A stretch of 63,249 bases of DNA, filler included, from Folioceros fuciformis (lineage: Eukaryota), in assembly GCA_049999805.1 (NCBI GenBank). It is 26 parts of 26 records of this genome, joined end to end, with 100 filler letters (N's around TTAATTAATTAA, not from the genome) between each part and the next. Parts side by side here need not be neighbours in the genome. Positions count along the whole stretch, not along the records: positions 61,388 to 63,249 come from JBNGIO010000828.1; 25 more parts are not named here. The stretch is one strand, 5' to 3'. Below are positions 1-63,249 of this stretch, piece after piece (position 1 is the stretch's first letter; each line of letters starts with the position of its first letter). The position numbers and the translations under genes were made by a program. The notes below the pieces were generated by a model that worked only from the letters and a program-made list of their open reading frames with translations, was not told the DNA's origin and ran no database searches.

Positions 1-284
1 CCCTTTGGCCTGGCGCCCGCTTTGCCTGGCATCGCTTAACCCTTCGCCTGGCCTGGCTGTGCTGGAACCTCAAGGTCTCGCGACGCCCTGCGGCTGGGGC
101 GTCCACCTCCCGCGGCGCCCTCCACCTATGCCCTGAAGCAGCCTGTGCACACGCGCTCCCGGTCCCCTCGGTCCTCGGGATGCCACAGAGCCCTTGTTCA
201 CTTCAATGTTGCCATCCTCACAGTTACCTTGTGCACCACCTCGTTCGAAGCAGCTACATCCCTCACCCTCTTGCTCCGCACCTA

Positions 285-558
285 CTCTAATACCACTTGT
301 AGGATCGCTACAGGAGCTACATGGTGAAGGAGGAGGGGAGAAAAGAGAGGTCACACTCTCACACAGAGTCTCAATATGCAAGGGAGCTCAAGGGGGTATT
401 TATACCCTTCTAGAAGAGCTCCCTAGGAAGCTTCACAAGAACCGCACAGGAAGTTGCGCAAGAAGCTTCCTACAAATTAGCTTAAGCTAATCTAAACTAA
501 TGGTACTTAACTAGACACTAATCTTAGACTAAACACATTGGGCTTTAATAACCCTACA
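285..558 (-). mobile_element. LTR family A, 5' LTR (298-558) plus tRNA-iMet-type primer binding site (285-295)
   Basis: Inverted termini TGTAGG...CCTACA. On the minus strand the LTR is followed by AG-TGGTATTAGAG. Near-identical copies lie at 3313, 23195, 31073 and 54324. Confidence 0.9.
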
Positions 559-726
559 GCACGCAGCCCAGGCGCATTGGCCGCACACCTTAGGTTCCTA
601 AGGTGCAACCCTCCCCATCCCTCCTACACCATTCAAGAGGGTCCTGAGGCTAGCGTAAGGCGCAATGGCCCCCGTGCCATTGTCAACCTGCCATGGCCCC
701 CTCCAATCAGCACTAGCTAGCCATGG

Positions 727-1665
727 TGTGGAGTGATTTCTTGCACCCAAGAACCACCCAAGGGGCCACACATTCCCCTATTGTCATTGCAGTCCTATGG
801 TTCGCTCCCAAGGGAGTGAACTAGTGCCAAGGAACACTACCTATCACACTTCTACCAATCAGCCGGTCTATAGGTCTGTCCATACACTCACAACAAAAGG
901 GCTAGAAGCCTAGCCGACCCCCTAAGTCAGCTCACCCAACTCACACTCCTGTTCTTCAGTTCTCCAGCTCTTCTTGATCCCCACTTCAGCCACTTCCTCC
1001 TTACTTCAGTCCTCCAAGATTCCCACTTCAGCCCCTTCCTTTTTACTTCAGTCCTTCACCCTCCACTTCAACACACACTCCTACTCTTCAGGAGCTCACT
1101 CTTCACTTCTATGCATTACACTCCAACTCTTCCTCTCTTTTCTTCAGCTCTCCCCCCTGGAAATTAGGGCACAATGGCTTCACTTCTTGCAGCCCTCAAG
1201 TATAGTGTGGATCTAGGACTGGATAGCCCTTCAGCTCACGGTCCTGTTCCTTCACTTCAGCCAACCTGCGATTCATGTAGCCCTTGCGGATCCGGCCACA
1301 CGGATCTTGACAGCCCCGGGATCCCCACGTTCCCCTAGTGGCAAGGGGAATCAGGACTTTGGGTCGACCTCAACCGGCTCAGCGCCCTAAGCCAGGAGTT
1401 CTACCCACAAAATCCGGGGACCTCACACCATAGACCGCCCCCTTCTCAATGGCAGGCCTCCCCTAGTAGCCTAGCCCTCATCTCTGTCTACTAGGGTTAA
1501 CTTGAGTCAACTACCTAGCCATCTCTCTCTCTGACTTCAACCATCCTACATCCAGTCCTGACCTAAACCTAATCTAGGCCGGACCTAGACCTAATCTAGG
1601 CCTGACCTAGACCTAATCCAGGCCTGACCTAGACCTAATCTAGGCCTGACCTAGACCTAATCTAG
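727..1665 (-). mobile_element. LTR family D (long gypsy LTR), partial
   Basis: Reverse-complement similarity to 19558-20163 (e.g. CCACGTTCCCCTAGTGG; terminus ...ACTCCACA). That copy precedes a tRNA-Asp PBS and gag. Confidence 0.75.
1556..1665. repeat. 22-bp tandem repeat (CCTGACCTAGACCTAATCTAGG), about 5 copies, running into the gap
   Basis: Directly visible tandem units. Confidence 0.9.
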
Positions 1666-1765
1666 NNNNNNNNNNNNNNNNNNNNNNNNNNNNNNNNNNN
1701 NNNNNNNNNTTAATTAATTAANNNNNNNNNNNNNNNNNNNNNNNNNNNNNNNNNNNNNNNNNNNN
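1666..1765. other. Artificial contig spacer (N44-TTAATTAATTAA-N44); the first of 25 identical spacers, the last at 61288-61387
   Basis: An identical 100-bp structure recurs 25 times. The 12-mer gives stops in all six frames, and the sequences on either side are unrelated. Confidence 0.97.
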
Positions 1766-2886
1766 GCGCAGGCCAAAGAAGTGTGTACGGTGTGCATAAT
1801 ATTATATCGTGCAATTGCTGCCAGGCAGCTGCTGCAGTGTCTGTGTTTTCGATCTGTTGGACATTCCCATGACGCATAGCCTGGATGATCACGTTGTGTG
1901 CTTGTTGATTAGCGTCTTCCTAGTCCTCCTTTTCTTTTGCTGTTCCGTTGGTTGGGTAGGCTATGGGAACAGGGGGGTTGCCTATGCCTTCTACGTAGCC
2001 CCATAATTTTCTCTCCTTTAGGATATTTTTATTCTACATTTCCATGTTGGAAAGTTTTGCTACTGAGCATCAAGCTTGTCTTCTTTGGACAGGCTAGTGT
2101 GGGAGGACATGGTGTTGGTGGCGTTCTAAACGCTGAAGACAGTGTTTCTAATTATACTAGATACATCTAACTGCATGGCGAGGACAACTCTGTAAGTTCG
2201 TTGAGGGAATTTGATGTGGGAATGTGATTCGTCTAGACTGTTGATTTTCTATATTATTGAGGTTTGTGTTTCTTGAATTTCCTTCGCAGATGGGAGCATG
2301 AAGAGGTTGTGCTGTCTACATAGAGAACTGAGGTGAGAGGTTACTTTCTCCTTGACATCTGTGAGTGAGATGGGAGCGATGATGTCTAAACATGTGGTAA
2401 ATTCCCTTTTCATCGTTGATGGAAGAGGTATTCTACCTGGATGTATGAGAAGTCATAATCATTATGTTCTAGGTGACCTATGAGGAGTAGTTCTTCGCCA
2501 ATTAAAAAGTAGGACACCGCAGGTCCTGAACCAGCCATAATGAAAAAGGTTTTCCTGTGCCTCTTTGAGGTATTGAATCTCTTTGTTGGACCTTTGCCAT
2601 TGAAGGTATTTGGCTTTTTTTTTTCTGCCTTCTTTGCAAGGCGCCTTAGCCTCTGATCACCAGGCTCTAGGTCACAATTGGCGGGGCATTATGGTGTGGC
2701 TGGTATGGATGAGATCAATGATCAGAGGGAAGGGATCCTGCTCTGATACCATGTAATTATCAGGATTAGATTTGCATTGAAACGCTGCGAGCGTACTCGT
2801 AACCGTTCGCTTAAGTCCGACTTTTGGTATCTAGTCAGTAGACCAAAATGTGCCCTAACCTAGGCAGTAGATATGCATTAATAACA
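1766..2886 (-). mobile_element. Ty1/copia 5' end: short LTR (2752-2886), PBS (2740-2751), leader, degenerate gag (about 2110-1766)
   Basis: TGT...ACA LTR and TGGTATCAGAGC on the minus strand. Gag-like translation with stops and frameshifts: SLSKEDKLD..NFPTWK..LWGYVEG..IENTDTAAAAWQQL. Confidence 0.8.
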
Positions 2887-2889
2887 GGC

Positions 2890-3310
2890 CCACCTTTGAT
2901 ACCCTACAGTCAGTATTTGGGCAATCAACATGTGCACCTCCATGCTCTTCTGAAAGGCACTAGTGCTATGCACTAGCCTTTTTCAAGCACAGCAAAGTAA
3001 CATGGTCAGCGAAAATGAGGCCCTCCGGCTCTAGTCATCCACACACAACCAGCGCTTCTTGTTCGAGCAAGCCCGTGCTTCGCATACCTAGTCTCATAGC
3101 ATTCCAGATGGAATATTCCACTCGCACCTCAAATGGACACCGAGATCAATGTACTCGTCGCTTCACAAATAAATCCTTCTTACAGACGGACACTTTCGAA
3201 ACTTTGCCTCTAATTACAAAATAGGTGTAGATGTGACAATAATGAGCATCTTGGCATTCATGTATGTATTATTTGTTGTAGGTTTCAAAACATTCACTCA
3301 TGACCATGGT
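2890..3310 (-). pseudogene. Probable degenerate PPR gene fragment
   Basis: Frameshifted minus-strand pieces SIWNAM / YAKHGLA / EALV / ADHVTLLCLKKA resemble PLS-class PPR motifs. Confidence 0.4.
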
Positions 3311-3312
3311 GG

Positions 3313-3571
3313 TGTAGGGTTATTAAAGCCCAATGTGTTTAGTCTAAGATTAGTGTCTAGTTAAGTATCATTAGTTTTGATTAGCTTAAGCTAATCTGTA
3401 GGAAGCTTCTTGCGCAGCTTCCTGTGCGCTTCTTGTGAAGCTTCCTAGGGAGCTCTTCTAGAGGGTATAAATACCCCCTTGAGCTCCCTTGCATATTAAG
3501 ACTCATTGTGAGAGTGTGACCTCTCTTTCTCCTCTCCTCCTTCACCATGTAGCTCCTGGAGCGATCCTTCA
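3313..3571 (+). mobile_element. LTR family A, probable solo LTR
   Basis: Complete copy TGTAGGG...CCTTCA with no PBS or PPT. Flanks GGTGG / AGTGG resemble a 5-bp target-site duplication with one mismatch. Confidence 0.8.
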
Positions 3572-4414
3572 AGTGGAACAACGCACATGACATTGGAGCA
3601 CCATGGACCACTGGATCACTAACATTGTGGTTTAACTTCTTCCAAACATGGCATAAGGAAACCTTGTGGCCAAACTCCTTACACACCTAGCAAAAGGGAA
3701 CGTGGTGGCTAAACTTCGTACACACTTAACAAAAGGTAACATACGTTATCTACCTTTTTGGCTAAGGGCAGTTGGAGGCTTAGTGCCTTGGCATGTTGCT
3801 ATTAAAACAACATCCTACTGGAATTAACATCAATTATTAGGACGAAGCAAACCTCCACTGCCCTAGTAAGGTTGGTCGTACACTATGGAATTAATAAATT
3901 GGGACTATCTGAAGTCTCTCTCTGTGTACAGTCGGCCGAAGTTGTTACAATTATTGTATTATTAATTTTAATGTTTGATTTGCTCTTTGATTTTAGATTG
4001 TAGAAGTGGCAAGGCCAAAGTCTATTGCGGTAGCCATGAACCAAGTCTTAGAGCTTGTGAAAGAAGCTAAACTGCTTATAGGTCTAAAAGGGAAGGATCA
4101 TTATCGGAGAAAACTCTAGAGAGGACTTCGACTAGGGTGTGCATGACCATAGGAGTTATGTCAGATTAACAACTAAGGCAACAACAAGCATAAGGAGGCT
4201 TTATTTTTTCTCCTTTTGCTTCTTCCTCCTCCCACCAACCTCTCCCTCTTCTTGTCTGTACACAGGTTGGCTGGTTCTTCATAGGAGAAATCACTCTAGC
4301 CTAACATCTTAGACTTTTCTCCATGCTCAAGCATTGTAACTCATGCACCTAGTGTGTCCCATGTTTTAGACTTTTCTCCATGGTCAAGCATGGTGTTCCA
4401 TGTTTTGGACTTTT

Positions 4415-4610
4415 TATCGGGTTAATAAAGTCCAATGTGCTTATACTAATGTGTTTAGTGTAAGTTTAGTGTTTAGTTCAGTACCATTAGTTTAGATTAG
4501 CTTAAGCTAATCAGTTGGAAGCTTCTTGTGCAGCTTCCGATGCGCTCCTTGCGCAGCTTTCAATGCGCTTCTTGCGTAGCTTCCGATACGCTTCTTGCGC
4601 AGCTTTCTGA
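4415..4610 (+). mobile_element. Diverged relative of LTR family A with expanded GCTTCTTGCGCAGCTT subrepeats
   Basis: Shares GGGTTAATAAAG..CCAATGTG and TTAGCTTAAGCTAATC with family A. Confidence 0.65.
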
Positions 4611-4881
4611 ATGCTGTGTTTGAATTTGCTCTCAGGCAGTTCGCATCTAGAGCAAGGTAGCTTGGAAGTCACACGTTTCTTTCTCATGGCAGGTGGGTGG
4701 AAGAGTATCAAATAGATGGTTTCCACTTCCATTTGCTGCAGTCCATGTTTTACAACCACAATGGATTTGCAGAGTTCACAANNNNNNNNNNNNNNNNNNN
4801 NNNNNNNNNNNNNNNNNNNNNNNNNTTAATTAATTAANNNNNNNNNNNNNNNNNNNNNNNNNNNNNNNNNNNNNNNNNNNN

Positions 4882-7030
4882 GTAGACCCTAAGACCTACA
4901 ACATCACCCTTGCACGGACTGTTACCTTCATGGAGCTTGCTAAGCCAGCCTCAGAGGGAACCGCCCCAGCCAAGGACCCAGCTCCCCCTGACTCAGACCC
5001 TTTATCAAGCTTCCCTTCGAAGGACGGTGACCCCCGCACTCTTGACATAGTGGATGCCGACTCGGATGTTGAGGACGGCCACCCACCCTTTCAGGACCTG
5101 CCACCTGAAGACCATACTGGTGCTTTCGGTAACCCACCTCCTGCCGCCGACGATGCTGACGGTGACTTGCTGCCCGCACCTAACATTCATGCCCCTGATG
5201 GAACACCACCGGCTGCTCCACCACTTGTGTCGGGCGGATGTGAGACGGCACCTACTATGCTGCCTCTGCCAGATCCTACACCAGCTTCTGACCCTCGCTG
5301 CAGCACCCGTCACCAGTGGGCTGAGCCACCCTATCAGTCAGTGGATTTTCAAACTGCCTTCAGTTCCCTCTCCACTGCCTTAACCCCTTCCTCCTCTTTA
5401 CCTAAGGAGTCAGCTACTCTAACCCAAGCACTCACGGGCCCTGAGTCCTCCCAGTGGCGGCTCGCAGTGGAGGATGAATACCATAGTTTGGTTCAAAACA
5501 AAACTTGGGAGCTAGTCGACCCGCCCCTTGGGAGGAAGCCCGTCTCATGTAAATGGACGTTCAAGCTAAAGTTGAACGCCCAAGGCCAGGTAGCCCAATT
5601 CAAAGCTCGCTTGGTGGCTGGTGGGTTCTCCCAAGTTGAAGGCCTTGACTATCAAGAGACCTTTTCTCCAGTGGTACGTGCTCAATCCATCCGGATTCTG
5701 CTTGCCCTTGCCGCTGAGCTCAACCTTAAGCTCCACCAAATGGACGTGAAGACTACTTTTCTTTACAGCAATCTAGATGAGGAGCTCTACATGAAATAGC
5801 CTGAAGGCTATGTCAGCAAGCAACACCCAGGCAAAGTCCTAAGGCTAAGAAAGTGTATCTACGGCCTTAAGCAAAGTGGCCGGGTTTGGTACACCACCAT
5901 GCACGCCTACCTCCTGAGTGTCTCTTTCACCCAGAGCACAGCCGACGGCAACGTATACAAGCTGTCTTGAGGCCCCCATTTTGTGGTCCTTGCCCTCTAT
6001 GTTGACGATCTTATTCTTGCAGCAAACAACTCCGAAATGCTAGCAGAGGTCAAGCAACTCCTGAGCGCTCGCTTCGAAATGAAGGATATAGGTGAACTCC
6101 AATTTTGCCTTGGCATACAAATCCTTTGCAACAGGACAGAAGGAAGATTGGTCATCCACCGGCTGAAGTACATCAACGAGATACTACGAAAGTTTAAGTT
6201 GGATCAAGCCAAGTCGGTATCCACTCCCTATGCCGTGGGCACTAAGCTCTCAGCCGACCAGTGCCCACAGACAAAGGAGGAAGCCAAAGAGATGCAAGGG
6301 ATCCCCTACCGTCATGCCGTAGGTGCCTCATCTTCGTCAGTGGATGGACAAGGCCAGACATCCAATACTCTGTCTCCACGGTATCCCAATTCTTGGAGTC
6401 GCCTGGCAAGGCACACTGGGCTGCCGTCAAGAGGGTGTTCCGCTACCTAAAGGGAACCCTAACATATGGACTTGTATACCAAAGTGGAGGAACAGGCAAG
6501 CTCTCACTCACTGGTTATACGGATGCCGATTGGGCATTTGATCCCGACTCAAGGAAAAGTTTGAGCACACATTGCTTCCTACTATCCGCAGCCACAGTGA
6601 TCTAGAGCTGCAAGAAGTAGACCTCCATAGCACTATCTTCCACGGAGGCCGAGTATAAATCCCTTACAGACGCCTCTAAAGAAGCTGAATGGGAAAGGGC
6701 TTTTCCATCCAACATAGGCCAAAAGCAAGATCATCCCACACCCCTTCACTGCGACAACATGTCAGCCTTGGCACTGATCTCCAACCCCAAATTTCACGCC
6801 AGGACAAAACATATAAAGATTCAGCACCACTACATCTACGACGTAGTGGAGCGTAAGGTGGTACAAGCTGGCTACGTGCCCATAGAGGAAAACCTAGCAG
6901 ACCTTTTGACAAAGGGCCTGCCCAAGTCGAGACACTACCAGCACATGCAGAGAATGGGACTTGTGGACTACTCACCCTACCTCTCTACCAACCAAGTACA
7001 AGGGAGGACTCACTTGACAGAGGGAGCATG
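4882..7030 (+). mobile_element. Ty1/copia pol remnant: reverse transcriptase and RNase H
   Basis: Motifs KARLVAGGFSQ, HQMDVKT, LYVDDL, GYTDADWA and HARTKHI, with several stops and frameshifts. Confidence 0.95.
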
Positions 7031-7073
7031 ACTACTACTTAGCTCTTGACTAAAGAGTTAGGTTATGTCTCAC

Positions 7074-7860
7074 TGTGAACCTCCAAAGTTTGGGGTAGTA
7101 GTTTGTTTTGGTTGAAAAAGGGTTGATAGTGGTATGGTTTGGTTTTCTTTTTCAACTTATTTTCCCTAATTTTCCTTGATTTTTGGGTCATTTTTCCTAT
7201 TTTTCTTTGTATTAATTAGGTTAATTGACCAGGAAATAGTTGGTTTGGTTATAAGAGTGGGTATAGGTTTGGTCCCAGACCTGGGAAGGTTTAGGTTCGG
7301 TACCAGGCCATAGGGTTGGGTGATTAGTTTAATATTAATTAAAGATATATAATATTAAATAATAATATAATAATATAATAATATAATAATGGTTTGAACA
7401 TAGGAACGGGTATCTGGGTATGTTAGTGTCAGGGGTCAAGGTCTGACGATAGGCTGGCTGATTGCTTGGCTGGCATGAACGGCCATGGAGACCATGCCCT
7501 AGCTTGAGCTAGAGGCAGGGGTTGCGGCCGCCTCCATCCCTTTTCCCCCTTTCTTCCTTTCTCCCTTGCTCCTCCATTCCCTTCTTGCCCCCTCTCCTTC
7601 TTCTTCCCCTTCCGTCTCATCTCCCTTCCCACCGTTTTGTGCCTCTTCTTCTTCTTTGGATCCAGATTGCAAGCAGGAGGAGGGATCGACGAAGATGAAA
7701 TAGGAGGTGTGCAGGAGAGGAGGCTGAGGCGAGCTGCAGGATTCGGCCGATGAAGGGCCAGGCCTGCCTTCTTCTGCTTCCCGCTGATTTCTTGCCCCGT
7801 TCCCCTCCTGCCCTGTCCTGATTCCCTCCCCAATCTGCAGTCCCGCTGTTGGCGCTACCA
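7074..7860 (+). mobile_element. LTR family B, 5' part, inserted just after the copia pol
   Basis: Starts TGTGAACCTCCAAAGTTTGGGGTAG. The same start occurs at 51571 and, in reverse, at 56213. Confidence 0.8.
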
Positions 7861-7960
7861 NNNNNNNNNNNNNNNNNNNNNNNNNNNNNNNNNNNNNNNN
7901 NNNNTTAATTAATTAANNNNNNNNNNNNNNNNNNNNNNNNNNNNNNNNNNNNNNNNNNNN

Positions 7961-9697
7961 TCAAAACCTGCCCTCGTAGCTGTTAAGGAGGAACCAAGAT
8001 CGTCCCCTCCTGCTTTCGAGACTTTGGAAGCTGCCTACAAGGAGTTCAAGTACAACGAAGCCTGAGCAACGCTCTCTCCATCACCAAAATCTATGGCAGT
8101 CGATCACACACATCAACACTAATCTTGTGAACGTTGCTGAAACTGTTCGGCGCATTGAGTCAAGCTTTGATAGGGCGAGTGTACCGGAAAAAAATATTGG
8201 AGCACAGGACCCAACTAATGCGTTGTAGGTGGCTGCTGTGAGTGTGATTGCTTTGAACTCTCCTGGAAAAATTTTGCTCACACTACATTTGTGTTTTTCT
8301 GAGCCTTGTGTCACAACACGCTGCTCGTTTACACAATTGTGGAGCCAAGGATTTGACCATGTTTGGAGTCACTCCACCACTACCGCCACCTCCGCCATCT
8401 CTGGCTCCTGTAATTAATGTTATGAATGTCTCTACTGATTTCAAAGGGAGAGATAGGTTCAACGGGACCAAATATGAGATTTGGTCTCGACGGATGAAGA
8501 CAGCTCTCAACACACGCGATCTTCTCCCTCTGGTGGAGGATGTTTCCCCCAAGCCTACTGCACCTCAGTTGGCAGTTGATGCGTGGCTCAAGCTGGATCG
8601 TCAAGCCATGCAAATGTTGGTTTCTGGCCTTGACGAAACCACCTTGCATCACACCGATGGTGCGACTACTTCAGCAGAGGCCTGGAAGCAGATCAATGAC
8701 ATCTATTAGTCAACGAATGTGATGACCTTGGTCACCGTCCGACAAGAGTTTTACACTCTTCAGATGCAACAAGGTGATAGTATTGCCCATCACGTGAGCC
8801 GATTCAGGTACCTTCGGGCACAATTGGCTGCACTCAGGACTACAATGTCTGAATTTGATACTGCTGTCTACCTTCTGGCTAGCCTTCCGGCTAGTTATCA
8901 GTCGTTCGTCTCTTCACAAAACCAGTCGGTCCAGACTTCACAACGAGCAGTGGCGGCTGGTGGACAATCCACCCTAACTGTGTCCGAGCTTGCTGGCGCA
9001 TGCCTTCAGGAGGAGGCATCCCGCTTCAACTCCGACACATCTAAACATGGTGGAGAGCGAGTGATGTTTGTGACTCGAGGACAGTCACCAAATCAACATC
9101 AGAAGAGAGGCATAACCCTCGGAGAAACAACAACTCCGGCACAACAAAGGCTGCTCCTTCTACCTCTTCTTCCTCCAAGCCTACGAAACGTCAAGGGACG
9201 TGCAATTGGTGTCACTCACCCGGCCACTGGGAGCGGGAGTGCAGGAAGAAGCAAGCCGGTGAGGCCAAGCGTGAGATCAAGACTGCCAATACAGCTGTCG
9301 TCTCCAAGGCCAAGAACCAGTCCAAGTCTGAGATTGCTTTAACCGTGTGCTTGGTAGCTTCAGAGTTCAGGGCCTCCTTGTTGCTGGACTCCGCGGCCAC
9401 TGCCCATATCTGCAGCTCCAAGCACATGTTTACTTCCTACACAGCGACAACTGACACTCAACGTTTTGTGTTGTTGGGCGATGACTCTGGCCTTGCTATT
9501 GCTGGAGTTGGTTCCGTGACATTCACACTAGAGGTTGGTTCCTCCCTTGTGTTAAATAGTGTGCTCCACGTCCCGCAGATGGCTAAGAATTTGATATCCG
9601 TTCACCAATTTCTGCTTGATGGAGCTTTTTGGCTGGAGTTTGGATGTGAGGATTGTTTCCTCTATCGTTCCTCTCAGCCAAGGCAAGTTGTAGCCAG
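7961..9697 (+). mobile_element. Ty1/copia gag and protease remnant with a coding-like upstream region
   Basis: DRFNGTKYEIWSRRM gag N-terminus, a frameshifted zinc knuckle, and protease LLDSAATAHIC...LHVPQMAKNLISV. Confidence 0.9.
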
Positions 9698-10286
9698 TGT
9701 TGAAAGTATTTTATGACATTTAGATACTATACATTACCAACATTGTTACTTAGTTAGGTTACATAGTTTGTTTGGTTGTTCTAGCGGTTATGGCAGTTGC
9801 ATGCTTTATGAGCGTTTTTGTATCAATCACAATGCAATGAATGTGTGTGCTTTTTAGGATCATGTTTGTGTAAAAGCATTGAAGAATGTGAACATGGTAT
9901 CAGAGCTCAACGCTTTGATCCTTGGGTCTTGCCATTCATCATCTAGAGTCTGAGTGCATTTATTTTTCTCAAGAGAAATGAATTATCTTGTGTGTATGTG
10001 AGTTTCTTGCCTAACCCACAATGCGTAGGTAGCATAATAAAAATGCCTCGGAAGAGCCCTTGGCTTCTTGAGTCAGAGAGATTCCTCGAGTCCAAGGGGA
10101 CAAATCTGAATTTTTTTTCCACTGAATTTGAGCGGTTGTATTTCCAAGAACATGTCACTCCACTACAGGAAGTAGGCAGGAGGAGGTTTTTACAATCTTT
10201 CTTGATAAGGCATTTTTCAAATAAAGAAGCACCCGAATCATCTCGGGCCAAGGATTATAGCAACCTATGCACTGGTGAGCCGGAAG
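9698..10286 (+). mobile_element. Nested LTR element 5' end: 197-bp LTR (9698-9894), PBS (9895-9906), non-gag ORF from ATG 10043
   Basis: TGTT...AACA followed directly by TGGTATCAGAGC. It interrupts the protease region of the host element. Confidence 0.85.
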
Positions 10287-10386
10287 NNNNNNNNNNNNNN
10301 NNNNNNNNNNNNNNNNNNNNNNNNNNNNNNTTAATTAATTAANNNNNNNNNNNNNNNNNNNNNNNNNNNNNNNNNNNNNNNNNNNN

Positions 10387-10632
10387 AAATTTGCGGAAGT
10401 GGCCATGTCGTGCGTGGCTGCCTCCAGCGACGACAGGCCCCCGATGAACAAGGTGGTGTCCGACATTGGTCAGTCCCTGGAAATGGAATTCGGTCCCCAC
10501 GCGCGTGGGAACAGCTCAGGACACAGCGGGAGCAGCACCAAACCGGCTTCTGACTGGTCGCAGACAAACCCCTACGGTGTCGAGATGCCCTCCCACATCT
10601 TTTACAGCCATGATGGCCCTTCAGCCCGGTAA
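10387..10632 (+). CDS. 3' end of a receptor-like protein kinase (kinase subdomain XI and tail; LRR-I-like)
   Basis: KFAEVAMSCVAASSDDRPPMNKVVSDI...GPSAR*. The C..RPxMxxVV motif and terminal PxAR are typical of plant RLKs. The 5' part is lost in the gap. Confidence 0.8.
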   Translation, partial: KFAEVAMSCVAASSDDRPPMNKVVSDIGQSLEMEFGPHARGNSSGHSGSSTKPASDWSQTNPYGVEMPSHIFYSHDGPSAR

Positions 10633-12044
10633 AAGCACTCTCAGCAGCGTGCATATGGAGAATGGTGCCTCCTAACCAGCCTTCGCCGTTTCTCCGAGCT
10701 TGGAGTGCCAGCCGTATTTGGCCACGACGTTTTCAGTGTGTCGGAGGAGCTTGGCTTGCTGCGATTTTGGCCGGTGCACCGGTTCTTGTCGCTTTTGTAA
10801 CGACGGTACAGGAAGGATAGACAAAGTAGTGAAGCTGTGCGAGAAGGCCCCTCACGGATTTCTTGGAGCGGGAAGCGTTGCATCTTACACGTTGATGGTG
10901 AGCAGACTATCCCACACGACGAGGATGGAGAGTTCATCTGCGTATGGTGCGTCTGCCTGTCGGGGATGCAGAGCTGAGTGCCGCTTCACCGGGGCTGAGA
11001 AAGATGTGTAACAAATGTTTGACAGTCAGCTACAGTACGAGAAAAGGGCAGTCCTCGCCTGTTGCTGGGGCCATGGTGATAATTCATCCATCCTTACGGC
11101 CCCCTTCAGGTTTTGAGGGGAAGTTGAGGTGATTACTGGTGCCTTTGAGTTTGAAGTTGAGCTGTCTGGTCCAGCGTTTCAAACGTTTTTACTGTTTCAC
11201 ACTTGAATTATTCATCAACTTCTCGTATGAACGTGTTCTGTCATTTCTTTATTCATTTGGGTGCCTGAGCAAAGTTAAGATGACTCTTCGTGCAGCCCAT
11301 TACACAGTGAGCCAGACCTTGTGAACTCATATCATCGTCGACATCGACGTAAAGCCGGACCTGATGATCATCCCATGGTTTCAGGTCTGAATGCTTACTT
11401 ATTGATGCGTCGCTAACAGTTTTTTCGTGTGTGCACTTTGTTTTCGTAGCTATGAATCCTTAGTTGCTGAAAATCAAGTTTCTGTTCAACAGCCCAGAAC
11501 ACTCTTATGAGTCGCAGCTGCCTCATGGGAAACCAAACTCAGATGGTGTTCACAGTTTTCCCTCAAGGTGAATTGAGTTTCTATCTTTTCTTTTGTCAGC
11601 CTGGCTGGCAAGTGCAATAACCAGCGGAGTCAACACATATTGAGTCTTCTGCAAGTATCTGCTGTCCTTGCCTTGGAGCTTTTCTTGATGCACAAATAGA
11701 TTCACCTAGTCATCTTGTGGCAGTCCTGAGCATCCTCAAGCGCGCTTCAGGTCGGTGAAGCGTGTAGGCTCAGAAGAAGGAAGTGTGTCAAGCTATTTAT
11801 CCAGATGTCTCTGGTCGTAGAACTCATGTTTTTTCTGGTGATCACGCACTCATGCCTGTTCTTCCATCAAATTTAAGCAGTCCAGAACATGCAAGAACCC
11901 GAGCACGGGTACCATCAATACTCAGTGGCAGTAGGCGTGGACCTNNNNNNNNNNNNNNNNNNNNNNNNNNNNNNNNNNNNNNNNNNNNTTAATTAATTAA
12001 NNNNNNNNNNNNNNNNNNNNNNNNNNNNNNNNNNNNNNNNNNNN

Positions 12045-13330
12045 AGCGCAACTGAGGAGTCGGGGAGCGGAAGTGGTGGACGAGACGTGAGCGGAGAGCG
12101 TAACCTCGGCAAAGAGCAAGCAGGCGCAACAGCGGCTGAGCGAGACAGAGGCGGCGCAGAGGATAACCGATCCAGCGGAGTCAGGTGGAGCAAAGAGAAG
12201 ACACGGCAAGATGAAGCGGGAGAGAGTCGCTGCGCAACTGGCGTCGGCAGAAGGGGCCATGGAGGAGGAGCAAGCTCCTGTGCCGCCAGTAGAGGTCGCC
12301 CTCTGGCCAAACATGGAGCACTAGCGGGTCAGGGCCGAAGGGCTGGTGGAAGAGCTAGGCCTCGGGTTCATGGCCCAGCGCTGGAACCATGTAGCTCCTG
12401 GTCTGGTGCAGGAGTGTGCTCAGCGGCTGAGGAGCTCAGCGAAGGAGGGAGGAATTCGGGGAAACCAAGAGGACTGGAGCGTAGACCTAGTGCGAGCGGT
12501 GTATGGGCGCAGCCAGGAGGAGGAAGGAGGACTTGTCCTCAAGTCGTTGAAGAAGCGCAACACTGCAGCAACCGCGGCAGCCTTGTTCAAGGCAGAAATT
12601 GGGTGAGTGGCCAAAGGATGGTTGGCGAGAGAGATGGCGACTGCCCAACTGATGGGCCTTGCAAGGTGGCTTCTTTGCTTCCTGAAGAATCAGAAGCAGG
12701 ACTACCTCTCTGACCATATGTTGTTTTTGCACGAGGTGGTCAAGGGTAGTCGAGTAGACTGGGGGAAAATTCTCTATGACAGGCTGAGTGAAGAGAGGTA
12801 GAACTTGGCCTCCTCCTCTCCCTGACTGTTGATGATTGCCCCATTCCTGATTCACTTGTATTGCCATGCCAACCTCCTGCCTGAGATTGAAGTCATTTCC
12901 TCACTGCACATGTGGAAGCCGGTGAGGGAAGTGAAGTGGGAGCCGGAGGAGCTAAAGGACGAAGTCGACTCCAGCAGCTGGGAGTCGAGGGCCACAGAGA
13001 GCTCAGAAGAGGAAACCCCGACCAGCAGGAAGCGGAAGGCAAGAGTAGCCCGGAGGACCCCTGTCAAGAGAAGAAAGACTGGTGGACGAGTCGCCAAGAG
13101 GACAAGCGAATCGGCGCAACAAGAGGTCGTCCAGGAGCGAGCCGAAAAGGAGTCGGAGGCACCTCAGGAAAAGGTGCCAGAAGTGGAAGCGGGCCTGGCT
13201 AAGGTGGCAGGCAAGTTAGGGCAAGTTCAGGAGGAAGGACCCTTCCTAGGATGGGAAGAAATTTTCAAGGGTGTCCCTCTTGTGACCAGATTGCAGGCGG
13301 AGGATCTAGCCAGATTGCGTGCTGTGGAAT
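12045..13330 (+). mobile_element. Degenerate retrotransposon accessory ORF (family C)
   Basis: LWPNMEH..LVEELGLGFM..VDWGKIL..IAPFLIHLYCHANLL, with stops. Homologous to 29289-31072 and 35240-36688. Confidence 0.7.
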
Positions 13331-13622
13331 GGAAAAGTTTGGTAATCGGTGTAGAAAAGTCTAACTTGGTTTCTTTTTGTTCAGAACAGTTCAAAGGGAG
13401 GCATGTGGAAGGTAGGTTTCTGGGCAAGTGCCCAAGGTAGGTAGTGAGTGGCTGGTGAAGGTTTTTATGGAGTTTTTTATATTCTGATAGGTTAGAATAA
13501 GAAGATACCTACATAGTAGGATNNNNNNNNNNNNNNNNNNNNNNNNNNNNNNNNNNNNNNNNNNNNTTAATTAATTAANNNNNNNNNNNNNNNNNNNNNN
13601 NNNNNNNNNNNNNNNNNNNNNN

Positions 13623-14736
13623 AAGGTTGGGAGATTAGGTTAGAATAGTAGCTAGATTTATGGTGAGTCGATAGGGAAGGTAGGTTGTGTGGTAGATAGG
13701 ACACGGGCTCTAGTTCCTCACGGTAAGGTAACGGAGGAATAGGAAACCCTAGGACGGGTCGTGGAAGGCGAGCCGGGGGTTCTCTGGCTGTTGCTAGGAG
13801 AAGCGGGAGATGGAGATCGAGGTGCCTGGGGCCGAGGACTTGGGAGCAGGCAACCGGGTTGGTGGCTGTTGGGAAGCTTAGGCCGCAACCTAGCTCGGTC
13901 CGGTCAGGCAGGAAGCAAAGGTGTTGTCGGATTTGGGCTAGGCGAGCCTTGGTGGATCCAAGCGGTGAGGGCTGGCAGACGTGGTGTGTCAGGCAGAACT
14001 GGTCGGTTTCAGCAGGAGGACGACACTGGGCCAGGATGGATGGGACTCGACTGGGCCATGCAGCAGGCCAGCCAGGTGAAGGCAGACTCGAGACCAGCGC
14101 AAGCGGCCATGCAGCTGGGCTAGGAGACGTTGGGAGGCGGGTCAGTTCGAGTCTGGAGGGCAGCGAAGCCGAAGGGGGCCGACCGATGGAGACCCAGGAG
14201 TAAGGCGTGTCGAGCAATCGAGCTGGGCCGAGGGGTTTGCCGGATCTAAGGGGGCTTGGCCGAAGATGGCCGCGGGGTTGCAGGCCTCTAGGGCTATTAC
14301 TGGAGCAGTGGGCGGGTTAGGTGGCCAGGCAAGGCGTGAGCAGTCCCGTTCGGGTCCAGACATAGCAGCCGAGCAGGGTGCTGGACCCGGAAGCCAACAA
14401 GGCTGGTGTGTGGCCTCGGCACACATGGGTGGCTGGCAAGGCGGGTGGTGGTGGCGCATCGAAGCTGGCTAGGATGGACCTGAGCCAGGCCAAGGGTTGG
14501 GCTGGCTGGGGTTATTCACGACCAGAGCTAGGTAGTCTGGGAGCTCGAGGGGTAGCCAGCCGGCAGGCAGGCCAGCTGATTGGAGTGGCTGGCTAGCTTA
14601 GGTAGATGGCGGCGATGGCCGCAGCCCGGGGGAGCTCCTTGACGGCGGAGGATCCAGAAGACGAGCAAATCCGGGCCGAGGGCGAGACTGGGCAGTGGCG
14701 GCTGTGGCAGAAGGTAGACCCGACCACAGCAGGTGC
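13623..14736. repeat. GC-rich degenerate short-motif repeat (GGCAGG/GGCTGG/GCCGG), probably transposon internal sequence
   Basis: Its composition mirrors the reverse complement of 33212-34530. The predicted ORFs are low-complexity only. Confidence 0.5.
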
Positions 14737-16519
14737 NNNNNNNNNNNNNNNNNNNNNNNNNNNNNNNNNNNNNNNNNNNNTTAATTAATTAANNNNNNNN
14801 NNNNNNNNNNNNNNNNNNNNNNNNNNNNNNNNNNNNCACAACATATTGCGAATTGCAGCAGCGTCCCGTGGGGCGGGGGGGGGGGGGGGGGGAGAGAAGA
14901 GAAAGACGTGGAAACACGAGGCGTTCTTCAGCTAGCTTCATCGATATCCCCGTGCACAATCCCTCCCATGAATACACTCCAGGGCATCCACGAGGTCAGC
15001 AGCATAGAAGCGAGCTTCACTCGAAGAGAAACGGCCCCTCTGGAAAATGTCTGAACCAACAACGGACGGTAGTTTCGTCAAATAAAGTTAGCAAGCAGTG
15101 GTACCATCGTGCAGCACCTTGAGCACTTACGAAGCGCTGAGAACGCTGAAGATGAATGTCCCCTACATGCGCACGGCCACGCCCACGCTGCATTCTCTAG
15201 TGCAAACAGGTGCTGCACCAAGTTCATCCGGCCACGAAGCTCGCCCCCATCGAAGCACTTCGTCCCCATGTCCGAACATGCATGCTCAGGAACCAATTCA
15301 AGTCACAGGATTCATTCAGTGGCCCGACGTTCTGGAACATTCAGTGGCCCGACTGGAACCGTACCAGGAGTTGTTGCAGAAAGTGAAGACTGTCGTGCGC
15401 TCCATTTCGACATACTTAGTTATCTGCTCCTCGATCGACTTCGATCACCCTGAGATGCGGTTCAAAACTCAGACCAGGACAGAAACCCACGTCACGAGAT
15501 GGCTTTCGTACATCCTGGGGATATTAGACATGGACAGTGGCAACCGTCATGCAAACATAGGAACTGTAGCGATATGGACCATCTGAAAAATTTACCAGAT
15601 TTGGACTGTGTTGTTTAGATTTCTATGATGAGAAATTTGGTCAGCATGGCAGGGCTGTGTTGCCTAGCCAAACGACGGCCGGCGCTGCAGCTTCCATGAT
15701 GGTGGCGATCTGAGGGCTGCTGTCCCTGGAACGGCCCGCGCGGCCTCCCGCAGGCTCTCCCACAGGGCCGGCACCAGCGTCATTAGCAACGCTGCCGGTC
15801 TCCGCGCCGCGCACATCTCCGCGCCCGGGACCTGGCCCCGCGCCCTCCACGACCGCGGCGAGAAGGAGAAGCTACTCGTGGGTCCGTGTCTGTGTCCGCT
15901 CCAAGCCCGCCATGCATTCCGTTCCTCCCCCATTTTGTTGCTTCAGCCTGGGACGACAAACTGAGTTGCCTCATGGCCTGTGCAGTTCCAAGTGAGGGAG
16001 CCCATCAACGAGGACCCGTTCGTGGATCTCGTGGAAACCCCGGTAGCCTCCTGGAGCCCGCTGGTGGCATGGTATCTGTCCAGCCCGCCGTGAGCCCGGG
16101 GCGTACTGCACCGCGGTGAGCCCGCTGCTGGGGGTGGCCCACTGGATCCTTCCTTGTGGGTTCGTCCGTGAAGGCAGGACCTGTGCGCAACACACAGAGA
16201 GGTGGCGGGCGTAGGTGGCCTCGCCCCCTGTAGGACATTGCCCAGTTGAAGGATTGCAAGGTAGCCGAGCCGACAGGGATGCGGACCGTTGAGGGCTGGC
16301 CGGGCCAACCTCTGGTCCGGGCGAGTGTTCTTCCGCACCCCGACCCCGTCTGGCTGCGCTTCCTCGTCTAAAACATTTTTTTTTTAAATAAGCATTCCAC
16401 AGAATGTTCCTTTTCGCATCCCATCCCCGTTCCCGAGAATATGGGTTAATTGAATTTTCACTTCCTACCCTCTGCGAAGTCGTCCCTTCCTCTCTCTCAT
16501 GTCACACATCAAGGCGTAG

Positions 16520-16561
16520 ACAGACAAGACAAGACCAGACCAGACCAGACCAGACCAGACC
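16520..16561. repeat. (CCAGA/CAAGA)n microsatellite
   Basis: Directly visible. Confidence 0.85.
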
Positions 16562-16622
16562 ACCAAGTAGGGCATTGATGCTATCACAATCACGGTTTTG
16601 GTGGGCCCGAGAAACCAAAACG

Positions 16623-17780
16623 CTAGCCATGGAGTCTATGGTGGCACACCATATTATCCCTTCCATCATCCACCACTCTGACGATGTGCACACGCATCTC
16701 TCCCTGCTGCTTGTTTTGGAGTTCAAATACACACACATCGTGGATATCCAAATTGTGACCCAAAGCAAAAGTGCGCCAACCTGCACTCAGCGCTGAACTC
16801 GTTCCTTCTTTGCCAGTAACATATCGGACCTCCTGGCGTCTATTGGAGCTATCGATGAGACAAATGTTAGCCTTCACCTTCCCAAGGTGCTGGAAGCAAA
16901 ATTTCGTGGGCAAGTTCTGCGACACCAACACACATCAGTCATGTACATGACATTGTGCATCCATCTCATGATCACTGTTGCAAATTCTTCATCATGGATT
17001 ATTTTGTCTAGTCAACACTTGTCTACTTGACTTAGATCAAGACCATATCAAATCATGACAACTGAGTTAGATAAGGACCATATCAATTTGTGACCACTTG
17101 ATTAGGGAAGGAAGAAATGCTTACAAGCTTGAACCCATAATGCACATGCGACTTCTTCAACTCCACCAACACACACGGATAGTGGCAATTGCTGGCTAGT
17201 GTTGCAGCTGCCTCCTTAGCACGACGACACTCGTCCTCTGTCACTGCTCTTCTTGTAGAGGTATGGACCCATCTAGATGGACCCGACGCACACGGAGTAC
17301 CACCTAACTCAGAATTGGGGATTGTCTCCTCGTGATCCACAAGCATCTTGCTGAAGTTAATCTTGAAGTCTGTGAACCCATCCCTCCTTGCCTGCAAACC
17401 CTGATTTTCGTCCCTCCTTGTCTGCAAACCCTGATTTTCGTTTTCGAATTCATCGGTCTCTTGCTTCACCGGTATAAGAGGATGCAAGACCCTCAACTCT
17501 ACCCCCACCTCGTCTTTGCCGGCGCCTGCCTGTGGCTTCGGCGCCAGATACTCTTCGTAATCCTCCTCCATATTCTCCAGCTTCATCGGCGGACGAGGAT
17601 GCATGACCCTGATCTTCGCCATCACCTCGTCTCGGCCCACCCCTGTGTGCTTGTGTGCTCGCGTGTTGGGCGCCAAATACTCTTCGTAATCCTCCTCCAT
17701 ATTCTCCAACTCAACTAAGCTGGCTTCACCCAATGACATGCTTCCGCACAGCTTTGCCCGTGCCCACTCTGATCTCCAAT
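16623..17780 (-). CDS. B3 DNA-binding domain protein (REM-like), last two exons (about 17780-17125 and 16916-16623)
   Basis: PCVLVELKKSHVHYGFKL|NLPTKFC...LSAGWRTFALGHNLDIHDVCVFEL...MRVHIVRV. A GTAAGC donor at 17124 and a GCAG acceptor at 16917 join the exons in phase 0. Confidence 0.85.
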
Positions 17781-17899
17781 CTTGCAAATGAGCCAAACCC
17801 TACACAAACCATGCTTAAACCACCCTCCCTTAGGTTATTTATTCGACGGACCAACCGACTCCACACAAACGTGTCGTGTTTACGGCATCCTCGTTTAGG

Positions 17900-18900
17900 T
17901 CAGCTATTTGACGGCCAGGGTACTACGGGCAAGGTTATGACGAATTTAAACACCACCCGGGAGTATGGTCCCCATGCCCTCACTCCCCAGGTACGCGTGG
18001 TCCTTTCCCCGTACTCCGTGATACTGCTGTCCACGAACGAAAATCCCCAGGGATCTGTCAGAATCATGTCCCCTACGCTGTGCTGGTATTGCATCCGCCC
18101 CTATGGATACCATGCTGCAATCCTGCAGTCACTAGCACGTAAGAACATGCTGTCTACCAGCAAACAGCACCACTAACCGCAATGTGATAATTGGCCAGAG
18201 GTACTCCAATTGCGTGCATGCTGCCTCGTCCGTTGAGACCCCATCTCGGACGATAGAAGTCCACGGTTCCCACAATCTGGCAGCTTTCGAAGTACTGTGG
18301 TCCGCGGTGGTCATAGAGAGTGTCTTGGGCACAGCAGAAGCCACACTTGAGGACAGCAGCTCTGTTCCCCAAGACACAGCTTGGCCCCCGATTAATTGCT
18401 CTTGGGGGAGGAACGGGTACTGTATTCTGGGGTCATACACAAGTAGAGTGGTACCAGATGAGAACGTGAATTGCAGGTGCCAGGAAGACTCCAAATCGCA
18501 GTAACTTGAGGAGGTGTTGCAAAAATTTCACTCGGAATGCACAGCAAAGGATGCACTCTTGAAAGTCTTTAAGCATTCAACAGTATAACCAGCAGTATGG
18601 TCAGCCGTCGAGCTCCACTCGGTTCTGGTGACTTACCTTTCTTTGGACTGTGATGTAAGGGCCTTCCTGCCCATGGCCACCATTTCCCTGGGTGCCTACC
18701 ATTAGGTGCCAATTTACATTAACCCAACGGAAAGGGAGGACATTTTCTGCATCTGTGTCACACCTTCGGGACTCGACTAAGAGACGTAAGACGAAGTCAG
18801 CGCCTATAAACGCCCGGCACAACATCAACAGTGATCCACTACTCGTTCCCAATCGGCAATGAGTGGATTGCTTCCTACACTGTCATGTCATCTCCTCGCC
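17900..18900 (-). pseudogene. Pectin methylesterase (pectinesterase) pseudogene
   Basis: PME motifs in order, across frameshifts and stops: GDDMTV*EAIHSLP, VVPGVYR|EMV, PYITV, GQAV, AQDTLYDHRGPQYF..C.IVGTVDF, GFSFVDSSIT, RAWGPYSRVVF. Confidence 0.85.
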
Positions 18901-19557
18901 CATGTTAACAATCGATAGCATTTGAGTCACATTAGACTAGTGTAAATCAGCCATTCCTGTGCGGAGGAAAAAAGAATTTGGTGTCACAGAGACTGCGGCC
19001 CAAGGACCTGAGCACTTCCCACAATACTCCTCGGTTAGATCTCCCGAGCAATTTCTTGGCTTTGTTTGTTCAAGAGCTGCCAACAAGTGAAGCCCATCCA
19101 GAAGAAGGGCAGCCATGTTCGTCCATCCACGTGGGTGGGATCAGCTAAGACATAATGGTACACTGATGCAATCTTGGCATATTAGGTTAGAGCAGCCCGG
19201 CAGTCCCAAACTCGAATGGCTTTTTCTGACCGCTTTTGCAACTCTCCGGAACTTGGCGTCCCCACTCCAGAAACTGCTGCTGCTCAGCTTGGTCCCTCGT
19301 CAGCTGCTGGGATTGGGAATTTGGAATTTCAAGCCTGGGCTAGAGTGTTGGAGCTGATCAGGCGTGGCCAGGACCAGGCCAAGACAGACAACGCATGCGA
19401 CAGATGGATCCGATAAATCCATCCTAGTCCTGCAATCAGGGTGAGAAGCAGCCACCCNNNNNNNNNNNNNNNNNNNNNNNNNNNNNNNNNNNNNNNNNNN
19501 NTTAATTAATTAANNNNNNNNNNNNNNNNNNNNNNNNNNNNNNNNNNNNNNNNNNNN

Positions 19558-21495
19558 TTTTTTTTTGTGAGAGCTCCCTTGACCTTGTGTGTAGGCTGCT
19601 GGGTTAGAGGTTTAACCCAGTGTGCAGATGTGCCTCGGCCTTGATTCCCCATTCCACTAGGGGAACGTGGTGGCTCCCAAAATGGCCGAGATCTGGTGGC
19701 CAGATCCGCAGGGGCTGACCTTTCTTGCATGCTGGTTGGGTGGTTGGGATACCTTGATGTCCCTAAGGGGTTTCCAAGGCGACGGATTGCAGGGCTGTGA
19801 GCCGAGGGGGCCATCCAGCCCGGGTCTGCACATCCCTGCCTCAAGGACTGCAAGTGAGGGCTTGCTGTGTTTCAAAATCCAGGAGTGAGACGTGATGGTG
19901 AAGGATTGAAGAGTTGGAGTGCTGGAGTAGAGGTTTGAAGTGCTGGAGTAGAGGCTTGAAGTGCTGGAGTAGAGAGTTGTTGTGCTAAGTGTGGTTAGGT
20001 CTAGGAGCCGGCTGATAGATAGGATCAAATTAGGGCAGAGTGGGGGAAATTGTAGGAAACCTTGACACTAGTTCACTCCCTTGGGAGCAAATCCTAGTAC
20101 TACGACGATAACAAGGGGGAAGTGTGGCCCTTGGTGGTTCTTGGATGCAAGTTCTACTCCACATTTTGGCGCCGTTGCTAGGGAGTGGCATTGCTGTCAA
20201 GGTTGGAGAGGACTAACCTGGATAGGGGACTGTACAAGGGAATGTGGCAGGGCTGATGGATGCCCCGCATAGGTGCTGAAGATTTCAACTCCAGCTGTGA
20301 AGGGGGAGCTCAAGCTCAATCAAGGAGGCAGCAGCAAGTATTGGAGCATGAGCAAAGAGCAATAGAGAGGGAGCTGAGGCGGGCCCAACCTGGGCATACA
20401 CCAGCAAGGAGGAGGAGAGGGGCAAGCAACCAGCAAGAAGTGGGGGATTCAGTCACGTTGGAGCGAGACCCCCAACTTTCTACTGCGGGGAAGGGGCCTA
20501 GTTCAGGCCAACCTAACCCGAGTCTGCCCTTAGGTCCTCAACCAGGGCTTGTGCAAGGACTTAGGAGTGCAGGAGCTGAAGGATTGAGCAACATCAGCCA
20601 AATTACAGGGGCTGGAGCTGCTGGGTCTGCAATTGCAGGAGGGAGTGCAAGCACCATGGCGACACCAGCTACTGCAATGTCCACCAAACAGCCGTACCCC
20701 TTGTATGGTGAGAAGAAGGGGTATGAGGACCCGGATGAATTTGTGGAAAACTTTGAGCAGTTGACCCTCGCTAACCAGGAATCAGCGGATGCACAGCGCG
20801 TCCAATTGTTCTATGGTGTGCTGCGTGGGGGGCCTGCCAGTACAGGAGGGAGTACCTCAAGGCCGGCACCTTTCTAGCAACTTTTGACGTGCTGAAAAGG
20901 GCCATTTGCGAGCGGTTCAGGGGAATAGACATAGAGGGCTACGTGCTATCCAAACTAGAGGCCTTGAGAAGGAGGAGGAAAGAGACTTTACAGGCTTATG
21001 TGGAGAGGTTCCACAGCGTGCAAGATCGCTGTGGCCCTCATTCAGACTTGCAGGCCATTCGGTGGTTTGCTGGGGGCCTGGGGGCTAGGATGGGGGGTCA
21101 CGTGAGGTTGTTTGCAGAAAAGGATGTGGATAGGGCGATCAAGACAACCCTCAATTATGAGGAGTCCCATCCTTGGGGCAAAGGGAAATCCAGGAAGGGG
21201 AAGGAGAGAGTGAGGGAGAAGGACAAGAAGAAGAACAGGCCTAGGAAGGGGAAGAAGAAGAGGGAGCCATCTTCCTCGGATGAAGATTCCTCCGAGGAGA
21301 GCGATTTTTCAGAAGAGTCAGCAGCGGAGACCTCGTCATCTTCAGTAGGGGACAGCTCAGAGGAGGAGTCCTCGGAGGACGAGGTAGTCAAGGAAAGACT
21401 GAAGAAGAAGGAGCAAGAGGAGGCTAGGCGGAAGAAGGAAGTAAGGAAGGCAAAGGATCTGGCCAAGGCCAAGCAAGAGGTGGCTCTAGAACTAG
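19558..21495 (+). mobile_element. Athila/Tat-like Ty3/gypsy 5' end: LTR D (to 20163), tRNA-Asp-type PBS (20167-20184), degenerate gag
   Basis: ...CCACA-TTT-TGGCGCCGTTGCTAGGGA. Gag reads YPLYGEKKGYEDPDEFVENFE..ETLQAYVERF with a K-rich then S/E-rich tail. Homologous to 37008-38463. Confidence 0.85.
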
Positions 21496-21693
21496 GATCG
21501 ATGGCAGATAGATTGCATAAAAGGAATGAATGAATTATGGCGTGCGCGTGAGGCCGCTTAAAAGATGTGCGGGTGGACACGACCGTTGGGAGTNNNNNNN
21601 NNNNNNNNNNNNNNNNNNNNNNNNNNNNNNNNNNNNNTTAATTAATTAANNNNNNNNNNNNNNNNNNNNNNNNNNNNNNNNNNNNNNNNNNNN

Positions 21694-22533
21694 TCAGATT
21701 GTACTTCATCAGACAAAGTATATAAAGGAGATTTTAAAGCAGTTTCACCTTGATAGTGCCAAGTCTGTTGCCACTCCCTCTGCAGTGGGGGAAAAGCTGA
21801 CATCTTTCATGTCTCCGAAGACTGCTGATGAACTCAGAGACATGAAGGCTGTCCCTTATGCAGAGGCAGTTGGCTGTCTTATATATCTGGCAAATTGGAC
21901 CCGACCAGATATTAGCTATGCTGTCTCCGTGGTGTCTCAATTGCTTCAATCCCCTAGCAGGCAGCATTAGGCAGCAGTTAAGAGGATTTATCGCTATCTT
22001 AAGGGAACCCTATCCTATGGCCTCCAGTATACAAGTAGTGGGAGTAAGAAGGTTGACCTTATCTCGTTCGCTGATGCAGACTGGGCTTCGGACTCAGACA
22101 CCAGAAAAAGCTTGTCAGCATATTGTTGTCTCTTAGTCTCTGGGGCTGTGAGTTGGAGCTGCAAGAAGTAGACCTCCTTGGCACTCTCATCTACAGAGGC
22201 AAATACAAAGCCCTCACTGATGCCTGTAAAGAAGTAGAATGGCAGAGGCAGTTCTTGGAGTCAGTGAATCAGTCACAGTCTGGGCCAACATTACTTCACT
22301 GTGACAATATGAGTGCTATTGCACTGGTGACCAACCCCAGATTCCATGCGAGGACCAAGCATATTGAGCTCTATCATCACTATATCAGAGATATAGCAGA
22401 ACGAGGTGTAGTGAAGGTGGAGTATATCAACACAAATTTGAACATCGCAGACATACTTACTAAGGGGCTTCCCAAAGCCAGACATTTTCAGCACATGGCT
22501 GCCCTAGGTTTAAGAGAGTTCAGCTATCCTTGA
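21694..22533 (+). mobile_element. Ty1/copia RT C-terminus and RNase H remnant
   Basis: PYAEAVGCL..TRPDI, ADADWA and CDNMSA..HARTKHI. Confidence 0.92.
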
Positions 22534-22975
22534 CAAGGAAGTTCAGACTTTCTATCCTAAGCAGGGCTGTGACTAAAGCCTGTACAAAAATCCTATCCAC
22601 ACAATAGGAGCTTTCACCTTCAAAGGTCTTAGCCACTGCTGGAATGAGGAGCAGTCTTAGGCTCACAACCTTCCTGCACAGGGTAGAACAGGTCTGCTGT
22701 TAGTTTTCCCTGAACATGCTAGCTTGGTGGATGAAGCATAGAGACTTTATCAAATCGCAGACAACACATGGGTCAGGTTTTTACAGTTTAGGTAGGCTTC
22801 TTTACTCACTGGTTACAGTCTCTTCCCGCACATGGGGCAAAGTCAGCTCCTGTAGGCACACACGCTGCAGTCCCGNNNNNNNNNNNNNNNNNNNNNNNNN
22901 NNNNNNNNNNNNNNNNNNNTTAATTAATTAANNNNNNNNNNNNNNNNNNNNNNNNNNNNNNNNNNNNNNNNNNNN

Positions 22976-23482
22976 AGCCCACCTTGCGCCCACGGCCGGG
23001 CGCTCCTAGCATCCTTGCCGAAGCGTGGCAGCCCGTGCTACCATTGCCTCTCCCCTGAGCACATCGAGGTTGGAGACTCCTGTCGCCCCGGAATGCCACA
23101 CACACTCGGATGAGTTCCTCATGGTCGCCTTGCTCACTTCCTCCGCAACAACTACAGTCATCACCCTTGCTCCATACCGAGCTCTGATACCACTTAAAGG
23201 AATGCTAGAGGAGCCTGGTGAAGGAGAGGAGAGGAGGAGGCAAGGAGGAGGAGAAAGGAGAGGTCACACTCTCACACAGTCTCAAATGGCAAGGGAGCTC
23301 AAGGGGGTATTTATACCCTCTAGAAGAGCTCCCTAGGAAGCTTCACAAGAAGCGCACAGGAAGCTACGCAAGAAGCTTCCTACAGATTAGCTTAAGGTAA
23401 TCTAAACTAATGGTACTTAACTAGACACTGATCTTAGACTAAACACATTAGTCTAAGCTCATTGGGCTTTAATAACCCTACA
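22976..23482 (-). mobile_element. LTR family A, 5' LTR (23195-23482), PBS (23181-23192) and start of the internal region
   Basis: Perfect TGGTATCAGAGC. The internal sequence resembles positions 1-284. The element abuts a copia integrase. Confidence 0.9.
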
Positions 23483-24104
23483 AAGGTTACAGAGACCCTT
23501 GAGCTGGTTCACTCCGACATATGTGGACCAATGTCTTCTCCCTCTTGGGGAGGAGCAAGGTACTTTGTAGTCTTCAAGGATGACATAACTCATTTCACTT
23601 TTACGGCTTTGCTAAAGCATAAAAGTGAAGTCTTCGACTATTTTAAAAAATACTTAGTATACGCTGAGAGGCAAACAGGAAGATAGCTTAAGTGCATTAG
23701 GTCAGATAATGCCAAGGAGTACTTGTCTCATGCTTTTCAAGAGTTCTGCGAGGATAGGGGCATAACAAGGCAACTAACAATCCCCTATCATTCTGAAATG
23801 AATGGAAGAGCCGAGCGACATCATCGTACCATTCAGGATTCGGCTCGGACACTTTTTATTTCAGGGGAGATTGCCATTTCGCTTCTAGGCAGAAGCTGTG
23901 CAGGTTGCCACCTACTTGCAGAACCAAATAGTTGTTTCCTCTCTACGAGGCCAGACACCATTTGAAGCTTGGACAGGAGTTCGACCAGATTTGGCACACC
24001 CTCAAGTGTTTGGGAGTACAACATATGCACACATTCCAGATAAGCTTCGTCAAAAGTTTTCTTATAAGTCAAGACAACATATTTTCATCGGCTATACTGG
24101 AGGT
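23483..24104 (+). mobile_element. Ty1/copia integrase remnant
   Basis: LELVHSDICGP, RSDN and EMNGRAER. Confidence 0.92.
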
Positions 24105-24204
24105 NNNNNNNNNNNNNNNNNNNNNNNNNNNNNNNNNNNNNNNNNNNNTTAATTAATTAANNNNNNNNNNNNNNNNNNNNNNNNNNNNNNNNNNNNNNNN
24201 NNNN

Positions 24205-24574
24205 ACATAGGATACTCGATTTTTCTTTGCTCTTTCCGACAACTGCAAGACTGCTGCCAGCAAATACCTGCCCGACAGCTACGAGACTAAAGAAAAAAGA
24301 GAACGAGAGGGGGGTAGGGCGCCATGGTCAGCCATGGTGCCCTCCCGACATGGTCCTCAGCGGAGCCTAGGCTCTGATACCATGTGAACTTTCCTAATGG
24401 GTAGAAAGGGCGGAAGCATGAATTAGAGACGATTAGGAAGTACATAGGGTAGGGGCCCTTTTATAAGAGCCAAGGCACCCCTTCGTAGGGGTGCGACGAT
24501 TCGCTTAACGAGCTAGGTTAGCCTAACTCGCCTGACTATTAGCTAGGGTTATGTAACTCTTACTAAACTTAACA
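24205..24574 (-). mobile_element. Nested LTR element 5' end: 192-bp LTR (24383-24574) plus PBS (24371-24382)
   Basis: TGT...ACA termini and TGGTATCAGAGC on the minus strand. It interrupts the host RT at YKVRL. Confidence 0.85.
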
Positions 24575-27500
24575 CAGTCTTACTTTGTAACGAGAGACAC
24601 TTCCATCAGAGTTTAGCTTCTTCTTGAAAACCCATTTGCATGTGACTGGTTTTCTGCCTGCTGGTGAGTCAACAAGCTCCCATGTTCCATTGTCTACTAG
24701 GGACTTGTACTTAGAATTGATGCCCTCAATCCACTTTGCTGCTTTGGGTGAGCTAATAGCTTCCGTGTAGGAGAGTGGCTCACCTAAGTCTTCTGGATCA
24801 ACATCCTTTTGAACCAAGAAAGAGGAAGCAGTGAAGGGTGGATTTACCCACTTCGATGGAGAGGAGGTGTGTCTCCTTGTGCTCCTTCGAAGCTGTGGGG
24901 CAGAAGGCTCAGATGGCTGCTGACTTTGAGTAGGGACCTCCTGTTCAAGTTCCTGCTATTCCAGTTCAGGTTCTTTGGCTTCTGGGGCTTCGTCCTCATC
25001 GTCAGACAAGAATGAGCTTGGTTCCTCCTCTGGATCAGCAGTAGGAGGTGCAGGTGTAGGTGCATGTGGCAAGCTAAGGGACTGGAAAGTTCCCTGTTCA
25101 AACTCATTTTGTGGTTCGGGTGCTGTGTAGCTAGAGGATGCTGTGTCTACTGGAATAAGCTCAGGTGAGGCTAGCAACAGCTGCTCATGAAAGGTAACGC
25201 TGGGACACTAGGTTGTAGTGCGAGTGATGGGGTCAAAGAGTTTGTACCCTTTTATGCCTTTTGTATACCCCACAAAGACATACTTATGAGCCTTGTAATC
25301 TAGGTCTGGTCTTCGGATAAGTGCGCATACGCAGGTGCACCAAATATTTGAAGATGTGAGATTTGAGGCTTGTGAGATGTCCACCACTCGAAAAGTGTAG
25401 CTCTAGGGAAGGCCTTTGTGGGTAGACGGTTTCGGAGGTACATTGTTGTTGCTGCAGCTTCTCCCCAGTAGCCTCTTGACACGCCTACCACCTTCATCAT
25501 TGATTTAGCAGACTCATGAACATCCCTGTTGCTGAGCTCTGCAATTGGGTTTTGTGCCGAAGTGTAGGGTGTGGTTAGCTGTTGGGCAATCCCAAGACTG
25601 CAATAGTCACTGAAGGCATGTGAGCAAAATTCCCCACCATTGTCACTCCGCAGCATCTTCAGAAGCTGACCAGTATGCCTTTGAGCAAAGGTAATGTAGT
25701 CCTAGAAGCACCCTAGAGCATCACTCTTTTGCTTGATTAGATAGATCATTGTGTACCTACTCCAATCATCTATAAACAACAACATGTATTTAGCTCCCCT
25801 AAAGGTTGCTGTTGACATGGGGCCACAAATGTCAGTATGCACCAATTCTAACAGCTGTGTGGCCCTTGTTGGGTTCTTATTAGTGTAGGGTTGGCGATGC
25901 TGCTTCCCAAACACACATGCTTCGCATAATCGTTTGTCTGCAAACCTTGTCATGAATTTTTCCCTGTAGAGAGTGTTGCTGGCTATCATAGACTTCAGCT
26001 TGTCAAAGTTAGCATGTCCAAGCCAGTAGTGCCACAACAGGGTCTCTCTCTCACCTAGCTTCTCTTGACTTAGACTGGCTACATGTGTTTCAGCTTGAAC
26101 ACTTAACTTGTATGTGATGTCTAATTTGTACAGGTTATAGACAGGTGTGCCTCGAATGACGACCTTGTCCTTTAATGAGGGGTCTAGCACCTTACACTCC
26201 CCTCCAGCAAACATTACGTGCAGCATGTGCTGGGTGTCAAGCAAATGTACAGATACAAGGTTCTTAACCATTGCTGGGATGTGTAAAACTTCAATAAGGT
26301 CTATTGTGGTGCCATTCATGAGTTGTACAGGGACCTTGCCTGTACCAGCTATGGGGAGACCACGGTCATCTCCAAGCAACACGACTTGACCTCGTGGCAT
26401 CTTCCTTTACTCTGAAAAAGCTTTGAAAGTATGACAGACATGTGAGGAAGTTCCAGAGTCTAAGTACCAGTAATGCCTGTACTAAGGGGTTGCTACCATG
26501 TAGACGGCTAGCAACGAGTTCACCTTGCGATGAGCCACATTTGATTCTGGAGGTGCTACCCGACGAGGTTCACCCGCCTTCTTCTTCCGACAGTCTACCT
26601 CCTAGTGTCCAGGTATCAAACACCAATTGCACGGACCTTTCTTCTTGGTTCCCGTGCTAGCTGCAGGCTTCTTACTTCTGTTGTTGTCCCTTTGATAGGT
26701 TTGACAAGGTGGAGGCCGTCGAGAACCCTTGTTTGTATAGAGTACTCTGTTTGAGGCTTCTCCCCTGTGGGAGGGTCCACTTCGATTTGCTTGTCTGGAG
26801 GACTCCTCCTCAAGAAGAGCTCCGATTAGATCTGCAAGGGACACGGCTGGTACTTGTCCTGCAAGTGTGGCCTGAGCTATCTGGCGAAGCCTCGTGTTGT
26901 GGCTGCTCACAAAGGTCCGGTAGCTGTCAGGCAGGGAAAGAAGCAGGGCTATGGCTGCTTGCATTTCCGTTGTGGGAGTTCCACTTGATGTAAGCTTTGA
27001 ACGGAGTGTTCGGAACCTACTCACATGTTGCTCAATTGGGTCAGATTCCCGCATCTTGCAATTGTAAAACTATCGTGTGGCTGTCAGGTTGTCTGCCCCA
27101 TTCACCACCTGGTAGGATTGAGTGAGAGCATCCCAAGCTGCTTTTGTAGTTTTGACATCCTGTGTGTAGTGCATCATTGACCCGTCCAGGGCTGCCTAGA
27201 TCACCACTAATGCACACAGGTCCTTCATGGCCCACGCATCCTGATAAGCTACTGGTGCAGTCGCTGCAGGTTTTGGGGTGGTACCCGTCACAACATCCCA
27301 CAAACCATTCTCTCAAAGAATGGTCTTGACTCACATGGCCCAGATGTCAAACTGAGATCCAAAGAATCTATCTCTCTCCTTGAAGTCGATCTTCAAGTTG
27401 TTGATGGTGGTGTTGTTGATTGTGCCAACAAGGTTTGGATTGGCCATGGAGTGAACTACTTGGGATGCTAAGATGGCTTGAAGGGTTTGAGAAACAAGGG

Positions 27501-28860
27501 TAGATTGAGCAAAACGTGCTAAACGTGAAGCCTGGGCTGCTGTAGCTGCTTGAGCTAATTGTGCTAATTGTGCATTTAAAATAGACTCAGTAGATGGACA
27601 AAAAATGGAACTAGTTTGAGATGACTCAGAAGAGGCTTCGTGCTCAAGTTGTGATGCAGGATCAAGCGTGGACACGGGATCTTCAGAAGAGGTGTTAGCA
27701 GAGTTTGAATTGAACCAACGCGGAGGCCGATGCATCCCTCTGCCACGACCACGGGGATGAGGGTTTCTTCCTCCCAGTCCGCTGTTTGACATCAGCCGCA
27801 CCTAGCATGCCTTCATGGCCTAGGGATTGCCTGATCTTGAGACAAGAGATTTCTCCATGGCTATATGCAGAGTGGCGATGTCTTGCGCAAGCGCCTCCAC
27901 TTGCCTCATCAGAGCCACGATATTGATATTTGAAGCGTTCTGCCTGTCATGAAGTCCGCAATCCTTGCTTGTGTTTTGCAACTTTGTGCATTTGAGGTTG
28001 CAAACCTATGCAAGGGTTTTATCGTTGGTTGCGCGGGAGGGATTGCTAGCATTTATGCACTGGCTGCAAGTTGCTAACCGACTCTATGTGAGTGCGCGGG
28101 ATTTGGCGACCGGGTTGCGCTGTGCCTGGCTGATGATCTCAATAACTTGCCTTCTAAGTTGCCTCAAAAGGTCAGGTTTGATTGCTGGCTGTGCAGTAGC
28201 ATACCTGGTGTTCCGGCCATGATTGGAAATAGGTCTAATTTCAGGCTGCGCATGCCTAGTGCCCTGTCCGTGATTGGGAACAGTTGCTACGACCTTGGAG
28301 AAGAAGCAATTGAGGTTTCTACTAAGTTCTTCTACAGTCTGACCAGGATACTCAGCAAATGGATCAGCAGGCGGGTTCAACTTCCTTCCTCTACCTCTCG
28401 GCATGACGCCTAGAGTGGGCAGTAGTGAAAATCGACATTAGCCAAGATATGTTCTGCCATGTTTTCAAATCTAACAAGCGCAAGTTTGTGGACAGCAATG
28501 AAGCTGTGAAAATTCTTATGAGAGAAATTTCTGATGCAGACTTTGCTGTGGCAGAATGCGCAAGGATTAGGAGACGTGACAGACTCCATGCTCTGATACC
28601 ATCAAGCAGGTTGATCGATAGGCATAGAGGAAAGAATGAATTGATTATTGCTGTGACTGAGCTGCCCCTTAAGGTAGCTTCGTGTAGGTCTGTGAGGTGA
28701 GGCTATTCACGTGAGTGAACACGTCGCTTAGGGTTTGGTCACGTCGGTATGAAACAGCATACCATTTCATACCTATAACGTTTTGCCTAATTTAATAAAT
28801 AAATCTAAGGCTGGCTATTTAGTATAAAATTGACTCCTAATTTTATATTTTTCTATAAGA
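24575..28860 (-). mobile_element. Ty1/copia element, 5' two-thirds: LTR (from about 28603, far end uncertain), PBS (28591-28602), extra ORF, gag, protease, integrase, start of RT
   Basis: Copia domain order: DRFFGSQFDIW, CNWCLIPGH, LELVHTDICGP, RSDNGGEF, TCKWVFK. Many stops. Confidence 0.92.
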
Positions 28861-29085
28861 GTAGGTAGTTGTGGACTTAGGCTGGAAAACATGAATGTTG
28901 TGACTCAGCGACGGTGGTGAAAGCCGAACCACCGTCGTGGAAAACCAAACGGCGTTAGAGCCATCGGCGGTACTGGAACCCAGACGGCCTGACAGGGATA
29001 AAACTCTAAGAGAAAAGTCGAAGTGTAACTTTCAAACGGGACCATAATTGAGGGAGTGGAGAGCGACCAAGGTGGACGAGTGGCG

Positions 29086-29220
29086 GGCAGGAGCGCAACT
29101 GCGGCAAGCATAGGCAGGAGCGGCCGGCAAGAGCAGTGGGCAGGAGCGCAATTGCGGCAAGCATAGGCAGGAGCGGCCGGCAAGAGCAGCGGGCAGGAGC
29201 GCAACTGCGGCAAGCATAGT
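29086..29220. repeat. 53-bp tandem repeat, about 2.5 copies, upstream of the accessory ORF
   Basis: Units of GGCAGGAGCGCAACTGCGGCAAGCATAGGCAGGAGCGGCCGGCAAGAGCAG. Confidence 0.85.
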
Positions 29221-29288
29221 CAGGAGCGACGACGGCTGACTAGGAAAGGGGCGGAGTAGCGGCGACCAAACTCGCGACAGGCAGATAC

Positions 29289-31072
29289 ATGGAGCAGGGC
29301 GAGATGGCGGGTGAGGGAGGTGCAATGCGGCTGACATCGATGGACGGCACACAAGAGCAGCCTCCTGCGCCAAAGGTTGAAACGGCCTTTTGGCCCAACA
29401 TGGAGCATTGGCGGGTCAGGACCGGAGGGCTAGTAGAAGAGCTAGGCCTCGGGTTCATGACCCAACGTTGGAATCACGCAGCTCCAGGCTTGGTGCAAGA
29501 GTGCGCCCAGCGACTGAGGAGCCTGGCTAGAGAAGAGGGGATTCAAGGGAACCCGCAAGAGTGGAACTTGGACATGGTGCGGAGGGTGTATGGACGCAGC
29601 GTGGAGGAGGAAGGAGGACTCATCCTTGCGTCACTGAAGAAGAGGAGCACTACAGCAGCAACGGTGGCTCTGTTCAAAATGGGGACCGTGAGGGAAGCCA
29701 ACGGGTGGTTGGCCAGGGATCTAGCGACGGCCCAGCTTATGGAACTGGCGAGGTGGCTCCTTTGCTTCCTACAGATTCGGAAGCAGGACTACCTCTCTGA
29801 CTAGATGTTGTTATTTGTGCACGAGGTAGTCAAGGGCAACCGGGTGGATTGGGGCAGGATCCTGTACAACAAGATGAGTGAAGAAAGGCATAACCTAGCC
29901 TCGTTCTCGCCCTGACCATCCTTGATTTCCTGGTTTCTTATCCATTTTTATTGTCATGCTAACCTTCTGCCCGAAGTGGAGGTGATCGCCTCGTTGCACA
30001 TGTGGAAGCCCCTCAGGGAGATAAAATGGAAGCTTGTGGAGCCAAAGGAGGTGGACTCTAGTAGCTGGGAGGCCCAGGGGATAGAAAGCTTGAAGGAGGA
30101 GATTCCGTCTAGCACAAAAAGGAAGGCAGGGACAGGGCGGAGGACACTTGCCAAGCAAAGAAGGAATGTTGGCCAGGTCGCCGGGAGAACGGGAGGAGTA
30201 GCACAATGTGAGGCTGTCAAGGAGTAGGCCAAAAGGGAGCAGGAGGCACCTCAGGAGAAGTCATCGGAGGAGGAAACAACCCCTGCTGAGGAAGAGGCCG
30301 AATTAGGGCAGACTCAGGTACAAGAACCCTTTCGGAGATGGGAAGGGATTTTTAGAAATGGCCCTTTGACAGCCAGGCTATAGGTGGAGAACTTGGCGTG
30401 GGTTTGTGAGATGCTGGGACAACAGGTCGTGGGAAGGAGGATGCCTTCTGAAGGTGAATCGCACATGGTAGACCTGCTGGGCTTGACCGCGGCGATGGTT
30501 CAGGCTCAGGCAGAGGTGTTGGACCAAGCTACCAGAGCCTTGACCTGGTTGAGCATGCAAGGTGAGAAGGAGGCCGAGGGTCGGGAAAAGTTGGCTGGGT
30601 CGGAGGCGAGTCGACAGCTCCTGGAAGAAACCTGACAGGCCTTGAGTGCGGCCAAGGAGCAGGCAGAGGAGGAAACCCGCCAAGCAAGGAAAGAGGTCAG
30701 GCGATGAAGGAGCAGCAGGAGGCGCTCCTGGCTCAGGTGAGAGAGGCCCATGGAACTAACAAAGAAATGCAGTAGGAGTTATTAAGGGCCCATGAGCAAG
30801 AAGCATCTGCGGTGGAGCGAATGCAGAAATTGGCGGAAAGATACAAGCGGGAGTGGGATGAGGCCCAAGACAGAGTGAAGGGGAAGGCCCAGACGAAGCG
30901 GAGTAGCTGAAGAAGCTACCGGTCGTGGAACAGCAACGTCGGTAGCTGAGGACCCAACCCCGGTAGTTGAAGAGGTGCCCGCTGAGGAACCTGCAATTCG
31001 AAGGTCTCGGAGAGCAACTCGCACCAGGAGGACGGGGCAGGGGGGAGCCGCAGCAGGAGGGATGGAAGATCC
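29289..31072 (+). mobile_element. Family C accessory ORF, most complete copy (globular domain plus coiled coil), degenerate
   Basis: AFWPNMEHW..LVQEC..GWLARD..VDWGRIL..FLIHFYCHANLL, followed by an E/Q/R-rich helical region. Contains stops. Confidence 0.7.
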
Positions 31073-31344
31073 TAAAGGAAAGCTAGAGGAGCTACATGGT
31101 GAAGGAGGAGAAGAGGAAGCAAGAAGGAGAGGAGAAAAGAGAGGTCACACTCTCACAATGTCTCAATAGCAAGGGAGCTCAAGGGGGTATTCATACCCTC
31201 TGGAAGAACTCCCAAGGAAGCTTCACAAGAAGCGCACAAGAAGCTGCGCAAGAAGCTTCCTACGTATTAGCTTAAGCTAATCTAAACTAATGATACTTGA
31301 TTGGACACTAATCTTAGACTAAACACATTAGTCTAAGCACATTG
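31073..31344 (-). mobile_element. LTR family A copy, inserted in family C and truncated by a younger copia
   Basis: Matches 23195-23464. The last 18 bp or so are replaced by the TGATA terminus of another LTR. Confidence 0.88.
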
Positions 31345-33111
31345 TGATACAATCACAGCACTAAGATAGACAGGCACAAGCGCAAGCGTACGCCGTGCAT
31401 GCTTAGATAGGACTAGCTTACAAGCTGGTGTCACAGGAAAGTGACATGCCGGCCGTTACCACTGCTAGGGTTAGCTAACCTAGACTTGACCTAACTAAAG
31501 GATAATTAATATCCTATCACTCCCACTCAAGTTGAATGGTTAGCGGCCTGTTAGATCTATTCTATATATATATATATTCTACTAGATAGTTTGTTTTATC
31601 TATAAACCTATCTAACTATTTAAGAAACTTCTAATTAGCCTACAAAACTTTGAACTAGACTAAAGAAACTTCAACTCTTGAGAGAAACTTTGTCTCTCTC
31701 TCTCACGCTCTCGTTCAGCCTTCAAGCGCCGCACTTCAGTCTTCACAATCTCCGCCGCCATGCCCGCTGCTCGACTCTGAATCAGCTGACCTGCTCCACT
31801 TGAGGCTACGCCCCGATGCACGCAAGCCCAAGCCAGCTGAATGCTCATAGTGTTTTACTCGCCCCAGGGCCTTGGTCAGAATATCGGCCGTCATGGCCTC
31901 TGTTGGGCAATAAACCACCTGAATGATCCCAGCTGTGGCCAGCTCTCGGACATATTGGTGCTGGATTCCAATGTGCTTCGTTCTGGCATGATACCTTGGG
32001 TTCATAGTGAGCGCGATTGTGCTTTGATTGTCGCAATACAGTCGGATTGGTAGTTGTTGTTCGAAGCCCAGCTCTCAAAGAGCTCCAACTGTCCACACTA
32101 TCTCCTTGCTGGCCTCAATAAGGCTTTTAAATTCAACCTCTGTGCTTGAAAATGCTATTATTGGCTGTTTCTTGCTGCTCCATCCAACTGCAGCTCCAGC
32201 TAGGAGGGTGACATAGCTCGACACACTACGCCTGTCATCAAGGTCTCCTACCCATTCTGCATCACTGTATGCAACCAAGGTAAGCAACTTGTCTGCTTTT
32301 GCACTGTATAGTAACCCCCAATCTATTGTTTCTGCCAGGTATCGGTACTGCCTGGTCATCGGGTCACTGTGCTTGGCATTGGGGTTTGATACAAACCTAG
32401 ACGGCAGCCCAAAGGAGAAGCTGATGTCAGGCCTGGAACCGATCATCAGATGCATGACACTACCATTTCTGGATGCATAATCCTCGATTGCATGGATCTC
32501 TTCTTCAGGTATGTCCCCAACCTATGCAGAATACTTAACATTCTGCTCTGCTGGGGTTGCCACTGACTTGCAGTTCTCCATACCATATCTTGCCACAATT
32601 TCTCTGGTGTATTTTGTCTGATGCAAGAATATAGTCCCAGCTTTACGATCTCTCACCAAATGCATGCCCAAGCAGAAGTGAAGAGGTCTAGAATTAGTCA
32701 TCTTAAATTATGAACGCAGCTGCTGTTTTACAATTCTGATCATCTTCCAGGAATTGCTCATGATAATAATGTCATCCACGTAAATGGCAAGTGTAACCAA
32801 ATTCTTTCCTTCTCGCTTGACCTACATGTTGCTGTCAGCAAGGATACTGACATAAGAGAGTGCATTCAGGAAGGCATCTATGAGTGCATACCAAGCTCTT
32901 GGACTTTGTTTAAGTCCGTATATGGTTTTCTTCAATTTGCACACAGGTCGAGGAAGGTTGGACGTGACTGGAACCCCTTCAAGTATGTCCATAAAGATCT
33001 CCTCGTCTAGCTTGCCATAGAGGAATGCGGTTTTGACATCTAACTGCTCCAACTCCAGGTCCTTGACAGCTGCTAGTGCAACAAACAGCCTCAGGGTCGT
33101 GAGCTTGACCA
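31345..33111 (-). mobile_element. Ty1/copia 3' end: RT, RNase H, PPT (31520-31527), 175-bp 3' LTR (31345-31519)
   Basis: EQLDVKTAFLYG, YVDD, YSDAEW and HARTKHI. AGTGGGAG is followed by TGATA...TATCA. Confidence 0.92.
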
Positions 33112-33211
33112 NNNNNNNNNNNNNNNNNNNNNNNNNNNNNNNNNNNNNNNNNNNNTTAATTAATTAANNNNNNNNNNNNNNNNNNNNNNNNNNNNNNNNN
33201 NNNNNNNNNNN

Positions 33212-34530
33212 GCCTTCCACTAGGGTCGAAAGAGCAGCTTCCTGCCCCCCGACTGATCTACCGGCCGTGATCCAGCCAGCACCGGACCTGCCTACCATCT
33301 GACTGCCCGCCACCCTGCTACTAGTCCACCCGCTGGGCTGCCTGGCAACTCGGCCACTGCCCACCTCTGATCTGCCTGGACGACTGGACCGCCTAGCTTG
33401 CCTCCTGCTTGCCGGGATTCGCCTACACCCCACCTGGTCCAGATCCAGCGCCGCCGCCTACTTGGATCCACCCCGGATCCTGCTTGAGTCCGCTCCACCA
33501 GCCTCCTCCGCAGCCGGCCTGGTGGCCGCGCCTACCTGCAGCCCGACTGCTTTGGCCATGATCTAGCTAGCCTGCCAACTGGCCATGGTCTAGCCAATCG
33601 GCCTGGTTGCTGGATCCATCGTCCCCTAGCCCTGCCTGCTATCGGCCGCCTGCCCAGAGGCCGCACCCCATCATCCTAATGCCGCCTGCCTAGCCTTGCT
33701 TGCTGGCCAGCACGGCCTTGGACTAGCCCGAGGCCCATCTGGCTGGCTAAACCCACACCCTCCAGGCCTGCAAAGGCCTGGCTGCCTTCCCCGGCCAGGA
33801 TTCCCCTCAACCAGCCGGTCTACTCCTGCTGCTGACCGGGTTGGGTTGTCTGGCGATCCGGCCAGCATCTGCCTGGATCCGCCTACTGGGCTGCCTGCCC
33901 CCTTGGATCTGGCCAGGCAGCCAGCCCGCAAGGCTGCCTGCTGCAGCCCCTAGCCAGCCTCCTGCCGATTCGCCCAGAGGCCGCCTGTCACCTAATCTAG
34001 CCAGGGGGCCACCTAAGCCCGCTGGCTACCTGCCTCAGCCACTGTCGCCAGCCGCCTGGCCAGCCTGCTGCTGGCTAGATCCGACTGGGAAGCCAGCCGA
34101 ATCTGGCAAGCCCCCCTTGCCAACCTGCTCGCTTGCCCGATTCCCCTGGCCATCGCCTGCTTGCCCAGGCCGACTGGCCAGAGGCCGCTAGCTGGCCTCT
34201 GGCCTCCAGCCAAGCAGCCAGCCTTGATCAGCCGTCCAGCCCGGCCACCGATCAGCTAGGCCGCTACCAAGCTGCCTGTTGGTTGCCTGCCTGCAGTCAC
34301 GACTGGCAGGATCCGCCTGCCTGGTCCCCAACGGCCGGGCTTGGCTTGGATTTCCCCCTTGCCTGGGCTTCCCCCGGCCATCCCGCCGCCCTACAGCCTG
34401 CCTCAGCTGCTGGTCCGAATCCGGCCAGCCAGCCAACCTTAACCAGTCTTCCTGGCCTTGGCCTAGCTCCGCCAACCTCCTTCTGCCCAGGCCGACTGGT
34501 CAGAGGCTGCCAGCCGGCCTCCGGATTCAG
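33212..34530. repeat. GC-rich degenerate short-motif repeat (CCTGCC/CCAGCC/CCGGCC)
   Basis: Pervasive recurring 5-6-mers. No credible protein. Confidence 0.55.
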
Positions 34531-34694
34531 NNNNNNNNNNNNNNNNNNNNNNNNNNNNNNNNNNNNNNNNNNNNTTAATTAATTAANNNNNNNNNNNNNN
34601 NNNNNNNNNNNNNNNNNNNNNNNNNNNNNNGAGTTAGTCAGCGCTCTTAAATTCTGAGCGGATTAGATCCAAGCAAAAACAATCTAACAAAAAA

Positions 34695-35186
34695 CTAGTC
34701 TACATTGTAATTACTATCGCCTCCCTCTTTGCCGTTGGCACCTTCCTCCTGGCCATCGCACTCCTCCCCTACTGGTCCGCCTCTGGCCCTCCTGCCCCGC
34801 CGTTGGTCAGGCAGGCCCTCCCACAGGACTTCCACCTCATTGCTGCTGCTGCTGGCCCTCGCTGGCAGCGGCGTAGGTGGGTCCCGTTGCAGGAAATCCC
34901 TCTCCTCCCTCCGTTGCCGATTACTGAGGATGAGGATAGGCTCCCATTCAACCCACCGCTGCGCCTCCTCCTCCGTTAGTTCCTCCAAGACTGCCTCAGA
35001 ATAGCAGTGAGGCAGCCCCCATACCCGCCAGCGATAGTAGTAGATGCCCATGCGGGTCTTTAGTTGTAGGCCGTCGCCTCGCATCCCTCCTGTGCCCATA
35101 CGTACATACAAAAACAGCTTTAGAACCCGGGCTCCCTCCACATAGAGGCCTGGCACATAAGAAGCCTCCTCCTCATACTGCGGCAT
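34695..35186 (-). CDS. Uninterrupted 163-aa ORF of unknown function, downstream of the family C accessory ORF
   Basis: ATG start, open to its stop, with a non-low-complexity core (LKLFLYVRM..GIYYYRWRVWGLPHCY). Confidence 0.45.
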   Translation of the reverse strand: MPQYEEEASYVPGLYVEGARVLKLFLYVRMGTGGMRGDGLQLKTRMGIYYYRWRVWGLPHCYSEAVLEELTEEEAQRWVEWEPILILSNRQRREERDFLQRDPPTPLPARASSSSNEVEVLWEGLPDQRRGRRARGGPVGEECDGQEEGANGKEGGDSNYNVD

Positions 35187-35239
35187 AACCTTACCCCTTC
35201 CTCCCTTGGGCTACCTCGGGCTGCCTCACCCCTGCTCTC

Positions 35240-36688
35240 CTAGGGTACCTGAGAGTCCTCCATCCCTCCAGCTGCTACTACTTCCCCCAGCTCAGTCCGT
35301 CTGGTGCGAGTCGCCCTCCTGGAACGCCTAAGCACAGGCGCCTCTGCCCTTACTGCTTCGGCTACCGGGGTCGTGGCTTCAGCTACCGGCGCTGTACCTC
35401 CCCCACCGGTAGCCCCTTCAACTACCTCGGGCGTCGCAAGACTACCGGTAGCCCCCCCGGCTACCGGTGTGGCCATTCGACTACCGGTAGCGCCTCCGGC
35501 TACCGGTTCTAGAACATGACTACCAGTAGCCCCGTCGGCTACCGGTTCTGGAATTGAACTACTGGTAGCTCTTTCGGCTACCGGCGTCGTCGTCCGACCA
35601 CTGCGCCCAGCCTTGCCCTTCCCTTTTACTCGCTCTCTGGCCTCGTCCCGCTCCCGTTTGTATATGTTCGCCAGCTTCTAGGCTTGTTCCATCGCAGCCA
35701 TCTCCTGCTCCTGAGCCTTGGCCACCTCCTGCTGTATTTCCAAATTAGTCTCATGGGCTACCCTCACCTGAGCTAGGAGCGACTCCTGTTGCTCCATCAG
35801 CGCCTGGATCTCTACGTTGGCCTGGCGCGCCTCTTCTTCTGCTTGTGCTTTGCCCTCTCAGGACCCGCCGCTCTTCTTCCAAGAGCCGTCTCAAACTTTG
35901 CCAGCTGTCTCCAGGCTTTGGACTCTTTTCCTCTTGCCTTTGCCTCCCTACTTCAGGCCTCGGCCTCCTTCTCCGCCTGCCTGCTCAGCCAAGTCAATGC
36001 CCTAGCCACCTGATCCAACACGTCCGCTTGTGCCTGCACCATGGCTGAGGTTAGTCCTAGCAGATCCACCTCCTACGACCCCACAGGAGCCATTCCCCTC
36101 TTGGTTATCTGCCTCCCCAGCAGCGCTCGTAACTTCTCCAGCTCCCCTGCCTGCAACCTATCTACCTGAGGAATTTTCCTAAAAACATCTTCCCATTCTG
36201 GGAAGACTTCTTGCTCTGGAGCATGCCCTAATTCACTCCTTTCCTCAAGAGGGGTCACTTCTATTGCTGGCATCTGTTCCTGGGTGGTTCTAGTTCCTCT
36301 TCATTCGGTTCCTGCTCTGCCGACTCTTGGTCTGCTGGTTCTTGAACAGCTCCATGCTCCCCCTCAGCCTGCCCCAGGCCTACCTTCTATGACGCCAACC
36401 CGCTTCCTTTTTTGACAATCTGACCACTGGCCTGTCTCCTCTTGGCAGGAGCCTTTTCCCCTGACCCTGCCTTTCTCTTCTACCTGGCGGGGGTCCCCTC
36501 CTCCGAACTATCCGCATCGCCTGACTCCCATCTGCTGGAGTTGACTCCCGCTGGCTCGGCGAGCTTCCACTTTACATCTCTTATTGGTCTCTACATGTGT
36601 AGTGAGGCGAGCACCTCCAGCTCAGACACGAGATTAGCATTGCAGTAGATATGAATTAGAAAGGGAGAAATCATTGAAGGTCGGGAGA
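35240..36688 (-). mobile_element. Family C accessory ORF, C-terminal part, degenerate; includes a 39-bp tandem repeat at about 35430-35585
   Basis: MISPFLIHIYCNANL..LASLHM and RRSRRATRTRRT match the copy at 29289-31072. Confidence 0.75.
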
Positions 36689-36713
36689 GACCACACATTT
36701 TAACACCACATTT

Positions 36714-38463
36714 TGGCGCCGTTGCCGGGGAATGAATAGTTGTTACACACATGGGTGAGTGACTAACAATTGAGGAAGGGCTGGAGGAAGGACTAGTAAG
36801 GCCAAGGGAGCCAAAAGAAGTGGTTGATGGATGCCGCGGGGGAGGGATAGTGATTCAGAGTTTGAGCTGTTGGAACCAGTTGTGGAGAGGCGACAGCGCC
36901 AAGTGGTGGAACAATCCCAGTGAGTGTCTCGAAGATCACAACGTGGGCGTGGGACAGCCGCCAGTTAGGAAGAACCAAAGAGCCCAGCCATCGAGGAAGG
37001 GCGACCGTTGACAGAATTAGTGGAAGTAGAGGAAGAGGTATTTGGTGTTGAATGTTCACGGGAACGACCCTTGGAAGGTGTTGTGAACCAACCAGGCCAA
37101 CCTTGCCGACTTAGACAACCCAATTCTGTTCCGGCGGACTTTGTAGGAATAAAGGTCAGACCTGGAATGGTAGCCGGACAAACTACTGCGGTAGCCCAAA
37201 CCACTGCGCTAGCCATGAATACTGTTCCAGTTGCTGTGACTACTAAGCAGTCATATCCCTTGTATGGAGAGAAGAAAGGATATGAGGACCCTGACGATTT
37301 TGTGGAGCGTTTTGAACATTTAACCATCTCGAATCAGGAGGCGGATGACGCACAGCGCATGCAGCTGTTCTATGGAGTTCTGCGAGGGGCCACCGCCAAA
37401 TGGTACAAGAGGGAGTACTTGAAGACGGCAATGCCCCCGGCCACCTTCGACGCGCTCAAGAGGTCATTTTGTGAGAGATTTCGCGGGGTGGATGTCGAAG
37501 GATATGTCCTGTCCAAATTGAAGAGGTTGCGGCAAAGGAAAAGGGAGACGCTGCAAGCGTATGTGGAGAGGTTCCACAGTCTGCAAGATCGAGCGGGACC
37601 TCATTCGAGCTAATGGCTATTCGATGGCTTGCAAGGGGTCTTGGGTCAGCTATGGGTAGGCACGTGCGTTTGCAAGCGAAGAGGGATCTGGAACGCGCCA
37701 TAAGAGCTGCGCTGAATAATGAGGAATCCAATGCGGAAGTAAAAAAAAAAGCTTGGAAGGAGGAAAAACGGAGTCATGAGGGGAGGAAGAAACATTCAAA
37801 GGGAAAGAAGAAATACTCCTCGGAGGAGGAGAACTCATCGACGGAGGAGGGTTCCTCGAGTGCCGTTTCGGACAGCGCGACCACTGAGGATTCGTCAAGT
37901 TCAGAGGAAGACTCATCGGAGGACGAGAGAAGAAGGAGAAAGCACAGGCAGTCGGGTAAGTCAGGATCGCAAAAAAAATTTGGTCCAGAAACAGGGAGTC
38001 GGGGAGGATCAAGGCAGAGCCTGGGAGTGCGAAGAGAGGGGCTGAGCAAGTGAGCAAGGAGGTAGAGTTGGCAACCAAGAAGGTTGAACAGCAAGGGAAC
38101 AAGATGGGAGAGATTCTGGCCAAACTGGAAAAACTGCAAATCAATGCTGTAAAGGACCATGAGAGGAGGAGGGTCACGACGGGGGGAAGGGCAAATCTTT
38201 TTTGCTCAACATGCGGACAGCAAGGACACTCCAGGGTGAGTTGTTCGTAGGTTAAGGTGCAGATTGTGGAGTACGGAGAAGAGGAGGCTTACTTGGAGGA
38301 CGCCTATCAGATTCAGGAAACGATCCCCATGATGGGATACCCCAAGACGGTCTACCCTCCACATTTACGTAACAATGCACCCATACGAGGACAAACCCCC
38401 AGAAATCCGACGCAGTTGACAACCATCCAGTGCTATAATTGTCGAGGCATAGGGCACTTTGCG
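36714..38463 (+). mobile_element. Athila/Tat-like gypsy: tRNA-Asp PBS (36714-36731) and gag with two zinc knuckles
   Basis: TGGCGCCGTTGCCGGGGA; YPLYGEKKGYEDPDDFVERFE; CSTCGQQGHSRVSC; CYNCRGIGHFA. Confidence 0.88.
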
Positions 38464-38563
38464 NNNNNNNNNNNNNNNNNNNNNNNNNNNNNNNNNNNNN
38501 NNNNNNNTTAATTAATTAANNNNNNNNNNNNNNNNNNNNNNNNNNNNNNNNNNNNNNNNNNNN

Positions 38564-40709
38564 CTCCTCAACTGCCTCAGACTGCTGGTACCTCGATTCG
38601 GGAGCTACCTGCAAGGATAAAGCTTTAATGAGTAATTTCACCTGAACCTCCATAGCTGAAAGAGTGTTGTTAGGTGATGAGCATTCTCACATAGGCTTGA
38701 AGATCCTTTGCACCGACACGTGTGCTTTCCGACTTGCTGATAACAGTATGCTGTATCTCAAGCATGTGCTTTTTGTACCTGCCATGGCCAAGCATTTAAT
38801 ATTAGTAAGCCAGCTTATGAGTCTTCGTCGTTTTGATCTGCTGTTCACATCCACAGGTTGTGTACTTACCATAAAAGGTTCATCTACCCACGTTGTGGCA
38901 AAGGGGGTGCGTTTTAATGATCTGTACAAACTCCATGTGGTTTGTTGCCGTCCTCCTAAGCTGATCAGTCACAGCATTCTTTGGATTCGAGTTTTGCTCC
39001 TCCTTCCCACCATGCTGAGGTTGATGGTTTTGAGGAGGATGCTGCTGCAGAGGGAGCAGAGGGGAATGACCCTGAAGATGCTCCCCCTCCACCATATCCT
39101 CCTCGTTATTCCTTCAGAGACAGGCGGTCAAGAGACAACTGGATTGAGCCTCCTTATCAATTCGTGGATTTTCGTACACATGTAGTAAATGTAACTGACC
39201 TTCATGTTCGTGATGTAAGGCTAGATCCTCAGACTTACACAGAAGCCATCAATGGCTCTGATGGTAAGCAATGGCGGATCTCTATCGATGAAGAGTACAA
39301 CTCCCTTATCAAGAATCATACTTGGGAGCTGGTTGACCTACCTCCTAGAAGACAACCCATCATGTGTAAGTGGGTGTTCAAAACAAAGTTGAAGGCAGAT
39401 GGCACAATTGCGAGGTATAAGTCACGCTTGGTTGCGAGAGGTTTTTCTCAGATACCTGGCATTGACTATGGGGACACTTTCTCCGATGGTTTAGCCTCCC
39501 TCTATGCGTATCTTGCTTGCCATGGCTGCAGAATTCGACCTCGAGCTTCATCAAATGGATGTATGTACAGCCTTCTTACATGGTGAGCTTGAAGAGGTCC
39601 TTTACATGGAGCAGCCTAAAGGGTTTGTAGATAAAAGTTGGCCAAAAAAGGTGTGCAAGTTGTTGAAGACCCTTTATGGTATGAAGCAAAGTCCCCGTGC
39701 CTGGTACAAACGCATTATGAAGTTCTTAAGGAAAAATGGTTTTGTTCAATCACATGCTGACAGCAATGTCTTCTACCTTACTTTTGAGAGTCTGTTTGTG
39801 ATCTTGGCGCTCTATGTGGATGATGCCATCCTAGTCAGTAACAGCCCTTCTAAGCTCAATGAAGTAAAGGCCCTTCTTTGTTCAAAATTTGAGTTGACTG
39901 ATCAGGGCCCTTTTCAGTACTGCCTGGGTATCCAGATTCTGCGTAACAGAGAACAAGGTACTATTATTTTGTATCAAACTAAATACATAAAGGAAATCGT
40001 GAAGCGTTTTAGCTTGGATGCTGCCAAGTCAGTGTCAACACCCTCTGCAGTAGGGGCGAAGCTTACCCGTGAGCAGTCACCTCTTGATGAAGTTGAGCAG
40101 ATGGCTATGTCTGCAGTTCCTTATGCAGGAGCTGTTAGGTGCTTAATCTTCCTAGCTAACTGGACTCGGCCTGACATATAATATGCTATTAGTGTTGTCT
40201 CTCAATTTCTCCAAAATCCTGGCAAGCTCCACTGGGTAGCAATGAAACGTATGTACAGGTACTTGAAGGGGACCATTATCTTGGGGCTGCACCATACTTC
40301 CTCTGGCCGACAAGATTTCACGCTGTCTGCCTTTGCTGATGCCGACTAGGCATCCGATGTTGACTCTCGGAAGAGTATCTCACCATATGTGTTCTTCCTT
40401 GCAAGTGGTGCTGTGAACTGGTCACGCAAGAAGCAAATGTCTTTGGCGTTGTCATCAACTGAGGCTGAGTATAAGGCCCTAACAGACACATGCAAGGAGT
40501 TAGAGTGGGAAAGGCAATTTTTGGATGCAATAAACTTATCCCAATCTGGCCCTACTACTCTTTTATGTGACAATATGTCGGCTATATCACTTGTAGCCAA
40601 TCCAAGGTTCCATGCGAGGACTAAGCATATTGAGTTGTATCATCACTACAGTGATGTGGCTGAAAGGGGGATAGTGCAAGTGCAATATGTTAGTATAGAT
40701 GAGAACACA
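38564..40709 (+). mobile_element. Ty1/copia pol remnant (protease, RT, RNase H) with no integrase
   Basis: WYLDSGAT, then the linker and RYKSRLVARGFSQ, HQMDV, LYVDDA, HARTKHI. Confidence 0.92.
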
Positions 40710-40809
40710 NNNNNNNNNNNNNNNNNNNNNNNNNNNNNNNNNNNNNNNNNNNNTTAATTAATTAANNNNNNNNNNNNNNNNNNNNNNNNNNNNNNNNNNN
40801 NNNNNNNNN

Positions 40810-41919
40810 TGGGTAAGGGCACCGTGCAAATTCAAGTGAATGATTTTACGGCTCGCATTAGGGATGTTCTCCATGTCCCCGGGCTATCCAAAAATCTGCT
40901 CTCTATAAACCAGATTATCTGCCACCCTAACCGCAGAATAACCTTCAACCAACAAGGATGCGTTATCTACACCACTACCTATGAAGGTCATATCAAAACC
41001 ATCCATTGCCCCCGTAAGGGCGGACTTTTCCCGGTAGGTATTGGGATTCCTGCCCCTGAGAAGCCGACAAGTGTTAGTTTGGCTGCTAACCTCAACCATA
41101 GCTCGTTGACCCAGCTCTGGCATTTGAGGCTCGCACATCTACACTATCAAGGAATTAAGCGGATGCAATCTAAGCACATGGTCGAAGGACTACCTCAGAA
41201 GTTTCAGGCAGATCTCCCTTTGTGTGAGGGCTGCTTGTTGGGCAAGCAACATGCCCAACCTTACCCTAGGTCAGCCAGCACCACGACGAGCGTCTTAGAG
41301 CTGGTGCATGCTGACCTCTGTGGCCACATGCGCCACATGCAAACTGAATCCCTCACAGGCAAATTACACATGTTCGTTCTTCTGGACGACTATAGCCACT
41401 ACACCCACCTTTATTTTCTGAGGCACAAGTCCGAAGCATTCGCTTCTTTTCAGCTTTACAAAGCCCTAGTCGAGAATCAGACTGGTAAACTCATCAAGAT
41501 TTTTCGCACGGACAATGCTGGAGAACTCACCTCTCCTGCCTTCGAGAATTTCCTATCGACCCATGGCATCTTACACCAGAAAATTGTGCCCTACGCACAT
41601 CAACAACTAGGGAAAGCGGAACGGAGAAATCGTACCTTGATGGATGCAACAAGGAGCTCCCTAGCCACAACAGGCCTACCTAATGCCTTGTGGGCGGATG
41701 CTGCTGCTGCTGTTTGCTATGTCTAGAACCGATGCGGCACCTCTACGATCCGGGATAAAACACCCTTTGAAATCTGGACAGGCCACAAACCACAGGTCAG
41801 CCACCTTTGAATTTTTGGTTGTCCTGCTTACCGGCATGTCCCACCAGAAGGCCGCCGCAAATTGGATTCCAAATCCGTAAAACTCACCTTTATCGGCTAT
41901 GGAGAACACGAAGGAGTTA
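40810..41919 (+). mobile_element. Ty1/copia protease end, GAG-pre-integrase and integrase
   Basis: LWHLRLAH, CEGC, LELVHADLCG, RTDNAGE and AERRNRTL. Confidence 0.93.
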
Positions 41920-42097
41920 NNNNNNNNNNNNNNNNNNNNNNNNNNNNNNNNNNNNNNNNNNNNTTAATTAATTAANNNNNNNNNNNNNNNNNNNNNNNNN
42001 NNNNNNNNNNNNNNNNNNNTCTAGGCGCACGTGCTGATGGCCCTCTCCTCGGCATCTTGCTGAACAACGCATCTGCGCTCGTGCACGGATCACCAAA

Positions 42098-42301
42098 GCT
42101 CTGATACCAAAATGCGATTCATGATCGCGAGGGGCACGAGCAGGTGTGTGAAGCGGCGATGCTAGGCAAGGACAAGGAAGAGAAGAATAAAAAACGGTTA
42201 TAATTGTTCACGGGAAATTCTACATATATACAAAGCATTTGTAGGTGGTTATAACTGTTCATAAAACCACTAATATCTAGTCAACCTAACTTTAGGTGAC
42301 A
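42098..42301 (-). mobile_element. PBS (42098-42109) plus probable short LTR (boundary uncertain)
   Basis: GCTCTGATACCA followed by AT-rich LTR-like sequence. Confidence 0.6.
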
Positions 42302-42445
42302 CATCTATTTCATTACTTATTTTCCGATTGGAGGCAGGCTTGTGCCCACATGGCCTCACAGGGTCAACTGAAACAAACAAACGGAGACTGTTCAGTGGAT
42401 GAAGCCAACAGCAAAACGAAATCGTGAACAGTTTCTGCAAGCAAA

Positions 42446-43024
42446 TTACTTCACACACAAGAAAGCAGGCTCGAAACAGTTACAGTTCCTCTCTGGCGGG
42501 AAAGTATCGTAGGTGCTGCCAACTCCGGGCGCGTCACCTAAAGTTCCCACAAATCCCCGCTTGGCTAGTTCCTGCACAAGCTGGCGCACATCGTCGAACT
42601 GGAGAGGGAAACCGCGGGGCTCAAGTGGAGGGGTGCTTTCCATCATGTCGCGGAGCTCCAAGACCTTGCACTTTGCCGCCATCAGCGATGCCTGGACTTC
42701 CTCACACTTTTTCAGCGTTTCCAGCATGTGGCAGATGAGATTCCGATCAACATCCGTTGGCCAACCCTCTGGATGCTGAGCCCTCTGTACAGCACAAAGG
42801 GGTGAAGGATCAACCATCTTCATCCGCTCCCGCCTCCGCTTCAGGCTCCGTTCCTCGCTGCTGTCAGCGCTCTCCCTGTCACACATGATGATGCAGACGC
42901 TGCAGATTGTCGCGATTGTTGCCACAACTGCGCACAAAGCTGAGAAAGTGATCAGCACGTTGATCCGTGCCGCAGTGGTGAGCATGTATCCCTCAGTCGG
43001 CATCGCGCCGGTCCTAAATGGCAT
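42446..43024 (-). CDS. Uninterrupted 192-aa ORF, predicted single transmembrane helix plus helical region, function unknown
   Basis: First ATG at 43024. Hydrophobic run VLITFSALCAVVATIATICSVCIIM, basic patch KRRRER, amphipathic segment LETLKKCEEVQASLMAAKCKVLELRDMM. Confidence 0.5.
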   Translation of the reverse strand: MPFRTGAMPTEGYMLTTAARINVLITFSALCAVVATIATICSVCIIMCDRESADSSEERSLKRRRERMKMVDPSPLCAVQRAQHPEGWPTDVDRNLICHMLETLKKCEEVQASLMAAKCKVLELRDMMESTPPLEPRGFPLQFDDVRQLVQELAKRGFVGTLGDAPGVGSTYDTFPPERNCNCFEPAFLCVK

Positions 43025-43628
43025 TTGGTTACGCCCGACGCCATTACGCTCCCTCGAACTGCAGCTGGACAACTCTGTGCGCGCGAGGTCGGGAGTGATG
43101 CTGCCGATCTAGATTCCATGGCTCACGTTTGCGAATGTTTTCCCTGCCGAGCTGAAGAAATCCTTTCGTAATGATTAAACAAGTGGGAGTAATGGATAAA
43201 TGGTGTGTTTTATCATTACTTAAGGGTTTGAGATATTATTCAGTTGCATATATAGTGTGAGTAGGTCAATAGGTTAGAAATAACTACTTACCGTTTCGCT
43301 AGGGTTGTGTCTCTAGTCTTTAAGGTCATGCCTTTTCAGAATTAGATTAAGTTTAGTTGTTTTTTTTTTACATATACACTTCTTGATATACAATGTAATT
43401 ACTTTATGTAATTGATTTACACCTTTTCTTAATTTTGTCAATATATGGAACGTAGAAGTTTACACACCTTTTGAGGATATTTCTTGTCCTCATAGTCCTC
43501 AGGTTGATCCATATAGATTTCTTCTTCTNNNNNNNNNNNNNNNNNNNNNNNNNNNNNNNNNNNNNNNNNNNNTTAATTAATTAANNNNNNNNNNNNNNNN
43601 NNNNNNNNNNNNNNNNNNNNNNNNNNNN

Positions 43629-44906
43629 AAACTTTCTCCTCGTCTATAACAAAACCTTCAGGCTGATGCATGTAAATCTCTTCTTCTAATGTACCAATAA
43701 GAAATGTTGTCTAAACGTCTAGTTGGTGAACGCGAAGACCAAAATGGGCTGCTAGAGATAGCAATATTTTGACTGAAGTAGACTTCACCACACGCGCAAA
43801 TGTCTCATTATAGTCTAACCCAGCAACTTGGCTATATCCTTTAGCTACTAACCTAGATTTGTAGCGGCCAACACTGCCATCTGTGTTGAGTTTCTTTTTA
43901 AAAACCCATTTACAAGCTACTGGTTTACGACCTTCTGGTAAGTCTACGAGTTTCCAAGTACCATTTTCCATTAAAGAGTTGTATTCACACTGTATGGACT
44001 CCTTCCAGAATTCTACCTCAGGGCCTGTGATGGCTTCAAGGTAACTAGTTGGCTCATAAGTGTTAAAGTTTGGAACATGAGTTTTGGAAGCTACACCAGC
44101 AACAAATGGTGGTTTTGTCCACTCATGGCGAGGGGGTCTAGACTTGGTAGACCTGCGAAGGACAGGTGAGGATGGTGTGTCTTCGACAGAAGGAGGATCA
44201 GGGGCTGCAACTAAAGGTAAATCAGGAGGCACTAGAGGATCAACTGCTACAGATTCATCAACAGGAGCAAACTCAGCAGGTAAAGTAGACTCATCTGATT
44301 CAAAAGAAGATGACACAGACTGTGATGGCTGAGGTGATGCTGGTTGGTTGATGTGCCCCCATGAAGCTGAAGGAGTTGTATCCTCAAAATCAAAAACAAC
44401 AACATCAGTGTCCTTACCATCAGCAAAATCAGCGTCGTCATCAACACCATGGATAGTGGCAGGAGGCAACACAGAAGAAGGTTATAACAAGCTGTCATGT
44501 CGACGAAGTAAAGCATTCTCATGGAAAATCACACTGCGTGAATAAGTAACTTGCCGAGTACTGGGATCAAACAGCTTGTAACCCTTCACTTCCTCAGCAT
44601 AGCCAACAAAGATTCGACGAACAGCCTTTGGGTCGAGCTTACGTCTTAGCTGAGAAGGTACAAAGGCATATGCAGGGCTGCCAAAAATCTGCAAGTGAGT
44701 GATGCGTGGCTTCTTGCCTGTCCAACGTTCATATGGTGTAATGAGCCCAAGTTCTTTGGTAGGGAGATGATTCTGCACATAAGTAGCTGCAACGAGAGCT
44801 TCTGCCCAGTAGCCACGAGTCAGTCCAGCCAAAGACAAACTAGAAAGAGTGGCCTCTTGTAAAGTACGATTTTTGCGTTCAGCAAACGCATTCTGGGCAG
44901 GTGTAT
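43629..44906 (-). mobile_element. Ty1/copia integrase C-terminus and RT remnant
   Basis: YWAEAL, RRKLDPKA..IFVGY, CKWVFK..RYKSRLVAKGYSQ. Confidence 0.93.
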
Positions 44907-45006
44907 NNNNNNNNNNNNNNNNNNNNNNNNNNNNNNNNNNNNNNNNNNNNTTAATTAATTAANNNNNNNNNNNNNNNNNNNNNNNNNNNNNNNNNNNNNN
45001 NNNNNN

Positions 45007-45299
45007 TGTTGAGTTATCGAGCTCTATATGAGCTAAACTCATGTGGTGTTAGTTATCCCAGTTGGGTTCATACTAGACTAGTTCTAGTTATTAGTGAACT
45101 TAGGATAGTGTAGATTATCCCATATTGAACCTGGAAGTTGTGTAGCCCTAAATGTACTACTTAAATGGAGACCTCGGACCTCCATAGTAAGACAGTGGTG
45201 ATGTGTATTGTTTTCATGGTTGTGATCACCAATACCACCCTCTCTTCTCTCCTCTCCTCTCCTACACTTGCACGTAGACTGGAGTCAATCCTATTGACA
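45007..45299 (+). mobile_element. LTR family F
   Basis: TGT...TGACA. The last 44 bp or so match 55603-55646 in reverse; both copies abut interrupted copia coding sequence. Confidence 0.75.
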
Positions 45300-46198
45300 G
45301 TCCCGAGGTGGCAGCTCGCAAGGAGGCCACCCAACACAATCTGCAAATAAGAAAAATAAGAAGTTAGGGACTTGCAACTCGTGCAAAATCCCTGGTCACT
45401 GGGAACGGGATTGCAGGAAAAAGCAAGCTAGCCTACCTCGAAAGGAGGGAAGTGCAGAGACCAACGCTGTGGTCAAGAAGCAACCATCACCATCAGCACT
45501 TGTGGTTGGGACAGAGGAGTATATCAATCCCATCTCTTCACCCACATGTCTGTCAGCAAAAACAACTGCTGGTCAGTATACAGAGTGGTAGCTTGATACT
45601 GGGGCCACTGCTCACATGTGCTTCAATAGAAATGCTTTTACAACATATAGATCAGTCAAGGATCAATATGTTTACCTTGGTGACAATAGGTCACTTGTCT
45701 CTCCTGGTAGAGGGACTGTTGAGCTTCCTGTACCGTCAAGAGTCATGCTGTCACTCATAGACGTATACTATGTACCTGAGATGACACACAACCTTATCTC
45801 TGTTAGACGTCTAAACATAGACAACAACAGTCACATTTTGTTTACCAACACAGAGTGTAAGGTGATAGATGCTTTCAATCCCAGCAAAGTTCTAGCTTAC
45901 GGGTCCTCAGAACATGACCTGTTTCATCTGCACACCAAGAGTGGTGCAATTCAGTCCCATCTCACACATAAGGACTCCCTAGCCTCTGCACAACAGATAG
46001 AAAAATCTAAGTTGTGGCATGCTCGATTAGGTCACCCACACAGTAGTAAATTACAGCAACTAGCTACCAGTGACCTATATGCTGATGGTCCAATTGGGAA
46101 GTTAGTTCCCTTACCTTTATGCGAACCCTGTGTCCTTGCTAAACGCCATCCAGCAGCCTTTCGAAACAAGGCTCCACACAGGGCCTCTGAAGTCTTGG
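45300..46198 (+). mobile_element. Ty1/copia gag zinc knuckle, protease and pre-integrase remnant
   Basis: CNSCKIPGHWERDC, LDTGATAHMC and LWHARLGH. Confidence 0.9.
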
Positions 46199-46298
46199 NN
46201 NNNNNNNNNNNNNNNNNNNNNNNNNNNNNNNNNNNNNNNNNNTTAATTAATTAANNNNNNNNNNNNNNNNNNNNNNNNNNNNNNNNNNNNNNNNNNNN

Positions 46299-47035
46299 TA
46301 TGAGGATGACAATGCTGCTCTAGGAGAAGGAGCTATGGGAGACTGTACGCGAAGCTAGGGAGAAGCCCGTAGAAAACTCAGGCGTCTCGAGAGATTGGGT
46401 GAAGAAGAATCGCCATGCATGGAATGTGATTTGTCTTCACTTGAAGAACCCAATTTTTGCGCAAGTTTGTAATTTGGAGAATTCAGCAGAGGTGTGGAGC
46501 ACCTTGGGAGAGCTTTATCAGCGTAAGAACTTTGTGAAGAAAATCTTCCTGAAGAGTAAGCTTTATCGTTTAAAGATGAGTGAAGATGATACTATTACCA
46601 ATCACTTAAGCAACGTAAGGGATTTGACTAATCAGTTAGAGTCTATAGGAGTGAAGCTTGGCAAGGAAGACATTGCTATGGCAATCCTAAATAGCTTGCC
46701 CACATCGTATCAAACTCTTGTTGTTGCTTTGAATGCACGAGCAGAATCAGATGATCACCAATTGACTGTGAAAGAGTTGACCAGTAAATTGCTTCATGAG
46801 GAGCAAAGACAGAAAAATGATGATAAGGTAGACGTAGGTTCCGCCTTGTACTTGAAAGGAAAAGGAAAAGGTCAACATAGCCAAGGATCAGGATCTTCTA
46901 AAGGTAATTATGGCCAAAAAGGTGGAGGATCTAATGAAAAGTCTTCCCACATTAAATCTTATGTTAAGTACACATGTCATTATTGTGGCAAACCTAACCA
47001 TATTGCAAGAGAATGTTGGAAGAAGGCTGCAGATT
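46299..47035 (+). mobile_element. Ty1/copia gag
   Basis: LYRLKMSE..ILNSLPTSY..LLHEE; zinc knuckle CHYCGKPNHIAREC. Confidence 0.92.
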
Positions 47036-48592
47036 TGAGTGAAGCGGATTGCAGGATCGAACGAGGAGGAGATGGAAGCAAGAGAAGAATAGAAAGAATG
47101 CTTGATTGAGGGCCGTGTGGCCTTAAAAGGCGTGCGGGCACCTGTTCGTGGTGACCCGTGAGCGTGGCATTTAATATTTAGGACACGACCCTTAGACGCG
47201 TCTATAGCTATCCATCGTTTGGACTTAATTAATAAACACTGGCTATTTATATAATTATGCGACCCTAACCCTAACTCTATTATATTTATACTCCCACTTA
47301 GACATTTGTTTATTCATTGTTTGCCTTTTATTCCGTTAAGGTTACCACAGTCTCCTGTTAGGTTTCCCCAAGCTGCGGGTGATGGCTGGCCTCGAGCTGG
47401 AGACATCAGTCCTCGGTCTTTGCCTGGTGTTGGTGGCGATGCTCCTGCGGCGCAAGCTACCTTGGACGAGGAGCTCGAGATGGCGCACTCCAAGCTCCGA
47501 ATTGCGTAGGGACTGCCCAACTTGTTCCTGACGCTCCGTTCAAGTACCTGCCAAATTGCATGGACAAATTTATGTATGCCGGCAGCGAGTTCATTGAGGA
47601 CGGGCAGCTGATTGTCAGATATGGTGAGGATCCTGCTGCTTAGTTACTGTCCATTCAGGCTGAATCCTTGCACCCATAGCTGACCCTCTGCTGCTGTGCA
47701 TAGAACCTTGGTGGCGCTGCTCCTCGCAGATGCCCACTCGGCGTTTCTTGCCTGGATAGGAAACTGCAGCCCTTTTTGTTTTAGCTGTCCAAGTGGTTGT
47801 ATCCACTATGCATCTGGGTTGATTACGAGGCCCAATGCCCTAGCAAATTTGTCATGCTTCTCTCTTGGCAGGGCCTTGGTGAGAATATCAGCCACATTCT
47901 CTTTTGTGGGGACATATTGCAAATTTACATGCCCCTCACCTACCACTTGGCGAATAAAGTGATGCTTAATTTCAATATGCTTTGTCCTTGCATGCATTAC
48001 TGGATTTTGTGCTAATGCAATCGCTGACTGGTTGTCACTAAGCAAAAGTGTGGGTTCAGGGGTTCAGGGTGCTGCTCCTCTAATGATGCAAGGAGCTGTC
48101 TTGCATGGAGGATATCTTGTGTAGCTGTTGTTGTGGAGTTGTACTCTGCTTCAATAGATGAGAGGGCCACGACCTGCTGTCTTTTGTTGTGCCAGGCAAT
48201 GATAGTAGAATTATATTCATCCTTGCCTAGCATTAGACAATGTGCTGAAATGGATTTCCTGCAGTATGTGTCTGATGCCCAGTCGGCATCACAGAAACAG
48301 GTTAGCAAAAGTCTTTCAGGTCTCTTGGTGTACATGAGTCCCATGTTTGGGGTCCCTCCCAAATAGCGGAGAATACGTTGTACAGCATGCCAGTGAGCTA
48401 TTCCATAATTACTCAGGAATTGGGATGTGATGCCGACAGAGTGTGCTAACTCTGGTCTCGTCCAATTCCGGAAATATATGCATACTCCCACTGCCAACTT
48501 CTACGGTATTTTCTCCATCTCCAACCTTTCTTGTTATGTTTTAGAACACTGCTCAAGGGATAGCTTGTCTCCCACTACCATAGGAGTTGCAG
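47036..48592 (-). mobile_element. Ty1/copia 3' end nested in gag: RNase H, about 500-bp 3' region, PPT (47291-47299), LTR (about 47040-47290)
   Basis: FCDADWA, HARTKHIEIKHHF, and AAGTGGGAG directly before an AT-rich LTR. Confidence 0.85.
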
Positions 48593-48692
48593 NNNNNNNN
48601 NNNNNNNNNNNNNNNNNNNNNNNNNNNNNNNNNNNNTTAATTAATTAANNNNNNNNNNNNNNNNNNNNNNNNNNNNNNNNNNNNNNNNNNNN

Positions 48693-48785
48693 GAACGAAA
48701 CCCAATGTCTCAACGACAGTGGGATAAGTGTGGCCACTAAAGGTGGAACCCATTGGCAATCTGTGCCCGGGGTTTTGCCTCCACA
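48693..48785 (+). mobile_element. Repeat family E terminus (probable LTR 3' end); second copy at 53070-53206
   Basis: About 90 bp are shared, ending GGTTTTGCCTCCACA, after which the two flanks are unrelated. Confidence 0.7.
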
Positions 48786-48819
48786 GACAGCACCACCTTG
48801 TTCCTGCAGGACAACAAAA

Positions 48820-51570
48820 GCCATGAGCGATTTCGTTCCGAAGAGGTTGCAGACTGTCCTGTGTGCGATGTCCAGCGGGAGTGAGGGAGAAGACTCACCT
48901 AGAGGGATCGCAAGACATCTGCGATCGAGAACCCGACAAGAAGAAGAATTCACCCTGCATGCTCCAAGGCGGGAGGAAGAACCTGGAAGGCGACGCCGGA
49001 GGATGGCGGGCGACTCGGATCTGCAGGAATCTCGGGCGGACATTCTCCCGGCGATTGAAGACAAGGAGCTGGAGGCGGGAGTGGATGCGGGTGCCGTTGA
49101 ATACGCCAATGAACCTGTGGCCAGGAGGCGAGGCCGCCCGAGGAAGCGGGGCGCCCACGCGGGATCCCGACCTGCACCCATTCACGATCCAGGCAGGTCA
49201 GCCCCCGGACAGGGAGAACCGACACCGGGCGACCTTCTACAAAGGTTGGAAGACAGAACGGAGAGCGTAGAACGCACCTGTGCTGAACTGTACACTGCCC
49301 TGTCTCGGCAAGACTCGAAACTGGAGAAGGTTGAAACCTCTCTGACTCAAGTTGAGTCGCAAGTGGGGGAGGGACAAGCCCGTCTGGAAAGACAACTCAA
49401 TGGGGTGCTCCAGTCGTAGGAACAGTCCCCGCTTCCCACGTCTAGTCCCCCAACGCCTCCACCCGGCTCCACTCGTCGGTTGGAGACGACCGTTGAAGGC
49501 ACTGCAAGCAAAAGGGAGATTGGAGAAACGAGGGAGTTTCCCCGGGGCCTTCCCAAGACAGGGAGTTGAGCGCCGAGTAGGAAGAGAAGAGGAGGCTCTA
49601 AATCAAACTCACACCTGCAGAGAAGGAGGACAAGGACATCAAGACGATGGTCAAGAGGTTACGGCTGATGCGGTATGAACACTGGGAGCGACAAAGAGGT
49701 AAAGCAGGAGGAGGAGCACCTGAAGAACATGAGTACTTGTTCAAGCCCAAACCACAACTAGACCGAGAGCCCCAACGGAAGATCAAAGACCACCACTTTC
49801 GACGGCCAAGCCAAGGAAGCCTAAAGCGTTACGACTGGCTGGATAAGATGGACAAGTACCTCGTAGCCAGTGAGAAGGATGACCTTCAGAAGATTCAGTT
49901 TTGTGTGATGTCCTTGGATGGATATGCATATCGCTAGTGGGAACAGCGGGAGAAACACGGGGACCTCGAAATGGAGTCCCCGATGTACTCATGGCCCCTA
50001 TTCTGCCAAATTTTCCTGGAACAGTTCCTTCCCGTCAACCACAGGAAGGAGCCGTATCATCAATTTAGGAAAATTTATCAACAAGGCAGTGTGCAGGAGT
50101 ATTGCGACAAGTTCCTCCAACTCACCCTGGATATGCCGAGGCTAGACGAAGAGCAAAAGGTGGAAAAGTTCATTGACGGACTTCGGTTTGAGCTACGCGT
50201 AGAAGTCAACCAGACAAATCCTGGAACTCTGGCAGAGGCGATCTGAGCTGCCATGAACTATGGCCTGAACAAGTACAAGCACTTGGGCACACCCACGGGT
50301 CAGAGACCGAAGTTTGGGAGGACAGCCAATGTGGTGAACAAAAAGCCCGTGTTCAAGATCCTGACAGAAGAGGAGAAGAAGGAATACAGTGACAAAAAAA
50401 TGTGTTTTACTTGTACAGGTATTGACCATGGTTCTCAAAATTGCCCACACCGTAAGGAGTTCTTTGCTTGGTTGAAGGAGACAGGCAACACCACCAAGAG
50501 TGGCCCCATTTGTAGCAACCCCTACCCCCGCAGCAGCCATTCGGTCACCCTCAAGGAAGTTGAAGAAGAGCCCTCATCAGGTGCCCCGAAAGCCTGCAAT
50601 GGTTGCTATTTGTTAAATGCTTGTAACCTGCACCATGTCCCCCTGAAGTTCAGGATGCAGTTGGAGGGCGTCACGGTCACAGCCCTACTGGACAGTGGGG
50701 CTAGCCACCACTATATCTCTGAAGCTGCGGATCATAGAGCAAATCTACACATCCAGGACTTTGGTCAACTATCCACAGTGGTGACATCCTTAGGGAAGAA
50801 GGATACTAGCTCAGAGAAGTGGGTAGAAGCTCACCTTACTTTCCCAGGGGGGTACATTGAGGAGCTGAAGCTGATTGTGATGCCTAGCCTAGTCCACGAT
50901 GTGATTGTAGGAAAGCCTTGGTTAGGTGCCCATTCTCAGCACCTCAGGATCGACTGGCTGAACAATGTAGTAAGTTTGCAAGTAGGCCACCAGCAATACA
51001 AGTTAGTAGGAGAAACCTACATCCCCGACAAACACTTGTTCGCTATCTCAGCATTACATAAAGCAATTGCCCATGGCAGCTTCTTGTACATAGCCAAGCT
51101 GAAAAAGGTCTCCCCATTGGAAGGCACAGCAAAAACTCGAGCAGAGAAGCAGGCTCAAGAGGAAGAAGCCCTTCCTAAGGAAATGAAGTCATTGTTGACA
51201 TAATTCAACGAGTTGTTTGCTGACCCTGCAGAGCTTCCTCATAGGAGACCAGTGGACCATAGCATCGCCCTTGTAGCAAGCTCAAAACTTGTAAGCATTC
51301 CACCATACCGAACGTCAGTCATGGAGAATGCAGAGATAAAAAAACAAGTTGACACCTTCTTGGCTCAAGGCTTTGTGCGTCCATCTGTCTCACCTTATGG
51401 AGCCCCGGTGCTGCTAGTGGCCAAGCCAGATGGTGGCTGGAGGCTCTGTATAGATTACAGAGGCCTAAACAGGGCCACAGTGAAGAACATGTACCAAATG
51501 CCTAGAATCGATGAGATTCTAGACCAGCTACATGGTTTACCAAGATTGACCTACGTTCTAGCTTCTACCA
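48820..51570 (+). mobile_element. Ty3/gypsy (chromovirus-like) gag, protease and RT start, degenerate
   Basis: [68 protein letters not shown]. Confidence 0.92.
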
Positions 51571-51776
51571 TGTGAACCTCCAAAGTTTGGGGTAGTGGTT
51601 TGTTTTGGTTGAAAAAGGGTTAATAGTGGTATGGTTTGGTTTTCTTTTTCAACTTATTTTCCCTAATTTTCCTTGATTTTCTGGTCATTTTTCCTATTTT
51701 TCTTTGTGCTAATTGGGTTAATTGACCAAGAAATAGTGGGTTTGGTTATAAGAGTGGGTATAGGTTTGGTCCCAGA
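51571..51776 (+). mobile_element. LTR family B inserted in the gypsy RT
   Basis: Near-identical to 7074-7280. Confidence 0.88.
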
Positions 51777-51876
51777 NNNNNNNNNNNNNNNNNNNNNNNN
51801 NNNNNNNNNNNNNNNNNNNNTTAATTAATTAANNNNNNNNNNNNNNNNNNNNNNNNNNNNNNNNNNNNNNNNNNNN

Positions 51877-52790
51877 TGAAAGTCTGTTGGTAGAGGCACT
51901 ATCTCCAGGGCCTCACGGTCGTCATCATGTGGCCCAAGATACCTTCGCCTTGCTAATGCTGCTAGTTCCTTGTGATGAGCGAGTATACGTTGGTGTAGGT
52001 GGAGGTTGCGATTCTGTTGAGCTAGATCTATGGTATCCATGTCAACAACCCAATCCCCACCCTCGCATCTACTCTTGTAGATATCCCGTTTAGCCTCCAT
52101 CGCCCCTACGTTCAACTGTAGGTCAAGGTTTTCTTGATGAGTTGCATGAAGCTTGGTCATGCACCCCGTAATGTAGGCATAGTCAGCACGAAACCTACGA
52201 GCTCGAACCACCAGCATCTTGTGGATCTTGGTTTGATGCTCAGCTTCTTATTGTGCTTTCTCCTGCTGAAGGTCTTCTAATTGGATGGTCAATTGTTCCC
52301 TCTCCACTCGCTCTCGTTGCCTTGCTTCAAGTCGTTGCTGGAGTTTTAGCATTCTGTGCCTCCAACTCATCTAGCTTGCCTTGTATATCCTTTGCAACGT
52401 AGACTTGTTCCCGTAGCTGTTCCTCCACCACCTTCCTAGTTTCCTCAGACTGGGCGAGGTCCCTTCGACATGCAATGATCTCATGGGATAAACCTTGTTG
52501 GGAAGTTTGCAACGTGGTCACCTGCTGGGTCAACTTCTCCAGTCCTTGCCTTTGCTCACCATCCTTGAGGAGATAATGTTCTCGCTCCTTTTCCAATTCT
52601 TGCACTTTGGATTCTAGTCGTGCCTGGTTTGCATCCCGACTTATGTCCTCCTGTAGTAGGGTTGCAATCAATGCACGGGCCTCTCCCCAATTGATGTGTT
52701 GTAGCTGTTGGCCACACTGAATGATGTTGCTCCACACTCCCAACGAAGTATCGTTACCTTGGCTTGTGGCGTGTGCTCCTCGGGCAGGGA
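51877..52790 (-). pseudogene. Degenerate long coiled-coil ORF, probably transposon-associated
   Basis: Heptad-like E/Q/L-rich translation (RLESKVQELEKERE..LEKLTQQVTTLQ) broken by stops. It adjoins a gag-like plus-strand piece at about 52800-52969. Confidence 0.45.
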
Positions 52791-53206
52791 TGCACAATGA
52801 GATGGAAGTTTGTTTTAAGTATATTTGCAATTTGGATGAGGATATTAAGGAAGATGTGTTTAGAGAATTGACAGCATTGTATGGTAAAACATACACACTG
52901 GACTAGGTATTCCCAATTGCAAAAAAGCATGAGCAGGCAAGAGCATTGCTAAAGGCTATGGGAAGAAAGNNNNNNNNNNNNNNNNNNNNNNNNNNNNNNN
53001 NNNNNNNNNNNNNTTAATTAATTAANNNNNNNNNNNNNNNNNNNNNNNNNNNNNNNNNNNNNNNNNNNNACCCTCCATCCACAGCAGCAAGGAACCCCAT
53101 CGCTCCTTCGTGGGAATGAAACCCAATGTCTCGACGACAGTGGGATAAGTGTGGCCACTAAAGATGGGACCCGTCGGCAATCAGTGCCCGAGGTTTTGCC
53201 TCCACA

Positions 53207-54323
53207 CTCCTACAGAGGGGACATGTACCTGGCCTGATATATCCGCGTGTATTAATTCAAGTACTTGTGTTGCTCGGAAGGTAGCCAAGGATGGGAAGGG
53301 CTGCTGTTTCTGTTTGGCAACAATGCACGCCTCACAAGATGGAAGATCCTTGAAGCAACGAGGTAGGGGCTTAAGATGACATTGCTGAAGAGACATGTCA
53401 ACAAGTTTGTGCTTGTTGACGTGTCCTAGCCGTGCATGCCACAGAACAGCCAGTTTTTGTGTATCCTTGGAAACCAGATTAGCCTGATGACGTATGGGAA
53501 ATATGTCCAACCTATATAAGTCGTTATCTGGTATGCCTTTGAACAAAAGGATCTGGTCGGCATCCTTCTTATGGAAAGAACATGTGTCATCCACAACACG
53601 AAGTTCGTCACGCTTGAGTTGCATCAGCTTGCTCAGTGATAGTAAATTTTTGGCCATAGTGGGTACGTACAGCACATCATCAAGAGTTAGGACAGAACCA
53701 TCATGTAATGTGAACTTACAGGTTCCATGTCCTTTGATCTGTAGGCTAGTCTTGTTTTGTTCATCACCAAGTAGCACCTTGTCAGCAGAATTGCTAAGGC
53801 CTAATGTGAAGAACTGATCTTTCTTTGTGCATATGTGAGAGGTGGCCCCGGAATCAAGATACCAGCTGCCCTCCTCATACCATGCACTGGCAAGACAAAT
53901 CGTAAAGATCTTCACCACAGGGTTGGTGTCACCTGATTTTGTCTCTTTGATGGCAATTGTTGCAGTGCCTTTTTGAGTACGCTGAGGTTCTCCTGACTTC
54001 TTTTTCTTGCACTCTCTTGCCCAGTGACTAGCGATGCCGCACCAATTGCAGTTTCCCGGCCTCTTGGGAGATGAAGAAGATGAAGGGTCAGGTCTACCTC
54101 CAACCTTGCTTTTGGCTTTCCCTCTGTTGGGTTTAAAACCTGTCGCCAATGCCTTTTTTGCCTTGCTACTTGGGACTCTAGCAGAAAGCATGCGGGCCTA
54201 CTCTTCTTGATACAAGGCCCCAATCACGTCTTCAACAGTGATTGTGCTTGTAGAAGAACCAGCAGCACCAGATGGTTTGATAGGCCCCTTTTGGGTTGTC
54301 ACAAAAGCTTGATATGAGGGAGG
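53207..54323 (-). mobile_element. Ty1/copia gag zinc knuckle, protease and pre-integrase
   Basis: CNWCGIASHWAREC, WYLDSGATSHIC, LWHARLGH and LELIHADI. Confidence 0.93.
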
Positions 54324-54539
54324 TGTAGGGTTATTAAAGCCCAATGTGCCTAGACTAATGTGTTTAGTCTAAGATTAGTGTCTAGTTAAGTATCATTAGT
54401 TGAGATTAGCTTAAGCTAATCTCTAGGAAGCTTCTTGTGCAGCTTCCTGTGGGCTTCTTGTGAAGCTTCCTAGGGAGCTCTTCTAGAGGGTTTAAATACC
54501 CCCTTGAGCTCCCTTGTATGTGGGACTCTATTGTGAGAG
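54324..54539 (+). mobile_element. LTR family A inserted in copia gag, cut by the gap
   Basis: Starts TGTAGGGTTATTAAAGCCCAATG. Confidence 0.9.
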
Positions 54540-54639
54540 NNNNNNNNNNNNNNNNNNNNNNNNNNNNNNNNNNNNNNNNNNNNTTAATTAATTAANNNNN
54601 NNNNNNNNNNNNNNNNNNNNNNNNNNNNNNNNNNNNNNN

Positions 54640-55602
54640 TGTCATCTACATAGATAGCCAGGGCCAAGAAATCCTTTCCTTTGCCTGTTGTGATGTACAC
54701 ATTAGTGTTAGCATGCAGTGGCATGTAGCCATGTGAGACTAGGAAATTATGAATGCGTGCAAACCATGCACGTGGACTCTGCTTGAGTCCATACAAGGTT
54801 TTCTTGAGTTTGCAGACATACAGATGTCTGTCATCTTGTGCTACAAGTCCAGCTGGAGGCTCCATGTATATTTCTTCATTCAGCTGACCATACAAGAAGG
54901 CCGTAGTCACATCCAGCTGTTCTAATTCATAGTCATGGACTGCGGACAAGGCCAAGAAAAGCCTGAGTGTACTCATCTTCACCACCGGACTAAATGTGTC
55001 CGTGTAGTCTACTCCAGCAACTTGTGAGTAGCCTTTAGCTACTACTCTTCCCTTGTACCTTTCTATACTTCCATCATATTTGAGTTTAACCTTGAAAACC
55101 CATTTGCTGCCCATAGCTTTTCTGCCAGGTGGCAGCTGAGTAAGCTGCCATGTTTCATTCTCCTTAAGTGAATTCAACTCCGATGCTATGGCTTTCCTCC
55201 AATGATCTGCATCTGGACAAGAGAGAGCTTCCTCATATGTTTGAGGCTCAAAGTGCTCTACTGACGCTGCCAAACAGTAAGTCAAGTTTGACTTTGAGTG
55301 ATCTCCCTTTTTCGGATGCCTCCAATCATGGACCTTGTAGAGGTTAATCTTCCCTACAGTGGATCTTACAAGTTTGTCCCTTGGTGGAACAGGAAGACTC
55401 ACGTTCTTTTTCTTCTTGCGCTGCAGAATTCCAGGGTTGGACATATTTTGATAGCTTGGGGGTGTAGCAAACATGTCTCCTGATGAGACGACTCCTTCCA
55501 TATCAAAGTCGCCAAAAATTATGGGCTCATCCTCACTCTCGGATGGCCTGACTGGTGTATGCATGCTCGGCATGGCAGGTACTTGCTGTGGAAGTGGCAC
55601 TA
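54640..55602 (-). mobile_element. Ty1/copia reverse transcriptase fragment
   Basis: RYKGRVVAKGYSQ, EQLDVTTAFLYG, LYGLKQSPRAW and IYVDD. Confidence 0.95.
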
Positions 55603-55746
55603 TGTCAATAGGATCGACTCCAGTCTACGTGCAAGTGTAGGAGAGGNNNNNNNNNNNNNNNNNNNNNNNNNNNNNNNNNNNNNNNNNNNNTTAATTAATT
55701 AANNNNNNNNNNNNNNNNNNNNNNNNNNNNNNNNNNNNNNNNNNNN

Positions 55747-56213
55747 CCACAACCCCTGCCTCTAGCCCTAGCTAGGGCATGGCCTCCATGACCATTCAGG
55801 CTAGCAAGGCAATCAGCCAACCTGACGTCAGACTCTAACACACCCCACATATTCCCGTTCCTATGTTCAAACCATTATTTTTTTTGTTTAAATTATTCTA
55901 TTATTATTTAATCATTAATATTATATATCTCTAATTAATAATAAACCAATAATCAAACCTAAACTCAAACTTTCCCAACCCTATGGTCCGGTACCGGACC
56001 TAAACTTTCCCAGGTCTGGGACCAAACCTATACCCACTCTAATAACCAAACCAACTATTTACTAGTCAATTAACCTAATTAGCACAAAGAAAAATAGGAA
56101 AAATGACCAAAAAATAAATGAAAATTAGGGAAAATAAATAGAAAAAGAAAACCAAACCACTATTAACACTTTCTCAATCAAAACAACCTACTACCCCAAA
56201 CTTTGGAGGTTCA
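55747..56213 (-). mobile_element. LTR family B, partial
   Basis: Reverse complement of about 7076-7530. Confidence 0.85.
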
Positions 56214-57865
56214 TCCTCATCCAACTTTAAGTTCAAACAGTGGCGTAAGAGTACTTTATTCCTCTAGAGGACGAGGCCGTTTCAGAGGACGAGGATGAGG
56301 TCGTGGCTTCCCGGCACAACCTCAACGGTTCAAAACCAATATCACCAAGAAAACTTTTGTGTGTAACTGAAGTAAGATTCCTGGACACTATGAACGTGAT
56401 TGCCGCAAGAAGAAACAAGGAGAGCCTCGACGCAACAGTTCTCCAGTAGAAAGCAATCTCACTATGAGCAAGGCTAAGCAGCCAACCATTCTGGCAATTT
56501 GTTTGTCTACCTTTAAAACCCAGCCTACCTCCTGGTTTTTAGATTTTGGTGCCACCATTCATATTTGTTTTGATAAGATTGCTTTCTCTAGTTTCATTCC
56601 AGCCAATGATTCTAAACAATTTGTCTTACTTGGTGATGATAGTGGACTTTCCATCAAGGGAACTGGTTGAGTAACTGTGCTCCTACCAAACTCTGCTCAA
56701 CTTGTCCTTACTGATGTTCTTTATGTACCTTCAATGACCAAAAACTTAATGCGTGTTATGAAGCTTACACAAGACCACAAGTGTCAAGTGTGCTTTGATC
56801 AACAAAGCTGTACTGTTTCAAGGTCAGGTCAGAACCTCTTCAAAGGAAATTCTTTCCATGACCTTTATTTGCTAGATATTTCTACTCTTTCTATAAACAG
56901 ATCCTATGCACATGTTTCCGGTACACCTTTCACCAAACTATGGCATTGTCGTTTAGGTCATGTCAATTTCCAACGATTAGCCACTCTTGTCAAAGGGGAG
57001 ACATACAGAGAACCCCTTGATTTTACTTTTGATCCATCTTCTTTTTGTGAGGCCTGTCAACTCAACAAGGCACATAGTTTGCCATTTAAAACAAGGATCT
57101 TAGCCGAGCTGATGGACTGCTTCATACTATACACAGTGATATCTATGGTCCTATGTCCACCAATTCGTTTGGTGGTGGTCTTTATTTCATCACGTTTATT
57201 GATTAGTGGAGAAGATACTGTGTGGTGTACATTTTACGACACAAGAGTGAAGCATTTGACTATTTCAAGTCATATGTTAGATTTGCACAGTGACAGACCA
57301 CTTGTAAGGTTTGAATCCTTAGGACAGATAATGGTGGTGAGTATACAAGCAATGCTTTCAACTCCTTTTGTGAACAAGAAGGGATTTTGCATTAGCTTAT
57401 TGTTCCATATACACCTCAGCAAAATGCCCTCTCTGAGAGGAAAAACAGAACATTGCAAGACGCTACTTTAGCATCACTTACCTTTGCTGGACTTACACGT
57501 GGTTATTGGGCTGAGGCCTTGATGGTAGCTAATTATGTACATAATCGTCTTCCCACCAAGGAGCTTGGCAAGGTCACCCCTTTTGAACGCTGGACTGGGA
57601 AGAAACCTCTAGTACAACATCTTCAAATTTTTGGAGCTCCAGCCTATGCTTTTATACCTCTGTCTCAGGGTACAAAATTGAACCCAAGAGCATCTCGATA
57701 TATTTTTGTTGGCTATTTTGATGAGGTGAAGGTTCATAAGTTGTTTGATCCTGTCACTTGTCAACTCACTCTTTCACGAAGTGTTGTTTTCAATGAGGCA
57801 GCCCTCCTTCGCCGTCATTTGGAAACACTCCAGTCATAAGCTGATCCTCACCCAGCTACCATTCA
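56214..57865 (+). mobile_element. Ty1/copia gag end, protease and integrase remnant (close relative of 43629-44906)
   Basis: WFLDFGATIHIC, LWHCRLGH and AGLTRGYWAEAL. Confidence 0.92.
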
Positions 57866-60800
57866 TGTTAAGGTGGAATAGTTTTCTTTTAAACTAACTC
57901 GGTGGGTTAGTCTAACTTAACTAGGGTTAGACCAGGCCAAGTATATAAAGATACACACAAATACCTTTTTATTATTCAATATACAATTTTTGATATAAGC
58001 TTCTGCTTTTCCAAACATGGTATCAGAGCCATGGATTTTTCTTTTTCTGAAATTGCTCTTGATAATGAGAGAATAGATCTACTGTTTAGGTGGTCTTTAG
58101 ATCCTTGGTTCTAGAAACTTCTTTTATGAAAATTTGTAATGGCAAGAGGTAGAGGTCTCCGGCCTCTAGTGTTTGTCTTTCAGCCTTCTCCTAATCTGAG
58201 TACACGAGTGAAGCAGGCTGCTAGAAAACCTGGAGTCTGGGGTGATACTCTGTCCTCCACAGTAGATTACGTTAGATTTGCTCAAAAGGGGTTTAAGCAA
58301 TCTTTCTCTTGTAATCAAAATCCTACGAGGAGGTCAACGAGAAAGTTATGCTACAAACCTATGTGCTCACAATCCTTGCGAACTGGAATTCTGTCAACAG
58401 ATTTCGGCTGTGATCCATGAATCCCTAGTCCCTATCCATGATTTGAGGCAGGTTGTGAGCAGGATTGTGGAGCTTCTTCTTCAATTCAATGGAGAGGTGT
58501 GCAGTAGACTCACAGTGATTGAAGATCTTCTGGAACAGAATTCTGTGGCAATTTCAGCACTATCTTCTCGGCAAGGACAGGTTCACAGTGATTTCTCTGT
58601 TCGTGATCAAGTGGCTGCGATGTATCTGCCTTCGATGAAGCCATCTCGCTCTGGGCGAGATGCCCCTCTTCTGTGAAGAATATTGAGATCTGGAGGGACG
58701 CGCGTCGTGGCGGGAATAACTAATTTTGTGATTCGCCTCTGGACGCTGCCCCTGCTAGGTGTGGTTTGCAGAATCGGATCGGTGTGTGGGTGATTGGCTT
58801 TGGGAATTCTACTACCACATGTTCATGTTGCGCTTCAGCCTCGAGTCCATCGCGATGAGGCGCTGTAACTTGTCGTTTCGATACTTTACTTTTTAAGTTG
58901 GCGTTTCGTCCCTTGTGTTTAAGTTGTCGATTCGGCCTCCGTTCGTTTCGTTTTTAAGTTCCTTTTTTATAAAACAACTTAAGTTGAGGTTTTGTTTAAG
59001 AAAAGGAATTTCGAATAGTTTTCTATAAGTCTAGTTTTGAGAGGTAGCTTACCTTTTGCTAGATTGTGCATGTCTGCCTCTTCTTCAAGTAGTGAGTCTG
59101 ACTTTGTAGTTGAGTATGATCCTACGGACATATATGCCTCCACTGATTTAGAAGCTGAAGAACAAGTCAGATTACATGCACAAGTCACACAATCACTTTT
59201 GAGCTAGCACACTTGAGAGCTAGTTTTGTTCTCCCTTCTCCACGTGTACACTCAATACCTCCTATTTCTCCTATCATGGCAACTCTAGGAACTACATATT
59301 CTGGAGAGTTTAAAGAAAAGGACTAGTTTGATGCAAAAGCTTCCCATTTTGAGTGCTGGCGTGGCCGGATGCAAGCCTTCTTGGATGCCAGAGATGTGTG
59401 GGAGTATGTCGACGCTTCTCTTCCCAAACCTGATCTTTCAAATCTAGGTGTCACGCAAGGCATGGTGGATAAGTGGAGAAAGGGAAATAAAATAGCTTTT
59501 GCTATTCTGCTCTCAGGCTTAGATGAAACAACTGTTATTGAGGTAGAGTCCTTACCTACAACTGCCGATGTTTGGAAGCAGCTCAAGGATACATATCAAG
59601 TGCAGAACATTCTCACCCTTATGCATGCGAGAAATGAGTTCTATGGCCTGAAGTTGCGTCATGGAGATCCAGTGGGACCACATATTGTGAAGTTCCGCCA
59701 TCTACGTTCCCAATTAGCAGCTCTTGGATGCACTATGACCGAAGTGGATGTAGTTGCTCAATTGCTTTCTAGCTTACCAGCTTCTTATCAGAACTTCGTG
59801 TCAAGATAAAATACCTCCATTCGAGCATCTTATCAAGTTGTGAGTGCTGGTAAACCTTCCCTTATAACATTGAATGACTTGATTGGGGCTCTCCTGCAAG
59901 AGGAACAGAGCCACCAGAAGTCATGGCCTTCATCTCGCCTCCGGGTAGAGAAGGTGCTTTACGTTTCGAAAGGAAAGGGACTAGGGCACAACAATAAGAA
60001 TAAGAAAGGGAGGAGTTCATCCAGCCAATCTTCTGCTCCTCCTGTTAAGCGCCAGGGCGCCTGCAATTGGCATCAAATCCATGGGCATTGGGAGCGTGAT
60101 TGCAGGAAGAAAAAAGCAGGTGAGCCTAAGAAGGAGGCTTGCCCTTTGGCTCATGTTAGTACCAAGGGAGCACCTTCTGGACAACAGCAACATAAAAGCA
60201 GCAGTGCTATGTTGACTGTGTGTCTCATCTCAAGCAAGGAGAATTCATCTATGCGGTTTGTGGATTCTGGATCTACTTCACATATTTGCAATAACAGGAA
60301 GCTATTTTCTAAGTTCAGCTATCAATCACCTTTTCATACTGTCTATGCTGGTGATTCTAGAGGACTTGAAGTGGAGGATAGTGGTCAGGCTAGCATACCT
60401 TTGCTAGATGGCATTAGTTTGCAACTCTTTGATGTGTTGTATGTACCTACCATGAGTAAGAATTTGCTTTCTGTTAGAGCAGTCACTTCTACTGGTGACT
60501 TTGGCTTTAGCTTTGAACATGGGCATTGTTACATATATAGAATACACTTGCCATGGGAATACGTTGCTGAAGCTACCTTAGTTGATGATTTGTATCAGCT
60601 AGATCCTTCTCCTACTACCTCTCTTAGTGCCCAAGCTCTAGTGGCATCTTCTTCTCTTCAAGCTAGTTTGTGGCATGCGCGTTTAGGTCATGTCAATAAG
60701 GCTAAGCTTAATCTCATGTCTCACTCAAGCTGCTATCGTGAGAAGCTGCCTCCTTGCTTCAAGCACCTTGCTTCCTGCAGTGCGTGTATTTTGTCTAAGC

Positions 60801-61287
60801 AAAAGGAGCTTCCTTTCCAAAATCAAATGGCAACTCGGGCCAAAACAATCTTGGAGCTGATACATGCAGATTTGGCGGGGAAATTTCCAGTGAAGTCACT
60901 TGGTGGGTCTGAGTATTACCTCTCTCTAATAGATGATTATTCACGTTATACATGGACTTTTCCGCTGCAACTGAAGAGTGATGTTTTTGAGCATATTTCC
61001 TCTTGGATTACTATGGTTCAAAGACAAACAGGGCATTTGGTTAAGTGCTTTTGCATGGATAATGGTGGAGAATTTACTGGACATAGGTTTGATGACCTCT
61101 TTCAACATTATGGGATTATTCGCCAACTTTCTGTTGCATATACTCAACAACAAAATGGAGTTGCGGAGAGGAAGAATCAAACCTTGATGGGGATGACTAG
61201 AAGTATGTTGGCTTGGGCAAGACTTCCCAAATCCTTTTGGGCTGAGGCAGTAGTTGCAGCTACCTATATTCTGAATAGGATTGTCAC
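57866..61287 (+). mobile_element. Nested Ty1/copia: 152-bp LTR (57866-58017), PBS (58018-58029), extra ORF (58139-58676), gag (from about 59276), protease, integrase
   Basis: TGTT...AACA then TGGTATCAGAGC. Motifs LDARDVWEYV, VDSGSTSHIC, LELIHADL, DNGGEF and QNGVAERKN. Confidence 0.93.
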
Positions 61288-61392
61288 NNNNNNNNNNNNN
61301 NNNNNNNNNNNNNNNNNNNNNNNNNNNNNNNTTAATTAATTAANNNNNNNNNNNNNNNNNNNNNNNNNNNNNNNNNNNNNNNNNNNNGAATG

Positions 61393-61607
61393 CGTGAGTT
61401 AATCGTTTCTAGGACACGTGAGTTAATCGTTTTCGGAATGCGTGAGTTAATCGTTTCTGGGACACGTGAGTTAATCGTTTCCGGGAAGTGTGAGTTAATC
61501 GTTTCTGGGACGCGTGAGTTAATCATTTTCGGGACGCGTGAGTTAATCGATTCTGGGGCACGTGAGTTAATCGTTTTCGGGATGCGTGAGTTAATGGTTC
61601 TGGGACA
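61393..61607. repeat. 24-bp minisatellite (CGTGAGTTAATCGTTTCTGGGACA), 9 visible copies
   Basis: Head-to-tail units with no spacers, truncated by the gap on the left. Confidence 0.93.
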
Positions 61608-61993
61608 AAATATTTGACAGGCATCATAAACTATATTATGTTAATCGTTTCTGAAACGAAATGTTTGACGTGCATCATAAATTATATAACGTAACAGCAG
61701 TTCTTACATATTTTTATCTATGACCATTTATTTTTACTGAACCCTACCCTTGCGACCTTTCCCCCCTCCCCTACCCTTGGGAGCTTTTGAGAACTGTACG
61801 GGAAACCCTGCAGCCTTCATGCAGCTCAAGCTCTTTCTCAAATGCTTCTGTATCGGATGCGTCTGCAGGCTTGGCATTCTAGGTTAGCGAATTTGGTATT
61901 ACCTCGTCTGGCTGCTGGCCCGGGGCCAGCAAGGGTTGTATGTTGTAATAGGTAAGCTGCCCTCTCTGGGCCGAGGTTTCAAGTGAGTGTGTT

Positions 61994-62300
61994 GCGCAGC
62001 ATGCATGATCGAAAAAACAGATGGAGATACAACATTTTCTCAAAGCTTTCGAGCGAACCTGGAGGCTGAGGTCTCATGGAAGAAACTGGTGACCGACTGA
62101 CTCGGATTCCAAGAATCTGTGGTTCTGCCGCTCGACTGCCGCTCCATTTGGCTATCCTATAGCGAGCGCAGCGCAGCATGCATGATCTAAAAAACAGACG
62201 GAAGTACAAAATTTTCTCAAAGCTTTCGAGCGATCCCGGAGGCTGAGGCTGAGGTCTCATGGAAGAAACTGGTGACCGACTGACTCGGACTCCAAGAATC
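61994..62300. repeat. Direct duplication of about 125 bp (about 61994-62117 and 62171-62300)
   Basis: GCGCAGCATGCATGATC...GGAAGAAACTGGTGACCGACTGACTCGGA occurs twice. Confidence 0.88.
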
Positions 62301-62677
62301 GGACGAGTGTGTCCGAGGGGAAACAATTTGCTTTGTTGCGCACGTCCTCTCTGGTTTGTCGAACTGTAAACAGCGTATCACCGGCGTTCCGTTTTCGGTC
62401 CAAGAGAAAATTTGCAGGGAATTGTATGACCGCGAGAGTTGTGTAGATATGTGCCTAATGACGGACTCGAAGACGGAAGAGAAGGAAGCACGCATGAACA
62501 GGAGGTAGAAGGCAGACACAGACAGCAAGCACCCTGCATTGCCTTGCCTTACCTTGATGATCCGTTCCTTTCCCCATCCAGGGCCCTATGCGTCAGGGGT
62601 TAGGGTCCGAAATGGAATGGGGGTAGCGTGGGTGGAGGGCTAGGGCTGGGGTCCAAGCCTTTTGTCAATGGCCATCC

Positions 62678-63249
62678 CTACAGACTACAGGAACAGGAGC
62701 CGTCGAAGAAGCGATGAATTCGATTCGCATCTCTGACAATAATTTCTCGGCTCTCGAGGCGTGACATCACTTTGGTGCTGCTGTGGCAGTCGTCGCACAT
62801 GCGCAGGTTTTTGGTGACAATGAGGGTTGCCCCATCCGGCGTGTTCATGAGGCCATAGGCCAAGGCCAGTTTTTCGGCGTGTCCACACAGCGCGTCTTCC
62901 TTCTCCTTCTCGGACACCGCCTTGAAGACGAGGCGAGTTTGCGGGACATGGCCACCTTCCTCCCTCAACCTCCAATTCAGGCTCTTCGCCTTGGAGGAGA
63001 TGTCGGACCTGTCTTCCCCCACGGTGAACTCATGCACGGTGTTGCTCACCTCGATGCATGCCTTTGCTGGCTTCTTGGTGGCACCTACTGACTTCCTCAG
63101 CCCTTCCACCCTGTCCACATCGTCCCACCTGCCTGCGTTTGCGTACAGGTTCCCCAACAACACGTAGGAACTAGCAGCTCGAGGTGCCAATTTCACGAGG
63201 TGCTGGAAGCAGCGTTGCCCGCGCTCTACATCACCGTAGCTCTTGCAAG
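62678..63249 (-). CDS. 3' end of a PLS-class PPR RNA-editing factor: E1/E2 motifs and DYW:KP deaminase-like domain
   Basis: CKSYGDVERG..SSYVLLGNLYANAGRW (E motifs), KKPAKACIEV in place of the PG box, HAEKLA, KNLRMCDDCH and HRFFDGSCSC. The frame is open past the window end. Confidence 0.93.
   Translation of the reverse strand, partial: CKSYGDVERGQRCFQHLVKLAPRAASSYVLLGNLYANAGRWDDVDRVEGLRKSVGATKKPAKACIEVSNTVHEFTVGEDRSDISSKAKSLNWRLREEGGHVPQTRLVFKAVSEKEKEDALCGHAEKLALAYGLMNTPDGATLIVTKNLRMCDDCHSSTKVMSRLESREIIVRDANRIHRFFDGSCSCSL

Follow-up and report, generated by a model that had tools for sequence, protein, structure and literature searches.

Near the end of the window, by which we mean the whole stretch of DNA analyzed (63,249 bases, filler included), lies the 3′ end of a PPR gene. 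It raises the question of which type of RNA editing enzyme this gene encodes and whether the enzyme is still in working order. No enzymes other than DYW:KP domains, the class named in the initial annotation, are known to convert U to C in RNA, and such domains are in development as programmable editors. Our main reading, which we regard as moderately probable, is the 3′ end of a nuclear PLS-class PPR gene of the DYW:KP type that is still working or has been impaired recently.

The gene end and the class of its domain

The coding part is one open frame on the minus strand (Table 1). Its stop, TAG, occupies 62678-62680, and at the other end the frame continues past the edge of the window. The PPR array and the N-terminus of the gene fall outside, past base 63249, and the E1 and E2 motifs alone lie inside. 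Since residues 528-714 of a 718-residue relative (P0002) align to the window frame, about 530 residues, or roughly 1.6 kb, are expected upstream of it. Two run contigs that begin at 62965 extend beyond the edge of the window, X1 record 8 (1283 letters) and X2 record 16 (1262 letters). Pfam matched the E_motif at residues 4-65 (E 3.2e-15) and the DYW_deaminase family at residues 99-188 (E 1.1e-35; 121.7 bits against a cut-off of 24), E-values that place the joint observation far beyond chance. The E1/E2 part was also aligned to the synthetic PPR-DYW protein 9kfx, from residue 419 of the latter onward. A tblastn search of the whole window found no second DYW or PPR copy elsewhere in it.

Table 1. 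Features of the gene end, in positions of the window
Feature	Position	Strand	Basis
PPR gene 3′ end, 189 codons + stop	62678..63247	-	frame scan, Pfam
E1 (nearly whole) and E2 PPR-like motifs, residues 1-58	63074..63247	-	Pfam E_motif, 9kfx alignment
DYW:KP deaminase-like domain, residues 59-189 (131 residues)	62681..63073	-	Pfam, tree, profiles
KPAKA, KP box in place of PG box, residues 59-63	63059..63073	-	script check
HAEKLA, residues 123-128	62864..62881	-	script check
His123 catalytic zinc ligand, Ala124 KP-specific, Glu125 catalytic	within 62864..62881	-	
Lys146, taken as Lys88 of DYW:KP and Lys915 of OTP86	62810..62812	-	invariant lysine column
CDDCH, residues 151-155: Cys151 and Cys154 catalytic zinc, His155 second zinc	62783..62797	-	
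His178 to Cys185-Ser-Cys187, remaining structural-zinc ligands	62687..62716	-	offsets to OTP86
CSC, residues 185-187	62687..62695	-	script check
7-base tandem copy, CTGTAGT then CTGTAGG	62677..62690	-	script check

The initial annotation had described KPAKA in the place of the PGxSW box, HAEKLA instead of HSE(K/R)LA, and intact HxE and CxxC zinc ligands. All of these are present in the translated frame, the zinc signature as H123, E125, C151, and C154. Its motif name KPAxA appears to be its own, as a search of papers found no use of that name alongside DYW. The residues line up by constant offsets with those of OTP86: H892, C920, and C923 of the catalytic zinc site correspond to window H123, C151, and C154, the glutamate E894 to E125, the active-site lysine K915 to K146, and the structural zinc ligands H924, H947, C954, and C956 to H155, H178, C185, and C187. 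K146, located in TKNLRMC, is the sole lysine column that is invariant in all 33 aligned KP rows. It is position 88 when K59 is counted as 1, and hence probably the equivalent of Lys88.

DYW:KP domains are defined by a Lys-Pro pair that takes the place of the Pro-Gly of PG domains in the N-terminal box (PMC11845758, PMC11332814). Ahead of the domain, a PLS-type PPR array with P2-L2-S2-E1-E2 is expected. Ala or Cys follows their zinc histidine, giving HAE and not HSE, and the alanine in HAE is KP-specific. Their C-terminal tails are diverse, and loss of xHP is reported for most of them. The window domain lacks the xHP insert, showing a 4-residue gap against the SHPQ stretch of the PG-type 9kfx, and it lacks the DYW tripeptide at its C-terminus, where the protein ends CSCSL.

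A search of longer proteins gave 147 matches among 902 candidates, and the figures below rest on the 120 matches listed. HAE[K/R]LA and a box resembling KKPAKA, most often KKPAKA itself, occur in every one of the best 32 (73-49% identity) and in a fern protein further down the match list (P0042). The remaining matches listed are HSE and PG-type proteins, mostly of seed plants. A maximum-likelihood tree was built from the last 142 residues of 117 matches and the window, 118 rows in all; P0069, P0079, and P0115 were left out since they did not fit the HxE/C-terminus pattern. The KP clade holds 36 of the 118 rows with an SH-aLRT of 96, namely 33 HAE sequences, two HSE sequences (P0033 and the fern P0038), and the window, and every one of the 82 rows in the other part of the tree is HSE. 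The two groups were labeled in this analysis by HAE or HSE and the tree, not by a published reference set. Profiles were made from the KP and PG sets with the window kept out of training. The window domain scored 229.3 bits with the KP profile and 153.5 with the PG profile, a difference of +75.8; the KP-minus-PG scores ranged from +26 to +89 in the 35 KP sequences and from -33 to -105 in the 82 PG sequences. At the 56 columns where at least 29 of the 32 KP relatives agree, the window differs twice and conservatively (M for L, I for V), and the relatives themselves depart 0 to 7 times each.

By tree and profiles, then, the domain is a genuine DYW:KP member. The class membership proposed in the initial annotation held, and so did its view of the domain as a further member of an established class; the grouping with PG sequences, named beforehand as the outcome that would speak against it, was found in neither the tree nor the profiles.

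The same annotation placed the source genome among hornworts, ferns, or lycophytes, which agrees with the literature on where DYW:KP occurs. The lineage can likely be narrowed, as the closest relatives bear tails of the DRH and GRP kinds. According to PMC9478123, hornwort KP proteins come in two variants, called DRH and GRP after the three residues at their C-terminus, and those of tracheophytes form clusters separate from them. Within the KP clade, the window sits in a group of 18 rows (support 89) whose members end GDRH or GGRP, and its closest tree relatives, 54-73% identical over the 189 residues, end GDRH. The named fern proteins, from Adiantum and Ceratopteris, share 44-48% identity with the window protein and lie elsewhere in the clade. 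A hornwort-type origin is therefore quite probable, resting on these relatives and the published tail description, not on labeled sequences. The window protein ends in SL and not in the Asp-Arg-His that defines the DRH variant, so that the tree places it beside this variant while its name-giving feature does not file it there. No protein more than 73% identical was found among the 120 longer matches listed and 10 near-length matches, which indicates that the product of this gene is not in the protein collection searched.

The DRH variant of hornwort DYW:KP was reported by Gerke et al. 2020 and Gutmann et al. 2020, as cited in PMC9478123. Like that variant, the window has HAEKLA, CSC, and no xHP insert, and the KKPAKAC box and KNLRMCxDCH are common to both. 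Unlike it, the window protein stops at SL after CSC.

The shortened tail and the near-copy

The tail, which the initial annotation did not mention, ends two residues past C-x-C. In the 33 HAE relatives, four residues follow C-x-C in 31, six in one, and two in one, a fern protein; among 9 shorter matches reaching the C-terminus, none has a two-residue tail. A 7-base tandem copy sits exactly at the tail, with CTGTAGT at 62684-62690 and CTGTAGG at 62677-62683 on the coding strand and one mismatch between the copies. It shifts the frame and yields the stop. Shifted by one base, the frame reads V-C-R-D-G-H-stop, with RDGH-stop reaching down to 62665, and with one 7-base unit removed the gene would end C-S-C-R-D-G-H. 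In the tails of the relatives, Asp is second in 27 of 32 and His fourth in 15 of 32. The chance of Asp, His, and a stop at those three places in a random frame is about 5 in 100,000, assuming uniform codons. Because the shifted-frame RDGH-stop fits the family tail, we conclude that a DRH-like tail was cut short by the 7-base duplication. We also considered an assembly slip as the source of the extra copy. It was ruled out by contigs of three runs from two studies (X1 record 5, X2 record 13, and X3 record 20), one of which may be the assembly's own source, as these span the duplication without an indel. The run contigs contain no indels between 62403 and 63249.

Runs X1-X3 also hold alternative contigs with 14 single-base differences in the coding part. 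The variant letters of this near-copy fall at window positions 62740-62964 and 63193-63202, and those at 62740-62824 and 62860-62964 distinguish it from the window's copy. Translated singly, the differences are 12 missense, one nonsense (K114 to stop), and one synonymous, and the missense changes include H155Q, which loses a zinc ligand, and G122R beside the catalytic histidine. Seven columns at which at least 28 of the 32 relatives agree have the family residue in the window but another one in the near-copy; G122, A128, A130, L142, I169, and the zinc ligand H155 are among them. Nearly all the differences between the two copies thus fall on the near-copy, not on the copy in the window. The near-copy is, judging from these changes, a decaying allele or paralogue. 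In X2 and X3, both forms are covered to a similar depth. X3 record 20 carries both the variant letters and the 7-base duplication with 0 gaps, a hint that the duplication predates the split of the two copies and that the window's copy has been conserved since, although this record could be a mosaic. Run X1 is guessed to be RNA; it also covers the non-coding flank at 62077-62677, which makes it uninformative on transcription. As a side observation, 62860-62964 holds seven of the near-copy changes, and on the plus strand five of them read C to T.

The one unusual feature of this KP member is the tail shortened by the 7-base duplication, and it poses a small, testable question on the role of the C-terminal residues in KP enzymes. 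In the PG-type OTP86, the aspartate and the tryptophan of the tail matter for activity; GRP-type tails are without that aspartate, yet edit. It is possible, if doubtful, that the window encodes a constrained natural KP enzyme without the last two tail residues and that the DRH-type tail is dispensable for KP-type editing. This reading relies on the premise that the sister copy also has the duplication and has decayed since, with the window's copy conserved over the same time. If true, the locus would be a natural experiment on that tail with its aspartate and its last residue, both of which are important in PG domains.

The tail can also be read the other way. In a pseudogene or dead fragment, the 7-base duplication or damage upstream would have inactivated the gene, and the conservation would reflect how recent that event was. 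A frameshifting tandem copy that truncates a tail of known importance in PG-type domains fits this, and so does the company of a near-copy in the same runs that has a stop at K114 and has lost the zinc ligand His155. The gene also sits on an unplaced contig that is short (at least 1862 bases) and is one of the 26 strung together with spacers in the window, and according to the literature PPR families in these plants grow by dispersed duplication. We nevertheless consider a dead gene rather unlikely. The 189 codons run without a stop or frameshift, the two conservative departures at the 56 conserved columns lie inside the 0 to 7 of the relatives, and the differences between the copies are nearly all on the other copy. 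X3 record 20, unless mosaic, puts the duplication before the split and the conservation of the window's copy after it. The loss of the tail itself may also be tolerable, given the editing by GRP-type tails without aspartate and the two fern KP-clade proteins that likewise end two residues after CxC.

Expected activity of the domain

The preferred reading of a DYW:KP gene that works or was recently impaired would follow the mechanism of its class, and every residue that the model of this mechanism needs is present in the window protein. The E1 and E2 motifs are followed by a DYW:KP-type deaminase-like domain that is nearest to the hornwort DRH and GRP variants. If the gene behaves as its class does, the upstream PPR array would recognize a single transcript of the chloroplast or the mitochondrion, the protein being presumably targeted to that organelle. 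A uridine four bases past the last PLS triplet would be placed in the zinc site of His123, Cys151, and Cys154, with Glu125 nearby. The 7-base tandem duplication has swapped the four-residue tail of the family for two residues. As all zinc ligands and catalytic residues are retained, we expect the protein to be functional still, or impaired only lately.

The U-to-C direction is carried over from the class. U-to-C conversion in E. coli has been shown for the designer proteins KP2, KP3, and KP6 (PMC9478123), and HAA and AxxA mutants of KP designers have their editing abolished. Lys88 is required: K88 mutants lose U-to-C editing, and a Schiff-base crosslink between lysine and uridine has been proposed. 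The edited base is four nucleotides after the last PLS triplet. Like the GRP-type KP2 and KP3 and the fern-type KP6 (PMC9478123, PMC11845758), the window has HAE, CxxC, and, by our numbering, Lys88. Those designers are active consensus designs of 133 residues, whereas the window domain is a natural one of 131 residues read from sequence, and it lies closer to the DRH group. The DRH-based designer KP1 was not reported to be active and is not among the three active designers (PMC9478123), so no DRH-type domain has demonstrated editing. Activity is yet to be demonstrated for natural KP members, the DRH group especially. Calling the window protein a U-to-C enzyme is thus reasoning by class, and activity in this direction is what its membership would predict.

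The DYW:PG structures OTP86 (7o4e), DYW1 (7w86), and synthetic PPR-DYW (9kfx) share the deaminase fold signature with the window, and both zinc sites and the active-site lysine line up with it by constant offsets. Unlike them, the window has KP for the PG box, HAE for HSE, no xHP, and no DYW tripeptide. The reaction expected for its domain, by analogy, would be the reverse of theirs.

The direction of a KP domain can be shifted. KP6 can edit C to U too, and in human cells it works in both directions. Its direction changes with a few substitutions: E64G-L113V-F133H turns it into a C-to-U-only enzyme, and K88A gives nearly full C-to-U. By our inferred numbering, Gly64 and Val113 of the window domain are residues that shifted KP6 toward C-to-U. 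Together with the DRH-based designer without U-to-C activity, these residues could suggest a working editing factor that is C-to-U or bidirectional, not dedicated to U-to-C. We find this improbable. Gly64 and Val113 are the natural KP consensus, and the KP6 mutations went toward it; under the same numbering, Cys6, Thr17, and Ala116 are present too, which shifted KP6 toward U-to-C. Lys88 and HAE are kept as well, and published accounts confine the KP class to lineages with U-to-C editing. A canonical DYW:PG C-to-U factor with chance changes in the PG box and HxE has next to no likelihood: the overall fold family is the same and the best solved-structure matches (9kfx, 7w86, and 7o4e) are all PG-type, but this reading is contradicted by the tree, which splits the window from all 82 PG rows, by the profile scores, and by the absence from the window of PG, HSE, xHP, and the DYW terminus alike.

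Taken as a working or recently impaired DYW:KP gene, the locus enlarges a class known since 2020. PLS-class PPR genes are very numerous in hornworts, lycophytes, and ferns, so one more member adds little.

Setting of the gene in the window

The window consists of 26 pieces of 1007-8907 bases joined by 25 identical 100-base spacers (between 1666 and 61387, for example at 61288-61387). Each spacer reads N44-TTAATTAATTAA-N44; all six frames of this linker contain stops. The DYW gene's piece is 61388-63249 only. Because adjacency across the spacers is artificial, the gene neighborhood is uninformative for the DYW gene, and any other reading of the window that leans on adjoining pieces needs revisiting.

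Domains of copia- and gypsy-type retrotransposons (RVT_2, rve, gag, Pol_BBD, aspartyl protease, integrase, and RT) were found in 18 of 29 long frames. Such fragments occur in many pieces across 4834-61290, mostly cut by stops or spacers, the longest being 59810-61290. A retrotransposon-rich setting for the DYW gene was considered and dropped, since the fragments lie in other spacer-joined pieces.

Repeats also occur inside the gene's own piece. A tandem array at 61390-61607 has a 24/48-base unit in about 9 and 4.6 copies (79-89% matches), and after it a 51-base unit is repeated twice at 61590-61687. Downstream of the stop of the gene, a direct repeat of about 125-130 bases with 89% identity occupies 61994-62117 and 62171-62300. 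The read depth of the flank rises to thousands in places, indicating that the flank repeat is a dispersed repeat.
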